Position numbers and translations under genes: made by a program. The notes beneath the pieces were generated by a model that saw nothing but the letters and a program-made list of their open reading frames with translations, had not been told where the DNA came from and did no database searches. This document shows, in pieces, positions 1 through 64,000 of a DNA stretch of 64,000 nt. Where the stretch lies: assembly GCA_023245035.1 (NCBI GenBank), contig JAHFLD010000003.1:55736-119735 (forward strand), in the 5' to 3' direction. Source of the stretch: Candidatus Harrisonbacteria bacterium (GTDB lineage Bacteria; Patescibacteriota; Minisyncoccia; UBA6257; 1-14-0-10-40-38). Positions within the stretch are counted from its first letter, which is position 1. Each line of letters starts with the position of its first letter.

Positions 1-2
1 GC

Positions 3-206
3 GTGAGTAGTGTGACGGCAACTAAGGCGACTTGTGAGTTGGGCAAGGATTTTGATCAGCGCTCCCATTGCGTAATCGGGGCGGTCAAGGATTTTATTTC
101 TTATTTTCACTCGGATAGCCAGGCATTGCAGTTGTGCGCGGCACTCAATCCCGAGGTTCAAGAGACTTGTCGCGCTACGACCGTGGCCTACGCCAAGATT
201 CTTTGA
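3..206 (+). CDS. C-terminal fragment of a Cys-containing hypothetical protein; the start lies upstream of the window
   Basis: Open frame from the window edge to a TGA at 204-206. No recognisable motif. Confidence 0.3.
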   Translation: MSSVTATKATCELGKDFDQRSHCVIGAVKDFISYFHSDSQALQLCAALNPEVQETCRATTVAYAKIL

Positions 207-221
207 GCCGCTTTTGATCGC

Positions 222-245
222 ATAAAAACACCCGCGAGGCGGGTG
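222..245 (-). terminator. Rho-independent terminator for the minus-strand GT39 gene
   Basis: Perfect hairpin cacccgc-gag-gcgggtg (229-245) preceded on the plus strand by an A-run, which is a T-run on the minus strand, just downstream of the stop at 473. Confidence 0.5.
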
Positions 246-472
246 CTAGTGGTAAATAGCGTAAACAACGATGGAGGCGATAACGCAGGCAAAGATAAGG
301 AATATGTAGAAGGTGTTCAGGAGAGTTTCGCGATTACCGAGAATGCGGTCCAGAATGTTTTCCTTGCTTGGGCGGCGAGACATACGAATCTCCTTTCGAG
401 ATAGAACAGGAAGGAACTGTTTTTGAGTTTGCTCCAGTAGGGATTTTTTGGCAAGAGTTTTGCTTGATTATT

Positions 473-2176
473 TTAGGGGGTGAAGCGATAAACGCGAAAG
501 ACCACGGAATTGTTTTGGTTTTTGAGACTGGCATAAGGACTGCGATTTAGATCCAAATATGCGGCGAAGTTTTTTCCTTCGTTGCTCACACTATTCAACT
601 TAAGGGGCAGGCCTGGTTTGGGCAGGACGAAATAGGCCATTTTAAAACCACCGGCGGAAAAATAGTTTTTGCCATTTTGGGCCAGGATAGTTTGATAATT
701 TGATAGTTTAAGTACCGGCCAGGCTCGGTAGACCTGCAGACGATCCAGATACCAGAGTTGAGCAAAACTTTGCAGGTTGTCGTCGTAGACGATCATCCGC
801 GGGGCGAGTTTGTATTTTGCGGAGCGATTTTGCTTCAGGGTTTTCTTTTGAAGCTCGTCTAGAAATTTATAGCGCGGTTCTAAAGTCAGCGCCGGGGTCA
901 GATTTTTGAGTTCGTGTTCAAAATACTTTTCCAGCACCTGATAGCCGTAGGCGCGAGTCTCTTCGACGGTGGCGGCATAGGTCCAGGGGATGATGCCGCG
1001 AGGCAAGGAGACGTGATTAGTGTTTATGGAGTAGAGAAGTTCCATCGCGATGATTGATAGAAAAAAACCGAGAATGATTTTTTGGGTTTTTGGTTTGGCG
1101 CCGTTTATAAAACCGGCAATGGCGAGACCGATGACAAGTGCCATCGGGGGAGTGAGTATTGTTAAGAAGCGATAAGATGGGCCGATTAAGACAATAAGCA
1201 GAGTTAGAAATATCAGGGACAAAAACAAGAGAGGATTTGTGGGAGCGAATGGGTGACTTAATGAGTTTCTTTTTTTTAAGGTGGCAGAAATGAGCCAACC
1301 GAGACTGCCGAAGAATAAGATTAAAAAAATCGGCGAGTTGGTTAGAAAAAGTCGAGTCGGGAAAACGGCGAGACGATAGAGGAGGCTGCCGATTTCTTTG
1401 CCGGGGGTTTCGCTCCAGACTTGCGGGTGTTGGCCAAAAATATAGGACAGTTGAAAATCAAAATGACCGACCGTGCGATAGAGCATTAAGTTATAAATAA
1501 TTACGGGACTCGTGATTATGACTGTAAGCACAAGACTTTGCCAAAAAAAGCGAGATCTAAAAAGTTTTCGGTTGTAGATCGCAAGATAAACAAGGCAAAT
1601 CGGAATTAAGACAGCCGTGGTGTATTTGGTTAGCAGTCCAAGGCCAAGGCTTGCGCCGACAAGCAATAAAAAACGCGGATTTTTTCCGCTCCGCAGGAGA
1701 CCGTAGAGAGTGAGCAGGATGAAAAAAATAACATAAGATTCTTGCAGGCCGATGCGGGAGATGTATATATGATTGGTGTTCACCGCCAAAAATACAGCGG
1801 CGAGGAGACCAGTAGCCCTACCCATGATTTGCCGGCCGAGAAGGTAGATGAGATAAATTGAAGCGATGCCGAAGACGGCCGAGGGGAGGCGGAAGGCCCA
1901 AGTTGTTTGACCGAACGCGGACAGGAAGAGGTGCTGGATTATAAAAACGAGCGGCGGATGGTCGTGAAATGAAAGTTTGGTCCACCATGGAATGTTGCCG
2001 TCAAGCCATTCAAGCGGGGTGGTTTGTTTTGGCGCTTCGTCGAAATCAATCAGTTCCACGGAGCGAAAAGCGAGGAGGGATTCATCACCCAAGACATCGC
2101 CCTGATTCAGGCGATAAACGCGCAGGAATGAGCCAAGAAGAAGAATCAGAATTAAAACCAAATATTTAAACCGCAT
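473..2176 (-). CDS. Polytopic membrane glycosyltransferase, family 39 (ArnT/PMT-like, 4-amino-arabinose or mannosyl transferase fold)
   Basis: 567 aa with more than 10 predicted TM helices in the N-terminal two-thirds and a C-terminal soluble domain. The architecture is typical of the GT39/ArnT proteins common in CPR genomes. Confidence 0.7.
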   Translation of the reverse strand: MRFKYLVLILILLLGSFLRVYRLNQGDVLGDESLLAFRSVELIDFDEAPKQTTPLEWLDGNIPWWTKLSFHDHPPLVFIIQHLFLSAFGQTTWAFRLPSAVFGIASIYLIYLLGRQIMGRATGLLAAVFLAVNTNHIYISRIGLQESYVIFFILLTLYGLLRSGKNPRFLLLVGASLGLGLLTKYTTAVLIPICLVYLAIYNRKLFRSRFFWQSLVLTVIITSPVIIYNLMLYRTVGHFDFQLSYIFGQHPQVWSETPGKEIGSLLYRLAVFPTRLFLTNSPIFLILFFGSLGWLISATLKKRNSLSHPFAPTNPLLFLSLIFLTLLIVLIGPSYRFLTILTPPMALVIGLAIAGFINGAKPKTQKIILGFFLSIIAMELLYSINTNHVSLPRGIIPWTYAATVEETRAYGYQVLEKYFEHELKNLTPALTLEPRYKFLDELQKKTLKQNRSAKYKLAPRMIVYDDNLQSFAQLWYLDRLQVYRAWPVLKLSNYQTILAQNGKNYFSAGGFKMAYFVLPKPGLPLKLNSVSNEGKNFAAYLDLNRSPYASLKNQNNSVVFRVYRFTP

Positions 2177-2212
2177 GGCGTTGTTACGGATTTTGAATTA
2201 ATCATAGCTTAT

Positions 2213-2238
2213 ATAAAAACCCCTCGGTGAGGAGGGGT
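2213..2238 (-). terminator. Rho-independent terminator after tmk
   Basis: Hairpin cccctc-ggtgag-gagggg flanked on the plus strand by an A-run, which is a T-run on the minus strand, immediately 3' of the tmk stop. Confidence 0.5.
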
Positions 2239-2246
2239 TGGACTTG

Positions 2247-2888
2247 CTAGGCGACTAAATGGTCGGCGCGGGTTTTGATTTGGACTTGCACTTCGGCGAT
2301 CGGCGGCCCGCCGTCGATGCGGGCAAATCGGTGGCGATCTTTGTAGAGATCAAAGTAAGCCTTGAATCCTTCACGCACTTTTTCGTGAAAGGAGAGATCT
2401 TTGCCTTCAAACCGGTCACGCTTGCCGTTTACGCGATTCCGTTCCAGACCGATTCGGGGATCGATATCAATCCAGAAGGTGAAATCCGGAGTGAGGCCTC
2501 CCCGGGCGAATTTTTCCATTTCCATAAATTCGCTAGGCGTACAGGCTTCGCCGGTAAAACATTGGTAGGCGAATGTGCTGGCGGTGAATCGATCGCAGAT
2601 AACGATGTTTCCTTCTTCGAGCGCGGGTCGGATGACTCGTTCTACGTGATCTGTTCGGTCAGCGAGAAAGAGCAGCAGTTCCGTTCGCGGCAACATGGTC
2701 TCGTGATGCCTTGGATCCAGTAAAACATTCCGAATGTCGGTGCCAATGTTGGGCGTTCCACCCGGTTCCCGGGTGAGTACTACCGGATGTCCTTGACTGC
2801 GCAGATGTTGTGCCAGTAGTTTGGCCTGTCCGCTCTTGCCACTGCCTTCACCGCCCTCGAAGACGATGAAGGTTCCCTTTTTCTTCAT
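2247..2888 (-). CDS. tmk: Thymidylate (dTMP) kinase
   Basis: N-terminal FIVFEGGEGSGKSGQ P-loop, DRF motif and LID region. Length 213 aa is typical of Tmk. Confidence 0.9.
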   Translation of the reverse strand: MKKKGTFIVFEGGEGSGKSGQAKLLAQHLRSQGHPVVLTREPGGTPNIGTDIRNVLLDPRHHETMLPRTELLLFLADRTDHVERVIRPALEEGNIVICDRFTASTFAYQCFTGEACTPSEFMEMEKFARGGLTPDFTFWIDIDPRIGLERNRVNGKRDRFEGKDLSFHEKVREGFKAYFDLYKDRHRFARIDGGPPIAEVQVQIKTRADHLVA

Positions 2889-3011
2889 CTGACACTCCTT
2901 TTAAAATGAGCTTTTAAAAAACTGTTTTAAGTATAACAAAAACCGAGGGATTTTCCAGCGATGTTTTTATTTTGGATCCAAAGCGAGGTTAATTCTGATG
3001 CTAATCAATTT

Positions 3012-3085
3012 TGGTGGACCTAGCCGGGATCGAACCGGCGCCTCGGCAATGCGAATGCCGCGTAATACCACTTTACTATAGGCCC
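3012..3085 (-). tRNA. tRNA-Ala (anticodon CGC), CCA encoded
   Basis: The reverse complement folds as a cloverleaf: acceptor GGGCCUA with G3:U70 (the Ala identity element), anticodon loop UUCGCAU, T-loop GGTTCGATCC, 3' CCA. Confidence 0.85.
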
Positions 3086-3207
3086 GAAGCGAGGAGCGAA
3101 GCGAAGGCGTTAGTTTGCACTTCGTCCGAGCTAGGGAGATATATCGCTAGATATAGGCCCTATCGCAACCTAAAAATCCTAATCGTTTTTAACCGTAAAG
3201 ACAAATT

Positions 3208-3783
3208 CTATTTCATTCCCCTCAAGAGTTCACTCGTTGGTTCTTGAGGTGGACGCCATTCGCGAATTTCCAAATTGTGAAAACCTTCGTCGGCTGTCGG
3301 CTCTTCAAACAACTGAACCATTTTAAGAAATGTTCCTTCATTAAATGCTTCTTGGTTAAAACTACCTTCGCGTTTTTTGGAGGCGTAATCTTCGCGGGCG
3401 CGGCGGATGATTTCTTCGATCGGGGTTTTAAGGTAGACGGCGTCAACTTCTATTCCTTCATTTTTTAATCGCAACACACCCTCACGAGTTTGGCGTTGCA
3501 GGTTGGTTCCATCATAGAAAATGTTGTTAGTGTCTTTTGTTCTCACGACTTCCGCGAGTTTGCGGTTAAGCATGGTTGTGGCCAGTTCATTGCGGGCCGC
3601 AAAAAGTTCTTTGGCTTGATCTGGTTTGGAGTGGCGTTCCTTAATCAAGGCGTCCGCTTGTTTGAATTCTTCACTGGCGATGATTTCCGCAAGTAAGTTA
3701 TCGCGGCTGATAACACCATAACCTCGCGCGGCATATTCTTGAGCTAGGGTAGACTTGCCGGAGAAGGGGAGGCCGATAGACAT
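3208..3783 (-). CDS. P-loop kinase (AAA_33, polynucleotide-kinase or zeta-like ATP-binding protein)
   Basis: Walker A GLPFSGKST right after the Met at 3783. The longer ORF reaching 3855 starts with GTG and adds 24 aa of unlikely leader. Weak similarity to the T4 Pnk kinase-domain fold. Confidence 0.55.
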   Translation of the reverse strand: MSIGLPFSGKSTLAQEYAARGYGVISRDNLLAEIIASEEFKQADALIKERHSKPDQAKELFAARNELATTMLNRKLAEVVRTKDTNNIFYDGTNLQRQTREGVLRLKNEGIEVDAVYLKTPIEEIIRRAREDYASKKREGSFNQEAFNEGTFLKMVQLFEEPTADEGFHNLEIREWRPPQEPTSELLRGMK

Positions 3784-4236
3784 TGTCAGATGTTTGACGG
3801 GCATAGATTTACCATAGCACGTGGCTGGTTTGAGTAGAAAATATTTTTTACTCACAAGCGAGATCTTTGATTGATCTTCTATATATGAAGTTGAATGTGG
3901 TGGATAGATCCGGTCTGTGGGTCATCATTTTTGCGATAAAAAAAAGGGCGCAACGGGGAGCGTTGCGCCAAATACGGGTGAGGATATTAAGTTGTGTGGC
4001 AGGTCTAGGACATGCCGCTTTCCGGTTGTGGCCGGATTTGCCGATCTATTCTGCTTTCGATGAGCTGTTTCTATTTTAACGCCTTCAAGTTTTCCGTCAA
4101 TGCGAGTTATCCACATAGATCATAAAATGATATATCTGGCGAATGGTATACTGGTCAGATGTAAGCGCGTGCAGAAGGGCTTGCACCAAAGGTCGAAGGG
4201 AGTGAATGTTAGTAATTATTTAGTCTATAAAAAAAT

Positions 4237-4923
4237 ATGTTAGTTCAAAGTTGGGTTGATGTGTTGGTTGGTTCGCTTCAGGGATTGTATATTCAGGTGA
4301 TTAGTTTTTTGCCGTCGCTTCTCGGGGCCTTGGTGATTTTTGTCATCGGACTCGTGGTGGCTTACGGTTTGGAAAAGCTCGTGGAGCAAATCATCTACCA
4401 CTTGAAACTGGACAGCTTTTTGAAGCGGTTGGGTTTGGGGGTCTATTTTGAGCGCGCCAATTTGGAACTTAATGCCGGGCATTTTTTTGGAAAGCTCGTG
4501 TATTGGTTTATTTTGGTGGCATTCCTTTTGGCCTCATCCGACATTTTGGGTTTTTTCGCTCTTTCCGACTTCTTGAAGCAAGTCCTCGCGTACATCCCCA
4601 ATGTGGTGATTGCGGCGATGATTCTGCTCGCCTCGTTCGTGGTGGCTAAGTTCTTGCGCGGTTTGGTGCGCGCTTCGGTTTTGAGCGCGCGACTTCACGC
4701 GGCTAAGAGTCTTGGTACCGTGGCGTGGTGGGGAGTCATCGTTTTTGGATTTTTGTCGGCGCTCATCGAGCTTGGTGTGGCGGTGCCAATCATTCAAACT
4801 TTGATCACCGGTTTGGTGGCGATGCTCGCCTTGGCCGGAGGTTTGGCTTTCGGTTTGGGCGGCCGCGAACAAGCGGCGAATTTCTTGGAGAAGGTTCACG
4901 AAGAAATTCATCACAAGGAATAG
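4237..4923 (+). CDS. Hypothetical polytopic membrane protein with repeated conserved TM helices
   Basis: 228 aa, 5-6 hydrophobic helices, a glycine-rich C-terminal helix (GLAFGLGG). An ATG start with an AT-rich upstream region. Confidence 0.55.
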   Translation: MLVQSWVDVLVGSLQGLYIQVISFLPSLLGALVIFVIGLVVAYGLEKLVEQIIYHLKLDSFLKRLGLGVYFERANLELNAGHFFGKLVYWFILVAFLLASSDILGFFALSDFLKQVLAYIPNVVIAAMILLASFVVAKFLRGLVRASVLSARLHAAKSLGTVAWWGVIVFGFLSALIELGVAVPIIQTLITGLVAMLALAGGLAFGLGGREQAANFLEKVHEEIHHKE

Positions 4924-4945
4924 TTTTTTTTAAGCAGTGAAAAAT

Positions 4946-5009
4946 TAAAAAACCGCCAGTTTCGTTTTTCTCTGTGAGGGAGAGCGGCGAAACAAGGGGC
5001 GGTTTTTTA
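4946..5009 (+). terminator. Intrinsic terminator-like hairpin after the membrane protein gene
   Basis: aaaaaaccgcc ... ggggcggtttttt: GC-rich inverted repeat followed by a T-run. Confidence 0.45.
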
Positions 5010-5265
5010 ATTTGGTGGGCGGACGAGGTGCCGGTTGCTGAGGGGACCGATACATCATCTGGCGCCTTTCTGTATTTTAAAACCCTGGAGAGTGGGGAAA
5101 GGTTACGCGTATTACGAATGTACGAATCTGTACGAAAATACGAATAATAAATCCTTGAATTTAAGAGAATTCTGTTCTATTGACGGAAGAACTGCCATAT
5201 TTTATAATGCTTTTGTGTTCGTTCGGGTTCTTTGAAAATGTTCTCCATGTTGAAAAGGGGATTGT

Positions 5266-5892
5266 ATGAAGAAGTCTTTGCGTTCTTCCGATAGCAAGCT
5301 TCCTACGAAAGAACGATTAGCGATTATCGAGGGGATGATTCTTTGCGCTTGCAGGCCACAGTGGCTTTCTATCTCTTCGCGTCCACTATCTGTCCCGGGT
5401 GGTTATGGGTGTCAATCTTGTGGTGAGAGATTTGAATTTGATGCGCGTTTACATTCGCGTCGATTTCGCGCTAAAAGCCGTGTTTCGATGTCATTATCAA
5501 GTTCGACATCATATTCGCCTAGCGAGTTAGAAAAATTAATGAAAGAGGTAGAAACTGTCATAGAGTTAATGAAGCGGGATAAAGAGATGACCAGGGCGAG
5601 ATTTGACAGGCATAATTGTGATGTGGGACCTATGCATTCTTTGAGCTTGTTGAAAAAGCATGGGGTGACCATGGCCCTGATTGATGCGTTAGTGCTCGAG
5701 GTTGGAAGTGAAGATAACCCGCCGACTACTAGTGGCGGAGGGGCGATAAACTGTAATCTTTGCCGAGCGGGCGCGGAAAGGCCAGCTTGGATGGCGGTTG
5801 GCTATTACCCTCCCATTCGTCACAGAGAGACTTGTCCAATTTCTTTGCTCACTAGATTTTTTCCCGAGAAAATTCGAACACGATGTAGTTAG
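5266..5892 (+). CDS. Hypothetical protein, low-complexity and Cys-containing; may not be expressed
   Basis: A 208-aa ORF in a 1.6-kb region upstream of 23S that otherwise lacks convincing genes. No motif recognised. Confidence 0.25.
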   Translation: MKKSLRSSDSKLPTKERLAIIEGMILCACRPQWLSISSRPLSVPGGYGCQSCGERFEFDARLHSRRFRAKSRVSMSLSSSTSYSPSELEKLMKEVETVIELMKRDKEMTRARFDRHNCDVGPMHSLSLLKKHGVTMALIDALVLEVGSEDNPPTTSGGGAINCNLCRAGAERPAWMAVGYYPPIRHRETCPISLLTRFFPEKIRTRCS

Positions 5893-6829
5893 AGGATTTT
5901 GGTAAATTCCGTGGAGAGTTTTTCCGATTTACTTGCCCACTGATTGTGGGCATTTTTATTATTTCCCCGTCTAGCGTATCTATTGCTTGTGAGCCTATTG
6001 GCATAATGTGATTAGGCGCTATAATTTGTTTATTGAGCGTGAGATTTTAGGGTTATATGAGGTGGGGCCTTCCAAGAAGGTCCAAGCACTGCATCCCAAC
6101 AAAATCCCGCGCTCTTTTTTTTCATCTCTTGGGCGTAGAGACTGTTTCGGTCTATGCCCACAGGGGAGTTGCGAGGGTGTTGACATGCTTTTTGATCTGG
6201 CTATACTTACTTTTACCTAATGAAGATTTTGCGACATACCAGGTGCGGCTCCTGACGTCTGTCTTTTGTTCTCTTCGAGAACTAGCCGCCCGCGAGGCGG
6301 TTTTTCATTAGGGCAATGCGAATGACGCGAAAAGGTTTACGAAATCATTTTTCTGCCTCATACTTCGTGACTCATATATAGGAAGTTCTGCGCTATCTGG
6401 ACTGGAGGATCTCGAGAACAGATAGTGCGGCGCTTAGTCGCACAATTTAAAAACGACTGAACTTTGATAATTTTAGATTGGGTCTTTTGTGTTTTGAAGA
6501 AGAGAGTGATTATATCCGATGCTTTAGTCGGCATCTGGATGATCAATTTGGGATTTGTGGTTAAACGCGCCCGGGATTTATTCCGGGTGTTAAGGGCGTA
6601 TGGTGGATGCCTAGACACAAAGTAGCGATGAAGGACGTGGCGTGGCTGCGATAAGCTTCGGGGAGGTGCTTAGCAACCTTTGATCCGGAGATTTCCGAAT
6701 GGGAAAACCCAATGCGGTAAACCCGCATTACTTCGACCTTGAGTCGAAGTGCTTACCCGCTGAAGTGAAACATCTCAGTAGGCGGAGGAAAAGAAAACAA
6801 TGCCGTTGTGGAACAACGGCGATTCCCTT

Positions 6830-6863
<34 letters not shown>

Positions 6864-6876
6864 TGGTTGTGCTTCG

Positions 6877-6976
6877 CACACTATCAACGAATAGCGAATA
6901 AAAAACCGAATGTACGAATGGATTAAATCCTCATTCGTAAATTCGCAATAGATTCGTAATTCGCTGATGAGCGTGC
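6877..6976 (+). repeat. 100-nt hairpin insertion copy 1 in 23S (helix 9/10 region), IVS-like
   Basis: Identical over 100 nt to the copies at 7475 and 8109. Internally four CGAAT units followed by four ATTCG units, giving a long imperfect hairpin. Flanked by a short copy-specific inverted repeat. Confidence 0.8.
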
Positions 6977-7236
6977 GGAGCGTAGCTGGGGGTTGTAAGG
7001 TAGAGACTTCTTGCTCATCGCCCAGTTCTTGAATAGTCGAGGACTTGGCGATCCGCAGGAAAAGAGTAAAAAATTCGCTAGTTAGCCGAGGCCGTTGGAA
7101 AGCGGCGCCAGAGCGGGTGATAGCCCCGTAGGCGAAAACATGCGAACTCTTGTTTCTATTCTTGAGTACCTCGAGGCAAACAAACCTTGAGGGAATCCGG
7201 GAGTACTATCTCCTAAGGCTGAATATACTTTGTGAT

Positions 7237-7267
<31 letters not shown>

Positions 7268-7474
7268 AAAAAGAACCCCGGAAGGGGAGTGAAATAGAAC
7301 CTGAAACCATATGCTTACAAGGAAGTGGAGCCCAATCTCGTAGCAATACGAGCCGGGTGACGCTGTGCCTATTGAAGAATGAGCCAACGACTTATTCTGT
7401 ACTGCTCATCTAAGCCATCTCTGATGGTGAAGGTAAAGCGAAAGCGAGTCTTAATAGGGCGATGTCGTGCTTCG

Positions 7475-7574
7475 CACACTATCAACGAATAGCGAATAAA
7501 AAACCGAATGTACGAATGGATTAAATCCTCATTCGTAAATTCGCAATAGATTCGTAATTCGCTGATGAGCGTGC
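7475..7574 (+). repeat. 100-nt hairpin insertion copy 2 in 23S at the helix-25 position (E. coli about 540-550), a classical IVS site
   Basis: Inserted between ...TCTTAATAGGGCGATGTC and AAGCAGTACGGGATAGACCCGAAGCC, corresponding to E. coli ...TCTTAACTGGGCG / GGGTATAGACCCGAAACC. Confidence 0.8.
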
Positions 7575-8108
7575 GGGGCACGCACAAGCAGTACGGGATA
7601 GACCCGAAGCCAGACGAGCTTACCCTGGGCAGGATGAAGTCCCGAGAAATCGGGATGGAGGTCCGAACTGGTGGGTTGTGCAAAACCCTCGGATGACCTG
7701 GGGTAGGGAGTGAAAAGCTAATCGAGTTTGGTAATAGCTGGTTCTCTCCGAAATAGTTTTAGGACTAGCGCTTCGTAAAAAGTCGTGAGGGGTAGAGCTA
7801 CTGGTTCGGGGGTATAGGGCGAAAGCTCGACCTTCGAGTCAAACTCCGAATACTCACGATTACGCGAAGTAGTCAGTACGTGGGGGCCAAGCTCCATGTA
7901 CGCAAGGGGAACAGCCCAGATCGCAGTCTAAGGTCCCTAAATTCTTACTAAGTGTTAAAGGTAGTCATCACCCATAGACAGATAGGAGGTTGGCTTAGAG
8001 GTAGCCATCCTTTAAAGAGTGTGTAACAACTCACTATTCGACGGTTGGTGGCGCCAAAAATGTACCGGGGCTAAGTAAGATACCGAAGACGCGGGTGTGT
8101 GTGCGTAG

Positions 8109-8208
8109 CACACTATCAACGAATAGCGAATAAAAAACCGAATGTACGAATGGATTAAATCCTCATTCGTAAATTCGGAATAGATTCGTAATTCGCTGAT
8201 GAGCGTGC
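8109..8208 (+). repeat. 100-nt hairpin insertion copy 3 in 23S at the helix-45 position (E. coli about 1170), a classical IVS site
   Basis: Inserted between ACCGAAGACGCGGG and GGTAGGAGAGC, corresponding to E. coli CACCGAAGCTGCGG ... GGGTAGGGGAGCG. One substitution relative to copies 1 and 2. Confidence 0.8.
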
Positions 8209-8968
8209 TACGCGTACACGCGGTAGGAGAGCATTTCTAGTGCGCTGAAGCGTGAGCCGCGAGGCCGCGTGGAGCGCTAGGAAGAGAGAATGTTGGTATG
8301 AGTAACCACATTTCCTATGAGAAATAGGAACCCCGAAAATCCAAGGTTTCCGTGGCAATGACAATCAACCACGGGTTAGGCGATCCTAAGGCGATGGTGA
8401 AAACCGCAGCTGACGGGAAGCCGGTTAATATTCCGGCCCATGCATATTTGTGCGATGGAGTGACGGAGGAAAAAAGATTGAGCGCCTTAATGGTTTGGCG
8501 TCGGGCGTGTTAAGGGACGTACCCCTGGAAAATCCGGAGTACTGTGTTTAATCACGAGTTCCGCGCACGTACGTAAGGTGAAGTTTTTACTTCGCTAATT
8601 CAATCGAAGAGCCTTCCGAGAAAAACTTCTAAGTTTAGAATATGGATTTCGTACCGTAAACCGACACAGGTGGATAGGGCGAGTAGCCCAAGGGGAACGA
8701 GTGATTCTTCGTTAAGGAACTCGGCAAAAAAGCGGCCGTAAGTTAGCGATAAGGCCTGCCCTTCGCAAGAAGGGCCGCAGCGAAAGTATCTCTGGCGACT
8801 GTTTACCAAAAACACAGCTCCCTGCTAACTCGCAAGAGGATGTATAGGGGGTGACGCCTGACCGATGCGAGAAGGTCAACGGTGGCTGTGCCAGGTAGTT
8901 TACTCTGTCTGGTGCGGACTGCCCGAAGCCCTCGTCAATGTCAGCGATAACTATAATCGTTCTAAGGT

Positions 8969-9167
8969 TCTGTATTGGATTTCGATCTAATGCAGAAGGA
9001 TTGGGACGATTATGGTCTGGTAAAAAGTTTAATATTACATTGGTGCAAAATATAGCTACCTCATCATGCAGTAATGCGTGAATGATCCTACGCGACTCCA
9101 AGAGACTATACGTCGTGCCCCCGTAATTCGGGGTGAAGATATAGTCCTTCGCATAAAGGAAGTGAAG
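8969..9167 (+). other. ORF-less group-I-like intron in 23S near E. coli position 1917
   Basis: Removing 8969-9167 restores CTAAGGT|AGCGCAATTCC, matching E. coli CTAAGGTAGCGAAATTCC. The upstream exon ends in U and the insert ends in G. It contains the group I core segment GAAGATATAGTCC and a GCAGTAATGCGTG block shared with the second intron. Confidence 0.7.
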
Positions 9168-9828
9168 AGCGCAATTCCTTTTCGGGTAAGTTCCGAAGCG
9201 CACGAATGGCGTAACGACTGGAGAACTGTCTCAACGAAGAGCTCGGTGAAAATGCGATACCCGTGAAGACGCGGGTTACCTGCAGCAAGACGAAAAGACC
9301 CCGGAAGCTTTACTGTAGCTTGGTATTGTCTTTAGGATTTATATGCGTAGTGTAGTGGCGAGGATTTGAAGCGTTGATTTCGGTTGACGTGGATCCGACA
9401 ATGAAACAGCCATCTTATGAATTTTAAAGTCTAACCCCGGCGGAAAAAACGCCGCGGGACAGTGCCTGGTGGGCAGTTTTAATGGGGCGTTATCCTCCAA
9501 AAAAGTAACGGAGGAGTTTATTAAGGTTGGCTTAGCCCGGATGGAAATCGGGCCGGACGTGTAAATGCACAAGCCAGCTTAACGGCAAGACCTACAAGTC
9601 GCGCCGGTGCGAAAGCAGAAATTAGTGACCCGACCACTCGTCATAGAAGGGTGGAAGACAACGGATAAAAGTTACTCCGGGGATAACAGGCTAGTCTCCT
9701 CCGAGCGTCCACAGCGACGAGGAGGATCGGCACCTCGATGTCGGCTCGCCCTAGCGCGGGGGTGGAGAAGCTCCCAAGCGTGTGGCTGTTCGCCACTTAA
9801 AAGGGCACGTGAGCTGGGTTCAAACCGT

Positions 9829-10143
9829 TGATGTGCTAATTACACGCCATAGAAGCGTGAATTTATTGGCGCATGAGCGGTTTGAGTCCAGATCCACACA
9901 TCGATTATTGTTTTAGTCTTTTCGTTTCTGAAAAAGTATAGTCATCAATCAAATCACGGCGGTCTTAAGAAGTAATTTTTAAGAACCCAGTTAACTTATT
10001 TCGGTGAAACCCAATGTGGGCAATACCGAGGGAATTCTTTGCGAAGCAAAGATGCCCGTAGAGACTACACGTTAACCCCCTAAATCGCGTAAGCGATCGG
10101 GTGAAGATATAGTCCAATGCACGCAGTAATGCGTGGAAACATG
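9829..10143 (+). other. ORF-less group-I-like intron in 23S near E. coli position 2593
   Basis: Removing 9829-10143 restores GGGTTCAAACCGT|CGTGAGACAGG, matching E. coli GGGTTTAGAACGTCGTGAGACAG. The insert ends in G after a U-ending exon and contains GGGTGAAGATATAGTCC plus GCAGTAATGCGTG. Confidence 0.7.
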
Positions 10144-10260
10144 CGTGAGACAGGTTGGTCTCTATCTGTTGTAGGCGTTAAACACTTGAAGGGAGTCGAC
10201 CCTAGTACGAGAGGACCGGGTTGAACGAACCGCTGGTCGGCCGGCTTTGGTACCAACTGA

Positions 10261-10319
<59 letters not shown>

Positions 10320-10847
10320 ACCCTAAGATGAGGTGTTTTTGCGTGGCGCAAGCTGCGCGAGCGATCGGTCGTAGACCACGACCTTGATAGGCTCTCGGTG
10401 TACGCACAGCAATGTGTTTAGCCATGGAGTACTAATGATCGCAGTTACCCATTTCCCAAATTGATCATCCAGATGCCCATTAGATAAGAGTTCCGCTGGA
10501 ACTTATGTAATGCGGTGTCAGTAAACTTCTTTAAAAAAACAAAAGACAAACCGAGATCCGGAGAAGGGTCTGGCGCGCAAATGCTCTTGTCGGGATAGAT
10601 AATCCGACATCAGTCATCACTTGCCGACTGGCTTCGTCTGTCTAGCGAAGTTTGGTTTTGGCGGTGGCGTTCGGTTTTGGCTCCAGTCTGGTACTGTTAA
10701 TACCATGGCTGTCCGGCCCGAATGTAGCTAAGCATTGAGCACGGTTTTCCTTCTGCGGAGCTTGGTCGTTCCAATCAAACGACCGAGCTCCGCCCTTTCT
10801 CCGGGTTTCGGTGTTAACCTTACGAAAAAGATTTTCTTCAGCGATTT

Positions 10848-10962
10848 CCTGGTGATCTAGCGAAACGTGACCCACCTCTTCCCATTCCGAATAGAGAAGT
10901 GAAAGCGTTTCACTCCGATGATACTTGGCCTTTCGGGGCTCGGGAAAGTAGGATTTGCCGGG
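10848..10962 (+). rRNA. rrf: 5S rRNA
   Basis: CCTGGTGATCTAGCG...CCCACCTCTTCCCATTCCGAATAGAGAAGTGAAAGCG...GGGAAAGTAGGATTTGCCGGG aligns over its whole length to the bacterial 5S consensus (CCCATGCCGAACTCAGAAGTGAAAC...GAGAGTAGG). Lies 400 nt downstream of 23S. Confidence 0.85.
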
Positions 10963-11032
10963 AATTCATTGCAGAAAATTTTTTCCGATATACAGATTTT
11001 TTTATATATCATCATCGTGATAAGATTTGGCA

Positions 11033-11360
11033 TATGGAAAAGTTTTCCGGTGAACGGGGTGGCGAAAAGAATAAACTTATGGAGACGGAGGTTTTTAGTC
11101 GAATATGCCGAGTTCTTGTTTCCGAATTACATACTTTATATGCCGATATGGCTTTTGGGGCGACCGTCGAGGAAGTGAGGTCGGTTTTTAAATTTAAGGA
11201 TGGGGAAAAATTGCCGGCGAGCCGAATTGTTTTGGATAAAATCGCCAGAATCGTGGGTGAGCAGACGATTTCTTATACCATTAAGGATTTGCGTGAACTT
11301 TACGATGAGCTAACTGTCGGTTGGGAGAAGTTTGTGGCACCTCTTGAGGAGGGGAATTAA
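11033..11360 (+). CDS. Hypothetical small protein
   Basis: ATG-initiated sub-ORF of the listed 10899 ORF, whose 5' end overlaps 5S rRNA. No motif recognised. Confidence 0.3.
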
Positions 11361-11363
11361 AAT

Positions 11364-12233
11364 TTGACATTTGCACTTTTATGTGCGAGACTCGATGTAG
11401 CTCTTTTGATTGAATGGTGTGGTGGGAAGAGCGGCATATCTCTGCGACGGCTCTTTAATCGGGGAGACCCGACAGCTTACCGGACAATCAATTCTTTAGA
11501 TTTCTCCAAAGGTGCTGGCTTAGAAATAAGTCAGCATTTTTTTTGCGCGACTTTTATACGAGGAAAAATTGACTTTGGCGAGCTGTCGTTTTATTATTGC
11601 CACGGAACTTTGAAATCCAAAAACTTTTTTCTGGAGAAAAAGATGGCATGGATTGCTAAACTTTTCCTGTCTACTGATCAATTTATCCTTCGCTTTTGTA
11701 CTCGCTTGGCTCATTTACTTCAGCGGACGATGGGCATTACGAGCTACTTGCTGGCGAAAAACTTCGTGGTTTTGTCTCTAGTAGTGTTTGCCCTAGATAT
11801 TCTCAATTTTTTTCTGCCGATTCTTAGCCAGCCAACAGAGCTTTTGGCTTTGGTTGGTCTTGCGGGCATGCTCATTCTCACATTCCCGCAAACACTTTCT
11901 TTTATCAGTGAAATGAACAAGGTGCATGATGCTTTTTGTCGCGGAGAAATTCCTAATATTGCGATTGAGCGAGAGCAACCAAGTAGTCCTTTTGCCGTTG
12001 TTCGCGTTTACTTTCTGATGATGCAATGCCTAAGGTATTGGTCTTTCTTTTCGGATTTGAAAGCTTATCGCAGTTTTTTTCTTGAATTTTTTGACCGCTC
12101 TCTTTTTTTGTTTGTCGCTCTAGCCCTTTACTTTATGCTGGTCAGGCCACTGCCGCCGGGGACGACCAAGGTTGGCGAATGGGTCAAGGGATTCAGGTTG
12201 AGAGGCCAAAAGTTGGCGAGTCAGAAGGGTTAA
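11364..12233 (+). CDS. Hypothetical membrane protein
   Basis: 289 aa with several hydrophobic helices in the C-terminal half. No recognisable catalytic motif. Confidence 0.4.
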   Translation: MTFALLCARLDVALLIEWCGGKSGISLRRLFNRGDPTAYRTINSLDFSKGAGLEISQHFFCATFIRGKIDFGELSFYYCHGTLKSKNFFLEKKMAWIAKLFLSTDQFILRFCTRLAHLLQRTMGITSYLLAKNFVVLSLVVFALDILNFFLPILSQPTELLALVGLAGMLILTFPQTLSFISEMNKVHDAFCRGEIPNIAIEREQPSSPFAVVRVYFLMMQCLRYWSFFSDLKAYRSFFLEFFDRSLFLFVALALYFMLVRPLPPGTTKVGEWVKGFRLRGQKLASQKG

Positions 12234-12308
12234 ACATTTTGTTTAGCCACTTAGCGGGGTTTTAGACCCCGCTTTTTTTTGCGCGGTTTTTGCGATAGTA
12301 TTCAAGCA

Positions 12309-13070
12309 ATGGCTTCGCGCGGTTTGAAACAACTGATTTACGGTGTTTTGTATTTGGTGGTTTTTGGCGGACTGGCTTTTAGTATTTATTTTTTTAATTT
12401 CCGCGTAGGCGGAACTTGCGTTGACCTGCAACAAAACCAGCACGAGACGGGCGTTGATTGCGGAGGAGAGTGCGTTTCGTGCGAGATAAAAAATTTAGTG
12501 CCCATCAAGGTTGGATCGGTTTCGATTTTTAATTCCGGTTCGGTGGTTAACACGCTGACTCAAGTTTGGAATTTGAATTCCTCCTATGGCGCCCGCCGTT
12601 TTAATTATACGCTGTCTCTCTACGATGAAAGTGGGAATCTTTTGAAATCTTTTGAAAAGGTTTCTTTGGTTTATCCGGCGGAGTTTAAATATGTGCTGGA
12701 TACGGGCCTTGATTTTGGGGGTGTGATTCCGACGCGCGCGACTTTTAGGGTTAAAGAGGTTTTCTGGGAACCAATTGCCACCCTGGCTAGACCAAGAGTC
12801 AGTTATCGCGGAATAAAAGTCGAGACTCAAGCCTCCAAGATTGCCGTTTCCGGCCTGGTGGTAAACGAGAACCCCTTCGCGTTGCGTTCGGTGGCGGTGC
12901 AGGCGATTATTTTTGCTTCCAGTACCCACCCCGATCTTTTTTCGAAAACCGCGATTAATGATTTGATTCCCGGAGAAGAGCGCCCGTTTACAGTCTTTAT
13001 TCCGATTACGGCCTCGGTCGCTCCCATAGCACCGGATGAGGTTTCGCTGGCTTTAGAGCCCGCGAGATAG
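12309..13070 (+). CDS. Hypothetical membrane-anchored or secreted protein with Cys-rich CVDLQ...CGGECVSC motif
   Basis: N-terminal TM or signal-anchor (LIYGVLYLVVFGGLAFSIYFF) followed by a Cys cluster and a beta-rich domain. ATG at 12309 in frame with the listed 12279 ORF. Confidence 0.5.
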   Translation: MASRGLKQLIYGVLYLVVFGGLAFSIYFFNFRVGGTCVDLQQNQHETGVDCGGECVSCEIKNLVPIKVGSVSIFNSGSVVNTLTQVWNLNSSYGARRFNYTLSLYDESGNLLKSFEKVSLVYPAEFKYVLDTGLDFGGVIPTRATFRVKEVFWEPIATLARPRVSYRGIKVETQASKIAVSGLVVNENPFALRSVAVQAIIFASSTHPDLFSKTAINDLIPGEERPFTVFIPITASVAPIAPDEVSLALEPAR

Positions 13071-13078
13071 CTTGTATT

Positions 13079-14155
13079 ATGCTTTTGCATCTTCGCCGCC
13101 AGGATTGGATGCTGACCGGCGCCATTGTGCTCTTGGCGATGATGAGTTTGGCGGCTATTCGGAGCGCTAACGCCGCCTTGTTTTGGACCCAACTTATTTG
13201 GTTTGTGGTCGGTTTTTTGGCCGTCGTGCTTTTTTCTTTGGTTGATTGGCGGCCGCTGGTTAATTATCGTTGGGTGGTTTTTGGGTTTTACGCCCTGGCA
13301 GTGGTGCTTTTGATTGTGACGCTGATTGCCGCCCCAACGATTCGCGGGACCAAAGGTTGGCTAGTGCTCGGCAGTTTGCGCTTTCAAGTTTCGGAGTTGG
13401 CCAAAATTACCGTTCTGATCGTGTTGGCGCATTTTTTTGCCCGCCAGCATGTTTGGATCGCCAATATTCACACGATTATCCGCTCTTTTATTTACGTGGC
13501 CTTGCCGGCTTTGATTGTTATTAATGAGCCGGATTGGGGGTCGGCTCTGATTTTTTGGGCGCTCTGGGTTGGTTTTTTGCTAATCGCCGGTTTGCGGGTT
13601 CGCCATGTGATTATCGGTTTGGTGGCGCTGGCCGCGCTTTCTTTTGTTGGCTGGAACTTGGTGCTGCAAGATTATCAAAAGGAGCGGATCCTGGGATTTT
13701 GGCAGCCGGCTTATGATCCGCTCGGCGTGAATTACAATGTTATTCAATCCAAGATAGCGATTGGTTCGGCGGGACTTTTGGGGAAAGGCTTCGCCCAGGG
13801 AACTCAGGTGCGCCTGGGTTTTTTGCCCGAAGCATCAACCGATTTTATTTTCGCGGCGTTCACGGAGGAGTGGGGAATCTTGGGCGCGTTATTCTTGCTC
13901 ATGGTTTTTTTCTTTATTATTTTTAGGATTTTGCTCATTGGCTGGCGCGCGCCGGACAATTTTTCTCGCTTTGTGTGCCTGGGGACGGTGCTGGTATTTC
14001 TGGTGGAATTTTTTTTGAACATCGGTTCCAATCTCGGCTTGGTGCCGGTTATCGGCGTAACCTTTCCTCTTTTTAGTTACGGCGGTTCCAGTCTTTTGAC
14101 CAAGATGATGCTCATTGGTATCATCCAGAGCATCGTCCGACGTTCTTCGTTTTAA
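13079..14155 (+). CDS. rodA: SEDS-family peptidoglycan glycosyltransferase (RodA/FtsW)
   Basis: 10 TM helices and the conserved SEDS blocks (SELAKI..VLAHFF; AIGSAGLLGKGF..G; TDFIFAAF; FPLFSYGGSSLL). Confidence 0.85.
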   Translation: MLLHLRRQDWMLTGAIVLLAMMSLAAIRSANAALFWTQLIWFVVGFLAVVLFSLVDWRPLVNYRWVVFGFYALAVVLLIVTLIAAPTIRGTKGWLVLGSLRFQVSELAKITVLIVLAHFFARQHVWIANIHTIIRSFIYVALPALIVINEPDWGSALIFWALWVGFLLIAGLRVRHVIIGLVALAALSFVGWNLVLQDYQKERILGFWQPAYDPLGVNYNVIQSKIAIGSAGLLGKGFAQGTQVRLGFLPEASTDFIFAAFTEEWGILGALFLLMVFFFIIFRILLIGWRAPDNFSRFVCLGTVLVFLVEFFLNIGSNLGLVPVIGVTFPLFSYGGSSLLTKMMLIGIIQSIVRRSSF

Positions 14156-14164
14156 TTTTTAAAC

Positions 14165-15142
14165 ATGCGAGATCGCCGTTTATTTTTTTTGGCCACCGGA
14201 ATCTTTTTATTTTTTGTTTTGATTTTATTGGGTTCGGTTCAAGCAGAAAGCAAGCCCGATTTTTTTTCCGTAAGTTCCGGCGAAAGCTTGCATGAGATTG
14301 CCGGCAGGCTCAAGGAGCAAGATCTGATTCGTTCGCGGCTGATGTTTGAGATTTACGCCCATCTTTCGGGAGCGGCTTCCGGTGTTAAGTCTGGCGGATA
14401 TTTTTTGGACGCCGCATCAACGACGCCGGAGATCGCGCGAATGCTTAGGAATGGACCCGAAACTCGCGAGATTTTGGTTGTGGAAGGAGCTACGCTTGGC
14501 GAAGTTGATAAGATGCTAGCGGGGGCTGGTGTTATCGTCGCTCATTCTTTGCAGGCGTTGTTGCCCGTCGAGCTCATGGGTGAATTTCCATTTATTTCAG
14601 GCGCCACTTCTCTGGAGGGTTTTCTTTTTCCGGATACTTACCGTTTTTTGATGGGAACCTCGCCACGCGAGGTGGCGAGGATTTTTTTGCGTAATTTTGA
14701 ACGGCGGGTCGCCGATCTGATTTCGCTCAAATCGCCAAAACTTTACGCGACAATTATCAAGGCTTCGCTTTTGGAGAAGGAGGCGATTCGGTTTAAAGAC
14801 CGGGCTTTGATCTCGGGAGTAATTGACGCGAGAATCGCGGCGCGGATTCCGTTGCAGATTGACGCGACTGTTGGCTATCTCCGTTGCGCCGGTGTCTTTT
14901 TGGATTGCCCGCCGCTTCGCCGCGCCGATTATTCAGTTAATTCTCCTTTTAATACTTACAAAGTTTTGGGCTTGCCCCCGGCGCCAATCGCTAATCCGGG
15001 ACTGGAAGCTATTCGAGCGGCCTTGCATCCGGAGGGTTCCGGCTTTTGGTACTATCTTTCCGATCCGAAAACAGGCAAGATATTTTTTTCCGAGACGTTT
15101 GACGAGCACAATGAAAAAAGAGCCAAATATCTCGGTCTTTAG
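14165..15142 (+). CDS. mltG: Endolytic murein transglycosylase MltG (YceG family)
   Basis: N-terminal TM anchor plus the YceG-like domain. The gene follows rodA. Confidence 0.75.
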   Translation: MRDRRLFFLATGIFLFFVLILLGSVQAESKPDFFSVSSGESLHEIAGRLKEQDLIRSRLMFEIYAHLSGAASGVKSGGYFLDAASTTPEIARMLRNGPETREILVVEGATLGEVDKMLAGAGVIVAHSLQALLPVELMGEFPFISGATSLEGFLFPDTYRFLMGTSPREVARIFLRNFERRVADLISLKSPKLYATIIKASLLEKEAIRFKDRALISGVIDARIAARIPLQIDATVGYLRCAGVFLDCPPLRRADYSVNSPFNTYKVLGLPPAPIANPGLEAIRAALHPEGSGFWYYLSDPKTGKIFFSETFDEHNEKRAKYLGL

Positions 15143-15261
15143 TCTGTTTTGCGGGGGTTGTGGGTAGGGTATTGACACGCATAACCCTTCTCGTGTTAAA
15201 TGACAGGTATACTTATAAAAACGGACAGAGCCACGTCGCGCGGCGTTTTTTTGTTCTAAAA

Positions 15262-18200
15262 ATGTCTAAACTACCGACGAAATCGTTTTCATCTCACCCG
15301 GGCGCATTTATAAACATTCCTAATCTCGTCGAAATTCAAACCACCTCTTATCGGTGGTTTCTGACCGATGGGTTGAAGGAGCTTTTGGCCGAGGTTTCTC
15401 CGGTCAAGGATTTTACCGGCAAGGATCTGGAGCTTTACTTCCTTGATTACTACTTTGATGAGCCAAAGTATGACGAGGAGTTTTCTAAAACCAAGGCTTT
15501 GACCTATGAGGCTCCGTTGCGGGTCAAGTTGAAGCTGGTCAATAACCGATTAAAAGAAGAAAAGGAGCAGGAGGTATACTTTGGCGATTTTCCGCTCATG
15601 ACGGAGCGGGGAACCTTTATTATTAACGGCGTTGAACGGGTGGTTGTTTCCCAGCTTATCCGGTCATCGGGAGTTTATTTCACCGCCAACTTGTGGCGCG
15701 GTAAGAAGTTGTTCGGAGCCAAGATTATTCCCAACCGCGGAGCTTGGCTTGAATTTGAAACCGACAGCGATGGTACCATCGGAGTTAAGATTGATCGCCG
15801 CCGCAAGGCCTACGCGACCAGCTTGTTGCGGGTTTTCGGCCTGACTACGGACGCGCAAATTTTAGACGCGTTTAAAGATCTTGATCCACAGGCGTTTGAA
15901 TATATTTCGGCGACGCTTAAAAAGGATCCGGCGAAGGAGGCCGATGAGTCTTATTTTGAGATTTATAAGAGAATTCGTCCGGGAGATTTGGCGTCCATTG
16001 AAAACGTGCGGGCGCTCATTGATGCCATGTTCCAACGGTTGGATCGCTACGATCTTTCGGTAGTTGGCCGTTTTAAACTTAATCAACGACTTCATATTGC
16101 CGACAAGCGAAAGAAGGATGCGCGGCTTTTGGATGCCGAGGACATGATTTTGATTCTTAAAGAAATCGCCCGACTTAATGCCGAGCAGACTGCCGAGCCG
16201 GATGATATTGACCATTTGGGTAATCGGCGGGTGCGTCCGGTGGGGGAGTTATTGCAAGGAAGATTGCGGGTCGGTTTTGCCCGCCAGCGCAGGATTATTC
16301 AGGATCGGATGTCGACGCTTGACATCAACACTCTGACGCCGGTGCAGTTGGTCAATATTAAGCCGCTGATTTCCGTGGTCAAAGAATTTTTCTCGTCTTC
16401 CCAGCTTTCGCAATTCATGGATCAGGTCAATCCGCTGGCGGAAATTGAGCATAAGCGGCGTATTTCGGCGATGGGTCCCGGAGGATTGGCTCGCGAGCGA
16501 GCGGGGTTTGAGGTTCGCGACGTGCATCGATCTCATTATGGCCGGATTTGCCCAATCGAAACTCCGGAGGGATCTAACATCGGATTGATTAACCATTTGG
16601 CGAACTTTTCCCGCTTGAACAGTCTTGGTTTTTTGGAGACTCCTTACGCGGTGGTTAAAGATGGCAAGATTACCAAGGAAATTGTTTGGTTGAATGCACT
16701 AGAGGAAGAGCGGTTTAACATTGCTCACGCGGGAGTGCCTTTTACCGCCGAGGGAGAACTTATCGGCGAGGTGATTGAGGCGCGAATCAACGGCGAACCC
16801 GGAACCTGTTTTCGAGCGGAGGTTAATCTTATTGACGTAGCGCCGCACCAGGCGATTAGTTTGGCGACGGCTCTTATTCCATTTTTGGAACATGACGATG
16901 CCGCTCGGGCGTCCATGGGTTCCAACATGCAACGTCAAGCCGTCGTTTCGGTGCACCCGCAGGCGCCCTATGTCGGTACCGGCATGGAGGAGCGGGCGGC
17001 CCTGGACTCCGGTTATATCGTTCGAGCTCCGCAGGAGGGCGTGGTGACTTCGGTTTCCGCAAGCGAAGTAGTGCTTAAAACCAAGTCGGATACTATCCGC
17101 TACCCGCTGATGAATTTTAAGCGCTCCAACCAATTTACCTCCATTTCTCAGCGACCGCTGGTAGAAAAAAATCAGAAGGTAAAGAAGGGCGATATGTTGG
17201 CCGATGGGCCGGCGATTGACAATGGCGTGCTGGCGCTCGGACAGAACTTATTAGTGGCTTTTGTTTCGTGGGGCGGCGGAAACTTTGAAGACGCTATCGT
17301 GCTTTCGGAGCGCGTGGTTCAGCAAGACCGCTTTACTTCAATTCACATTGAGGACTTTGATATCGATGTTCGTGATACCAAGCTGGGACCGGAGATGACG
17401 ACGCCGGACATCCCGAATGTTTCCGAAGAAAAACTTAAGAATCTTGACGAAGAGGGAATTATTAGAGTTGGCGCCGAGGTGAAGGCGGGCGATATTTTGG
17501 TCGGTAAGATTTCACCAAAAGGCGAGAGTGATCTGACCTCCGAGGAGCGTTTGTTGCGCGCCATCTTTGGCGAGAAGGCGAGAGACGTTAAGGATACGTC
17601 GCTCACAGTGCCTCACGGCAAGTATGGCCGAGTGGTCGGGATTAAGATTTTTTCCCGAGATCGGGGAGACAAGCTGGATCCAGGAGTTATCAGTCGAATT
17701 CAGGTGCAGGTGGCCCAGTTGCGCAAGGTGCGAGCCGGTGACAAGCTGGCCGGGCGACATGGAAACAAGGGTGTCATTTCCCAGGTTCGGCCGGTGGAAG
17801 ATATGCCCTATCTGGAGGATGGGACGCCGGTTGATGTGGTACTGAATCCTTTGGGCGTGGCTTCGCGTATGAACCTGGGCCAGATTTTGGAAACACACTT
17901 GGGTTGGGCGGCCTACACTCTTGGTTATCGGGCGGTAACGCCGGCGCTCGCGGGAGCCACCGAAGAACAGATTCGTGGCGAGTTATTGAAGGCTGGTTTG
18001 CCGGAGGATGGCAAGGTTACGCTATATGACGGCCGAACGGGTCAATCATTTCATCGCAAGGTGACGGTTGGAGTTATTTATGTAATGAAGCTGAACCACT
18101 TGGTGGAAGATAAGATTCACATGCGATCCATCGGCCCGTATTCTTTGATTACGCAACAGCCATTGGGCGGTAAGGCGCAGTTTGGCGGTCAGCGCTTTGG

Positions 18201-18435
18201 CGAAATGGAGGTCTGGGCGCTTGAGGGTTATGGCGCGGCTTATACTCTGCAGGAAATGCTGACCAACAAGTCGGACGACATTATGGGACGATCTTCAACC
18301 TATGAATCAATCATTAAAGGTGAAGCCATTAAGACGCCGAATATTCCGGCTTCGTTTAATGTGCTAATGAGCGAGCTCAAGGCTTTGGGATTGAGCGTTG
18401 AATTGGTCGACCATCAAGAGCCGCCGGAGAGGTAA
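15262..18435 (+). CDS. rpoB: DNA-directed RNA polymerase subunit beta
   Basis: Hallmark RpoB blocks throughout (TSYRWF; GRFKLNQRL; NPLAEIEHKRRISAMGPGGL; FGEMEVWALEGYGAAY). ATG at 15262; the listed ORF begins earlier at a non-ATG codon. Confidence 0.95.
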   Translation: MSKLPTKSFSSHPGAFINIPNLVEIQTTSYRWFLTDGLKELLAEVSPVKDFTGKDLELYFLDYYFDEPKYDEEFSKTKALTYEAPLRVKLKLVNNRLKEEKEQEVYFGDFPLMTERGTFIINGVERVVVSQLIRSSGVYFTANLWRGKKLFGAKIIPNRGAWLEFETDSDGTIGVKIDRRRKAYATSLLRVFGLTTDAQILDAFKDLDPQAFEYISATLKKDPAKEADESYFEIYKRIRPGDLASIENVRALIDAMFQRLDRYDLSVVGRFKLNQRLHIADKRKKDARLLDAEDMILILKEIARLNAEQTAEPDDIDHLGNRRVRPVGELLQGRLRVGFARQRRIIQDRMSTLDINTLTPVQLVNIKPLISVVKEFFSSSQLSQFMDQVNPLAEIEHKRRISAMGPGGLARERAGFEVRDVHRSHYGRICPIETPEGSNIGLINHLANFSRLNSLGFLETPYAVVKDGKITKEIVWLNALEEERFNIAHAGVPFTAEGELIGEVIEARINGEPGTCFRAEVNLIDVAPHQAISLATALIPFLEHDDAARASMGSNMQRQAVVSVHPQAPYVGTGMEERAALDSGYIVRAPQEGVVTSVSASEVVLKTKSDTIRYPLMNFKRSNQFTSISQRPLVEKNQKVKKGDMLADGPAIDNGVLALGQNLLVAFVSWGGGNFEDAIVLSERVVQQDRFTSIHIEDFDIDVRDTKLGPEMTTPDIPNVSEEKLKNLDEEGIIRVGAEVKAGDILVGKISPKGESDLTSEERLLRAIFGEKARDVKDTSLTVPHGKYGRVVGIKIFSRDRGDKLDPGVISRIQVQVAQLRKVRAGDKLAGRHGNKGVISQVRPVEDMPYLEDGTPVDVVLNPLGVASRMNLGQILETHLGWAAYTLGYRAVTPALAGATEEQIRGELLKAGLPEDGKVTLYDGRTGQSFHRKVTVGVIYVMKLNHLVEDKIHMRSIGPYSLITQQPLGGKAQFGGQRFGEMEVWALEGYGAAYTLQEMLTNKSDDIMGRSSTYESIIKGEAIKTPNIPASFNVLMSELKALGLSVELVDHQEPPER

Positions 18436-18468
18436 TTTTTTGCCGAATATCTTTAATTTAACTTCACT

Positions 18469-21400
18469 ATGAATTTTAACGCCATCAAATTAAAAATTGC
18501 TTCTCCGGATGAAATCTTGCAGTGGTCTCACGGCGAGGTGATTAAACCCGAGACAATTAACTATCGCACCCAGCGGCCGGAGAAGGATGGGCTTTTTTCC
18601 GAGCGTATTTTTGGTCCAACCAAGGATTGGGAATGTTATTGCGGTAAGTATCGCCGTTCGCGATACAAGGGTATTGTTTGCGATAAGTGCAATGTTGAAG
18701 TTACTCGTTCCGCGGTGCGCCGCGAGCGGATGGGACACATTATGCTAGCCGCGCCGGTAGCGCATATTTGGTTTTTAAAAAATGCTCCTTCAAAGATTAG
18801 TCTCTTCTTAGATGTCTCGGTTCCTAAGTTGGAGCGAGTTATCTATTACACGGCTTACATTGTGACCGGAGTTAATGAGGCCAACAAAAAGAAGATTGCC
18901 GAAGAGTTGGAGCGGGAGTTTAAGTCGCGCAAAAAGAATATCGCCGAAGAGGGGGTGAATCTGGAGACTCTTCGCTCGGCCATGAGCGATGTGGAGGAGC
19001 AGTTGGAAAAATTGGCGGTGGGAACTATTTTGACCGAGGCCGAATTTCACTCCTTGTCTTTGCGTTTTGCGAATGCTTTTGAGGCTGGGACCGGCGCGGA
19101 GGCGGTGCGCAAGATTTTGGCGGCCATTGATTTGAAATCTTTAGTGCAGGCTCTTTTGAAGGAGCTGGTTATCCAAAAAGATTCTTTGCGGGAGGTGCGG
19201 ATCTTACGCCGACTCAAACTGGCGCAATCAATGTTGCGCAATAATTTGCGACCCGAGTGGATGATTCTTTCGGTCTTGCCGGTTCTGCCGCCAGATTTGC
19301 GCCCGATGGTGGCGCTCGACGGGGGACGCTATGCCACTTCGGACTTGAACGATCTTTATCGCCGAGTCATCAACCGCAATAACCGTTTAAAAAAGTTGAT
19401 GGAGCTCAAGGCGCCCGAAGTTATCGTGACCAATGAGAAGAGAATGCTTCAGGAGGCGGTGGACGCGCTGGTAGACAACTCGGCGCGATTCGGCACGCAA
19501 CAGATGTCGGCGCAAAAGCGGCCACTCACATCGCTAGCGGATCAGCTGAAGGGCAAACAGGGGCGTTTCCGGCAGAACCTGCTTGGAAAGCGAGTGGATT
19601 ATTCCGGGCGTTCGGTGATTGTGATCGGGCCGGAGCTGAAACTGGGCCAGTGCGGGTTGCCAAAGCGGATGGCTTTAGAGCTGTTCAAACCCTTTGTTAT
19701 CAGCAAGATTATTGAACGCGGTTTGGCGCATAACATTCGCAATGCTAACCGTTTAATTGAGCAGACAACTCCGGAAGTTTGGGAAATTTTGGAGGAGGTG
19801 ATTCAAAACCGCAAGGTGCTTTTGAATCGCGCTCCGACGCTGCATCGGCTGGGTATTCAGGCTTTTCAGCCTCTTTTGATTGAAGATTTGGCAATTCGGA
19901 TTCCACCGATGGTTTGCCAGGCTTTTAACGCTGACTTTGATGGCGACCAGATGGCGGTTCATTTGCCGCTTTCTGAAGATGCCCAGCGGGAAGCTTCGGA
20001 GATCATGCTTTCCAGCCGCAACCTCTTAAAGCCGGCGAGCGGCGATCCAATCGCGACTCCCAGCCAAGATATTGTTTTGGGTTGCTATTTTTTGACCAAA
20101 ATTGACGAAGCCGGGTTTGGAACCGGTCGGCGTTTTTCCGATAACAACGAGGCCTTGTTGGCGCACGAAAACGCCATAGTTGAGATTAATGCCCTAATTA
20201 AGATCGGACCGGCGCGAGCGGAATTGGAGACTTCGGTCGGGCGACTGATATTTAATGCCGTTCTTCCCACTGGGTTTCGTTATGTAAATGAACTGATGAA
20301 TAAAAAAACCCTCTCACGCTTGGTGGGAGAAATTATCAACGCCTATGGCATTGAGGCGTCGGCTGACGTGCTCGACAACATCAAAAAAGTTGGTTTTGAA
20401 TATGCCACTAAGTCCGGAACGAGCTGGGGTATGGCCGATTTGCAGACGCCGCCGGAGAAGGAGTTGTTGGTTAAGGGCGCGGAGGTGGAGATTGGTATTA
20501 TTCGCCAACAGTTTGCCGAGGGTTTGCTGACCGATTCCGAACGCCGGAGCCGGGTAGTGGCGGCCTGGAAAAAAGTGGTGGACAAGCTTAACAAAGAGAT
20601 CGTTCCCAAAACACTTTCGGCGCATAGTTCGGTTTATTCCATTATTGATTCCGGCGCCCGTGGTTCCTGGTCACAGCCGGGACAGATGATGGGTATGAAA
20701 GGATTGGTGCAAAATCCAAAGAACGAAGTTATTGAGTTGCCGGTGCGCTCGTCTTTTAAACAGGGCTTGGGTGTGCTGGAATACTTTATTTCCACGCACG
20801 GGTCGCGAAAAGGTTTGACCGATACGGCTCTTAAGACCGCGTCGGCCGGTTATTTGACCCGCCGCTTGGTAGATGTCGCGCAAGATGTGATTGTTCAAGA
20901 AAATGATTGTAAGACCGATAAGGGCGTTGAGATACGGCGCGCGGACGGATTGTCTTTCGGCAGTTCTTTCGCGAGCAGACTTTTTTCTCGCACCTTGTTG
21001 CAGGATGTTAAGATTGAACGCAAGATTTTGGCGCGAGCGGGGGAGATTGTCGATCGGCAGATGTCTTATGATATAGAAAAAGCGGCGGTTGATTCGGTTT
21101 GGGTTCGTTCGCCGATGACTTGCGAGACCCTATTCGGCGTTTGTTCGCAGTGTTATGGCTATGATTTGGGGACCAACAAAAAAGTGGCGATTGGGTCGGC
21201 TGTCGGTATTGTGGCCGCGCAATCAATCGGTGAACCGGGAACCCAGCTAACCATGAGAACTTTCCACATCGGTGGTGTTGCCGGCGCGGACATTACGCAT
21301 GGCTTGCCTAGAATTGAGGAGTTATTTGAAGCTCGACCGCCCAAGGGTAAGGCCTTGTTGGCCGATGAAGATGGCGTGGTGGCGGCCATTGAAAACAAGG

Positions 21401-22032
21401 GCGCCTTTAATATAGTCCGGTTTGCTCCCAAGGATGCGACCAAAAAAGCCAAGCCGGTGGAATACCAAGTTCCCCGCAATGTTGAGATTTTTGTTAAAGA
21501 GGGCGAAGAGGTGGCCAAGGGCACGATCTTGTCGGAGGGACACGTTGATCTCAAAGAACTTTTTGAGCTCAAAGGGCGGATTGAAGTGGAGCGTTACGTA
21601 GTGGATGAGGTACAGAGGATTTATTTAAGCGAGGGCGCGAGTATCAGCAACAAGCACATTGAGCTAATTATTCGCCAAATGTTTTCGCGGGTGAAGATTA
21701 AAGAATCCGGCGATACTAATTTTGTTGAGGGAGACGTGGTGGAGAAGTCGGTATTTTTCGAGATTAACCGCCGGATGCGTCGCGCCGAAAAACTTCCGGC
21801 TAAGGGCAAGACGATGTTGCTGGGTATTACCAAGGTTGCCCTGTCTACCGAGAGCTTCTTGTCCGCCGCCTCATTTATTGAAACCGCCAAGGTTTTAATT
21901 AACGCGGCCATCGAAAGCAAGGTTGATAAGCTCCGTGGACTTAAAGAGAATGTGATTATTGGTCGTCTGATTCCGGCTGGCACCGGTTACGGAGTGGATC
22001 GCGATACGGGAGCGCGAAGCCAGGCGGAATAG
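18469..22032 (+). CDS. rpoC: DNA-directed RNA polymerase subunit beta-prime
   Basis: Zn-finger CYCGKYRRSRYKGIVCDKC, catalytic NADFDGDQMAVH, bridge helix and trigger loop blocks. 1187 aa. Confidence 0.95.
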   Translation: MNFNAIKLKIASPDEILQWSHGEVIKPETINYRTQRPEKDGLFSERIFGPTKDWECYCGKYRRSRYKGIVCDKCNVEVTRSAVRRERMGHIMLAAPVAHIWFLKNAPSKISLFLDVSVPKLERVIYYTAYIVTGVNEANKKKIAEELEREFKSRKKNIAEEGVNLETLRSAMSDVEEQLEKLAVGTILTEAEFHSLSLRFANAFEAGTGAEAVRKILAAIDLKSLVQALLKELVIQKDSLREVRILRRLKLAQSMLRNNLRPEWMILSVLPVLPPDLRPMVALDGGRYATSDLNDLYRRVINRNNRLKKLMELKAPEVIVTNEKRMLQEAVDALVDNSARFGTQQMSAQKRPLTSLADQLKGKQGRFRQNLLGKRVDYSGRSVIVIGPELKLGQCGLPKRMALELFKPFVISKIIERGLAHNIRNANRLIEQTTPEVWEILEEVIQNRKVLLNRAPTLHRLGIQAFQPLLIEDLAIRIPPMVCQAFNADFDGDQMAVHLPLSEDAQREASEIMLSSRNLLKPASGDPIATPSQDIVLGCYFLTKIDEAGFGTGRRFSDNNEALLAHENAIVEINALIKIGPARAELETSVGRLIFNAVLPTGFRYVNELMNKKTLSRLVGEIINAYGIEASADVLDNIKKVGFEYATKSGTSWGMADLQTPPEKELLVKGAEVEIGIIRQQFAEGLLTDSERRSRVVAAWKKVVDKLNKEIVPKTLSAHSSVYSIIDSGARGSWSQPGQMMGMKGLVQNPKNEVIELPVRSSFKQGLGVLEYFISTHGSRKGLTDTALKTASAGYLTRRLVDVAQDVIVQENDCKTDKGVEIRRADGLSFGSSFASRLFSRTLLQDVKIERKILARAGEIVDRQMSYDIEKAAVDSVWVRSPMTCETLFGVCSQCYGYDLGTNKKVAIGSAVGIVAAQSIGEPGTQLTMRTFHIGGVAGADITHGLPRIEELFEARPPKGKALLADEDGVVAAIENKGAFNIVRFAPKDATKKAKPVEYQVPRNVEIFVKEGEEVAKGTILSEGHVDLKELFELKGRIEVERYVVDEVQRIYLSEGASISNKHIELIIRQMFSRVKIKESGDTNFVEGDVVEKSVFFEINRRMRRAEKLPAKGKTMLLGITKVALSTESFLSAASFIETAKVLINAAIESKVDKLRGLKENVIIGRLIPAGTGYGVDRDTGARSQAE

Positions 22033-22084
22033 ACTTTTTGAGTTGACTTATCTCAATTGATTCTATAGATTACAGTTATATTTT

Positions 22085-22513
22085 ATGGATGTTATAGATG
22101 ATGTTCGCAAAGAATATGAGTTGGCTTTTATGTTGGCTCTGCCCGAAGAGGAGGCGGAGCTGGAAAAGGCCTTGCTTGAAGCCAAGGTAGAGATTCGCGC
22201 TCGGCGTCCTTTGGCGGCGGTGCGACTGGCGTACCCGATAAAAAAACAAAACACCGCCCATTTTGGCGCTTGGAAGTTTGTGGCTTTGCCGAATTCGGTG
22301 CAGGCAATACGGCTTTCGCTGGGATTGCGTTCAAAAGTAATTCGCTTCTTGATTACGGCGGTTGCTCCGGAGCGGCAGGTTCCGGCACCGGTGAAACCGG
22401 AAGTTAAAGAGGCCGCCACGCCGGCAAAGCCGACGAAAGCTCGAGCGCGAGTTAAGCCTCAAGTTTTGAGCAACGAGGCGCTTGAGGAAAAGCTAGTAGA
22501 AATTTTGAAGTAG
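22085..22513 (+). CDS. rpsF: 30S ribosomal protein S6
   Basis: YELAFML...RLAYPIKK...HFGAW matches the S6 signature. Canonical rpsF-ssb-rpsR order. Confidence 0.8.
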   Translation: MDVIDDVRKEYELAFMLALPEEEAELEKALLEAKVEIRARRPLAAVRLAYPIKKQNTAHFGAWKFVALPNSVQAIRLSLGLRSKVIRFLITAVAPERQVPAPVKPEVKEAATPAKPTKARARVKPQVLSNEALEEKLVEILK

Positions 22514-22517
22514 CTCC

Positions 22518-22979
22518 ATGAATCTCAACAAAGTTTTTATCTTGGGCAGACTGACCGCCGATCCGCAGTTGCGTTCAACGCCAAGCGGCCAGCAAGTTGG
22601 ATCTTTTGCCGTGGCGACTAACCGCGTGTGGAATGACAAGAGTGGCCAGAAGCAGGCGGCAACCGAGTATCACAGCATTGTGGTGTGGGGAAGACAGGCG
22701 GAGGTTGCCTCCAAGTTCTTGCGAAAAGGCGGACTGGTGCTGGTTGAGGGCAGGATGCAGACCCGTTCTTGGGATGACGCTCAGGGCCAGAAGCGCAAGA
22801 CCACAGAGATTGTCGCCGAGCGGATTCAGTTGGGACCCCGACCAACCGGCTCTCAAGGCAATTTTGGCGCTGAAACTCCGACTGCCGATCCATTTGCTTC
22901 GCCGACCGATGACAAGAAAGAAGATATTCCAATTATTAGCGTTGACGAGGAGACCTCGAAGGATGACCTACCGTTTTAA
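22518..22979 (+). CDS. ssb: Single-stranded DNA-binding protein
   Basis: OB-fold blocks (VFILGRLTADPQLR; HSIVVWGRQAE; LVLVEGR) and the acidic C-terminal tip DDLPF. Confidence 0.9.
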   Translation: MNLNKVFILGRLTADPQLRSTPSGQQVGSFAVATNRVWNDKSGQKQAATEYHSIVVWGRQAEVASKFLRKGGLVLVEGRMQTRSWDDAQGQKRKTTEIVAERIQLGPRPTGSQGNFGAETPTADPFASPTDDKKEDIPIISVDEETSKDDLPF

Positions 22980-22984
22980 CTTCT

Positions 22985-23191
22985 ATGACTATGCACCAAT
23001 GTTATTTCTGTTCGCAAAATATAAACACGATTGATTACAAGGAGGCCGAGTTGTTGCGCAAGTTTATTTCTTCGCAGGCTAAAATTATTGATCGCCGTTA
23101 TACTAATACTTGCGCTAAGCACCAGCGAGCGCTGGCTCAGGCGATTAAGCGGTCGCGTTTTTTGGGTCTTTTGCCGTACGTGCGGCGATAG
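22985..23191 (+). CDS. rpsR: 30S ribosomal protein S18
   Basis: IDYKEAELLRKFIS...KHQRALAQAIKRSRFLGLLPY matches S18. Confidence 0.9.
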   Translation: MTMHQCYFCSQNINTIDYKEAELLRKFISSQAKIIDRRYTNTCAKHQRALAQAIKRSRFLGLLPYVRR

Positions 23192-23210
23192 TTTTTAGAC
23201 GTTGTTTGTC

Positions 23211-23747
23211 ATGCCATCCGATGTCGTTTTTTCAGGTTTACTTCGAACCATCGTTAGCGGAAACGTTGTTTTTGAATCGCTGACGGTTTTTTTTGCCGCT
23301 TATTTACCGTACGTTACCATTTTGGCGGCGGTTTTTCTTTTGTTTCGGGAGACGCTTTGGCGGCGGCGGCTTTACAACATATTGCTGGTTGGGCTTTCGG
23401 GTATCTTGGCCTACGGCGTGGTGACCCCGATTTTTCGTTTCTTTTTACCCCGTCCTCGCCCATTTGTCGCGCTTGATTTTACCCCGCTTGTCGCGGTAGA
23501 TATTACTCCGTCTTTTCCCTCCGGACACGCTATTTTCTTTTTTGCCATAGCGACCGCTTTTTATTTTTTGCGCCCGCGCGCCGGTTTTTGGTTTTTGATA
23601 GTTGCTGGAATTATCAGCGTGGCTCGGGTGGCGGCCGGAATTCATTGGACATTTGATATTATCGGCGGCGCTTTATTGGGAATCTTGTGCGGTTATGCCG
23701 CTAAACTTATTTTGCCTCATTTGAACTTTCCTAAGAGCGAGTCTTAA
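23211..23747 (+). CDS. PAP2-family phosphatase (undecaprenyl-diphosphatase-like)
   Basis: PAP2 motifs PSGH (..PSFPSGHAIFFF) and SRxxxxxHxxxD (SVARVAAGIHWTFDI) in a 6-TM protein. ATG at 23211 is preferred over the TTG at 23202. Confidence 0.7.
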   Translation: MPSDVVFSGLLRTIVSGNVVFESLTVFFAAYLPYVTILAAVFLLFRETLWRRRLYNILLVGLSGILAYGVVTPIFRFFLPRPRPFVALDFTPLVAVDITPSFPSGHAIFFFAIATAFYFLRPRAGFWFLIVAGIISVARVAAGIHWTFDIIGGALLGILCGYAAKLILPHLNFPKSES

Positions 23748-23753
23748 AAATAT

Positions 23754-25532
23754 ATGAGCGCTAGATCGGCTGATCAAATTCGTACAGCTTTTCTGGAATT
23801 TTTTAAAGCGCGGGCTCACGCGGTGGTGCCGTCTTCGTCTTTGATACCCGACGATCCGTCGGTGCTTTTGACCACCGCCGGCATGCAACAGTTTAAAAAA
23901 TATTACACCGGCGAAGCGGATCCGGTGCGGGACTTTGGGAGTCACAACACCACTTCGGCGCAAAAATCTTTTCGGACTTCGGATATTGACGAGGTGGGGG
24001 ATGAGCGACACCTGACTTTTTTTGAAATGCTGGGAAATTTTTCGTTCGGCTATAAGGCGGGTGAACGGCGTTTGCCAAAGGACGGATATTTTAAGCGCGA
24101 GGCGATTGCTTACGCGCATGAGTTTCTCACCAAGACTCTCGGACTTCATATTTCTTACGTGACGGTTTTTCAGGGAATGCCCGGCGTGCCCAAAGACGAA
24201 GAGTCTATAGCCATCTGGAGAGCGCTTGGCGTGACTGATATTCGCGAGGAGTTGTGGGATGTTTTTTGGGGGCCAACGGGATCGGCCGGTCCCTGCGGGC
24301 CAACGACCGAGATCTATTGCAAAAACGGCGCCGGAGACGATATTGAAGTTTGGAACATAGTTTTCAATCAGTTCTTTTTCTCCGGATCGCGCGAGGAGTT
24401 GCAGGCCGGAAGTTCCGGTAAGATTTTGGAGCCTCTTAAAACACCCGGTGTGGATACGGGCATGGGTTTGGAGCGCTTGGCGATGATCGCGCAGGGAACA
24501 AAAACTATTTTTGAGACGGATTTATTTAAGTCAATAATTTCTTTGCTGCCCCAAGGGATGGACGAGCGGATTGGGCGTATTTTTGCGGATCACTTGAGGG
24601 CCGTGGCGTTTTTGATTGGCGACGGGGTGCGACCTTCCAACAGAGATGCTGGTTATGTTTTGCGGAGACTCTTACGGCGGCTGATGGTCTATGGAGTTGG
24701 ATGGGAGATTGAACCGCTTTTCCGCGCTGTGGTAGCGCAATACAAGCAAGCTTATCCAGAACTTTCATTGGAAATTATCAACGAGGTTTATCGTTTGGAG
24801 AGGGATAAGTTTTCGAAAACTTTGTCGCAGGGACTTCGTGAACTCGATCGTTTGCAAAAAATAAATGCCGCCTCGGCTTTTAAACTCTACGAGAGTTTTG
24901 GTTTGCCCTACGAGATTATTAAGGAAAAAGCAGGGGCTCGCGGCGAAGAGCTTCGGCGAGATCTTTTTGATGCCGAGTTTAAGAAGCACCAAGAAATTTC
25001 GCGGGCAGGCAGTCAAAAAAAATTCGGCGGGCACGGACTTTTGCTTGATACCGGCGAACTAAAGGCGGGGAATGAGGAGGAGCTAAAAAAAGTAACGCGA
25101 TTGCACACGGCAACGCACATGCTTCAACAGGCTTTGCGCGTCGTTTTGGGGAACGAGGTGCGTCAAGCGGGTTCGGATATCACCGCGGAGCGAACGCGTT
25201 TTGATTTTACCTTTTCGCGCAAGCTGACTTTGGAGGAGGTGAAAAAAGTGGAGGAGCTGGTTAATCAAAAGATCGGCCAGGCCTTACTGATGCAAAAGGT
25301 GATTTTGCCGAAGGCGGAGGCGGAAAAAACCGGAGCGCTTTATTCCTCTAAGGAAAAGTATCCCGATCCGGTAAATGTTTATTTTTTGGGTGAATCTTTG
25401 GGTACGGCGTGGAGCAAGGAGTTTTGCGGGGGGCCGCATGTTGCAAACAGCCGCGAAATTGGGCGGTTCAGGATTTTAAAGGAAGAGGGCGTGGCCGCTG
25501 GCGTTCGCCGGATTCGAGCCACGGTCGGTTGA
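23754..25532 (+). CDS. alaS: Alanyl-tRNA synthetase, short form with catalytic and editing domains but no C-Ala domain
   Basis: Class II AlaRS motifs (FKARAH; GNFSFGYK; GPCGPTTEIY; GVDTGMGLERL), editing-domain HTATHMLQ and CGGPHV. Only 592 aa. Confidence 0.9.
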   Translation: MSARSADQIRTAFLEFFKARAHAVVPSSSLIPDDPSVLLTTAGMQQFKKYYTGEADPVRDFGSHNTTSAQKSFRTSDIDEVGDERHLTFFEMLGNFSFGYKAGERRLPKDGYFKREAIAYAHEFLTKTLGLHISYVTVFQGMPGVPKDEESIAIWRALGVTDIREELWDVFWGPTGSAGPCGPTTEIYCKNGAGDDIEVWNIVFNQFFFSGSREELQAGSSGKILEPLKTPGVDTGMGLERLAMIAQGTKTIFETDLFKSIISLLPQGMDERIGRIFADHLRAVAFLIGDGVRPSNRDAGYVLRRLLRRLMVYGVGWEIEPLFRAVVAQYKQAYPELSLEIINEVYRLERDKFSKTLSQGLRELDRLQKINAASAFKLYESFGLPYEIIKEKAGARGEELRRDLFDAEFKKHQEISRAGSQKKFGGHGLLLDTGELKAGNEEELKKVTRLHTATHMLQQALRVVLGNEVRQAGSDITAERTRFDFTFSRKLTLEEVKKVEELVNQKIGQALLMQKVILPKAEAEKTGALYSSKEKYPDPVNVYFLGESLGTAWSKEFCGGPHVANSREIGRFRILKEEGVAAGVRRIRATVG

Positions 25533-25642
25533 CAATTATAGTATTTAGCAGATATAATTTGGCCAGTTCTTTGAGAGATGAGCCTTAGGTTCCGCAGTGT
25601 TTGCGGAATAAGGGGCGGGTTAATCAAAGACGGGAGAGTCTT

Positions 25643-26254
25643 ATGTCTCGGCCAAAGAGTCAGTTTTTGTCATCGCTGGGAGTTCTTTTTGAACTCTTCA
25701 AGGCGGTGACTGATAGGGTGTTGGAGAAGGGCGGTAGTGACGAGGACATTGCTCGGATTGGGAAAGATCCCGAACTCGCGGAGGGGATTGCGAAGATGAT
25801 TCTCGCCTCCTGCGCCGAGACGAAGCCTTATAAAATCGCTTTCATCGTTGAATCATCCCGGACTCTCAAAAAGATGATTGTGGATGGCAGATACGACGGT
25901 GGTAGCTCAGGCATCATCGCGGAAGAGTTTCCGATCGAAGCTACGGGAAAGCAGGAGGTTGTACTCGAGCTTCTTCACTTTAACCGTCGCATTTCCACCG
26001 AAGATGCACTTATTGAGATCGAGCGGCGTGGCCTGGAGCCTGCTAAGTTTATACACTTGCTTGCTTTTGGTAAGCACCATCCCGAGCTTCAGCTTCAGTT
26101 TTCGATCGTTGCTCTGGGTTCTGTGTTGCCACCACTCGGTGGTTTTCGCGTACCTTGTCTTAACGCGTGTTCCGGTCGACGCTGCTTGATTCTGGAATGG
26201 GGAGATTGCGTCTGGGACGAGAATTACCGTTTTCTGGTTGTGCACAAGTCCTAG
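25643..26254 (+). CDS. Hypothetical protein
   Basis: ATG at 25643 with a GGGAGAG Shine-Dalgarno-like sequence upstream. No motif recognised. Confidence 0.4.
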   Translation: MSRPKSQFLSSLGVLFELFKAVTDRVLEKGGSDEDIARIGKDPELAEGIAKMILASCAETKPYKIAFIVESSRTLKKMIVDGRYDGGSSGIIAEEFPIEATGKQEVVLELLHFNRRISTEDALIEIERRGLEPAKFIHLLAFGKHHPELQLQFSIVALGSVLPPLGGFRVPCLNACSGRRCLILEWGDCVWDENYRFLVVHKS

Positions 26255-26282
26255 GATTGGACCCTTGGTAGCTTAGTTCTTT

Positions 26283-26313
26283 TCGCCCGACATTACGCCG
26301 GGCGATTTTTTTA
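26283..26313 (+). terminator. Rho-independent terminator
   Basis: tcgcccg-acattacgc-cgggcga followed by TTTTTTTATTTT. Confidence 0.6.
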
Positions 26314-26355
26314 TTTTCACTAGGTTTGGGTTGGCGAAGAGTTTATACTTGTTGA

Positions 26356-27567
26356 GTGAGATTTTGGCCTTCAGTTCTACCTTTAGTTTTTGGCGCTAAT
26401 CACGGAGAGCGGTTTTTTGTAATTTGCTTTGAAGCCTCGGGCGTGCGCCTGTATCGCCTGGAGGCGAGGCGAGAAACAAAAACACTCAAGGTGCTTAGCG
26501 CTCTATATACGCCGGTTGCTTCACCCACATATTCCGTTTTGGTTGCGGCGGCGCGACAGATGAGTCGCCGGTTTTTGGATTTTAAAACTTCGCGGGTGTT
26601 GGTGCTTACCGGGGCGCGTTTGGCGACGGTTATTTTGGGAGGCGCGAGCATGGCCCGGGAAGATGCCGAACGCGAAATTGACGAGACGGAGTTGGAGAAC
26701 TCTTTTGTGCAGGCGCTCTGGCAGGCTTTTGACCGCGAGCGAGCCTCGGCGGGCATTAAGATGCGAGTCCATGACTTGGAGGTGGCGGTGGCGGATGTGA
26801 GGTTGCTACGCACCGTGCTTGATGGGCACGCCGTTCCTAATCCAATCGGTTTTTCGGCCAAAGAAATTTCTTTTTCTTTTGAAATTGTTTTGAGCCCCAA
26901 GTATTTTTTGCGCCAGCTTTATGAGTTTATTTCCGAGGAGCAATTGGTTTTTATCTCCGATCGGGGGGCGGTTTACGCGCAGTTTCTTACGCGATCCACG
27001 GAGAAGCTACCGGAGTTTTCTTTATTGTATGCCGACCTGCGACACGGCGATTTATATGCTGGCGGTCTTCAAGGTTTGCGTTTTTTGGGCGAGGTGGCGT
27101 GGGGGAGGGAGGCGATCGGGCAATCTTTGCAAAACGATTTTTGTTTGCCGCTGTCTTCGGTTGAGGCGTTTTATCGCCGTTTGGTGGCGGCTGATTTTGG
27201 GCCCGGGGTTTTGCGCGGCGCTAAAAAATCTTTTTCGGGGGCGCTCGCAAAGTGCTTGGCGTCGCTTTACGAACGCGATAGCGGTATTTTTTCCCGTCCC
27301 TTGTTTTTGGCCTCGTCGTTTGATCTTCCCCGCTGGTTTTTTGAGAAGTCGGTGCGTTTAGCCCCCTGGCCGCCGTTGGACATCAAGTTGGCGGAGGTTG
27401 CCGGGTTGCCACTTGCTCCCAAAATCATTCTTGCCTCCGGAGTTAGCGCTCCTTCCCGCGCTCTAGCCGATCTTTTGGTTTTTCATGCCGCTTTTTCTTT
27501 GACGCCGTCTCGTGATAAAATTGACAGAGTGGCAAGGAGGCACGCTCGCTGGCTTCTAGCTTCATAA
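26356..27567 (+). CDS. Hypothetical protein, possible actin-fold ATPase (FtsA/PilM-like)
   Basis: 403 aa. An N-terminal FFVICFEASGVRLYRL beta-hairpin resembles the phosphate-1 motif of actin-fold proteins, and a C-terminal LASGVSA segment resembles the adenosine motif. Starts at a GTG. The stop lies 4 nt before the next gene, suggesting an operon. Confidence 0.45.
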   Translation: MRFWPSVLPLVFGANHGERFFVICFEASGVRLYRLEARRETKTLKVLSALYTPVASPTYSVLVAAARQMSRRFLDFKTSRVLVLTGARLATVILGGASMAREDAEREIDETELENSFVQALWQAFDRERASAGIKMRVHDLEVAVADVRLLRTVLDGHAVPNPIGFSAKEISFSFEIVLSPKYFLRQLYEFISEEQLVFISDRGAVYAQFLTRSTEKLPEFSLLYADLRHGDLYAGGLQGLRFLGEVAWGREAIGQSLQNDFCLPLSSVEAFYRRLVAADFGPGVLRGAKKSFSGALAKCLASLYERDSGIFSRPLFLASSFDLPRWFFEKSVRLAPWPPLDIKLAEVAGLPLAPKIILASGVSAPSRALADLLVFHAAFSLTPSRDKIDRVARRHARWLLAS

Positions 27568-27570
27568 CCC

Positions 27571-29124
27571 ATGGCTTTGATTAAAAGAATTTTTGCCCGA
27601 CCGGAAGAAGACTCCGCCGCTCTGATTGAGCGCTTGGCGGAAATTGAAGCGCGGCAAGTTGTGATAAGCATTCCGCGCTCTTCGGTCTTACTTGAATCTC
27701 GTTCTTCGTTTACGCTCTTGAGGCGCGAAGCTCTCGGACTCAAAAAAACAATTTTGATTGAATCGGTTGATTCGGAGGTTCTTACCGCCGCTCGTGGCGC
27801 CCGTCTTAGGGCCCGCAATCCATTTGGAGAGAGAAGAGGCAAGCGTTTGGCCGATATTGTTGCCGCCACCGCTTCGCGAGCCGCCGAGGTTTCGGCGCGG
27901 GATTTTTTTGAAGACGAAGAAGAAGAGGAAGTCTCAAGACCAGCGCGGCGCGGCGGATCTGTCAACGCTAAAATTCCAACTCGCCGCTTCTGGGCTAGAT
28001 TGGTTTTTTGGACAACCGGAATTTTGGCGCTTCTTGGCGCGATTTATTTGGTAATGGTTGTTCTGCCTAAGGCGGAGATTAAGATTACGGCGCGACGAGT
28101 GCCGTGGAAGTTTGACGGCTCGGTTACGGTGGATAAAAATTTGTCGCGTCTGACCGCGGAGACTGTTTCCGTTCCCGGGCAGCTTTTTGTTCAAAAGAAA
28201 AATTTTGATTCGGCGTATCCGGCGAGCGGCAAAAAAGAAGTTTCCCGCGCCGCGAGCGGGCAGATTACTATTTATAATACCTACTCATCCGAGCCCCAGG
28301 CTTTGGTTCTGCGAACTCGTTTTCGGGCGCCGGATGGAAAAATTTTCCGTTTAGCCAAGAGCTTGGTAGTTCCCGGGGCGAAGGTGGTGAATGGCAAGAT
28401 CGTGCCTTCAAGCATTGAGGCGGAAGTTGTGGCCGATAAAACCGGAGCGGATTACAACATCGGCCCGATAGAAAAATTCGTCATTCCGGGTTTTGAGGGG
28501 ACGCCGAAGTTTGCCGCTTTTTACGCGGAGTCCAAAACCGCGATGAGTGGCGGAGTGGTGGGGGTGGTTCCGTTTCCTACTTCGGCCGATATTGAAAATG
28601 CCAAGACGGCGGCGCTGACGACTATTCGCGATGCTCTGACCGCGGCCTTGCTGACTCAAGCCCCCAAGGATTTGAAGGTGGTTAGCGGGGCGACTGATTT
28701 TAAGCTGATTACCCAAAGAATTAGGGATACGGTCGATGCCGACGGGCGTTTTTCGATTTTTACCGAGGCTCAAATGACGATGATGGCTTTTCGTGAAAAA
28801 GATCTGGTGACAATGTTGCAAGCCAAGGCCGAAAAAGAGGCCGGTCAGGGACTTTTTTTGAAGCATTATTCTCTGGAGTACGGCACGCCGAGGTTTGTTG
28901 TTTCTGCTGGACGGCTGGAGCTCTTGGTGGTTTATCGCGCGGAGTTGGTTCGGGATGTGGATCTGGCGGCTTTGCGGCGGCTGGTTCTGGGGAAGTCGGA
29001 GACCGAGCTTAAGGTGGCAGTGCTGGCTTTGCCGGGGTTAGAGAGCGCCCAAATTTCGCTTTGGCCCTTTTGGGTGAGAAGCGTTCCGAACCGCGAGGAG
29101 CGGGTGGCGATTAATATCCAGTAG
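27571..29124 (+). CDS. Hypothetical bitopic membrane protein with an acidic stretch (EDEEEEE) before a single TM helix and a large extracytoplasmic domain
   Basis: 517 aa: a cytoplasmic N-terminal region of about 150 aa, a TM helix (LVFWTTGILALLGAIYLVMVV), then a beta-rich C-terminal domain. Confidence 0.5.
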   Translation: MALIKRIFARPEEDSAALIERLAEIEARQVVISIPRSSVLLESRSSFTLLRREALGLKKTILIESVDSEVLTAARGARLRARNPFGERRGKRLADIVAATASRAAEVSARDFFEDEEEEEVSRPARRGGSVNAKIPTRRFWARLVFWTTGILALLGAIYLVMVVLPKAEIKITARRVPWKFDGSVTVDKNLSRLTAETVSVPGQLFVQKKNFDSAYPASGKKEVSRAASGQITIYNTYSSEPQALVLRTRFRAPDGKIFRLAKSLVVPGAKVVNGKIVPSSIEAEVVADKTGADYNIGPIEKFVIPGFEGTPKFAAFYAESKTAMSGGVVGVVPFPTSADIENAKTAALTTIRDALTAALLTQAPKDLKVVSGATDFKLITQRIRDTVDADGRFSIFTEAQMTMMAFREKDLVTMLQAKAEKEAGQGLFLKHYSLEYGTPRFVVSAGRLELLVVYRAELVRDVDLAALRRLVLGKSETELKVAVLALPGLESAQISLWPFWVRSVPNREERVAINIQ

Positions 29125-29196
29125 GTTCCATAAATCGCTGTTTTTTCGGGTTGGAGTTGACTTCGGTTGGGCTTTTTTGTTAATATCCCTACTTGC

Positions 29197-29409
29197 ATGC
29201 TTGATCGGAATATTCCCGCTCGCGAGGGGCGTGTCGAAGAATCGCTTCCCGGAACTATGTTTCGGGTGAAACTTTATGATGGCAATGTCGTCTTGGCCCA
29301 TCTTGCGGGCAAGATGCGTCTCCATTATATTAAGATACTTCCCGGAGATCGCGTGCTTTTGGAATTGAGTCCCGATGGCGAGCGTGGCAGAATTATCCGC
29401 CGATTATAA
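29197..29409 (+). CDS. infA: Translation initiation factor IF-1
   Basis: S1-like OB signature ([32 protein letters not shown]...[21 protein letters not shown]). ATG at 29197; the listed ORF starts at a TTG 30 nt upstream. Confidence 0.9.
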
Positions 29410-29422
29410 TTAGGTTATTTTT

Positions 29423-29536
29423 ATGAAGGTTCGTTCATCAGTCAAACCAATTTGCAACAAGTGCAAGACGGTTCGCCGCCGCCGCCGGGTTTTGGTTATC
29501 TGTACCATTCCGAAGCACAAGCAACGGCAGGGATAA
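29423..29536 (+). CDS. rpmJ: 50S ribosomal protein L36
   Basis: Translates to [37 protein letters not shown] (37 aa), the L36 zinc-ribbon. Below the 60-aa ORF cutoff, so not in the supplied track. Sits between infA and rpsM as in most bacteria. Confidence 0.85.
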
Positions 29537-29584
29537 AAATTAAATTTTGCCGGAGGACGATCAGCGATTAACCAATCAAACACC

Positions 29585-29968
29585 ATGAGACTTCTAGGTA
29601 TCAACATCCCTGATAACAAGCGCATTATTATCGCGTTGGCTTATCTTTATGGAATTGGGCCTACGAGGGCGGCGGAGATTTTGACGGCGACCAAAATAAA
29701 TCCGGATAAACGCGCCAGCACGCTCGACTTAAACGAGGTGAACAAGATCAAGGAGTATGTAGAAAAGCATTTCAAAATTGAGGGTGAATTGCGGCAAATC
29801 ATTAAACAGAACATCGCTTTGCTTAAGGATCTGCAAACTTATCGCGGGGCGCGCCACGCCCGACGTTTGCCGGTTCGCGGTCAGAGAACTAAGACTAATT
29901 CTCGCACCGTTCGCGGCAATGTTCGCAAGACGGCCGGAAGCGGCAAGCGAAAGGTGGCATTGAAGTAA
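29585..29968 (+). CDS. rpsM: 30S ribosomal protein S13
   Basis: RLLGINIP...YGIGPTRA...YRGARHARRLPVRGQRTKTN matches S13. Confidence 0.95.
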   Translation: MRLLGINIPDNKRIIIALAYLYGIGPTRAAEILTATKINPDKRASTLDLNEVNKIKEYVEKHFKIEGELRQIIKQNIALLKDLQTYRGARHARRLPVRGQRTKTNSRTVRGNVRKTAGSGKRKVALK

Positions 29969-29997
29969 AATCGCCTTTATTGTAGGATTACAAACCC

Positions 29998-30450
29998 ATG
30001 GGAAAGAAAAAAGTTGCCAGTCAAACATCGGATGAGGCCATCAAAGAGAAGGATGCTTTGGATGTGGCTTTTCAAAAAACTGCCGGAAAGTCGGCCAGCA
30101 ACCGCCACGAACGCGGCAAGGTTTTTATTAATTGCTCTTATAACAACACTTTGATTTCCATTACCGATGACAAGGGCGGTGTGGTGGCTTGGAGCTCCGC
30201 CGGCGCCTTGGGTTTTAACGGCCCTAAAAAGGCGACCCCATTCGCGGCTTCAAAGGTGGTGGCGGCGCTAGCCGAAAAGGTTAAAAAGGCAGGTCCTTTT
30301 AACGTGGAAGTTCTGGTTAACGGCATCGGCGGGGGACGGGATTCGGCGGTTAGATCGCTCGCCGCGCGCGGTTTTAATATTCTTTCCATCCGCGATGTGA
30401 CGCCGATTCCGCACAACGGTCCGCGCCCGCCAAAAGTTCGGCGAGTGTAG
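29998..30450 (+). CDS. rpsK: 30S ribosomal protein S11
   Basis: NNTLISITD..GGVVAWSSAGALGFNG..KKATPFAA...GIGGGRDSAVRSLAARGFNI matches S11. Confidence 0.95.
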   Translation: MGKKKVASQTSDEAIKEKDALDVAFQKTAGKSASNRHERGKVFINCSYNNTLISITDDKGGVVAWSSAGALGFNGPKKATPFAASKVVAALAEKVKKAGPFNVEVLVNGIGGGRDSAVRSLAARGFNILSIRDVTPIPHNGPRPPKVRRV

Positions 30451-30471
30451 TCAAGAATTTACAACACTCAA

Positions 30472-31095
30472 ATGTTTAATACTCAAGAAAAAAAAGAACG
30501 CGCTCTCGGAGTTAAGCTTTTTTTAAAGGCTTCGCGTTGCGCTTCGCCAAAATGCGCCACGGTTCGCCGTCCGACTCGGCCGGGAATGCACGGCGCTGCT
30601 CGTCGGCGCGCCCCGTCGGAGTATGGGCGCCAACTTCTGGAGAAGCAAAAATTCCAGTTTGCCTACGGCTTGAGGGAGGCTCAAGTGCGTTCGCTTTTCA
30701 AAAAAGCGCTTAAAGATCCGGCGGCTACCGGAATGACTTTTGCCAACTTATTGGAGGCTCGTTTGGATAATGTTTTGTATCGCCTGGGATTTACCGCCTC
30801 TCGCTCGGTGGCTCGCCAAGTTGTCGGCCATGGCCATATTTTTGTGAAGGGCCGACGGGTTTCCATTTCTTCCTATTCGGTAAGAGTTGGAGACGTTATC
30901 AGTCTGCGCCCGCAGTCCAAGGATCACCCGGTGTTCAAAGAGATAACCGAGCGGCTTAAGAACTATGAACCGCCGGCGTGGCTGAAGCTCAACAAGGATG
31001 CCGTGTCCGGATCGGTGGTTTCCGCTCCTCGGGTTGATGAACCGCCGTTTGACGTCGGGCTCGTAGTCGATTACTATTCAAAAATAGTTAAATAG
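30472..31095 (+). CDS. rpsD: 30S ribosomal protein S4
   Basis: N-terminal zinc-ribbon-like CASPKC and the S4 RNA-binding domain (LEARLDNVLYRLGF..SRSVARQVVGHGHIFVKGRRV). Confidence 0.95.
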   Translation: MFNTQEKKERALGVKLFLKASRCASPKCATVRRPTRPGMHGAARRRAPSEYGRQLLEKQKFQFAYGLREAQVRSLFKKALKDPAATGMTFANLLEARLDNVLYRLGFTASRSVARQVVGHGHIFVKGRRVSISSYSVRVGDVISLRPQSKDHPVFKEITERLKNYEPPAWLKLNKDAVSGSVVSAPRVDEPPFDVGLVVDYYSKIVK

Positions 31096-31111
31096 TTTAT
31101 AATAAAAACTT

Positions 31112-31882
31112 ATGTACGATAAACTCGTTTCGCGGGTTGCTATTAAGACCGTTTCCGAAAGTCCGACCGAGGGGATTTTTGAGATAGAGGGCTTGTATAC
31201 CGGCTATGGTCTGACGGTGGGCAATGCCTTGCGGAGAGCCCTGCTTTCTTCCTTGCCCGGAGGTGCCATTACTTTGATTAAAATCAAAGGCGTCGGCCAT
31301 GAGTTTTCAACCTTGCCGGATGTGATCGAGGATGTAGTGGAGATTACCTTGAATCTTAAGAAAATTCGGTTTCGAATGCACAGCAGAGACCCACAGGTTT
31401 TGAGTCTAAAATTTAAGGGCGAGGGAGCGGTGACTGGCAAGGATATTGAGGCGAATTCAGAGGTTGAGGTGATTACTCCCTTGGCCCACATCGCCACTTT
31501 GACTTCCAAAAATGCCGAGTTGGATATTGAGTTAACAGTGGAAAAGGGATTGGGGTATGTGCCGCTTGAGGCGCGCAAGATGGAAAAATTACCGATTGGA
31601 GTGATTGCCTTGGATGCTATTTTTACTCCGGTTACCAAAGTTAATTTTACGGTGGAAAATATGCGGGTTGAGGACCGGACTGATTTTAACCGTTTGCGTT
31701 TCGTAGTTGAAACCGACGGGAGCATTACGCCTTCAACCGCCATGGCTAAGGCGGCTCATATTTTGCAGGATCATTTTAAGGTAGTGGCAGAAATGCCTCG
31801 CATGGAGGTTCAACCGATGGCGGTTGTTCCAAAGTCCGCGGAAGCTAAAAAGCCTCGGGCTAAAAAGACGGCCAAAAAGTAA
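31112..31882 (+). CDS. rpoA: DNA-directed RNA polymerase subunit alpha, N-terminal domain only, lacking alpha-CTD
   Basis: GNALRRALLSSLPGGAI...GVGHEFST matches the alpha-NTD. 256 aa ending in a Lys-rich tail, with no helix-hairpin-helix CTD. Confidence 0.85.
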   Translation: MYDKLVSRVAIKTVSESPTEGIFEIEGLYTGYGLTVGNALRRALLSSLPGGAITLIKIKGVGHEFSTLPDVIEDVVEITLNLKKIRFRMHSRDPQVLSLKFKGEGAVTGKDIEANSEVEVITPLAHIATLTSKNAELDIELTVEKGLGYVPLEARKMEKLPIGVIALDAIFTPVTKVNFTVENMRVEDRTDFNRLRFVVETDGSITPSTAMAKAAHILQDHFKVVAEMPRMEVQPMAVVPKSAEAKKPRAKKTAKK

Positions 31883-31898
31883 GCGCTATAAGATATTT

Positions 31899-32231
31899 AT
31901 GAGGAAATTCAACCGGGTTACAAGTCGTCGAAAGTTGTTTCGCAAGAGCTTACTCACCAGCTTAATTGATCATAAGCGGATTGAGACGACGGTGGCTCGG
32001 GCCAAAGAAATCCGGCCGTTGGTTGAAAAAATGGTGACGATGGCTAAGCGCAAGGATGTGGCTCATTTTCGCTTGCTTTGCGCTAAGCTGCCCAAACATG
32101 CCGCGGAGCGTCTTTATCACGACATCGCCCCGCTCTATGTAAAACGAGATGGCGGTTATACCAGAATTATCAAACAGGCGACTTCGCGCAAACGAGATGC
32201 CGCGCCGCTCGCCGTGATTGAATTTGTTTAA
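31899..32231 (+). CDS. rplQ: 50S ribosomal protein L17
   Basis: RKLFRKSLLTSLIDHKRIETTVARAKEIRPLVEKMVTMAK...GGYTRIIK matches L17. ATG at 31899 within the listed ORF. Confidence 0.9.
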   Translation: MRKFNRVTSRRKLFRKSLLTSLIDHKRIETTVARAKEIRPLVEKMVTMAKRKDVAHFRLLCAKLPKHAAERLYHDIAPLYVKRDGGYTRIIKQATSRKRDAAPLAVIEFV

Positions 32232-32239
32232 TTTTTTTT

Positions 32240-32590
32240 ATGAACAACGTTATTGATGCCAGCAAGCAAAGTCTCGGTCGGCTCGCTTCCCAGATCGCGG
32301 TGACGCTTCAGGGAAAGCATGGTCCGGACTATAATCCGCGTCTACCCGGCGCCGTTAAGGTGGTGGTTAAAAATATCGCCAAGATGCGGGTGACCGGTGA
32401 CAAGGCTAAAAATAAGATATATTATCGGCACACCGGCTACATGGGGCATCTGCGAAAACTTTCGTATGAGCAAAAGTTTGCCAAGTCGCCGAGTCAGGTT
32501 TTGCGAGAGGCGGTTTACAACATGTTGCCTAAAAATCGTTTGCGGAGAGTTCGTCTAAATAGACTTCATCTTTATGACCACGAAAATTAA
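32240..32590 (+). CDS. rplM: 50S ribosomal protein L13
   Basis: SLGRLASQIAVTLQGKH..YYRHTGYMG...MLPKNRL matches L13. Confidence 0.9.
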   Translation: MNNVIDASKQSLGRLASQIAVTLQGKHGPDYNPRLPGAVKVVVKNIAKMRVTGDKAKNKIYYRHTGYMGHLRKLSYEQKFAKSPSQVLREAVYNMLPKNRLRRVRLNRLHLYDHEN

Positions 32591-32981
32591 ATCCCAGCGT
32601 TATTATGAAGCTTTGGGTGGCAGAAAGACCGCTCACGCCAGAGTTCGCATTGCGGAAGGAGTTCCGGGCATGTCGGTTAATGGCGCCGACTATACTCTTT
32701 ATTTTAAGACTCCTAAACAACGGGCGGCGTTGCTGGCTCCCTTTAAAATGCTCAATATTGCCGAGAGGTTTAATGCCTCGGTAATGGTTCACGGCGGTGG
32801 AATTAACGCTCAAGCCGAGGCGGCCCGCAACGCCATCGCCAAGGCGATTATTAAGTTTGATGAATCGCTCAAGAAGCGATTGCGCCGTTTTGGCTATGTG
32901 ACTCGCGACGCGCGCATGGTGGAGCGGAAGAAGTATGGGCATAAGAAGGCCAGACGCGCCCCGCAGTGGAAGAAGCGGTAA
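32574..32981 (+). CDS. rpsI: 30S ribosomal protein S9
   Basis: GGRKTAHARVRI..G...VNG...YVTRDARMVERKKYGHKKARRAPQWKKR matches S9. Overlaps the rplM stop by 17 nt. Confidence 0.9.
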   Translation: MTTKIKSQRYYEALGGRKTAHARVRIAEGVPGMSVNGADYTLYFKTPKQRAALLAPFKMLNIAERFNASVMVHGGGINAQAEAARNAIAKAIIKFDESLKKRLRRFGYVTRDARMVERKKYGHKKARRAPQWKKR

Positions 32982-33079
32982 GTTCGGCTCGTCTTTTGCT
33001 CGAACTTCTTTGCCGGAAAAACAGCGCATGTCATTCCAGCTTCGTGTATCCGGCTTTCTGTTTTCTGTTAAAATGCGGT

Positions 33080-33529
33080 ATGCTCACTCGAATGAAGCGC
33101 TTCTCATTGTTTATTCTCTCTCGCCATTTTTTTGTAGCGGCACTTTTGGGGCTGTTGGGATTTCACCTGATCGCGCTTTCGTTTCATTGGTATTGGATTT
33201 ATCGATTTGCCTTGATTGATGTTATTCCCCATTTTTTGGGAGGTTTTGTGGTGGCTAACTTTTTCTATCTGTTTTTTATGAGCTCGCCATCGCCTCGGAT
33301 TTTCGCCCCAAGTATTTTGATCCGAGGCCTGCTTATTTTTCTTTTTGCCTTGGGAGTCGGTGTCTTTTGGGAATTTTTTGAATTTTTGGTGGATCGTTGC
33401 TTGGTTAGCTTGCCGTCATATCGCAACCAGCTGGGACTTACGGATACCATGAAGGATCTCGCGGTTGATGCTTGGGGCAGTTTGGTGTTTATCGGCCTTT
33501 ATATTTTGGCTTGGAGGGGACGAGAATAA
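33080..33529 (+). CDS. Hypothetical small membrane protein
   Basis: ATG at 33080 gives a protein of about 149 aa with 4 hydrophobic helices. Confidence 0.4.
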   Translation: MLTRMKRFSLFILSRHFFVAALLGLLGFHLIALSFHWYWIYRFALIDVIPHFLGGFVVANFFYLFFMSSPSPRIFAPSILIRGLLIFLFALGVGVFWEFFEFLVDRCLVSLPSYRNQLGLTDTMKDLAVDAWGSLVFIGLYILAWRGRE

Positions 33530-33582
33530 GGCGGCTATTTTCTTTGCCAGAGTTTTTGCCTATACTGGGAACACCTTTGATT

Positions 33583-34590
33583 ATGTTTACCCGCAAAATT
33601 GGTATTGATTTAGGTACTGCCAATACGATTGTTTTTGTGCCCGGCAAGGGATTTATCATCAACGAGCCGACAATTGTGGCTTTGAGTTTGCCGGAAAACA
33701 GCGTGCTAGCCGTTGGCCAGGAGGCCAAGGAAATGATTGGTCGAACACCGGACGATATTTCCGCCTATCGCCCCCTAAAGGATGGAGTAATCGCCGATTA
33801 TTACATTACCAAGGCGATGCTCAAGTATTTTATCAGTCGCGCGGTTGGCAGGTTTAATATTTTTCGGCCGGAGGTGGTGATTTCGGTTCCGGCTGGTATC
33901 ACGCCCACCGAGCGGCGAGCGGTGGTCAACGCCGCCCGCGAGGCTGGAGCCAAAGAGGCCTTTGTCGTCAAAGAGCCGATTTTGGCGGCGCTGGGTGCCG
34001 GCATTCCAATTAATGCCCATGTTGGCAATATGATTATCAACATCGGTGGAGGCACGGCGGAGGTGGCCGTGGTTTCGCTTGGCGGTATTGTTTCCTGGTC
34101 CAGTTTGCGGGTGGCCGGAAACAAGTTTGATCAAGCGATTATAGATTACGTGAAGCGCAAACATTCGCTCGCGATTGGAGAGCAGACAGCGGAAACCGTG
34201 AAGATAGAAGTTGGTTCGGCGCTGGCTACCAAGGAGCAGTTGCAGTTTGAACTTCGCGGACGAGATCTGGTTTCCGGTCTGCCACGCGATATAAGCATCA
34301 AGTCCAACGAAATCGCCGAAGCGCTCACGCCGTTTTTACTGGAAATCGCCTCGTCGGTGCAAAATGTTTTTAACTCAACGCCGCCGGAATTGGTGGCCGA
34401 CATCATGGAGAAGGGAATAATTCTTTCCGGCGGCGGCAGTCAGCTTCGGCACCTGGATGAATTTTTTCATAGGCTTACCGGAGTGCCGACTTATCTGGCT
34501 GAGGATCCTCTTTTTTGTGTGGCCAAGGGCGCCGGTTTGATTTTGAATCATTTGGATGTTTATAAGCGGACCTTGCTTACCAAGAGATAA
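33583..34590 (+). CDS. mreB: Rod shape-determining protein MreB (paralog 1)
   Basis: Actin-fold motifs IGIDLGTANT, DGVIADY, NIGGGTAEVAV, ILSGGGSQL. ATG at 33583. Confidence 0.9.
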   Translation: MFTRKIGIDLGTANTIVFVPGKGFIINEPTIVALSLPENSVLAVGQEAKEMIGRTPDDISAYRPLKDGVIADYYITKAMLKYFISRAVGRFNIFRPEVVISVPAGITPTERRAVVNAAREAGAKEAFVVKEPILAALGAGIPINAHVGNMIINIGGGTAEVAVVSLGGIVSWSSLRVAGNKFDQAIIDYVKRKHSLAIGEQTAETVKIEVGSALATKEQLQFELRGRDLVSGLPRDISIKSNEIAEALTPFLLEIASSVQNVFNSTPPELVADIMEKGIILSGGGSQLRHLDEFFHRLTGVPTYLAEDPLFCVAKGAGLILNHLDVYKRTLLTKR

Positions 34591-34634
34591 ATGCGACGCA
34601 TCCAAATGCATAAGTCCGTGCTAAACTGGGTCTT

Positions 34635-35348
34635 ATGGCTTTGGTTAACGAATTGCGCCAAGATTTTGAGAAGCTGATTTCCCGTTCACGATTGGCCCAT
34701 GGCTATCTTCTTTTTGGACAGTCGCTGGTTCGCCAGCGGGATTTTGCCCACAGTCTGGCGCGATTTTTGGAGACTGGCGCTTGGGATGGCAAGGATCCAT
34801 TGCTTGATTTTTTGGCCTTCAACGCCGCCGATCAGGATGAGGGCGGCATTGATAGGGTTCGTTTATTTCGCGCCGAAGTTTTTGTGAAGCCGTTTCGCGC
34901 TTCACGGCGAGTTATTTTGATTGACGCCGCGCACAAACTTACCCAGATTGCCCAGCAAGCTTTGCTTAAAGTCCTGGAAGAGCCACCGGAGCACGCCGTG
35001 ATTTTTTTGAGCGTTCATGATCCGCAGACACTTTTTCCGCCAGTTGTATCGCGGTTGCAGAGATTGTATCTAAGCGGGGAGCCGGAGTTTGCCGATAAGC
35101 ACCATTTTCGCGAAGAGGTTCCCTTGTTCTTGCGCGCCGATTCCAAAGGACGAAAGGAAATGCTTAAGGCGTTTACCGAGGAGGAGCGTCCGCTCATGGA
35201 TTTTGCCGTGGCTCTTTTGGAGCATCTGCGAGCCGATGCCGCGAAGAATTTTCGGGTGCTTGGAGCCCTCTCCTATAGACTCATGCAAATGCATCGGTAT
35301 ACTACTAATCAACGGTTGCAAATTGAAGCCGCCGTTTTACATGTTTAA
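34635..35348 (+). CDS. holB: DNA polymerase III delta-prime subunit (HolB-like clamp-loader subunit)
   Basis: AAA+ fold with a degenerate Walker A, a Walker-B-like VILIDAAHKL, and the sensor motif LKVLEEPP characteristic of delta-prime/tau. Confidence 0.7.
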   Translation: MALVNELRQDFEKLISRSRLAHGYLLFGQSLVRQRDFAHSLARFLETGAWDGKDPLLDFLAFNAADQDEGGIDRVRLFRAEVFVKPFRASRRVILIDAAHKLTQIAQQALLKVLEEPPEHAVIFLSVHDPQTLFPPVVSRLQRLYLSGEPEFADKHHFREEVPLFLRADSKGRKEMLKAFTEEERPLMDFAVALLEHLRADAAKNFRVLGALSYRLMQMHRYTTNQRLQIEAAVLHV

Positions 35349-35448
35349 TCTTTATATGGATAAAGCCTTCGGTCTCTTTATGGTCTTGCTTTTCGTTGGT
35401 TTGGTGATTTATTTCTTGCCGCTTGTTTGCCGAGTCGGTTAATTTTTC

Positions 35449-36000
35449 ATGGAACTACTTCTTACAACTTTTGAAAATCGGACTAAGGATTTTTTGAGTG
35501 TTTTGCGAACCGAACTGGGTGGAATCCGCACCAATCGTCCCAACGCGCAATTGGTGGAAGATCTTAAAGTTGATTATTTTGGTCAGCTGTTGCCGGTCAA
35601 ACAACTGGGATCCATCGGCATCAATCCGCCGCGCGAGGTGGTGGTGACGGCTTGGGATCGCAACGCGGCGGCGGCCATCGCCAAGGCGGTTCAAAATTCT
35701 TCACTTGGCATCACGCCGACGGTTGATGGCGGTGCCGTCCGCTTTCAGTTGCCGCCGCTAACAGCCGAACGTCGAGAAGAGTTGGCCAAACTCGCCAAGG
35801 CGATTGCCGAGAAAATCCGGATTCGTCTGCGTGGCGCCAGAGACGAGGCGAACAAAGAAGTCGCGGCTCTTTTTGACGCCAAGGAGCTGAGCGAGGATCA
35901 GAAGTTCAAGGCCAAGAAACAAGTTCAGGAGATTACCGATGCCACGAATCAAGCCATTGAAGATTTGGTCGCGAAAAAAATCACCGAAATACACGAATGA
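35449..36000 (+). CDS. frr: Ribosome recycling factor
   Basis: LRTELGGIRTNRPNAQLVEDLKVDYFGQ..PV.QL matches RRF. 183 aa. Confidence 0.9.
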   Translation: MELLLTTFENRTKDFLSVLRTELGGIRTNRPNAQLVEDLKVDYFGQLLPVKQLGSIGINPPREVVVTAWDRNAAAAIAKAVQNSSLGITPTVDGGAVRFQLPPLTAERREELAKLAKAIAEKIRIRLRGARDEANKEVAALFDAKELSEDQKFKAKKQVQEITDATNQAIEDLVAKKITEIHE

Positions 36001-37034
36001 CTATTTTTCTATTGCTTATTGGAATTTCGGTTTTAATTTTTATTCATGAGCTCGGGCATTTTTTGTGCGCCAAGGCATTCGGGTTGTACGTGGAGGAGTT
36101 CGGTTTTGGATTTCCGCCACGGTTGTTTGGCAAAAAAATAGGGGAGACCGTCTATAGCTTTAATCTTTTGCCGTTTGGCGGATTTGTGAAGATTTTTGGC
36201 GAGCGGGCGGATTTGAACGACGAAGAAGGGAAGCAGCCGCAAATTCCACCGGAGCGCAATTTTTCGCGCCAAAGCATTTGGAAGCGTTTTGTGATTATCG
36301 CGGCCGGAGTGGTGATGAACTTTTTTTTGGGCTGGGTTTTGCTGTCGTTCCTTTTCTTTACCGGTCTTTCTGGTCCGGTGATAGTTTCCGATGTTGCAGT
36401 CGGTTCGCCGGCGGAGGCGGCGGGTTTTAAAACCGGCGACGGCTTGGTTGATTTTCGGAGTTCCACGGCCTTTGTTGATTTCGTAGCTCAACATCGCGGC
36501 GAGGCGGTGACTTTTTCGATACTTCGAGCGACGACCACCTTGTCGGTTGTCGCTACTCCGGATTTGAATCCCGCAGTGGGGCGCGGCGCCTTGGGTGTGG
36601 CGGTTTCGGAATCCGGCTTTCCCGAACTTGGTTTTTTTGGCGCCATCAAGGCTGGACTATTTACCGCGGCGCAGACGATTTGGCTGATTATCTCATCGCT
36701 TGGCGTTTTGATTGCCGGTTTGTTTGTTGGTCGGGCGCCGGCGCAGGCCTTTGTCGGACCGATTGGTATTTTTCAAATTGCCGCGCAGAGCGCGCGGTTT
36801 GGTTTACTGCACTTGGTACAACTGGTGGCGCTAATTTCTTTGAATCTTGCCGTCTTAAACGCGGTGCCGTTCCCGGCGCTTGACGGCGGGCGGATGCTTT
36901 TTTTACTGATTGAAAAAATAAAGGGGAGCGCTCTTTCGGCCAAGCGGGAGATGATAGCGAACGCCATTGGGTTCTGGTTGCTTATCTTGCTTATGATTTT
37001 TGTGACGGCGCGGGATGTGATTAAGCTGTTTTAG
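35997..37034 (+). CDS. rseP: Site-2 protease, M50 family zinc metalloprotease (RseP-like)
   Basis: HELGHF zinc motif in the first TM helix, LLPFGGFV, a PDZ-like middle region, and a C-terminal LDGG motif. Start overlaps the frr stop. Confidence 0.85.
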   Translation: MTIFLLLIGISVLIFIHELGHFLCAKAFGLYVEEFGFGFPPRLFGKKIGETVYSFNLLPFGGFVKIFGERADLNDEEGKQPQIPPERNFSRQSIWKRFVIIAAGVVMNFFLGWVLLSFLFFTGLSGPVIVSDVAVGSPAEAAGFKTGDGLVDFRSSTAFVDFVAQHRGEAVTFSILRATTTLSVVATPDLNPAVGRGALGVAVSESGFPELGFFGAIKAGLFTAAQTIWLIISSLGVLIAGLFVGRAPAQAFVGPIGIFQIAAQSARFGLLHLVQLVALISLNLAVLNAVPFPALDGGRMLFLLIEKIKGSALSAKREMIANAIGFWLLILLMIFVTARDVIKLF

Positions 37035-37109
37035 AGATAAAAAATATGGAGTAAGAGGTGGGGAAAACGGTGTCCCGATTGTCATGCCAGCGAAGGCTGG
37101 CATCTTAGT

Positions 37110-37150
37110 GTTATCCCTTGACGGATTTGGATATAATATGCTATATTAGC
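37110..37150 (+). promoter_or_regulatory. Putative sigma-70-type promoter for the GC-rich inserted gene
   Basis: TTGACG (37118-37123) followed by TATAAT and TATATT hexamers in an AT-rich stretch. Spacing to either -10 element is non-ideal (8 or 19 nt). Confidence 0.3.
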
Positions 37151-37267
37151 AAATGTTCGTTAGGGCTCTTTTAAAACCGAAAACTGGTCTTTCGAAACAC
37201 TGTGTTTCCGCCAGATTTTGCCATAAAAGAGCTTCGTTTCCGCTCAAACCGGAAGGGTGTGGATTTC

Positions 37268-38023
37268 ATGTCTACGCAAGATTCAAGTCCGTGGGAAAGG
37301 CTGATGAAGCTCATCGCCTCCATCGTTCTTCTGGTCCAAGAGGGGAGTCGGAACCTCAAGGAGGTCATGGAGTTTGCCGACTTCTTTCAGATCGTGAAGG
37401 ACAGGTCGGGATTCTTCGCCGACTTCAAGGCCTTCCTCGCCTCGCGCGCCCTTGGCGCAAAGTCCGAGACGGCTCCCTTCGTCAACTTCGCCTCCATCTG
37501 GAGGCAAGTCTACGTCAAGCTCGGCATCAAAGCCGACTTCTGGGATCTGGCCATTGAATACCGTCCCGGATACTGGCCAATCGTAGTATACGAGGACATG
37601 ACTCCGCAGAAGGTGATGAACGCCATCAAGGGGGCCAATCTCTTCCTCACATGGCAATACGCCACCGATCTTGATGCCGCTATCACCAAGAATGACCGAG
37701 ACCCCAAGACTGGATTCTACGTGGTCTACGTGAAAGCAAGCCAAGAAGCCGACCCCGAGTTCAAGAATCTCTCGGCCAACCAGCTCAAGAAGCAGAACAT
37801 CAAGGGAATCACCCTCCTTGAGCGGATTCTCCTTGAGGTCTTCCACTTCATCCTCTCGGATGGCCAGCATCTAGACATCCAGAGCTTCACGCTCTGCTCC
37901 GGTTCGTGGAACTCCTACGGTAATGTGCCGCACGTGAGCTGGCACGATGGTAAGATGGATGCCAGTTGGCACAATCCTGAGCGTCGGGCTGACTGGCTGC
38001 GGTCTCGAGTAGTAGTTTCGTAG
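37268..38023 (+). CDS. Hypothetical protein with atypical GC-rich codon usage, likely horizontally acquired
   Basis: About 251 aa from the ATG at 37268 (a GTG alternative at 37202). Third codon positions are strongly C/G-biased, unlike neighbouring genes. GGAAGG Shine-Dalgarno-like sequence 12 nt upstream. No recognised motif. Confidence 0.6.
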   Translation: MSTQDSSPWERLMKLIASIVLLVQEGSRNLKEVMEFADFFQIVKDRSGFFADFKAFLASRALGAKSETAPFVNFASIWRQVYVKLGIKADFWDLAIEYRPGYWPIVVYEDMTPQKVMNAIKGANLFLTWQYATDLDAAITKNDRDPKTGFYVVYVKASQEADPEFKNLSANQLKKQNIKGITLLERILLEVFHFILSDGQHLDIQSFTLCSGSWNSYGNVPHVSWHDGKMDASWHNPERRADWLRSRVVVS

Positions 38024-38044
38024 CCCTTCGCTCTTTTCCACTTA

Positions 38045-38076
38045 CGCCCCACACAAATGTGTGGGGCGTTTTCTTA
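38045..38076 (+). terminator. Rho-independent terminator
   Basis: cgccccacac-aaat-gtgtggggcg perfect 10-bp stem followed by TTTTCTT. Confidence 0.7.
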
Positions 38077-38121
38077 TCTTTGTTATTTGCAGAAGCACTT
38101 TTAAATCTATAGAATAACCAC

Positions 38122-39402
38122 ATGTTGCAGTCGGAACTTTTTACTAAAACTCGCAAGGAGGCGCCAAAGGACGAGGAGGCGATTAATGCCCAGCTTTTAG
38201 CACGCGGTGGGTTTGCGCGAAAAATGTCGGCCGGAGTTTATACCTATTTGCCGCTGGGTTTTCGGGTACTGCAGAAAATAGCCCAGGTGGTGAGAGAGGA
38301 GATGAATGCCATCGGAGGCGAGGAGCTGTTGTTTCCCGCGCTTATCGCGAGGGAGCACTGGGAAAAATCCAAGCGCTGGGGATTGAGGGTCGGCTACGAG
38401 TTCAAGTCGCCGGCGGGCGATGAGGTTGGTTTGGGCTGGACGCACGAAGAGGCGTCGGCTTTTGCCGCGGCGCAGTTTATAGAATCCTATAAGGACTTGC
38501 CCCGAGCCGTGTACCAGATCCAAAATAAGTTTCGGGCCGAGGCTCGCGCCAAGAGCGGACTATTGCGCGGGCGGGAGTTTTTAATGAAAGATCTTTACAG
38601 TTTTCATGCCGATAAGGCGGATCTGGATTTGTATTATCAAAAAGTTATCGCGGCTTATAAAAAAGTTTTTGTGCGACTCAATGTTCCGGTGCGATTGACC
38701 GAGGCCGGAGGCGGAGCCTTTACCGACGAGTATACCCACGAGTTTCAAGCTCTTTCTCCAGCGGGCGAGGACACGGTTTATTATTGCCCAAAGTGTGATT
38801 GGTCGCAGAACGAGGAGGTCGCGAAGGTTAAGGATGGCGAGAGGTGTCCCGCCTCTACGGCGGGCGAGCCCGCTTCTTCGGCTAACGAGCCTGCTTCTTC
38901 AGTTTGCGGTGGGACGGTTGCGATTGCTCGTGGAATTGAAGTCGGCAACGTTTTCAAACTTGGCACCAGGTATAGCGAGGCTTTTGGCGTGCAATTCACC
39001 GATCAGACCGGAAGCAAAAAACCGGCGGTGATGGGCTCTTACGGTATTGGCGTGAGTCGATTGCTCGCGACGCTGGTGGAATTACATCACGACGAAAGAG
39101 GTATTATCTGGCCAAAGGAGGCTTCGCCTTTTGCGGTTCATCTTCTGGTTCTGGGCGCCGAAGATACGGCAGTTGAGGCGCGGGGCCGAAAGGTGTACGA
39201 TTCGCTAACCAAGCGGGGAGTGGAGGTGCTTTATGATGATCGCGCCGTTTCGGCTGGAGAAAAGTTTGGCGATGCCGATTTGTTGGGCATAAGTCTTCGG
39301 GCGGTGGTTAGCGCTAAAACCGGAGACAAGATTGAGCTCAAGCGGAGGGACTCCAAAGAGGTTAAGCTTGTAACGCTTGAGGAGGCGATGGAGATGTTGT
39401 AG
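38122..39402 (+). CDS. proS: Prolyl-tRNA synthetase (class II), with a Cys-containing insertion
   Basis: ProRS signature (YTYLPLGFRVLQKI..REEM; motif 2 FRAE.R...GLLRGREFLMKDLYSFH; motif 3 region GGGAFT). Carries an insertion CPKCDWSQ...ERCPAS..(GEPASSA NEPASS)..CGG between motifs 2 and 3. Confidence 0.88.
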   Translation: MLQSELFTKTRKEAPKDEEAINAQLLARGGFARKMSAGVYTYLPLGFRVLQKIAQVVREEMNAIGGEELLFPALIAREHWEKSKRWGLRVGYEFKSPAGDEVGLGWTHEEASAFAAAQFIESYKDLPRAVYQIQNKFRAEARAKSGLLRGREFLMKDLYSFHADKADLDLYYQKVIAAYKKVFVRLNVPVRLTEAGGGAFTDEYTHEFQALSPAGEDTVYYCPKCDWSQNEEVAKVKDGERCPASTAGEPASSANEPASSVCGGTVAIARGIEVGNVFKLGTRYSEAFGVQFTDQTGSKKPAVMGSYGIGVSRLLATLVELHHDERGIIWPKEASPFAVHLLVLGAEDTAVEARGRKVYDSLTKRGVEVLYDDRAVSAGEKFGDADLLGISLRAVVSAKTGDKIELKRRDSKEVKLVTLEEAMEML

Positions 39403-39465
39403 ATGTTCTAGGCGCGGCGCTACTATACTTAAAAAAATTAAAACACTTAGAACTTTTTAGTCACT

Positions 39466-40512
39466 ATGTCGCGATTCGGACTTATCAGAAAAAATATCGG
39501 AATTGATCTTGGCACCAGCAATGTTCTGGTTTATTTGGATAAGCGGGGAATTGTAATCAATGAGCCGTCGGTCGTGGCGCTTAACACCAAGACCAATCAG
39601 GTGGTGGCAGTGGGCACCGAGGCGAGGGATATGCTGGGGAGGACGCCGAGCCACATTACCGTGGCGCGTCCCTTGGTTAATGGCGTCATTGCCGATTTTG
39701 AAGTTACGCAGGAAATATTGCGGCATCTTTTGCGGCGAGTAAGCAAGGATAGTATTTTTGTGAACTATCGCCGGGCGGTGGTCGGGGTGCCGAGTAATTT
39801 AACGGAGGTGGAACGCAAATCGGTAGAGGACGCGGTTATCGGCGCCGGAGTCTTTCAGGCTTTGTTGATTGAAGAGCCGCTGGCGGCCGCCTTGGGCGCT
39901 CGGTTGCCAATCAACGAGCCGACGGCCAACATGGTGGTGGATATCGGCGGGGGCACCACCGAGGTGGCGATTATCTCCATGGGCGGTATCGTAACCGCCA
40001 AGAGTCTCAAAATAGCCGGAGATAAGTTTAACGACGATATTATTCGTTTTGTGCGCGATGAGTTTAAGATCGCGATTGGTGAGCCGACCGCGGAAGAGGT
40101 CAAGATCGCGGTTGGTTCGGTTTTGCCGGTTGAAGAGCGTTTGGAAATTTCGGTTCGCGGACGGGATTTGACGACCGGTTTGCCGCGCGAGATTTTAATC
40201 AAAGACCCACACGTGCGCGCCGCCATCGGCAAGTCTTTTAAAGTTATTGTGGACGCGATTCGGGAGGTAATTGAGTCCGCGCCGCCGGAGTTGGCCGGCG
40301 ATATTCTAAAGCGGGGCGTTTATCTTTGCGGCGGCGGCAGTTTGTTGCGCGGAGTTGCCGAATATATTTCCAAAGATTTGATGGTGATGGCCACCGTGGT
40401 GGATGATCCGCTGACTTGCGTGGTGCGGGGAACCGGAGTAGCGATTGAGCACTTTGCCAAGTATCGTCCAGTCTTGCAGGATCCTTCGGAGCCACGTACG
40501 ATAAGATTGTAA
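39466..40512 (+). CDS. mreB: Rod shape-determining protein MreB (paralog 2, in the mreBCD-PBP2 cluster)
   Basis: IGIDLGTSNV, NGVIADF, DIGGGTTEVAI, YLCGGGSLL. About 50% identical to paralog 1 by eye. Confidence 0.9.
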   Translation: MSRFGLIRKNIGIDLGTSNVLVYLDKRGIVINEPSVVALNTKTNQVVAVGTEARDMLGRTPSHITVARPLVNGVIADFEVTQEILRHLLRRVSKDSIFVNYRRAVVGVPSNLTEVERKSVEDAVIGAGVFQALLIEEPLAAALGARLPINEPTANMVVDIGGGTTEVAIISMGGIVTAKSLKIAGDKFNDDIIRFVRDEFKIAIGEPTAEEVKIAVGSVLPVEERLEISVRGRDLTTGLPREILIKDPHVRAAIGKSFKVIVDAIREVIESAPPELAGDILKRGVYLCGGGSLLRGVAEYISKDLMVMATVVDDPLTCVVRGTGVAIEHFAKYRPVLQDPSEPRTIRL

Positions 40513-40569
40513 AGGCCGATATTTTCGGCGATTGACCGCGTTTAAAATCTTCGCCGACTGTTTTAACTT

Positions 40570-41286
40570 GTGGTACGAAAATTTTTTCAACTTACATTAT
40601 TGATTCTTTTGGCTTACGCTGCTTTTTTTGGCGTGGCTCGGCTGATGCCGCGGAGCGGTTTGGGCGCGTTGATTTCCGACGCGGCACTGTTGCCGGTGGC
40701 CGTAGTCAAAAACTTTTCCACGACTTCTTCGATCTATCGCGATCTTTTGGACTTGCTGCGGGAGAATCAGAGTTTGCGGGCTCAACTGGCGGCGAATACT
40801 TTGACGACGCCCCTCCTATTGCCGTCGGATCGCAGGGTTATCCTGGCCAGAGTTTATTCGGCTTACCCGTTTAACGATCGCGGACTTTTGAGCATTAATG
40901 TCGGGAGTTTAGAGGGGGTGCGGGAAAAGACGCCGGTGACGATTGACGGCACCTTGTTGTTTGGGGTGGTGGAGCAGGTTTTTAAGGACTATAGCCTAGT
41001 GAGGACGATGTACGATCCGGAGTGGAAGTCGGCAGTCAAACTTGGTTCTCGACGCGTGGATGCCTTGCTTAAGGGCGGACGCGAGCCACGGCTTACTTTG
41101 ATAGTTAAGGGCAAGCCGGTCGCGGAGGGCGACTCAATTTATTCCGCTAGCCGCGATTTTCCCTATGGCTTGGCGGTTGGAGAGGTTGGCAAGCTGCAAT
41201 CCGGTCAGGCCGATGCTTTTGATGAAGCTCCGGTAGTTTTCCCGTACGAACTTTCCGACATTAACGAAGTTTATCTCTTGCTATGA
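40570..41286 (+). CDS. mreC: Rod shape-determining protein MreC
   Basis: N-terminal TM, coiled-coil (LLRENQSLRAQL), then two beta-barrel-like repeats. Immediately downstream of mreB. Confidence 0.75.
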   Translation: MVRKFFQLTLLILLAYAAFFGVARLMPRSGLGALISDAALLPVAVVKNFSTTSSIYRDLLDLLRENQSLRAQLAANTLTTPLLLPSDRRVILARVYSAYPFNDRGLLSINVGSLEGVREKTPVTIDGTLLFGVVEQVFKDYSLVRTMYDPEWKSAVKLGSRRVDALLKGGREPRLTLIVKGKPVAEGDSIYSASRDFPYGLAVGEVGKLQSGQADAFDEAPVVFPYELSDINEVYLLL

Positions 41287-41350
41287 TGGTTTACCCGGTT
41301 TCTGATTTGTGTCGCGAACCCCGCCAAGCACAGAAGTTAAATATTTATTT

Positions 41351-41833
41351 ATGAGATCTTTTTGGCCATGGCTCCTATTGGGAATTGTCTTTGTTTTTTT
41401 GGTTTTTCTACAGACAACTTCCTGGCTGATGGTTTTTGGCATTAGACCAAATTGGACCTTGTTGTTACTGACGACTCTTTCCTTTTTTGTCGGCAATTTC
41501 TTTTTGTTTATCGCGGCGGTAATTTTTACCGGATTGGTCATTTTTTCAGCTTCATCTTTTTTGCCGGTATTGGTGATTTCTGTTTTGGGTCTCTTGGCTT
41601 TTTGGCTGGGACATAGTTTGCCCGGAAAGCCATTTTTCAATAATTCCTTTATACTCGTCTTAGGAACATTTGTTTTTTATGGGTTAACCAATGCGGTTTT
41701 TTTGTCGGGCCATCCTTCGTTGGTCGCGGCCGAGGCTTTGATAAATGCTTTCTTTGGTTCTTTGTTTTTTTTGTCGCTTCGGTTTTTATTTAGAGACTCT
41801 CATGAAAAAAAGGCGCGAGTTGCAATTCGATGA
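41351..41833 (+). CDS. mreD: Rod shape-determining protein MreD (putative)
   Basis: 160-aa polytopic membrane protein (5 hydrophobic helices) located between mreC and PBP2. Identified by position and topology only. Confidence 0.5.
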   Translation: MRSFWPWLLLGIVFVFLVFLQTTSWLMVFGIRPNWTLLLLTTLSFFVGNFFLFIAAVIFTGLVIFSASSFLPVLVISVLGLLAFWLGHSLPGKPFFNNSFILVLGTFVFYGLTNAVFLSGHPSLVAAEALINAFFGSLFFLSLRFLFRDSHEKKARVAIR

Positions 41834-43667
41834 AGTTGTTTTTGGCGGTTCGGATGCCGATCGAGCGCGGTCGCTGGAGTTGCCGCCGTCAAAAGCTACT
41901 TTTGTTTTAGTCGCTGTTTTTATAGCGGCGCTTTTACTCTTGGTGTTGGGACGAATTCTTTTTCTTTATCCGGCCCAAGCGGCTTTTTATGCCGCCAGAG
42001 CCAATGCTAACGCGCATGAGGCGGTTATAGTTCCGGCGCGGCGCGGGGTTATTACCGACCGTTTTGGAGCGGTTTTGGCCAAGAGTAAGAGCTCTTTTTC
42101 GGTGGTGATGGATGTTACTCGTTTGCCCAGAGGCGAGCATCCCGAGGTTTATCTTGCGCAATTGGCGGAGATTTTAGGGTTGGATCCGGCGGTGTTAACC
42201 GAGGCTTTTTACAAGACTGATTTTGAAAAATCCAGCGTAGTGCCTTTGGCGAGGAACATCACCTCCGAAGAGGCTATTGCCGTCGACGGATTAAATATTC
42301 CGGTATTCAAGGTTATAGACGATTTTGAAAGAGAGTATGTTAAAGGTCCGATCTACGCTTCTGTTTTAGGGTATGTCGGCGCGGACACGGTGACTAAACT
42401 GCCGGTTGGTAAGACTGGCGTGGAGGCGGTTTACGACGATGTTCTGCGTGGGTTGGATGGGACTTCGCTTTTGTACCGCGACGCGCGGGGAAAGGTTTTT
42501 GACAGTCGGGTAACTCAAGATCCGGAGCCGGGCGCGACTTTGAAATTAACAATTGACGCCGACTTACAGGAGTATTTTTATGACCGAATGCGGGCTGGAT
42601 TGCGATCCTTGGGTAAAACTTCCGGCGTTGGTTTGGCGATTGATCCTAAGACCGGCGAGATTTTATCTTTAATAAGCCTGCCTTCTTTTGACAGTAACGT
42701 TTTCGCGCAGAAGGCTTTGAGCGATGATCGGACTGCCTTGTTGCGCGATCCGCTGAAGCCGCTTTTTAATCGGGCGGTTTCCGGAGCCTACAACCCCGGT
42801 TCGGCGATTAAGCCGTTGGTGGCTCTGGCCGCGCTCAAGGAGGGGATTGTGACACCAGAGGAGCAATTTTTTTCCGCGGGGTTTATTGAAGTTGCCAATC
42901 CTTATAACCCCGACCAGCCGAGTCGTTTTGTTGATTGGAAGGCCCACGGATGGGTGGATGTTAAATCAGCCCTGGCTCGTTCCAGCAATATTTATTTTTA
43001 TGCCGTTGGCGGAGGGCTCTTAAATGGGCAAAAAAATTATCGCGGACACGCTGGTTTGGGAATTGCTAAACTTCGGGAGTATTGGCAGAAGTTTGGTTTT
43101 GGCCAAAAGACCGGCGTTGATTTGACCGCGGAAAACAGCGGTTTTTTACCAGACCCGGATGAAAAAGAAAAGCGTACCGGGCAGATTTGGCGGATTGGCG
43201 ATACTTATAACGCCAGTATCGGTCAGGGGGATTTGTTGGTAACACCGCTTCAACTTATCGCGTTTACGGCTTCTATAGCGAGCGGAGGCAGGCTTTATCG
43301 ACCCCATTTGGTGGCTTCGGCGGAGAGTACTTCGCCGGTTTTGGATTATTCTTCTTGGACTAACGAGTTGGCTTTGGTGCGCGAGGGAATGGAGGACGCG
43401 GTTCGCAAACCATATGGCACGGCTTCGTTGCTTTATGATTTGCCGATGTTTGTCGCCGGCAAGACCGGCAGTGCGCAGTTTGCCAACAATACCAAGACCA
43501 ATGCTTTTTTTGTGGGCTATGCTCCGGCGCATGATCCGCGGATCGCGCTGTTGGTATTGGTTGAAGACGCCAAAGGGGGCAGTTTGAACGCGGTGCCAAT
43601 CGCCAAGGAGGTTTTGGCGTGGTATTATGAGCATAGAATTGCGAGTTCTCCTGATATTAAGAATTAA
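41802..43667 (+). CDS. mrdA: Penicillin-binding protein 2, class B transpeptidase
   Basis: N-terminal TM, a dimerisation domain, and transpeptidase motifs SAIKP (SxxK), SSN, KTGSAQ (KTG). ATG at 41802. Confidence 0.9.
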   Translation: MKKRRELQFDEVVFGGSDADRARSLELPPSKATFVLVAVFIAALLLLVLGRILFLYPAQAAFYAARANANAHEAVIVPARRGVITDRFGAVLAKSKSSFSVVMDVTRLPRGEHPEVYLAQLAEILGLDPAVLTEAFYKTDFEKSSVVPLARNITSEEAIAVDGLNIPVFKVIDDFEREYVKGPIYASVLGYVGADTVTKLPVGKTGVEAVYDDVLRGLDGTSLLYRDARGKVFDSRVTQDPEPGATLKLTIDADLQEYFYDRMRAGLRSLGKTSGVGLAIDPKTGEILSLISLPSFDSNVFAQKALSDDRTALLRDPLKPLFNRAVSGAYNPGSAIKPLVALAALKEGIVTPEEQFFSAGFIEVANPYNPDQPSRFVDWKAHGWVDVKSALARSSNIYFYAVGGGLLNGQKNYRGHAGLGIAKLREYWQKFGFGQKTGVDLTAENSGFLPDPDEKEKRTGQIWRIGDTYNASIGQGDLLVTPLQLIAFTASIASGGRLYRPHLVASAESTSPVLDYSSWTNELALVREGMEDAVRKPYGTASLLYDLPMFVAGKTGSAQFANNTKTNAFFVGYAPAHDPRIALLVLVEDAKGGSLNAVPIAKEVLAWYYEHRIASSPDIKN

Positions 43668-43686
43668 ATTTAGTTAAGCACGATTT

Positions 43687-44658
43687 ATGATGCACGGACC
43701 CGAACTGCGCCAGGATTTAGTTTCTCATGATTGGATTGTTATCTCCGATTTTAAAGGCAAGCCGCACGAGTTTAATCGCGATAAGGCGCGGAGCGTGACC
43801 TCTTTGGACAAGTGCCCTTTTGAGGAGCGACATACTTCGCCCTTGTTGCTTTTTCCCAAAGACAGCGACTGGTCATTGCAGGTTTTTGAAAACAAGTTTC
43901 CGGCTTTTATTCCGAGCGGCACCTGTTCCCATATTTTTTCTCGTGGCCCCTACCGGGTGGCGCAGGGGATTGGACATCATGAGCTGGTGGTAACTCGGAA
44001 TCATCAGGCTGATTTTGGCGATCTGCCACAACAAGCGGCCGAGGAGGTTTTTCAGGCTTTTCAGGAGCGTTATCGGAAGTTTCTAAAGAATCGCTGTATT
44101 TCTTACGTGGCCATGTTTCACAATTGGGGACCGCTTGCCGGGGCGTCGGTTTACCATCCGCATTATCAGATTATTGCCATTCCTATCGTTCCGCCGGATG
44201 TGGAGCATTCGCTCGTCGGTTCAACGAGTTATTTTAAAAAACATCGGGAGTGCGTGCATTGCGCCATGATCCGTTGGGAATTGGAGCAGAAGTCGCGGAT
44301 AGTCTACGAAAACGAAGAGGCGGTCGTGTTTGCTCCTTTTGCTTCGCGCAGCAGTTTTGAGTTGCGGATTTTTCCCAAGGAGCATTTGCCGTATTTTGAA
44401 ACAACCCAGGAGCGCACGCTTGGTTATGTGGCCGAGGCTTTGCGCGAGGCGATCCACCGCTTGAAAACCAAGCTTCACGATCCGGATTACAATTTTTTTA
44501 TTCACACTTCACCGGTGCGCAATCGCAAACGCTACGGGCATTACCATTGGCACATTGAGATTTTGCCCAAGCTTAGTACCTTTGCCGGTTTTGAGCTTGG
44601 CACCGGAATAGATATTAATCCCACCGATCCGGATTATGCCGCGCAGGCTTTGCGCTAA
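43687..44658 (+). CDS. galT: Galactose-1-phosphate uridylyltransferase-like HIT-family nucleotidyltransferase (GalT family)
   Basis: CPFEER zinc-site Cys, catalytic HPHYQI (HxHxQ), a second half-site HWHIEILP. 323 aa. Confidence 0.8.
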   Translation: MMHGPELRQDLVSHDWIVISDFKGKPHEFNRDKARSVTSLDKCPFEERHTSPLLLFPKDSDWSLQVFENKFPAFIPSGTCSHIFSRGPYRVAQGIGHHELVVTRNHQADFGDLPQQAAEEVFQAFQERYRKFLKNRCISYVAMFHNWGPLAGASVYHPHYQIIAIPIVPPDVEHSLVGSTSYFKKHRECVHCAMIRWELEQKSRIVYENEEAVVFAPFASRSSFELRIFPKEHLPYFETTQERTLGYVAEALREAIHRLKTKLHDPDYNFFIHTSPVRNRKRYGHYHWHIEILPKLSTFAGFELGTGIDINPTDPDYAAQALR

Positions 44659-44663
44659 AACTT

Positions 44664-45176
44664 ATGAATCAAGAGTTGCTGACCATATTGCTCGCTATGT
44701 CGCCGATTTCTGAGCTGAACGGATCTATTCCGATCGCGGTTTTGGGTTTTAAATTTTCTTTAGTGAAGGCCTACGTTTTAAGTGTTTTGGGCGGGGTGAT
44801 CTTGGTCTTGCCGCTCTCTTTTGTTTTGCGCCATCTGACCGGTTTTTTTCGCCGACACTTGCCGATAGCTGATCGTTTTTTTGGCTGGCTGTTTGAGTAT
44901 ACGCGCGCCAAGCACGCGCGGGATTTTTCCCCCAAAGAAGAAATGACTCATGAGTTTAGCCATGGTTTTTTTAACCGGCGCGAATTTTATAAGGTTCTGG
45001 CCTTGTTCGGCTTTGTGGCTTTGCCGGGGCCGTTTTCCGGTGTGTGGAGCGCCTCGCTCGCGGCCTTTGTCTTTGGCATACCTTTCTGGCAATCAATCGT
45101 GGCGATTACTTTGGGCAATATTATTTCCGGCATTTTTCCGGCACTCGTGGTGGCGGGAGTTATTCATTTTTTATAA
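44664..45176 (+). CDS. Small multidrug-export-family membrane protein (COG2426-like)
   Basis: 170 aa, 4 TM helices, conserved LNGSIPIA and GxxSG segments typical of that family. Confidence 0.55.
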   Translation: MNQELLTILLAMSPISELNGSIPIAVLGFKFSLVKAYVLSVLGGVILVLPLSFVLRHLTGFFRRHLPIADRFFGWLFEYTRAKHARDFSPKEEMTHEFSHGFFNRREFYKVLALFGFVALPGPFSGVWSASLAAFVFGIPFWQSIVAITLGNIISGIFPALVVAGVIHFL

Positions 45177-45184
45177 TTGATACC

Positions 45185-45904
45185 ATGAGGCCAATTCTTG
45201 CTTTTAACTGGAAGATGAATCCGCAGACCGAGGAGGAGGCGGCGAGGCTTGCCGCGGCGAGCGACGAGACTGGGGTTATTGTTTTTCCGCCCTTTCCGTT
45301 AATTCACGTGGTGCGAAACCAACTCACGAAGGCAATGCTTGGCGCGCAGGATGTTTCGGCGGCGGATGGCGGGGCTCATACCGGCGAGGTTTCTCCGGAG
45401 ATGCTTAAGGCCTTGAATGTAAGTTCGGTAATCGTCGGTCATTCCGAGCGGCGTAAGCTGGGGGAGGACGACGCGCTGGTGGCCAGCAAAGCTTTGCAAG
45501 CGGCACGGCAGGGCATTTCGCCCTTGCTTTGTGTGGGAGAAAGTGAGGCGGAGCGAAGCGATGGACTAGAAGTTGAGGTTGTAACCCGTCAGCTTAAGAC
45601 CGTTTTTGACCTGCTTGGGCGTGAAGGTCTCGGATCGCGACTGATGGTGGCTTATGAGCCGATCTGGGCGATTGGAACCGGGGAGAATGACGCGCCCGAG
45701 GATGCCAACCGCGTGGCGGAGATAATCCTTAAGGTGGCCGAAGGTTTTAACTTATTCCCGCGGGTTTTATATGGAGGGTCTGTAACTTCAGCTACGGCCG
45801 GACGTTATATTGGAAAGCATTCTACTTTGAGCGGTTTTTTGGTTGGCGGGGCGAGTCTTAAGCCAGAAGAGGTGCGGAATATGATTACCGAGTTTCTGCT
45901 ATAA
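45185..45904 (+). CDS. tpiA: Triosephosphate isomerase
   Basis: NWKMN, GHSERR, AYEPIWAIGTG and GGS motifs. ATG at 45185 within the longer listed ORF. Confidence 0.9.
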   Translation: MRPILAFNWKMNPQTEEEAARLAAASDETGVIVFPPFPLIHVVRNQLTKAMLGAQDVSAADGGAHTGEVSPEMLKALNVSSVIVGHSERRKLGEDDALVASKALQAARQGISPLLCVGESEAERSDGLEVEVVTRQLKTVFDLLGREGLGSRLMVAYEPIWAIGTGENDAPEDANRVAEIILKVAEGFNLFPRVLYGGSVTSATAGRYIGKHSTLSGFLVGGASLKPEEVRNMITEFLL

Positions 45905-45927
45905 TTTTGTATTTTATAAAAAATATT

Positions 45928-46689
45928 ATGGACAAAAAAAACTTTAGCGAGGGAGTGGGTCAGTTTCTAGTTCGGGTTTTGCTGGTAGTTTTAATTGTGG
46001 TTGGGTTCAATCTCTTTTATTTTTTGAAGAGTCGGGCGGTAGCGGTGGTGCCGGCGCGGAGTATTGTGGTTTCGGCCGAGGGCAAGGCGGTAGTTTCGCC
46101 GGATATAGCCAAAATTTCTTTTTCGGCGGTGACGGAGGGCAAGGATCCGGCGGTTTTGCAGAAAGAGAATACCAAGAAGATGAACGATGCCATAGCGTAT
46201 TTGAAATCTCGGGGCATTGAAGCCAAAGACATAAAAACATCGCAGTATAATCTTTCGCCGAGATATGATTATCGCGCTTCGGATGGTGGTCGGCCGGTTT
46301 TGTCGGGCTATGTGCTGACCCAATCCGTTTTGGTTAAGGTTCGTAAATTAGAGCAGGCGGGGGAGGTGTTGGCAGGTCTTACGCCTTTGGGCATAAATGA
46401 GATTAACAGTCTTCAGTTTGACATTGATGATCCGGAGATTTTTATTCAGGAGGCCAGAGCGCAGGCGTTTGCCAAGGCTCGCGCCAAAGCCAAAGAGATG
46501 GCGCGGGAAAACGGCGTGCGTTTGGGCAAGGTGATAACCTTCACCGAGTCGCAGGGCGGGTATCCGCGACCTTATTATGACTTGAAGGCGGGAGCGATCT
46601 CGCAGGAGAGTCTGCCGCCGGTGCCGACACTTGAGGCCGGAACACAGGAGGTGACGGTGCAGGTGAGCGCGACCTACGAGTTACGGTAA
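45928..46689 (+). CDS. SIMPL-domain (DUF541) periplasmic protein
   Basis: Signal-anchor plus the characteristic SIMPL architecture (S.EG.A......A.ISF.V........A...N......I...L...GI....I.T....L.P.Y). ATG at 45928. Confidence 0.75.
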   Translation: MDKKNFSEGVGQFLVRVLLVVLIVVGFNLFYFLKSRAVAVVPARSIVVSAEGKAVVSPDIAKISFSAVTEGKDPAVLQKENTKKMNDAIAYLKSRGIEAKDIKTSQYNLSPRYDYRASDGGRPVLSGYVLTQSVLVKVRKLEQAGEVLAGLTPLGINEINSLQFDIDDPEIFIQEARAQAFAKARAKAKEMARENGVRLGKVITFTESQGGYPRPYYDLKAGAISQESLPPVPTLEAGTQEVTVQVSATYELR

Positions 46690-46772
46690 AAACTTTCCGT
46701 TTATACAAGTCATCTACTTTGTTGCTCGCTCCGCTTCTCCTGCGCTGTAGCGACAATGCTACAGCTTAGTCG

Positions 46773-46995
46773 CTGCTCGTTCGCGCCGCGTAGCTGAGCT
46801 TGCATAAACGGAAAGGAAACTTATTTATCTTTCGGTCGTGTGCTCGCGAGTGCCTTGCATCTCATCTTTTTTAGGAAGAAAATGAAACATAACTACCTTT
46901 TGATTCTGTGTACGTTCTTTTTCGCTCGCGCCGCGTAGCTGAGCTCGTATAAACGGAAAGGAAACTTATTTATCTTTCGGTCGTGTGCTCGCGAC
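46773..46995 (+). repeat. Two direct copies of a 72-nt element separated by about 75 nt in a 760-bp non-coding region
   Basis: Copy A (about 46774-46850) and copy B (about 46923-46995) share CGCGCCGCGTAGCTGAGCT(T/C)G(C/T)ATAAACGGAAAGGAAACTTATTTATCTTTCGGTCGTGTGCTCGCGA. An inverted partial (CTTTCCGTTTATAC, 46694-46707) and a perfect hairpin (GCTGTAGC-GACAAT-GCTACAGC, 46744-46765) lie upstream. Confidence 0.8.
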
Positions 46996-47451
46996 CTTTT
47001 TCCTATCTCTTATCTCGTACTTCATGTTTCTTTCCCAAAGCTTCTTGACTTTATAAGTCCACCTGTGCTAGGGTCTTTAGGAATGGGTGTTGGTATTCCC
47101 CGACGATGATATCGATGGAGGAATGCTTGATTTACCGATCTATTTGTGGCATTGGCCCCGCGCAAGCGGGGCTTTTGCTTTTTTGGCATATCCAACTTGT
47201 CTTTTCGTGATTTTTTTCGGCGAGGCTACCGCGCGTATTCGTCTTCTTTTCCAATTCCGCAAAAAATCCAGCGTTTTTAAAAAAACTTCTTACTTCTCCA
47301 CTGTGAACGATTTGCGCTTAGACCAGAGCTAATCTAAAATTATTGCAGTGTGCGCTTCGTTAGGCTTTCTTGAGGACTGCTAGGACGCGCACTCATTCAT
47401 TACAAATAGAATTGGAGGTCACCCCTAACAGTCCTCAAGGTAGCGTAGCGT

Positions 47452-48399
47452 TTGGCGAGTATTAATTTTATGTTTGAAGAACATGTTCCTTTGGCGCGTT
47501 ATAGTTATTATAAGATCGGCGGCCCGGCCCGCTATTTTTATCGTCCGAGCACGATAGAGCAACTGACCGAGGGGGTGGAAACTGCCGGTCGGATGGGTTT
47601 GCCGATTTTTGTTTTGGCTGGAGCCACCAATCTTTTGATTCATGACCAGGGTTTTGCCGGGCTGGTTCTAAAGCCGGAGTTATTGGGTATTACCCGTGTG
47701 GGCTATGCGCTTGAGGTCGGCGCCGGAGTGCCAATGCACGATGTTCTGGAATTTGCCGCGGAGCACGGTCTTGCCGGACTGGAATGGGCCGGTGGTTTGC
47801 CGGGAACTTTGGGCGGCGCGATTCGTGGCAATGCCGGCGCTTTTCGTGGCGAGATAAAAGATGCGGTGGCGACGGTGACGAGTGTCGCGACTAATGAGCC
47901 ATATGTTAACTTGCGGACCAGAACCGCTTCCGAGTGCGAGTTCGGTTACCGAACCAGCGTTTTCAAAGGGGCGGCGCGCAAGGAGATTATTATCGGCGCG
48001 ACTTTGGTTTTGCGTCCGGGGGATCCGGCTTTGATTCGCGAGCAAATGAAGGAAAAAATAACCTATCGCGCTCTGCGACATCCGCTAGAGTATCCGAATA
48101 TCGGAAGTATTTTTAAAAATGTTGACTGGCGGGCGGTGCCGTTGGAGCATCAGGAGTTGCTCCGGCCGCATCTTAAAACCGATCCTTTTCCGGTGGTGCC
48201 GGTGGCGTATTTGATTTCGCAGACCGGTTTGCGTGGTGTGGCGAACGGGGGAGTGATGATCTCGCCAAAACATCCTAATTTTATTGTGAATGTTTTAAAT
48301 GGTCGCGCCGCCGAAGTTCGCGGTCTGATTCAGTTGGTAAAGGAATCGGTAGGTGAAAAATTCGGAATTCAACTTGAAGAGGAGGTTGTGTCGGTTTAG
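47452..48399 (+). CDS. murB: UDP-N-acetylenolpyruvoylglucosamine reductase
   Basis: FAD-binding YKIGGPA...FVLAGATNLL and the MurB C-terminal domain. 315 aa. Confidence 0.85.
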   Translation: MASINFMFEEHVPLARYSYYKIGGPARYFYRPSTIEQLTEGVETAGRMGLPIFVLAGATNLLIHDQGFAGLVLKPELLGITRVGYALEVGAGVPMHDVLEFAAEHGLAGLEWAGGLPGTLGGAIRGNAGAFRGEIKDAVATVTSVATNEPYVNLRTRTASECEFGYRTSVFKGAARKEIIIGATLVLRPGDPALIREQMKEKITYRALRHPLEYPNIGSIFKNVDWRAVPLEHQELLRPHLKTDPFPVVPVAYLISQTGLRGVANGGVMISPKHPNFIVNVLNGRAAEVRGLIQLVKESVGEKFGIQLEEEVVSV

Positions 48400-48430
48400 A
48401 AGCGGAGCAAGGGGAGCGGGTGGAGGGCTA

Positions 48431-48475
48431 AACCCGACCCGCTCCGCGGGTCGGGGGAGCACGGGTTGTTTTTTG
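48431..48475 (+). terminator. Terminator-like GC-rich hairpin plus T-run after murB
   Basis: aacccgacccgctccgcgggtcggg...cgggtt inverted repeats followed by GTTTTTTG. Confidence 0.45.
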
Positions 48476-48529
48476 AATTTTGGCGGCGCTTCCCGCAACT
48501 TTTTATCATGGCTAGCTGGTATTAATAAT

Positions 48530-48883
48530 ATGAACATCAACATTAAGGCGACGCAGGTGGATTTAACACCGGCACTCAAAGAGTATGTGGAAGAAAAGTT
48601 TGGATCATTAGCCAAGTTTCTTAAGCGATGGGAGGCCGAGTCTCCGGTGGAGGTCTGGGTGGAGGTGGCGCGAACCACGCGACATCATCACAAGGGCGAG
48701 GTATTCCGAGCGGAGGGGGATGTTAAAGTTCCGGGATATATCTTTCGGGCGACGGAGGAGGATTCGGATATTCGTTCGGCGGTTGATCGGGTTCGTGACA
48801 AGTTGCAGGCGGAGATTGTTAAGTATAAGGAGATGCATACCGACTCTAAGCGGGGTGTGTCGACAGATCCTGGCCAAAAATAG
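48530..48883 (+). CDS. hpf: Ribosome hibernation-promoting factor (RaiA/HPF, short form)
   Basis: MNINIKATQVDLTPALKEYVEEKF..L..........V.V.....HHHKGEVFRAE..V matches the HPF/YfiA signature. ATG at 48530; the listed ORF has a spurious N-terminal extension. Confidence 0.85.
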   Translation: MNINIKATQVDLTPALKEYVEEKFGSLAKFLKRWEAESPVEVWVEVARTTRHHHKGEVFRAEGDVKVPGYIFRATEEDSDIRSAVDRVRDKLQAEIVKYKEMHTDSKRGVSTDPGQK

Positions 48884-49011
48884 TAAATTTTTAGTTCTTG
48901 GGATTAGTTTTCCACAGCCCTTGACATGGCTTGAAGTCTAGTGCTACTATTGCCAAGTACCTTGAAATCGTTTTTTGTACTTTTTTCCATTCCAATGGGA
49001 GGCGGTTCTTT

Positions 49012-49854
49012 ATGCTGGCTGATCGCAGGGAAAAGTTCTGGATGCTGGGAGTATTGGTTCTTATGGGCTTGGCCGCTTGGCTGTGCCTCAAGTCCAATAA
49101 TGTCTCTAATAACTCTCCGGTTTCGGTGCTTACGGGCGACGAGTCGCGGCAAAAGATTGCCGCTCCGGTTTGCGGACACGAGTCGCTGATCGGTGAGTTG
49201 CGCGGCAAGATCGCTGATCTTGAGCGCCAGCTCGCTGAAGAAAAGGCGTTGACTCGCAAGTTCCTTCTCGAGAGCCTTGAGGCCAAGAAGGAGCGCGATG
49301 AGGCGCTTGCGGCATTGAAGGCCGTTCGGAATGCCGAGGGTGAACGAACAGAAAAGACAAAAGATCGCTTCCGCGATCTCTTGGACGGCTTGAACGCGAT
49401 TAAGGATCCCGCCGAGCGCGAAGTCGCAAGATTTCGTTTGAAGCGTGATCTGGAGGAGCAGTTCTGGCCGTTGCTCGTGGCGTACGGTGATCCCCTCAAA
49501 GCTCTCGATGTCTTTGGGCTTGTAACGAGCATCAGAGATTCGGGAGAGGTTGGGGGAATCACGGTGGAGAGTCTGGCAAAGGCCGAGGGTGTTACCGCCC
49601 AGCCGGAGACTCAAAGCCCGCTTGTGGCCGACATCCGCCGTGTTGGCGGTGTCCGGCAGTACTGGGAGAAACGGATGGACGAGATCTTCGAAGGCCGAGG
49701 CGCGAAAGCGATTTCGGATATGAGGAACCTCTATCCACTCCCCGAGGGAATCAAAAGCCCCAGCGAAATGATTCCCCTCGAAGACCCAAGGAGCATCGCG
49801 AGACGGGATTGGCAATTGCGCAATCCATTCCCGCCTTGCTTCTGGGAGGACTGA
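49012..49854 (+). CDS. Hypothetical membrane-anchored coiled-coil protein, GC-rich with atypical codon usage
   Basis: ATG at 49012 with GGAGGCGG upstream. TM helix (WMLGVLVLMGLAAWLCL), then coiled-coil (IADLERQLAEEKALTRKF...), then a C-terminal globular part. Confidence 0.5.
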   Translation: MLADRREKFWMLGVLVLMGLAAWLCLKSNNVSNNSPVSVLTGDESRQKIAAPVCGHESLIGELRGKIADLERQLAEEKALTRKFLLESLEAKKERDEALAALKAVRNAEGERTEKTKDRFRDLLDGLNAIKDPAEREVARFRLKRDLEEQFWPLLVAYGDPLKALDVFGLVTSIRDSGEVGGITVESLAKAEGVTAQPETQSPLVADIRRVGGVRQYWEKRMDEIFEGRGAKAISDMRNLYPLPEGIKSPSEMIPLEDPRSIARRDWQLRNPFPPCFWED

Positions 49855-49871
49855 ACCTGAGGAGGTTCTTC

Positions 49872-50216
49872 ATGAGGATCCTTTCCGCTCTTCTCGTCGT
49901 GGGATTGCTCGCGTCGTTCGCGAGCGCCCAAACCTCGTCCATCCGCATCGCTGGATCCAACGGTGGCCACACCGCCACCTTCTCCGGGTCCACCAGCACG
50001 ACTCCGGGGAGCGCGCTCCTCGGCGTGAGTGGGACGGTCACCATCGATGGCACCGTCTACACCCTTGGCACGCAGCTGCCGGGGATGGGCGGCAGCAACC
50101 CCGAACGCGGTATTTGGTGCTACAAGTGGAAGCTCTCCAATGGAGAGACGTTTACCTTGTGGCGAGGTTGCTCCGGCGGAACCGGCGGGTTCGTCGGTAC
50201 CATCAAGCTGACCTAA
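49872..50216 (+). CDS. Small secreted Gly/Thr/Ser-rich protein, GC-rich with atypical codon usage
   Basis: Strong Shine-Dalgarno GAGGAGG 8 nt upstream of the ATG. Signal peptide MRILSALLVVGLLASFASAQ, a 114-aa mature part rich in G/T/S with 2 Cys. Confidence 0.55.
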   Translation: MRILSALLVVGLLASFASAQTSSIRIAGSNGGHTATFSGSTSTTPGSALLGVSGTVTIDGTVYTLGTQLPGMGGSNPERGIWCYKWKLSNGETFTLWRGCSGGTGGFVGTIKLT

Positions 50217-50263
50217 GGGTTGGCTGACGCTCTCTTGGAGACGTCCAGGAGTAGCGACACAGG

Positions 50264-50304
50264 CCCCCGACGCGATAAAATCGCGTCGGGGGTGTTCTTT
50301 TTTT
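50264..50304 (+). terminator. Rho-independent terminator
   Basis: cccccgacgcgat-aaaa-tcgcgtcggggg 13-bp stem followed by TGTTCTTTTTTT. Confidence 0.75.
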
Positions 50305-50385
50305 AAAAGTGCGGTGGACTTGGCGAGATTTTCTGAAATAAATGACAATTTGCGATTTGCCTGAATTAAAGTAGAATATACCCAC

Positions 50386-52746
50386 ATGTTGCGACGATTG
50401 TTGGGGATTTTTGGTACCCGGCCGACCGGACAGGCCGATGTTTCTTTGATTAACGCCCTGGAGCCCGAGTTGCGGGATTTTTCCGGTGAGCGTTTACGGG
50501 ATGAGAGTAAGAAGTTGGCTGATGAAATCAAGGGTGTTGCCGAAGAAGGTTTGTTTGCCGAACTCACGCGACATTTGCCGCGAGCTTTTGCCTTGGTCCG
50601 CGAGGCGGCGCGACGAACGCTCAATCAGCGTCATTTTGATGTTCAACTCATGGGCGGCATGGCTTTGTTTGAGGGAAAGATTGTGGAGATGCGAACCGGC
50701 GAGGGAAAGACTTTGGCCGCCACCGCGCCAGCTTATCTGCATGCCTTGGCTGGTCGCGGAGTTCACGTGGTAACCGTCAATGAGTATTTGGCCAAACGTG
50801 ACGCGGTTTGGATGGGACAGGTTTATCACGCGCTTGGCCTTTCGGTGGCTTGCTTGGTGCACGAGGGAGCTTTGATGTATGACCCGCATTATCGGATCGC
50901 CGATGCCGAGGCCCGAGCCGCGGATGTCGCGCGGGACGCGACCGGAGCTTTTTTGGTTCACCAGGAGTATCTGCGCCCGGTTTCTCGGCGCGAGGCTTAT
51001 CTGGCGGATATTACTTATGGCACCAATCATGAGTTTGGTTTTGATTATTTGCGAGACAATTTGGCATATTCGCCGCAGGCGCAGGTTCAGCGCGGACACC
51101 ATTACGCGATTATTGACGAGGTGGATAGTATTTTGATTGATGAGGCGAGAACGCCGCTTATAATTTCCGCGCCGGATCAAGAATCAAGTTCTTACTACAA
51201 GACCTTTGCCCGCTTGGTGGCTAACTTGGCGCCGGCAGAGGATTACACGGTGGACGAAAAACTTCGTTCGGCCGACATTACCGAATCGGGAATCAATAAA
51301 GTTGAGCGAGCGCTCAATTTAAAAAATATTTTTGATCCGGAAAATTTGCGCCTGACGCACTATTTGCAGGAAAGTTTGCGCGCCAAGGCCTTGTTTTTAA
51401 AGGATCGGGATTATGTAGTTAAGGACGGACAGATTGTGATTGTCGATCAATTCACAGGACGATTGATGGTTGGCCGGCGTTATTCGGGCGGTTTGCATCA
51501 GGCGATTGAGGCCAAAGAGGGCGTTTTGGTTCAACAGGAATCCCGAACTTACGCTCAAGTTTCCATTCAGAATTATTTTCGTCTTTACCGCAGGTTGGGC
51601 GGCATGACCGGCACGGCGCAAACCTCGGCCGAAGAGTTTGATAAGGTTTACAAGTTGGAGGTGGTGACCGTCCCGACTCATCGCCCAATGGTTCGTAAAG
51701 ACGAGCCGGATCTGATTTATAAAAATTTAGAGGCGAAGTACGCGGCGATTATCGCCGACATTCGCGCGCGACACGAAAAGGGCCAACCGGTTTTAATCGG
51801 CACGGTGTCCATCGAAAAAAATGAAGAACTTTCAAGGCGGTTAACTCGAGCCGGTTTGCCCCACGAAGTTTTGAACGCCAAAAATAACGAGCGCGAGGGT
51901 TCGATTATTGCTCAGGCGGGGCGAGCGGGAGCGATTACGGTCGCGACCAACATGGCCGGGCGGGGAGTGGATATTATTTTGGGCGGTAATCCACCGGAGG
52001 CGCAATCGGCGGAAAAAGTTAAAACTGCCGGTGGCTTGCATGTGGTGGGCACGGAGCGGCACGAGTCGCGGCGTATTGATAACCAGTTGCGGGGGCGCGC
52101 GGGGCGGCAGGGCGATCCGGGCTCGTCGCAATTCTTCCTTTCGCTCGAAGATGACTTGATGCGAATTTTTGGCGGTGGACGCATTAAGGGACTAATGGAG
52201 CGGCTTAACGTGCCGGAAGATATGCCAATTCAGGCGAATCTTCTGAATCGGGCTATTTCACAGGCGCAGGCCAAGGTGGAGGGGGCTAACTTTGATTCAC
52301 GAAAGCATTTACTGGATTATGACGATGTCTTAAACAAGCAAAGGACGGCGATTTATAAGAAGCGACAGGAGTTGCTTTCGGCCAACGTTCCCCAGCCGGT
52401 ACTGGGCGCTTTGGATATGTTTTGGATGAATCACCTGGAGGATATGGAGGCGCTGGCGGAGTCGGTGCGGCTTCGGGCTTATGGCCAGCATGATCCACTG
52501 GTGGAATATCGACGCGAAGGGCATGGATTTTATCAGACCATGTTGCGAAATTTTGAGGAGTGGCAAATAGAAAACGCGGAAAAACTCGCGGGGTTACCAA
52601 CGAATAACGAATCTGGCGCGAACCTTTCTCTTGCGTCAACCCTAAACCCTTTACCCTCAACCCCGAAATCAGATACAAAGCGCAACGATCCTTGCCCCTG
52701 CGGGAGCGGGAAAAAGTTCAAGAAGTGCCATGGGCTAAACCAATAA
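50386..52746 (+). CDS. secA: Preprotein translocase ATPase SecA
   Basis: DEAD-motor blocks (MRTGEGKTL; HVVTVNEYLAKRD; DEVDSILIDEARTPLIIS; TGMAGRGVDI), C-terminal zinc finger CPCGSGKKFKKCHG. 786 aa. Confidence 0.95.
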   Translation: MLRRLLGIFGTRPTGQADVSLINALEPELRDFSGERLRDESKKLADEIKGVAEEGLFAELTRHLPRAFALVREAARRTLNQRHFDVQLMGGMALFEGKIVEMRTGEGKTLAATAPAYLHALAGRGVHVVTVNEYLAKRDAVWMGQVYHALGLSVACLVHEGALMYDPHYRIADAEARAADVARDATGAFLVHQEYLRPVSRREAYLADITYGTNHEFGFDYLRDNLAYSPQAQVQRGHHYAIIDEVDSILIDEARTPLIISAPDQESSSYYKTFARLVANLAPAEDYTVDEKLRSADITESGINKVERALNLKNIFDPENLRLTHYLQESLRAKALFLKDRDYVVKDGQIVIVDQFTGRLMVGRRYSGGLHQAIEAKEGVLVQQESRTYAQVSIQNYFRLYRRLGGMTGTAQTSAEEFDKVYKLEVVTVPTHRPMVRKDEPDLIYKNLEAKYAAIIADIRARHEKGQPVLIGTVSIEKNEELSRRLTRAGLPHEVLNAKNNEREGSIIAQAGRAGAITVATNMAGRGVDIILGGNPPEAQSAEKVKTAGGLHVVGTERHESRRIDNQLRGRAGRQGDPGSSQFFLSLEDDLMRIFGGGRIKGLMERLNVPEDMPIQANLLNRAISQAQAKVEGANFDSRKHLLDYDDVLNKQRTAIYKKRQELLSANVPQPVLGALDMFWMNHLEDMEALAESVRLRAYGQHDPLVEYRREGHGFYQTMLRNFEEWQIENAEKLAGLPTNNESGANLSLASTLNPLPSTPKSDTKRNDPCPCGSGKKFKKCHGLNQ

Positions 52747-53024
52747 TTTATTTCTAAATTATTGGTCGCTCGAACATTTTGTGGGACGTTTATCAGAATT
52801 TTTTAGGGAGAAATATGAATATTGTTATGGGAAGCAAGGACGAGAAGTTTTATAGAATTGTCGTGAGCGACGTCGGAATCTATTCGGCAGTTGATCGTGG
52901 CGATACGGCGCGAGAGGGGGAGTTACGCCAAAAACTTGAGCAGTGGAGTTTTTGAAATCCCTATAGTAGAAATCAGGGAGTGAATTTTACCTTCCTTTAG
53001 GATTGGTGGCGCTCGCCTTGTAGT

Positions 53025-53903
53025 CTAATCGCAGAAGCAGAATTCCGGCTGGACGGCTGTTTGACCGCAGGTGACTGGAATGGAGGTGTTGGCAACTGTG
53101 ACGCCGCCGGTGGAGCACTGCAGGCCGTGCGCCGAACAGACGCTGGTACAGGAGGTCGCGCCGAAGATGGCAATGACTTGATAACCGCGGCCGCCGCCGT
53201 CGTAATTGGCGGCTTCGTTTACTTGACCGTTAACAATGGAGTAATTATTCAAATAGAGACTTTTCCATTGGGTGCCCGAGCTGCCAAGATCGTAAAGCGG
53301 CGGGGTGCCGGCTGGAATAAGATTGGAATCAAAAGTTGCGGCCGAGACACGGGTGGCGGCGGAGGTTACTTGGCGCTGGGCGCTGTAGGCGGGATTGGTG
53401 GTGTTGTATTGCAGGGTGATGTTGATTTGCACCAGGTCGTGTCCGGGAGGGGAGCTGAACTTGGTATAGACCAAACCTCCGGCTGGAACGGTAACCGCGT
53501 CGGTGGTAAGTACTCTGGCGGCGGGGAAATTACATTGAGCCGGATCGGTTAGCGAGGCGCCTTCGGCGATCTTGATGGCGCCAAGCTCGGCGTAAACGCA
53601 GGTTGGATCCTTGAGGCGATCCTTCATCCGAAGTTTGAGGACGTTGCGAGTCGTTCCGGTCTGGGCGTCATTGTTGCTAAAATCGTCGTTAACAATGACC
53701 GCGCTTGATTCGCGCACCAACTGTTGGATTCGTTGCATAGACAAGTTCAGCTGGCTGGTGACTTCGCTTGACGAAGATTGGCGAACTTGCACTTTGGTTG
53801 CCGTGCTTAAAATATTGGCGAAGAGAGTTGCCATCACGGTTGTGATGCCCATGTAGATTAATAGTTCCAGCAAACTAAAACCGCTTTGGTGGTTGGGCCT
53901 CAT
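53025..53903 (-). CDS. Type IV pilin-like protein with prepilin N-terminal cleavage/methylation domain
   Basis: N-terminus MRPNHQSG|FSLLELLIYMGI is a class III signal peptide with the G-F-x-x-x-E motif. C-terminus carries 8 Cys in 40 aa. Confidence 0.7.
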   Translation of the reverse strand: MRPNHQSGFSLLELLIYMGITTVMATLFANILSTATKVQVRQSSSSEVTSQLNLSMQRIQQLVRESSAVIVNDDFSNNDAQTGTTRNVLKLRMKDRLKDPTCVYAELGAIKIAEGASLTDPAQCNFPAARVLTTDAVTVPAGGLVYTKFSSPPGHDLVQINITLQYNTTNPAYSAQRQVTSAATRVSAATFDSNLIPAGTPPLYDLGSSGTQWKSLYLNNYSIVNGQVNEAANYDGGGRGYQVIAIFGATSCTSVCSAHGLQCSTGGVTVANTSIPVTCGQTAVQPEFCFCD

Positions 53904-53930
53904 GGGGTTTGGCTATTATTGTAGCATATT

Positions 53931-54542
53931 TCAGACGGCTGTCGGATCAAAAAAGAGGATGCTGATGGTTTTAGCCAGAATTTTCCAGTCAAGGGCGAGC
54001 GACTGTCTTTGCAGATAATGCTGGTCGAGGGTTAACTCTTCCAAAAATTTTAGTTTTGAGGCGCCGTTGACTTGAGAGAGTCCGGTCACGCCGGCTTTGA
54101 CCAGGACCAAGTGGGCGTATTGCTTGGGGTAGTGGACGACTTCTTCCGGTTCGTGGGGTCGGGGGCCAACCAGAGAGAGTTCACCGCGCAGAACATTCCA
54201 AAGTTGAGGAAATTCGTCCAGGCGGAATTTACGAATTAGTTTTCCGGTCTTGGTAAGACGAGGATCGTTTCTGATTTTGAAGAAGGGCCCGTCCCCGCGT
54301 TCGTTTAAGTGGCGCAGAGATGGCTTTAGCAGTTCGGCGCCGTCTACCATGGAGCGGAATTTTAATATCCGGATGGTTTTCCCGCGACTGACTCGATTTA
54401 GTTTCACCAAAATCGGGCCGGGAGATTCAATTTTTATGGCCAGGGCGATGAAGGGAGTCAGCGGTGCTATGGCGAGCAATCCCACGATGGCGCCAGCAAT
54501 GTCGGTTAGCCGTTTTAGGGTGTGATACATCTTTCGGTTCAT
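53931..54542 (-). CDS. Bacterial sugar transferase (undecaprenyl-phosphate hexose-1-phosphate transferase, WbaP/PglC family)
   Basis: Single N-terminal TM then the conserved PF02397 core (KFRSM....E; RDPR.T..G...R...LDELPQL.NVL.G.MSLVGPRP). ATG at 54542, or 54530. Confidence 0.8.
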   Translation of the reverse strand: MNRKMYHTLKRLTDIAGAIVGLLAIAPLTPFIALAIKIESPGPILVKLNRVSRGKTIRILKFRSMVDGAELLKPSLRHLNERGDGPFFKIRNDPRLTKTGKLIRKFRLDEFPQLWNVLRGELSLVGPRPHEPEEVVHYPKQYAHLVLVKAGVTGLSQVNGASKLKFLEELTLDQHYLQRQSLALDWKILAKTISILFFDPTAV

Positions 54543-54562
54543 CACATGGTATCCTATTTTGC

Positions 54563-55681
54563 ATGAAAGTGGCACTCCTGCATGATTATCTAAATCAATA
54601 TGGCGGGGCCGAGCGGGTTCTTGCTGAATTGTTAAAAATCTTTCCCCGGGCCTCGGTTCATACGTTGTTGCATGACCCAGAGCGGGTGGGGAACGATCTA
54701 GCGGAGCGCGTTTTTTTGCGCCGAGGCCGAGCCAGTTTGCTTGATTTTGCCTGGATTCGTTCACATCACCGACTTTTTATTCCTTTGATGCCGTCTGTGG
54801 CGGAGCGGATGCCGCTTGCCACGGATTTGGATTTGCTCGTTTCTGACAGCGCCGGATTTGCCAAGGGGATTGGCGCCCGCGCCATCGCTCGACTAGGGCG
54901 CAAGCCTTTTCATGTTTTGTATTGCCACACGCCTTTGCGTTATGCCTGGGAGGCCAGATCTTATTTCGCAAACCGATTTTTTACCGGGGTTTTTGCTCCG
55001 GCTTTTAATTTTTTGCGAGAGTGGGACTTGGCGATGGCGCAGAGGCCGAATGTTATTTTGGCTAATTCCAATTTTATTGCCGGTAAGATTCAAAATTATT
55101 ACCGGCGCGAGGCGGTTACGCTGTATCCGCCTTATGACCCGGAGCGTTTTTATTTTGATTCCACGGCAACTCGCGGAGATTATTTTTTAGCAGCGGGGCG
55201 ACTTTTGGCTTATAAGCGCTTTGATTTGGTTCTGCGAGCTTTTGAACTTTTGCCGTTTCCGCTCGTGATTGCCGGAGCCGGACCGGAGCTTGGAGCTTTA
55301 CGAAAGTTGGCTTATAAGAATTCGCGAGTCAGCTTCGCGGTTTCTCCGACCGACAATGAGTTGCGCGGACTTTATGCCGGAGCCAGAGGCTTAATCTTTC
55401 CTAATGTTGAAGATTTTGGCTTGATACCGGTGGAGGCTCACGCGTGTGGGACGCCGGTTTTAGCTTTTGCCGGCGGTGGCGCCTTGGAAACCGTCATCCC
55501 AGAATTGAACGGTCTGTTTTTTAAGGAGCAGACGGCGAAGTCGCTCGCTCAAGCGGTGCGGGATTTGGCGCTAATTGATTTTTCGGCCAAGGAAATCGCT
55601 AGAACGGCCAATCGTTTTACGCCGGAGCGTTTTAGGGCCGAATTTACGGCTCGTTTGCCTCGGGATTTGCGTTCCAACTAG
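54563..55681 (+). CDS. Glycosyltransferase family 4 (GT-B, RfaG-like)
   Basis: MKVALLHDYLNQYGGAERV N-terminus and EDFGLIPVEAHACGTPVLA (E-x7-E-like GT4 motif). Transcribed divergently from the sugar transferase. Confidence 0.8.
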   Translation: MKVALLHDYLNQYGGAERVLAELLKIFPRASVHTLLHDPERVGNDLAERVFLRRGRASLLDFAWIRSHHRLFIPLMPSVAERMPLATDLDLLVSDSAGFAKGIGARAIARLGRKPFHVLYCHTPLRYAWEARSYFANRFFTGVFAPAFNFLREWDLAMAQRPNVILANSNFIAGKIQNYYRREAVTLYPPYDPERFYFDSTATRGDYFLAAGRLLAYKRFDLVLRAFELLPFPLVIAGAGPELGALRKLAYKNSRVSFAVSPTDNELRGLYAGARGLIFPNVEDFGLIPVEAHACGTPVLAFAGGGALETVIPELNGLFFKEQTAKSLAQAVRDLALIDFSAKEIARTANRFTPERFRAEFTARLPRDLRSN

Positions 55682-55705
55682 CTTTTGTGTACAATTGCCT
55701 CTCGT

Positions 55706-56518
55706 ATGACCGAGAACCCAACTACTACTTCGCTCAAGACGGAGGCCGCCGATCAAGCCGTGCTTCAGGACTTTGAGTTGATGGCCAAGGCTGGTATGAT
55801 TTACGGCCGAAAAAAATCCAAAACCAACCCCAAGATGGCGCGGTATATTTTTGGCATTCGAAATGGAGTCCAGATTATTGACATCGCCCAAACCGCTCAT
55901 TTAATCAAAAAAGCCGGAGAATTTTTGCAAACTGCTCTTAAAGATGGCGGATCGGTGATGCTGGTCGGAACCCGGCCGGCTTCCAAAGATATTGTTAAGG
56001 CCTTTGGTTTGAAATTTGGCTTGCCTTACGTTGAGGAGCGATGGCTCGGCGGGACGCTGACTAATTTTGAGGCGATTTCCAAACGATTGAATTATTATCT
56101 CGGATTGAAACAGGATAGCGCTTCCGGTCGTCTGGAAAAGTATACGAAGAAGGAGCGGATTTTGCTGGAGAAAAAAATTGAGAAGCTGACCAAGTTTTTT
56201 AGCGGACTGGAAAAATTTACCGAAAAACCCAAGGCCCTTTTGGTGGTTAATCCGGTTTATCATATAACCGCTGTTCGCGAGGCTAATCGTTTGAATATTC
56301 CGGTGGTGGCGCTAATGAACACCGATGCGGATCCGGATCGGGTTGTTTTTCCGATTCCGGTTAACGACAACTCCAAGGCCAGCATCCAGATGGTTTTTGA
56401 TCGGCTGGAGACTTTTGTGGCGGCTGGAATTCGCGAACGAGCGGCGCGTCCGGTCATGGCGAATTTGACCAAGCCCTCAGGCGGAGCCGTTGGTATGGCC
56501 GGAGGTTTAAAACTTTAG
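55706..56518 (+). CDS. rpsB: 30S ribosomal protein S2
   Basis: AGMIYGRKKSKTNPKMARYIFG.RNG..IID..QT, ..GG..LFVGT, EERWLGGTLTNF matches S2. ATG at 55706. Confidence 0.9.
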   Translation: MTENPTTTSLKTEAADQAVLQDFELMAKAGMIYGRKKSKTNPKMARYIFGIRNGVQIIDIAQTAHLIKKAGEFLQTALKDGGSVMLVGTRPASKDIVKAFGLKFGLPYVEERWLGGTLTNFEAISKRLNYYLGLKQDSASGRLEKYTKKERILLEKKIEKLTKFFSGLEKFTEKPKALLVVNPVYHITAVREANRLNIPVVALMNTDADPDRVVFPIPVNDNSKASIQMVFDRLETFVAAGIRERAARPVMANLTKPSGGAVGMAGGLKL

Positions 56519-56594
56519 CGGTTTTTGTTTTGCGAGGCGGTTTTGCTATGATTGATTCGGTTGCCGGAGTTTTATAATTTTTTTATATTAAGGC

Positions 56595-57035
56595 ATGACA
56601 AATCAAGTTCAAGAATTGCGGACACAGACCGGAGCCGGAGTGATGGATTGCAAGAAGGCGCTTGAGGATGCCGGTGGAGATCTAGCTAAGGCTTTGGTTT
56701 TAATTAAACAGCGCGGTTTGCTTAAGGCCGAGAAAAAAGCGGAAAGAGTTACCAGCGCCGGTTTGTTGGAGTCTTATATTCACAACGGACGGGTTGGTGT
56801 TTTACTGGAATTGCGTTGCGAAACGGATTTTGTGGCGCGAACGGATTCGGTTAAAGAGCTGGCTAAAAACTTGACTATGCAAGTTGCGGCGATGGGTGCC
56901 ACGAGTGTCGGTGAACTTTTACTCCAGCCGTTTATTCGCGATGCCTCAATGACGGTGGAGATGTTAGTTAAAGGCGTGGTGGCCAAGGTGGGGGAGAATA
57001 TTCGGATAGAGCGTTTTACGCGTTACGAACTTTAG
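56595..57035 (+). CDS. tsf: Elongation factor Ts (short form)
   Basis: LRTQTGAGVMDCKKALEDAGGDLAKA...LLKAEKKA.R.TSAGL matches the EF-Ts N-terminal UBA-like domain plus a single core subdomain. 146 aa, directly after rpsB. Confidence 0.85.
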   Translation: MTNQVQELRTQTGAGVMDCKKALEDAGGDLAKALVLIKQRGLLKAEKKAERVTSAGLLESYIHNGRVGVLLELRCETDFVARTDSVKELAKNLTMQVAAMGATSVGELLLQPFIRDASMTVEMLVKGVVAKVGENIRIERFTRYEL

Positions 57036-57041
57036 CACCCC

Positions 57042-57371
57042 ATGTACGAATTCATTCTTCAGCTTCTAGTTTTTTCCAGTTTGAGTTTTGCTATCTATAT
57101 TTTGGCGCGCGCTTTGCCGCGAGTAAATTCAGAGGAGGATCGGGCGGCCGCTTCCGGGAGGCTTGATCGAATTGTCGCTAAGATTCCGTTTCATAAGATC
57201 GACGTTCAACTGACCTCTTTTTTGGAGAAATTTTTGCGGCGGGTTAGGGTGGTTTTGCTTAAAGTGGATAACCTGCTTTCGCATCATGTCCGCCGTTTAC
57301 GGGCGAGCAAGGAGGAGCAATCTTCGGAGAAGCGTTCCGGTCTTTTTGGCGGTGATAACAAGTCGGAGTAG
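57042..57371 (+). CDS. Hypothetical small membrane protein
   Basis: 109 aa with one N-terminal TM helix. No motif recognised. Confidence 0.35.
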   Translation: MYEFILQLLVFSSLSFAIYILARALPRVNSEEDRAAASGRLDRIVAKIPFHKIDVQLTSFLEKFLRRVRVVLLKVDNLLSHHVRRLRASKEEQSSEKRSGLFGGDNKSE

Positions 57372-57415
57372 CTTGCTGTTTTGGTTATTTTTTCTTACAC
57401 TGGTTACTGTTCTCT

Positions 57416-57499
57416 GGGCAGGTGGCAGAGCGGTCAAATGCACGTGGCTGTAGACCACGCGCCCTTGTGGCTACGGGGGTTCGAATCCCTCCCTGCCCA
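57416..57499 (+). tRNA. tRNA-Tyr (anticodon GTA), long variable arm, no encoded CCA
   Basis: Acceptor GGGCAGG/CCTGCCC, anticodon loop CTGTAGA, long extra arm, T-loop GGTTCGAATCC. Confidence 0.85.
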
Positions 57500-57795
57500 C
57501 ATCTTTCTTGTTTTTTTGTGCGTACCTTTGTTGCTCGTTGTGTTTCCTGCTAAGCAGGATATGCCTTGATACTGCTTAGCAGATTACTCACTCGCGCCTC
57601 GGTTCGCGCAAAAAAATATCAAGAAATCTTCGGGGTTAAAATAAAATTTATCTAGTTGGATTGGGAGGGTGTTTTTCGCTTCGGCTGGATGTTGTCCGGC
57701 GAGCTTGCCTTTCTCTGCTTATTTAACTTACTATTGGCCTAGTTCTTTTAGCTCGTTCTTTGACACGATTCTTTTTACTAAGGAGATCTTTTCGA

Positions 57796-59466
57796 ATGTT
57801 CATACCGGAGTTCAAACCCCAGCCGGGAGTCGCCCTGCTGTCGGTTTACGACAAGACTGGAATTGTGGAGTTTGCCAATGGCCTGATTGCCATGGGCTGG
57901 AAGATTATCGCTTCCGGCGGTACCGCCAAGGTTTTGCGCGAAGCCGGTTTGTTGATCGGGGACGTGTCGGAACTGGTTCATGGCGAGCCGATTCTCGGTC
58001 ATCGCGTGGTAACGCTTTCGCGCGAGATTCATGCCGGACTCTTGGCGCAAGACACTCACGAGCACGCGCTGGAACTTAAGAAGCTGGGAATTCCGCGGAT
58101 TGACTTGGTTTGCGTGGACTTGTACCCGCTTAGGGAGGCGATTGAAGCTCCGAATCGAACGATTCACTCGGTGATTGAGATGACCGATATTGGCGGGCCG
58201 ACGCTTTTGCGGAGCGCCGCCAAGGGTAACCGGATTGTGATTTCCCGAAGCATCGACCGGAGCGCCGTGCTTAGATGGCTTCAAAAAGGGATGCCAAACA
58301 AGGAGCAGATGCTGCGCCATTTGGCCGCCAGAGCGGAAGATGAAGTGGCAAGGTATTGCACCTGGTCGGCTTGGTTTCTTAGCGATGGGCGTTTTGATGG
58401 GTTGCTAGGCGAGCGGGCATTGAATTGCAAGTATGGCGAGAATCCTTGGCAGGAGGGGGCGGCGTTCTATACCGCCGGCAAGAAGGTTGACCATCTGGCG
58501 CTTGATAAGTTTATGGCCAGGCTCGGAACCGATCCGAGTTACAACAATTTGTGCGACTTGGATCGCGCGTTGCAGACCATGACGCACATGGCTGTCGCTC
58601 TTAATGCCGGGCCTTTAGCCATATCCGAGAAGAGTATCAAGCTGGCTTTGGCCGTTAAGCATGGTAATCCGTGCGGCGCGGCTTGGGGTTTTGGTTTGAC
58701 TGAAGAGGCGGATGTCGTTCGGCGAATGGTAGCGGGTGATCCGCGGGCAATCTTTGGCGGCCTGGTGATGACTAACTTTGTTTTGACGGATGCTTGCGTT
58801 GAGTTGCTTTTGCATCACGGCTTGCCTAGGGGACAGAAGCGGGTTTTGGATGTTGTGGCCGCGGCGGGTATTACTGAGGAAGCTCTTAAGCTATTGGAGC
58901 GTAAAAACGGCAAGTGTCGAGTGATGATTAATTCTGATTTGGATGACTGGTCATTGCTTGCTCGCTTGGACGATGCTCCGCGTTTTAGGATGGTGCGCGG
59001 CGGGTTCTTGGCGCAACCGAACTACGTCTTCGCGCTTCGCGATTGGGACCAGTATCAATTTGCTTGGCCAAAGAAGACTACTTCCGAAGAAAAGCTTCGC
59101 CTGATAGAAGATATGTTTATGGCGTGGGCGATCGGATCTACAAGCAACAGCAATACCGTGACATTGGTTCGCGACCGGACTTTGATTGGCAATGGAGTCG
59201 GTCAGCAAGATCGGGTTAGCTGTGCTGAACTGGCCGTGAAGCGAGCGCGGTCGGCGGGACACGCTACCAAGGGTGCCGTAGCTTACAGTGACAGCTTCTT
59301 CCCGTTTGTTGACGGTCCAGAGGTTTTGATCAAGGCCGGTATTGCCGCCATTATGGTATCAAGCGGTTCGGTGAACGATGAGAAGGTGGTGAAGTTGTGC
59401 GCGAGACGGGGGATTGGGTTGCTGATGCTTCCGGATGCCGAGTGCAGGGGTTTCTTTGGTCATTGA
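57796..59466 (+). CDS. purH: Bifunctional AICAR transformylase / IMP cyclohydrolase
   Basis: MGS-like N-terminal domain (ALLSVYDKTGIVEFA; IASGGTAKVL) and AICARFT domain blocks (DIGGPT; YGENPWQ; SYNNL.D; KHGNPCG; FGG; YSDSFFPF). AGGAG ribosome-binding site 10 nt upstream. Confidence 0.9.
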   Translation: MFIPEFKPQPGVALLSVYDKTGIVEFANGLIAMGWKIIASGGTAKVLREAGLLIGDVSELVHGEPILGHRVVTLSREIHAGLLAQDTHEHALELKKLGIPRIDLVCVDLYPLREAIEAPNRTIHSVIEMTDIGGPTLLRSAAKGNRIVISRSIDRSAVLRWLQKGMPNKEQMLRHLAARAEDEVARYCTWSAWFLSDGRFDGLLGERALNCKYGENPWQEGAAFYTAGKKVDHLALDKFMARLGTDPSYNNLCDLDRALQTMTHMAVALNAGPLAISEKSIKLALAVKHGNPCGAAWGFGLTEEADVVRRMVAGDPRAIFGGLVMTNFVLTDACVELLLHHGLPRGQKRVLDVVAAAGITEEALKLLERKNGKCRVMINSDLDDWSLLARLDDAPRFRMVRGGFLAQPNYVFALRDWDQYQFAWPKKTTSEEKLRLIEDMFMAWAIGSTSNSNTVTLVRDRTLIGNGVGQQDRVSCAELAVKRARSAGHATKGAVAYSDSFFPFVDGPEVLIKAGIAAIMVSSGSVNDEKVVKLCARRGIGLLMLPDAECRGFFGH

Positions 59467-59574
59467 AAGTGGTTTCAAAGCTCGGGTTTTTACCCGGGCT
59501 TTTTTATTGGCGCATCACTTTCTATTTATCGTTTTTTGTGGTATTTTTTTTCTGTTCTGTGAGAGATTTTTTTT

Positions 59575-59645
59575 GCCCCTTTAGCTCAATGGCAGAGCGA
59601 TGCTTTTGTAAAGCATGGATGTCAGTTCGATTCTGACAAGGGGCT
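59575..59645 (+). tRNA. tRNA-Thr (anticodon TGT), no encoded CCA
   Basis: Acceptor GCCCCTT/AAGGGGC, D-arm GCTCAATGGCAGAGC, anticodon stem ATGCT/AGCAT with loop TTTGTAA, T-loop GTTCGATTC. Confidence 0.85.
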
Positions 59646-59684
59646 CAAATTTATTAGTTTTGAGTACCTTCACCAAAGGGGGTA

Positions 59685-60128
59685 TTGTGGTATTATGTAG
59701 AATGCATGGATACTTGTATGGGTTGCAGAAAAACTCTTTCTGAGCGTCATCAAGTTAAATATTGTTCGAATAAATGTCAGACTGATTATCAATATAAATA
59801 CTGGGTGAAGCGCTGGAAGAATGGTTTTGTGAGTGGGGGTGTCGGAATTACTGTAAGAACTGTTTCTTCTCATTTAAAGCGGTACTTGAGCGAAAAATTT
59901 AATGATCGCTGTTCTATGTGTTGTTGGAATAAAAGACATCCAATAACTGGCGTTGTCCCTTTAGAAATTGATCACATCGATGGGAATGCAGAGAATAATA
60001 TTGAAAGAAATTTGAGACTACTTTGTCCGAATTGCCATGCCTTGACCCCTTTTTATAAGAATCTTAATAAGGGCAATGGGAGAAAATGGCGTATGGATAA
60101 ATATCTTCGCAACAAACCTACTAAATAA
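59685..60128 (+). CDS. HNH endonuclease
   Basis: Two CxxC pairs and the HNH core EIDHIDGN...N...NLRLLCPNCHA. The gene is markedly AT-rich relative to its surroundings and starts 40 nt after tRNA-Thr(UGU). Confidence 0.75.
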   Translation: MWYYVECMDTCMGCRKTLSERHQVKYCSNKCQTDYQYKYWVKRWKNGFVSGGVGITVRTVSSHLKRYLSEKFNDRCSMCCWNKRHPITGVVPLEIDHIDGNAENNIERNLRLLCPNCHALTPFYKNLNKGNGRKWRMDKYLRNKPTK

Positions 60129-60173
60129 TACTTAAGATTTGAGAGCCGACTCCAGGTTTAGCTTGGTCTCTCT

Positions 60174-60719
60174 TTGTCTCTGTTCAATATTCATATGAAC
60201 CAGCCCCTTGTAATCAAAACTTTTGTGGCGATAAAAAATATCCGCTATTTGAATGTTTTTAACCGCCCAGCGCGAGGCCAGGCGATGGTCGGTATAATTA
60301 TATTTTCATTTTCGATTTGGTTTCTTGCTAATTCGGAGTTGGGGATCGGATTATATCTTTTTTTTGGTGTGGTTTTTGCGGTGACTTTTTATATCGCGGT
60401 GGTCCAGGTAATTAGGTTAAGACCCGGAATTATTGAGGCCACGGCCCGGGGGAATCTATTTGAGACCGAGAGATCTTACGATGGAACCAAAACTTTTTCT
60501 TCAAAAATACCCTCCATTGGCGGAGTTGTTGGCGTGGCTTTGTACGCCTTTCTTTCGCGTTTTGAGAATTCTGTTGTGGCTGGAGCCTTGCTTGGAATTA
60601 TTATGACCATAGGGCCTGCTTTGATTTTAGGCGTTAGTCTTGCCTATATTTATCTGGAACATAAGATTCAACGCCAGATATTGGTGCAGAGATATGAGGT
60701 TCTGAAAGTTAAGGAGTGA
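60174..60719 (+). CDS. Hypothetical membrane protein
   Basis: 181 aa with 4 hydrophobic helices. No motif recognised. Confidence 0.4.
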   Translation: MSLFNIHMNQPLVIKTFVAIKNIRYLNVFNRPARGQAMVGIIIFSFSIWFLANSELGIGLYLFFGVVFAVTFYIAVVQVIRLRPGIIEATARGNLFETERSYDGTKTFSSKIPSIGGVVGVALYAFLSRFENSVVAGALLGIIMTIGPALILGVSLAYIYLEHKIQRQILVQRYEVLKVKE

Positions 60720-60816
60720 GCTCGGGGAATAACTTGGAGCTATCAAGCGAGTGCGCTCATTGAAAGATTTGGCTATTTTACCTATACTCTCTGGAGTTCT
60801 TTGTGATTGCTGTTTT

Positions 60817-60871
60817 GCCAATGTAGCTCAGATGGTAGACCCGCCTGCCGGACGGGCAGGGCAACTCCATG
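60817..60871 (+). pseudogene. Partial 5' copy of tRNA-Thr(GGU): nt 1-34 interrupted by a 21-nt palindromic insert
   Basis: 60817-60839 is identical to nt 1-23 of the intact tRNA at 61120, and 60861-60871 is identical to nt 24-34 (GCAACTCCATG). The 21-nt insert CCCGCCTGCCGGACGGGCAGG (60840-60860) forms a hairpin. The sequence then diverges into the GIY-YIG ORF. Confidence 0.8.
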
Positions 60872-61129
60872 TATTATGTTTATGTTCTTAAAAGCTTAAG
60901 TGATCAAAAGCATTACACTGGAATGTCTATTGATCTTGAAAAAAGACTACGAAAGCATAATCGCGGCGCCAAGGGAACTCCATCAACTCGATCTCGCGGC
61001 CCGTTCTCATTAGTTTATTGCGAGAGAGTAGCTACTAGGGTAGAAGCAAGAAGAAGGGAGAAGTTTTTGAAATCAGGATTTGGCAGGGAGTTTATAAAGA
61101 ATTTTGTTGAAAAAGATTTGCCAATGTAG
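60869..61129 (+). CDS. Minimal GIY-YIG nuclease-domain protein (86 aa)
   Basis: MYYVYVLKS...HYTGMS.DLEKRLRKHN matches the GIY-YIG catalytic core (GIY..YIG..R..H.N). The start codon is the ATG of the tRNA anticodon-loop copy, and the stop TAG lies inside the first 10 nt of the intact tRNA-Thr. AT-rich. Confidence 0.7.
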   Translation: MYYVYVLKSLSDQKHYTGMSIDLEKRLRKHNRGAKGTPSTRSRGPFSLVYCERVATRVEARRREKFLKSGFGREFIKNFVEKDLPM

Positions 61130-61195
61130 CTCAGATGGTAGAGCAACTCCATGGTAAGGAGTAGGTCGCCGGTTCAATTCCGGCCATTGGCTCCA
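61120..61195 (+). tRNA. tRNA-Thr (anticodon GGT), CCA encoded
   Basis: GCCAATG TA GCTCAGATGGTAGAGC A ACTCC ATGGTAA GGAGT AGGTC GCCGGTTCAATTCCGGC CATTGGC T CCA. Confidence 0.9.
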
Positions 61196-61394
61196 AGATC
61201 AGCGCCGTAATTTCACCGGTTCCCGGTTGCCGCTTTGGGGCGGCATTGCGATTTCTAAACGCTCAAGCCTTCGCGTAGAAATCGGGAACAATTCCGGCCA
61301 TTGGCTCCACCGGAAATGAAAGAAGGATGGGTCGGAGGGGTCGTTTTTTGTTTTTCTTGCTTTTTTGATCCCGATGTTTTAGAGTGTTCTAACT

Positions 61395-61565
61395 ATGTCC
61401 GAATCCAAGTTTTCTAAAAATCTCATTAAATTGCGCTGTGGCACCTGTAAGCGATTTAATTATTACACGCGCAAGAATGTGAAGCTGGTAACGCGCAAAA
61501 TTGAGTTGAGTAAGTTTTGCAAGTTTTGCCGGAAACATACCACCCACAAGGAGGCGAAGAGGTAG
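61395..61565 (+). CDS. rpmG: 50S ribosomal protein L33
   Basis: Translates to MSESKFSKNLIKLRCGTCKRFNYYTRKNVKLVTRKIELSKFCKFCRKHTTHKEAKR, the L33 CxxC...CxxC zinc ribbon. 56 aa, below the ORF-track cutoff. Confidence 0.8.
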   Translation: MSESKFSKNLIKLRCGTCKRFNYYTRKNVKLVTRKIELSKFCKFCRKHTTHKEAKR

Positions 61566-61681
61566 GATTTTTATTAAGTCTAGAAATATAGCGAGTTAGT
61601 TATCGCGGATTTTTTTTAGGGTCTTGGTTGCCTAGCTTTTTTGTTTGGGTTAGGCTTGTTATTGGGTATCTTTTATAGTCT

Positions 61682-61752
61682 GGGAGCTTAAGTAAGTGGC
61701 ATACTGGCGGTCTCCAAAACCGCACTCGGGGGTTCGATTCCCTCAGCTCCCG
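61682..61752 (+). tRNA. tRNA-Trp (anticodon CCA), no encoded CCA end
   Basis: Acceptor GGGAGCT/AGCTCCC, anticodon stem GCGGT/ACCGC with loop CTCCAAA, T-loop GGTTCGATTCC. Confidence 0.85.
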
Positions 61753-61760
61753 CAGTAGAT

Positions 61761-61964
61761 ATGAATTTCATTTGCTCAATTCTAGATGTTTTTATTATAC
61801 CGCTTAGCTATCTATTTATCATCCCTCTATCTTTGGGCATTGCGTATGATAGTCTAAAATCTAAAGATGAATCAAAACGAGAGAAGTTTTTTATTTTTGG
61901 CTTATTAGCTTGGTTTGTCGGTGGGCTGTCCTATGGTGAGTCGCCCGTTAGTTTTTGTTCTTGA
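61761..61964 (+). CDS. Hypothetical small AT-rich membrane protein
   Basis: 67 aa, two hydrophobic segments, AT-rich. Possibly spurious. Confidence 0.25.
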   Translation: MNFICSILDVFIIPLSYLFIIPLSLGIAYDSLKSKDESKREKFFIFGLLAWFVGGLSYGESPVSFCS

Positions 61965-62264
61965 TTTTTTTCTATTTGGCGTCCAGGTCTTATTTACTTT
62001 TTTTCTTATGGCGTGTTAGCTTTAATATAGCTTTTATTCTTATGAACAAAAAAACTAAAGTTGCTCGGAAGAAGCATCGCAGAAAGCAGGGGAGGAAAGT
62101 TCCTTCTTTGCGACATCGATAAACTAAGACCGCCCTATTGTGTTGGGGCGGTTTTAGTTTGGGATTAAAAAAAATTGTGCTGTTCCGTTTTTTAGGAAGC
62201 TCCGATGTTGCAATCGGAGCACTTGTTGTTTCTAAACTCGCTACGTTCGTTAAGAAAAACTAAG

Positions 62265-62336
62265 TGCGCGTGGAAGGAATCGAACCTTCGACCCCAGTCT
62301 TATCAGGACTGTGCTCTACCACTGAGCTACACGCGC
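62265..62336 (-). tRNA. tRNA-Ile (anticodon GAT)
   Basis: Reverse complement GCGCGTG TA GCTCAGTGGTAGAGC A CAGTC CTGATAA GACTG GGGTC GAAGGTTCGATTCCTTC CACGCGC A. Confidence 0.85.
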
Positions 62337-62378
62337 GTTATTTTTTTATGCTTTGCGTATTACGGGTGCTTGGTGGAT

Positions 62379-62597
62379 CTATTGTGGCGTAACATGATCC
62401 ACGGCCTGTTTGAGAGCCGAGACGTCCAAAGTTTCACCAATTTGGGTTTTTGGGGTTTTTCCCGAGAGTGCGTCGCTCGTTTCTCGCATGAGTGTTCGCA
62501 CTGATTGGATAGTATATCCCAGGAGAATTAAAAGTAAAATACTGGCGATTACCCAGAGTATGGTTTCGTTTCGCTTGGGCGTGATGTCTTTAAGCAT
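62379..62597 (-). CDS. Hypothetical small bitopic membrane protein
   Basis: 72 aa, one TM helix (ILWVIASILLLILLGYTI). Lies directly downstream of the PilO-like gene. Confidence 0.4.
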   Translation of the reverse strand: MLKDITPKRNETILWVIASILLLILLGYTIQSVRTLMRETSDALSGKTPKTQIGETLDVSALKQAVDHVTPQ

Positions 62598-62600
62598 AGA

Positions 62601-63191
62601 TTAATTTTTGGAAAAGAGTTTTCCGCTTACGGCCAACGAGGACTTATTTTCTTCGCCGCTCACATTGACGGAATCAAGACTCATAAGGTAGGGGAGTTTT
62701 TTTAACTTGTCCATAAAAGAGATCAAGGTTTCTATGGCGCCGTCGGTGGTTAATTGAAAGGCGATGCCGGGAAGCGAATTGTCTTCGGCTTCAAACTCGG
62801 TGCCTAAGGTCATCACGGCGTTCACTCCCAGCTTTTGCGCTTCCAGGCGAATTTCTTTGGGAACTTTTAAGAGGCGGTCGCGGGTTGGCAGAATTTGATT
62901 GAGAGTTGCCCGTTCTATTTCAGTTCCCCCAAAGGCTTTCTTTAGTTCCGCGAGATTGTTTACCGAATCCCCATAGGCGCCAATGGCGCGATTTTTTTCC
63001 ACAACCAGACTGATTTTATTGGCGGTTCCGGTTCGCAGAAAGATGGTGGCGGTAATAATCAGAATACCGACAAAAAAAGTGATGCCGATATGTGTCAGCA
63101 AGCGCATGCCAAAACTTGAGGCGCTTTTTTCGTTGGGCATTTTTTTTGAATAAGCCTTCCGCCGGATTAACTTTTCATAAAATCCAGTCAC
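62601..63191 (-). CDS. Hypothetical bitopic membrane protein, possible type IV pilus assembly PilN/PilO-like
   Basis: 196 aa: a short cytoplasmic N-terminus, one TM helix, then a periplasmic alpha/beta domain. Called from architecture only. Confidence 0.4.
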   Translation of the reverse strand: MTGFYEKLIRRKAYSKKMPNEKSASSFGMRLLTHIGITFFVGILIITATIFLRTGTANKISLVVEKNRAIGAYGDSVNNLAELKKAFGGTEIERATLNQILPTRDRLLKVPKEIRLEAQKLGVNAVMTLGTEFEAEDNSLPGIAFQLTTDGAIETLISFMDKLKKLPYLMSLDSVNVSGEENKSSLAVSGKLFSKN

Positions 63192-63252
63192 GGGGGTGAA
63201 AAGGATTAGGTAAAGAATTAGGCGGCGGGTCTAGTGAATGATAGCATATTTT

Positions 63253-64000
63253 TATGGAGGCTAATGAGGAGCGTTATTTTCACGCGCTCGCCGTCGCGCT
63301 TGACGGGAGCTATCGCGCCTTGCAGTCTTTGTCGGAAAAGCACGCTTCTTGGAAGAAGGCTTGGCTTGCGCTCGGACGACCGCATCAAGAAGTTGAGAAG
63401 TTGTGGCGCGAGGTTGCTCACACCGGAACGCGCTTGATATTGCGCAATGATCCGGAATTTCCGTCTTCTCTGTCGCAGATTCCCCAGCCGCCGTTGGCGC
63501 TTTACATTCGCGGGAAGCTTCCTGATTTTTCGAAGGCCATAGCGATTGTCGGGACTCGCCGAGCGACTGCGGAGGGCAGGGCGCTGGCTTCGTCTTTGGC
63601 CGAGGATTTTGTCCGCGCGGGTTTTGTGGTGGTAAGCGGATTGGCGTTGGGAATTGACGCCGCCGCTCATGAGGGCGCGGTCCGCGTCCAAGGTTCAACG
63701 GTGGCGGTGATCGCGAGCGGGGCGGATGTTATTTCTCCGCGACAAAATGAGCGTTTGGGCGAGTCGTTGCTCGCGCGAGGCGCCATTGTTTCGGAATATC
63801 CCTGCGGGTCTGAAGCCATTGCATATCGTTTTTTGGAGAGAAATAGGATTGTAAGCGGACTCGCTTTGGGAGTGGTGGTGATTGAAGCTCCGGAGTCTTC
63901 GGGGGCGCTCGTAACCGCGAGATTTGCCCTGGAGCAGGGAAGGGATGTTTTTGTGGTTCCGGGGAGCGTGAGACATCCGAATTACCGAGGTTCTCACGCT
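63253..64000 (+). CDS. dprA: DNA processing protein DprA (Smf), 3'-truncated by the window end
   Basis: In-frame ATG at 63253 with no stop to the window end. Translation contains the DprA Rossmann-fold blocks (LYIRG....AIVGTRRAT..G; GFVVVSGLALGIDAAAHEGA; STVAVIASG; RNRIVSGLALGVVVIEA.ESSGALVTARFALEQGRDVF.VPG). Not in the supplied ORF track because it lacks a stop. Confidence 0.75.

What the first reader, a model, noticed from the sequence alone, without database searches (positions are those of the whole stretch)
60817..61195. GIY-YIG nuclease ORF grafted onto a partial copy of tRNA-Thr(GGU): start codon is the anticodon-loop ATG, stop lies inside the intact tRNA
The intact tRNA-Thr(GGU) at 61120-61195 is preceded 300 bp upstream by a copy of its nt 1-34, which is split after nt 23 by a 21-nt GC hairpin. 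The copy ends at ...ACTCCATG, and that ATG (tRNA loop positions 32-34) is the start codon of an 86-aa AT-rich ORF carrying only a GIY-YIG catalytic core. The ORF's last codons (TTG CCA ATG TAG) are nt 1-10 of the intact tRNA. Position 34/35 is the canonical insertion point of tRNA group I introns, and GIY-YIG proteins are classical homing endonucleases. Unlike a split tRNA intron, though, the downstream tRNA here is complete. The arrangement looks like the footprint of a tiny mobile nuclease cassette that targets the tRNA-Thr anticodon region and duplicates its 5' half, or a decayed intron-homing event. The nuclease lacks any DNA-binding domain, so it may depend on another factor or be a domesticated remnant.
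Basis: seen in the sequence. Interest (0 to 1): 0.75.

Follow-up and report, generated by a model that had tools for sequence, protein, structure and literature searches.

The report
Hairpin-nuclease cassette nested in tRNA gene
The tRNA-Thr gene carries one copy of a widespread but apparently undescribed selfish-looking cassette: a minimal GIY-YIG nuclease gene and a conserved GC hairpin that sit inside a broken duplicate of the tRNA, while an intact tRNA copy is kept next to it.

Summary
tRNA-Thr(GGU) nt 1-34 is repeated 303 bp upstream and split after nt 23 by a 21-nt GC hairpin. The 86-aa GIY-YIG ORF starts on the copied ATG and stops on tRNA nt 8-10.

It is not a one-off. Among 92 homologous ORF copies from at least 12 phyla, 41 show the same layout at 23 different tRNA species. 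Another 14 show the mirror layout. In 23 of the 41, the splitting hairpin has the core of a 20-nt palindrome, CCTGCCTGCCGGCAGGCAGG; the window carries a variant. ORF lineages track tRNA identity across phyla.

A strain variant lacks this block.

The protein is UPF0213/Slx1-like, not I-TevI-like, and no intron RNA is present. The closest known system is the Ssn family of hairpin-guided single-strand DNA nucleases (2025). That work does not mention tRNA nesting, and its hairpin motif is not matched here.

Best reading: a hairpin-plus-nuclease selfish cassette, co-transcribed with the tRNA and spread by recombination on tRNA homology. The mechanism is inferred. No empty site for the ORF was found.

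The parts
60760..60788 (+). Promoter-like site (TTGAAA, 17-nt spacer, TATACT), about 28 nt upstream of the broken tRNA copy. It is the presumed native tRNA promoter that now drives fragment, ORF and tRNA.
   Evidence: best match in the region (10/12), but the number of sites found is not above the shuffle expectation. No such site lies between the ORF and the intact tRNA. In 7 of 12 Bacteroidota/Chlorobiota relatives a TAnnTTTG box lies 18-35 nt upstream of the broken copy, against 1 of 12 upstream of the intact tRNA and 4% of random windows.
60814..60839 (+). Left block of the broken tRNA copy: TTT plus tRNA-Thr nt 1-23.
   Evidence: D4: 26/26 identical to 61117-61142.
60840..60860 (+). 21-nt GC hairpin, CCCG + CCTGCC + GGACG + GGCAGG. 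It is a variant of the family palindrome CCTGCCTGCCGGCAGGCAGG (PAL) and is inserted cleanly between tRNA nt 23 and 24, with no target duplication.
   Evidence: fold; PAL in relatives; the register of 4-nt tail plus 6-bp stem has 4 of 6 pairs with compensatory changes, and the window hairpin fits it. L003 carries a G-to-A SNP at 60856 that weakens the stem.
60861..60871 (+). Right block of the broken copy: tRNA nt 24-34. Its last three bases are the ORF start codon.
   Evidence: D2.
60869..61129 (+). 86-aa single-domain GIY-YIG nuclease gene. The stop codon TAG is tRNA nt 8-10.
   Evidence: Pfam 1.3e-13; catalytic residues conserved; AlphaFold2 pLDDT 86; closest to UPF0213 BH0048 and Slx1.
61120..61195 (+). 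Intact tRNA-Thr(GGU) with encoded CCA. It has no promoter-like site of its own.
   Evidence: (70.3 bits).
61196..61288 (+). 93-nt spacer with three hairpins, including the GC hairpin TGCCGCTTTGGGGCGGCA at 61228-61245, and degenerate T-arm-like pieces (CGCCG, CCGGTTC).
   Evidence: The 114-nt block 61196-61309 is absent from strain variant L003.
61289..61309 (+). Exact copy of tRNA nt 56-76 (CAATTCCGGCCATTGGCTCCA). With the spacer it forms a hairpin-split 3' partial copy.
   Evidence: D7: 21/21. Polymorphic against L003. Comparable 3' copies occur in L222, L033, L077 and L082.

Best explanation
Window 60814-61309 holds one copy of a widespread cassette nested in a tRNA gene. The cassette combines a minimal GIY-YIG nuclease gene with a GC hairpin that lies inside a truncated duplicate of the tRNA. 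An intact tRNA copy is kept immediately downstream, so the host loses nothing.

Shown:
- The architecture and its recurrence at many tRNAs and phyla.
- Conservation of the hairpin in sequence and in pairing.
- Conservation of the nuclease catalytic residues.
- The match between ORF lineage and tRNA identity.
- Strain polymorphism of the 3' block.

Inferred:
1. The native tRNA promoter upstream of the broken copy transcribes fragment, hairpin, ORF and tRNA as one RNA. The tRNA is then cut out by normal processing.
2. The protein works like the Ssn enzymes. It binds its hairpin when the DNA is single-stranded and nicks nearby.
3. The resulting breaks are repaired by recombination or template switching between tRNA sequences. 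This creates the partial tRNA duplications and local tandem repeats.
4. The cassette reaches new genomes by homologous recombination. The conserved tRNA sequence on both sides serves as portable homology, which keeps each lineage tied to one tRNA type.

The 20-nt palindrome also exists as many solo copies. These resemble non-autonomous derivatives, as REP sequences are to RAYT transposases.
For: Recurrence:
- 41 (+3 probable) of 92 non-redundant homologous ORF copies have [5' tRNA copy split by a hairpin][ORF][intact tRNA]. Another 14 (+2) have the mirror form [tRNA][ORF][hairpin][3' copy].
- In 43 of 48 such loci, which still include redundant contigs of the same cassettes, the upstream 160 nt hold exact copies of 8 nt or more of that same tRNA. 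The next 160 nt are almost empty of them.

Hairpin:
- A PAL core is present in 23 of 41 Form A loci. PAL is exactly identical in six phyla although the ORFs are only 45-70% identical.
- It always lies 10-48 nt before the ATG.
- 36 of 39 hairpin insertions lie in the D-arm.
- Compensatory changes occur in 4 of 6 stem pairs, and 0 of 500 shuffles reach this.

Lineage fidelity:
- The nearest-neighbour ORF sits at a tRNA of the same amino acid in 41 of 60 cases (permutation mean 5.3, 0 of 5000 reach it).
- 10 of 19 cross-phylum pairs also match by amino acid.

Repeat boundary and promoter:
- The repeat starts at tRNA nt 1, with 0-5 nt of leader, in 30 of 37 loci.
- Promoter boxes lie upstream of the broken copy and not upstream of the intact tRNA.

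Protein:
- Fold and profile are closest to UPF0213 and Slx1, a structure-specific nuclease.
- Catalytic residues are invariant.

Analogy:
- Ssn single-domain GIY-YIG enzymes bind a hairpin repeat and cut single-stranded DNA just upstream. Their genes are flanked by the hairpins, which are dispersed in hundreds of copies (PMC11893778).

Palindrome dispersal:
- More than 120 metagenome stretches hold PAL. About 80 of 85 sites examined are solo.
- Flanking local direct repeats are enriched: 24% against 8%, p=5e-4.

Dynamics:
- Tandem arrays occur in L061, L034, L041 and L077.
- The 114-nt 3' block is present in the window and absent in L003.
Against: - No cassette-free (empty) tRNA-Thr site was found in a relative. 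The neighbouring membrane protein has no homologues, the nearest purH relative's contig ends before the locus, and more distant relatives lack synteny.
- Identical proteins (P0001, P0038, P0021) each occur in a single genomic context, so there is no sign of very recent jumping.
- Nuclease activity and its substrate are untested.
- The published Ssn hairpin motif matches only 1 of 92 ORF flanks and nothing in this locus. The Ssn reference protein was not available for comparison.
- The window hairpin is a degenerate variant and the only copy in 64 kb.
- Breakpoints inside the tRNA are not confined to loops, so a simple rule of cutting the cloverleaf loops fails.
- How the first duplication at a new tRNA type arises is not explained.
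- It is not shown that solo PALs occur in the same genomes as the ORF.
Confidence: 0.6

Rival explanations
1. Domesticated host system. The nuclease and its hairpin serve the cell, for example by controlling recombination or transformation at tRNA loci, or by blocking tRNA genes as integration sites. They are placed in the tRNA operon for expression. The tRNA fragments are by-products and not signs of mobility.
For: The Ssn authors propose domestication for NTS-ssnA-NTS and show an effect on transformation (PMC11893778). Identical proteins sit in one stable context each. The catalytic residues are conserved across a very large family: 7,831 clusters at 50% identity with E<=1e-10.
Against: Distribution is patchy over 23 tRNA species. 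Tandem and degraded copies exist. Some ORFs are nested in hairpins inside unrelated protein genes. Cross-phylum relatives share the same tRNA type. All of this fits horizontal spread better than a housekeeping role. There is no PADLOC match.
Confidence: 0.2
2. Passive history. A tandem tRNA duplication arose first. One copy decayed after unrelated insertions of a dispersed palindrome and of a small ORF. The nuclease has no causal role in the arrangement.
For: L022 keeps tRNA nt 1-71 of the broken copy. L077 has tandem full-length tRNA-Leu copies carrying only the palindrome. L161 and L167 have fragment-plus-hairpin next to a tRNA without an ORF, and their fragments differ in sequence from the intact tRNA. 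Most palindrome copies are far from any ORF.
Against: Independent accidents would not give the same order, the same strand, the hairpin 10-48 nt before the ATG and a repeat boundary at tRNA nt 1 in 41 loci at 23 tRNAs. In most loci the broken copy is 100% identical to the intact tRNA and is not decayed.
Confidence: 0.1
3. Footprint of an integrase-type element. The partial tRNA copies are attL/attR-like repeats left by a genomic island or prophage, and the ORF is leftover cargo.
For: Integrative elements commonly target tRNA genes and leave partial tRNA copies (PMC9897764). L006 has a serine recombinase just after its tRNA-Asn. An HNH ORF and a low-GC orphan gene lie upstream in the window.
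Against: The unit between the repeats is only about 255 bp and encodes no recombinase. The 5' part of the tRNA is repeated. The arrangement is conserved family-wide with a specific hairpin. Only 8 relatives were found in 2.9 million viral contigs.
Confidence: 0.05
4. Decayed group I intron with its homing endonuclease in the tRNA anticodon loop.
For: The junction lies at tRNA nt 34/35. There is a weak match to the group I intron endonuclease model TIGR01453: 18.7 bits against a cut-off of 56. tRNA group I introns are known in Patescibacteria (PMC13011429, listed).
Against: No Rfam intron match at E<=1. The downstream tRNA is complete. Junction positions vary from nt 16 to 71 among relatives. 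The fold is closer to UPF0213/Slx1 than to I-TevI.
Confidence: 0.03

Closest known systems
Ssn nucleases with NTS/SRM hairpin repeats (Chenal et al. 2025, Nat Commun, PMC11893778)
   Same: A single-domain GIY-YIG protein of about 80-100 aa with no DNA-binding domain. The gene lies next to a 20-50 nt GC hairpin that has an orienting 5' tail. The same hairpin is dispersed as many solo copies. The published activity is to bind the hairpin in single-stranded DNA and cut just upstream.
   Different: The paper has no occurrence of the word tRNA in its text, so it does not describe tRNA nesting or partial tRNA duplication. The hairpin sequence differs, with no HGTCWY tag, and the published motif fails here. 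The hosts here are mainly Patescibacteria, Bacteroidota and allies. Protein membership in cd10448 could not be tested, and the best solved relatives are UPF0213 proteins.
Phage T4 SegB, a free-standing GIY-YIG homing endonuclease in a tRNA gene cluster (PMC2330249)
   Same: A GIY-YIG gene lying among tRNA genes, not in an intron. It uses conserved tRNA sequence as its target and is inherited together with flanking tRNA DNA.
   Different: SegB has a DNA-binding region and recognises a 27-bp double-stranded site including the T-psi-C motif. It has no hairpin element and no duplicated tRNA fragment, and it is a phage protein. Here the protein is the catalytic domain only and the element is chromosomal.
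REP/REPIN sequences and RAYT transposases (PMC3116915, PMC3733652; listed, not read)
   Same: From my own knowledge: short palindromic repeats dispersed in many copies, plus a single-copy nuclease gene flanked by them. Solo copies greatly outnumber the gene-linked copies.
   Different: RAYTs are HUH/Y1 transposase relatives and not GIY-YIG proteins. REPs are not nested in tRNA genes.
Integrative elements that target tRNA genes and leave partial tRNA copies (PMC9897764)
   Same: A partial tRNA copy next to an intact tRNA, with tRNA function preserved after insertion.
   Different: Those elements are kilobases long and carry an integrase. As I recall they usually repeat the 3' part of the tRNA. 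Here the unit is about 255 bp with a nuclease and a hairpin.
UPF0213 proteins (BH0048, EF2693) and Slx1
   Same: Closest sequence and fold: 1zg2 at E=1.8e-12 with 38% identity, and Slx1 with TM-score 0.63-0.71 and rmsd about 2 angstroms.
   Different: The UPF0213 structures are deposited only as hypothetical proteins. Slx1 needs Slx4 and acts on branched DNA in eukaryotes. I know of no report of a tRNA or hairpin association for either.

Membership tests
Ssn (hairpin-guided single-strand DNA nucleases, cd10448) | Single-domain GIY-YIG protein of about 80-150 aa with catalytic residues intact | tested here: met
   86 aa. The Pfam GIY-YIG match covers residues 1-71. Y5, Y16, R26, H30 and E64 are invariant in 65 homologues. 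The AlphaFold2 model has a GIY-YIG fold.
Ssn (hairpin-guided single-strand DNA nucleases, cd10448) | Gene flanked by a 20-50 nt hairpin-forming repeat | tested here: met
   A hairpin lies 8 nt before the ATG in the window. In relatives PAL lies 10-48 nt before the ATG, and 23 of 41 Form A loci carry the PAL core. A second GC hairpin lies after the tRNA at 61228-61245.
Ssn (hairpin-guided single-strand DNA nucleases, cd10448) | The hairpin matches the published SRM motif HGTCWY... | tested here: not met
   The regex matches 1 of 92 ORF flanks (0.2 expected) and gives no hit in 60300-61700.
Ssn (hairpin-guided single-strand DNA nucleases, cd10448) | The same hairpin is dispersed in many copies in the host genome | tested here: inconclusive
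   PAL occurs in more than 120 metagenome stretches, mostly solo. The 64-kb window holds only the one variant. Co-occurrence with the gene within single genomes was not testable.
Ssn (hairpin-guided single-strand DNA nucleases, cd10448) | Sequence membership: BLASTP to N. meningitidis SsnA CAX49033.1 at E<1e-10, or top CDD hit cd10448 | not testable with these tools
   Neither the SsnA sequence nor the CDD profiles are available. The best solved relatives are UPF0213 proteins.
Ssn (hairpin-guided single-strand DNA nucleases, cd10448) | Cleaves single-stranded DNA next to the hairpin, and does not cleave double-stranded DNA or RNA | not testable with these tools
   This needs biochemistry.
Free-standing homing endonuclease genes (T4 Seg/Mob type) | The empty allele in relatives carries the cleavage site, and the gene is inherited by conversion with its flanks | tested here: inconclusive
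   No empty tRNA-Thr site was found. Indirect support comes from lineage-tRNA fidelity across phyla.
Free-standing homing endonuclease genes (T4 Seg/Mob type) | A nuclease domain joined to a DNA-binding region that reads a long double-stranded site | tested here: not met
   Only the catalytic domain is present.
Group I intron with homing endonuclease in a tRNA | A group I ribozyme core interrupting the tRNA | tested here: not met
   No Rfam intron match at E<=1 in 57000-64000, and the tRNA is uninterrupted.
Integrase-mediated island at a tRNA (att duplication) | A tyrosine or serine recombinase within the element bounded by the repeats | tested here: not met
   The roughly 255 bp between the repeats encode only the GIY-YIG ORF.
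REP/RAYT | A HUH/Y1 (IS200/IS605-like) transposase associated with the palindromes | tested here: not met
   The associated protein is GIY-YIG.

The most novel reading that the evidence does not exclude
These cassettes may be an unrecognised class of bacterial mobile element. An Ssn-like single-strand nuclease and its hairpin would home into tRNA genes across phyla. The tRNA itself would serve as portable homology, and an intact tRNA would be regenerated by partial duplication. This would be intron-less, integrase-less homing. The 20-nt palindrome would spread as the smallest known non-autonomous derivative.
Probability: 0.35. Interest if true: 0.85.

Novelty: new variant of a known kind. Interest (0 to 1): 0.7.

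Why it matters
tRNA genes are the classic landing sites for integrase-borne islands and for group I introns. Here a roughly 250-bp nuclease gene plus a 20-nt hairpin appears to occupy the same niche by a different route, keeping the tRNA alive through a built-in partial duplication.

If the model holds, it would do three things:
- It would give the newly described hairpin-guided GIY-YIG single-strand nucleases a concrete genomic lifestyle.
- It would explain many partial tRNA genes and mis-annotated small ORFs whose C-termini read into tRNAs, in Patescibacteria, Bacteroidota and other phyla.
- It would supply new natural enzyme-hairpin pairs for single-strand DNA tools.

The family is large: 7,831 clusters at 50% identity with E<=1e-10.

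Tried and rejected
Empty site for the ORF cassette (not found):
- Exact look-ups of the ORF and of the 67-aa downstream gene found only filled contigs.
- The contig of the purH relative at 83% identity ends 41 nt after purH.
- purH relatives at 56-57% identity lack synteny.
- The adjacent membrane protein has no homologues.

Ideas tested and dropped:
- Group I intron: no Rfam hit.
- Defence system or phage gene: no PADLOC or PHROG match for the ORF.
- Phage carriage: only 8 relatives among viral contigs, and I judge most to lie near contig ends.
- Plasmid carriage: one weak hit.
- A symmetric 8-bp palindrome as the selected structure: no covariation, whereas the asymmetric register of 4-nt tail plus 6-bp stem has it.
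- A rule that breakpoints lie only in cloverleaf loops: hairpin sites cluster in the D-arm, but they also fall in stems, and the ends of the broken copy are scattered.
- A target motif or fixed target duplication for solo palindromes: the flanks show no motif.
- Recent multi-site jumping: identical proteins occur in one context each.

Literature:
- The palindrome strings gave no relevant paper.
- Searches for a GIY-YIG link to tRNA fragments found nothing describing this layout.
- The held library is incomplete, so prior description elsewhere cannot be excluded.
Full report
**1. The observation**

ARAGORN and Rfam place tRNA-Thr(GGU) at 61120-61195. The 26 nt at 60814-60839 (TTT plus tRNA nt 1-23) are identical to 61117-61142. 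After a 21-nt insert (60840-60860, CCCGCCTGCCGGACGGGCAGG), the 11 nt at 60861-60871 equal tRNA nt 24-34.

The ORF 60869-61129 starts on the copied ATG and ends TTG CCA ATG TAG, so its stop codon is tRNA nt 8-10. It is a GIY-YIG domain (Pfam E=1.3e-13). The insert folds as a 6-bp stem with a 5-nt loop.

The locus is reproducible. Contigs L001 and L002 from other samples are identical over it, L003 carries it with two SNPs, and the exact protein is on 10 contigs from three sources. No other copy of the hairpin or the ORF is in the 64-kb window. The organism is a member of Patescibacteria, judged from its purH relatives.

**2. A family architecture**

The ORF has 82 close homologues of 78-125 aa. 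A profile of 65 of them finds 28,092 clusters at 50% identity with E<=1e-3, and 7,831 with E<=1e-10. A scan of one genome per species confirmed 550 relatives, and 80 loci were fetched.

I classified 92 non-redundant ORF copies:
- 41 (+3 probable) are Form A, as in the window: a 5' copy of the tRNA split by a hairpin, then the ORF, then the intact tRNA on the same strand.
- 14 (+2) are the mirror Form B: intact tRNA, ORF, hairpin, 3' copy of the tRNA.
- 8 have the ORF nested between the arms of a hairpin inside unrelated genes.
- The remaining 24 are at contig ends (6) or unclassified (18). Several of the unclassified copies are still linked to a tRNA.

Form A occurs at 23 anticodon species and in Patescibacteria, Bacteroidota, Chlorobiota, Planctomycetota, Omnitrophota, Gammaproteobacteria and others.

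In 43 of 48 loci with a tRNA just downstream (this count still includes redundant contigs of the same cassettes), the 160 nt before the ATG contain exact copies of that same tRNA, most starting at nt 1. The next 160 nt are nearly empty of them.

The stop codon often falls inside the tRNA. The overlap is 10 nt, as in the window, in 11 independent loci. This explains the C-terminal tails reading SSVGRA in the alignment.

**3. The hairpin**

In 22 of 83 non-redundant loci the insert is, within 3 mismatches, the 20-nt palindrome CCTGCCTGCCGGCAGGCAGG (PAL). In every one of these loci a PAL lies 10-48 nt before the ATG, and a few loci carry extra copies further downstream. PAL is exactly identical in six phyla, although the proteins are only 45-70% identical. 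A looser core pattern is present in 23 of 41 Form A loci. Another 10 carry a CCGCC-type hairpin, which is also the type found in Form B.

Ten sequence variants support an asymmetric unit: a 4-nt tail (CCTG), a 6-bp stem and a 4-nt loop. Four of the six pairs show compensatory changes, and 0 of 500 shuffles reach this. The symmetric 8-bp register shows none. This set of variants is small and hand-picked. The window hairpin (CCCG + CCTGCC + GGACG + GGCAGG) fits the asymmetric unit. It shares its ends with the hairpin of its nearest relative, L006.

The hairpin sits in the D-arm in 36 of 39 cases but at varying nucleotides. The broken copy ends 7-16 nt further on in most loci.

**4. The palindrome as a dispersed repeat**

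Of 85 sites examined, about 80 are solo, far from any family ORF or tRNA. Many lie in the loop of a pre-existing hairpin or terminator, or in AT-rich repeats.

Solo sites are flanked by local direct repeats more often than control positions: 24% against 8% have at least 8 nt, p=5e-4. They show no target motif.

L077 has two full-length tRNA-Leu copies that carry only the palindrome in the D-loop, beside an intact copy. The palindrome is also found in isolate genomes (Zunongwangia). I therefore do not consider it a sequencing artefact.

**5. The protein**

Y5, Y16, R26, H30 and E64 are invariant. The AlphaFold2 model is confident (pLDDT 86).

The closest solved relatives are the UPF0213 proteins BH0048 and EF2693, then Slx1. 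The I-TevI catalytic domain and UvrC are more distant. No NCBIfam model passes its cut-off, and there is no PADLOC or PHROG match. Only 8 relatives were found in viral contigs.

**6. Signs of spread and turnover**

The nearest-neighbour ORF from another locus sits at a tRNA for the same amino acid in 41 of 60 cases (permutation mean 5.3; 0 of 5000 permutations reach 41). It sits at the same anticodon in 26 of 60 cases (permutation mean 2.3). Ten of 19 cross-phylum pairs also match by amino acid. An example is the tRNA-Leu cassettes of Planctomycetota, Patescibacteria, Bacteroidota and Omnitrophota at 64-71% identity. The window ORF is closest to tRNA-Asn cassettes (64-65% identity), whose D-arm resembles that of tRNA-Thr.

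The repeat begins at tRNA nt 1, with 0-5 nt of leader, in 30 of 37 loci. The longer overlaps are tandem cassettes. Tandem arrays occur in L061, L034 and L041.

In strain variant L003 the cassette is kept, but the 114-nt block 61196-61309 is absent. A different insert of about 150 nt, ending in another tRNA 3' repeat, is present instead. So the tRNA's 3' flank is turning over within the species.

Against recent activity, identical proteins are found in one context each. No empty site for the ORF cassette was found.

**7. Expression**

The best sigma-70-like site in the region (TTGAAA, 17-nt spacer, TATACT; 60760-60788) lies about 28 nt before the broken copy, and none lies before the intact tRNA. 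The scan as a whole is not above its shuffle expectation.

In 7 of 12 Bacteroidota/Chlorobiota Form A loci a TAnnTTTG box lies 18-35 nt upstream of the broken copy. From my own knowledge this is the Bacteroidetes -7 promoter consensus. The figure is 1 of 12 upstream of the intact tRNA and 4% for random windows.

This suggests, but does not show, that the native tRNA promoter transcribes fragment, hairpin, ORF and tRNA together.

**8. Comparison with what is known**

The closest published system is the Ssn family (PMC11893778). These are single-domain GIY-YIG proteins of about 94 aa. They bind a hairpin repeat carrying an orienting 5' tail and cut single-stranded DNA just upstream. Their genes are flanked by the hairpins, which are dispersed in hundreds of copies. 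The authors note the likeness to insertion sequences and to REP/RAYT.

That paper has no occurrence of the word tRNA in its text. Its degenerate hairpin motif matches 1 of 92 flanks here and nothing in the window. Protein membership in cd10448 could not be tested.

T4 SegB is a free-standing GIY-YIG homing endonuclease among tRNA genes that reads a tRNA motif. It has a DNA-binding part and no hairpin or tRNA duplication. Partial tRNA genes are known as footprints of integrating elements, but no recombinase is present here.

Searches for the palindrome string and for GIY-YIG with tRNA fragments found no description of this layout. The held library is incomplete.

**9. Verdict**

The intron idea is not supported.

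The most likely account is a selfish hairpin-plus-nuclease cassette of the Ssn kind that lives inside tRNA genes. It would be expressed from the tRNA promoter, made harmless by a built-in tRNA duplication, and spread by recombination on tRNA homology. Confidence is about 0.6. The architecture, conservation and lineage pattern are shown. The enzyme activity, the origin of the duplication and the transfer route are inferred.

I rate it a new variant of a known kind, with interest 0.7.

Noticed in passing
window 59575-60128: An HNH endonuclease ORF (147 aa, 59685-60128) follows tRNA-Thr(UGU) (59575-59646) by 38 nt. It matches phage HNH families (PHROG 2.5e-16) and a PADLOC homing-endonuclease model (8.4e-10). 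A second tRNA in the same stretch therefore also has a nuclease gene next to it. No tRNA fragment repeat was seen there.
   Followed up: partly
window 59500-60800: A low-GC stretch (35-47%, against about 55% in purH) lies between the two tRNA-Thr genes. It holds the HNH ORF and a 144-181 aa predicted membrane protein with no homologue other than itself among 5.8 billion proteins. It may be a foreign insertion.
   Followed up: partly
window 61196-61309 versus L003 471-626: The 114-nt block (93-nt spacer plus the copy of tRNA nt 56-76) is absent in a strain variant from another sample. That variant has its own insert of about 150 nt with degenerate T-arm pieces. The insert ends in a repeat of TCCGGCCATTGGCTCCA plus CAAATG.
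   Followed up: yes
L077 2400-3260 (Ferruginibacter MAG): The ORF is flanked on both sides by palindrome-split tRNA-Leu(GAG) 5' fragments. An intact tRNA-Leu follows, and then two full-length tRNA-Leu copies that each carry the 20-nt palindrome in the D-loop and have their own terminator.
   Followed up: partly
L066, L069, L074, L087, L036 (ORF at about 2501, or 606 in L087): The GIY-YIG ORF sits between the arms of a hairpin (CCCCGTGAAATA ... TATTTCACGGGG). At least in L069 and L087 the hairpin is inserted inside a gene that I judged by eye to encode a four-helix-bundle (23S rRNA intervening-sequence) protein. This is a tRNA-free context for the same protein family.
   Followed up: no
L161 640-1145 and L167 1-150 (metagenome contigs): The palindrome-split 5' fragment differs in sequence from the adjacent intact tRNA: a Lys-UUU-like fragment before tRNA-Lys(CUU), and two different Val-GAC alleles. 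ORF-less units of fragment, palindrome and tRNA also exist. The fragment is therefore not always a copy of the neighbouring tRNA.
   Followed up: partly
L068 2320-2375; L105, L108, L152 (solo palindromes): The 20-nt palindrome is often found in the loop of a pre-existing hairpin or terminator, giving a hairpin within a hairpin. This could reflect target choice or merely where insertions are tolerated.
   Followed up: partly
L222 2744-2940: This is a third layout. The ORF starts 5 nt after dnaJ with no upstream tRNA fragment. tRNA-Lys(UUU) follows, and then a tandem copy of tRNA nt 27-74 plus trailer, with two GC hairpins in the anticodon loop.
   Followed up: no
window 61395-61565: The L33 (rpmG) gene appears to have been missed by the gene calls stored for the public contigs. 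They list a 49-aa ORF on the opposite strand instead (one search compared).
   Followed up: no
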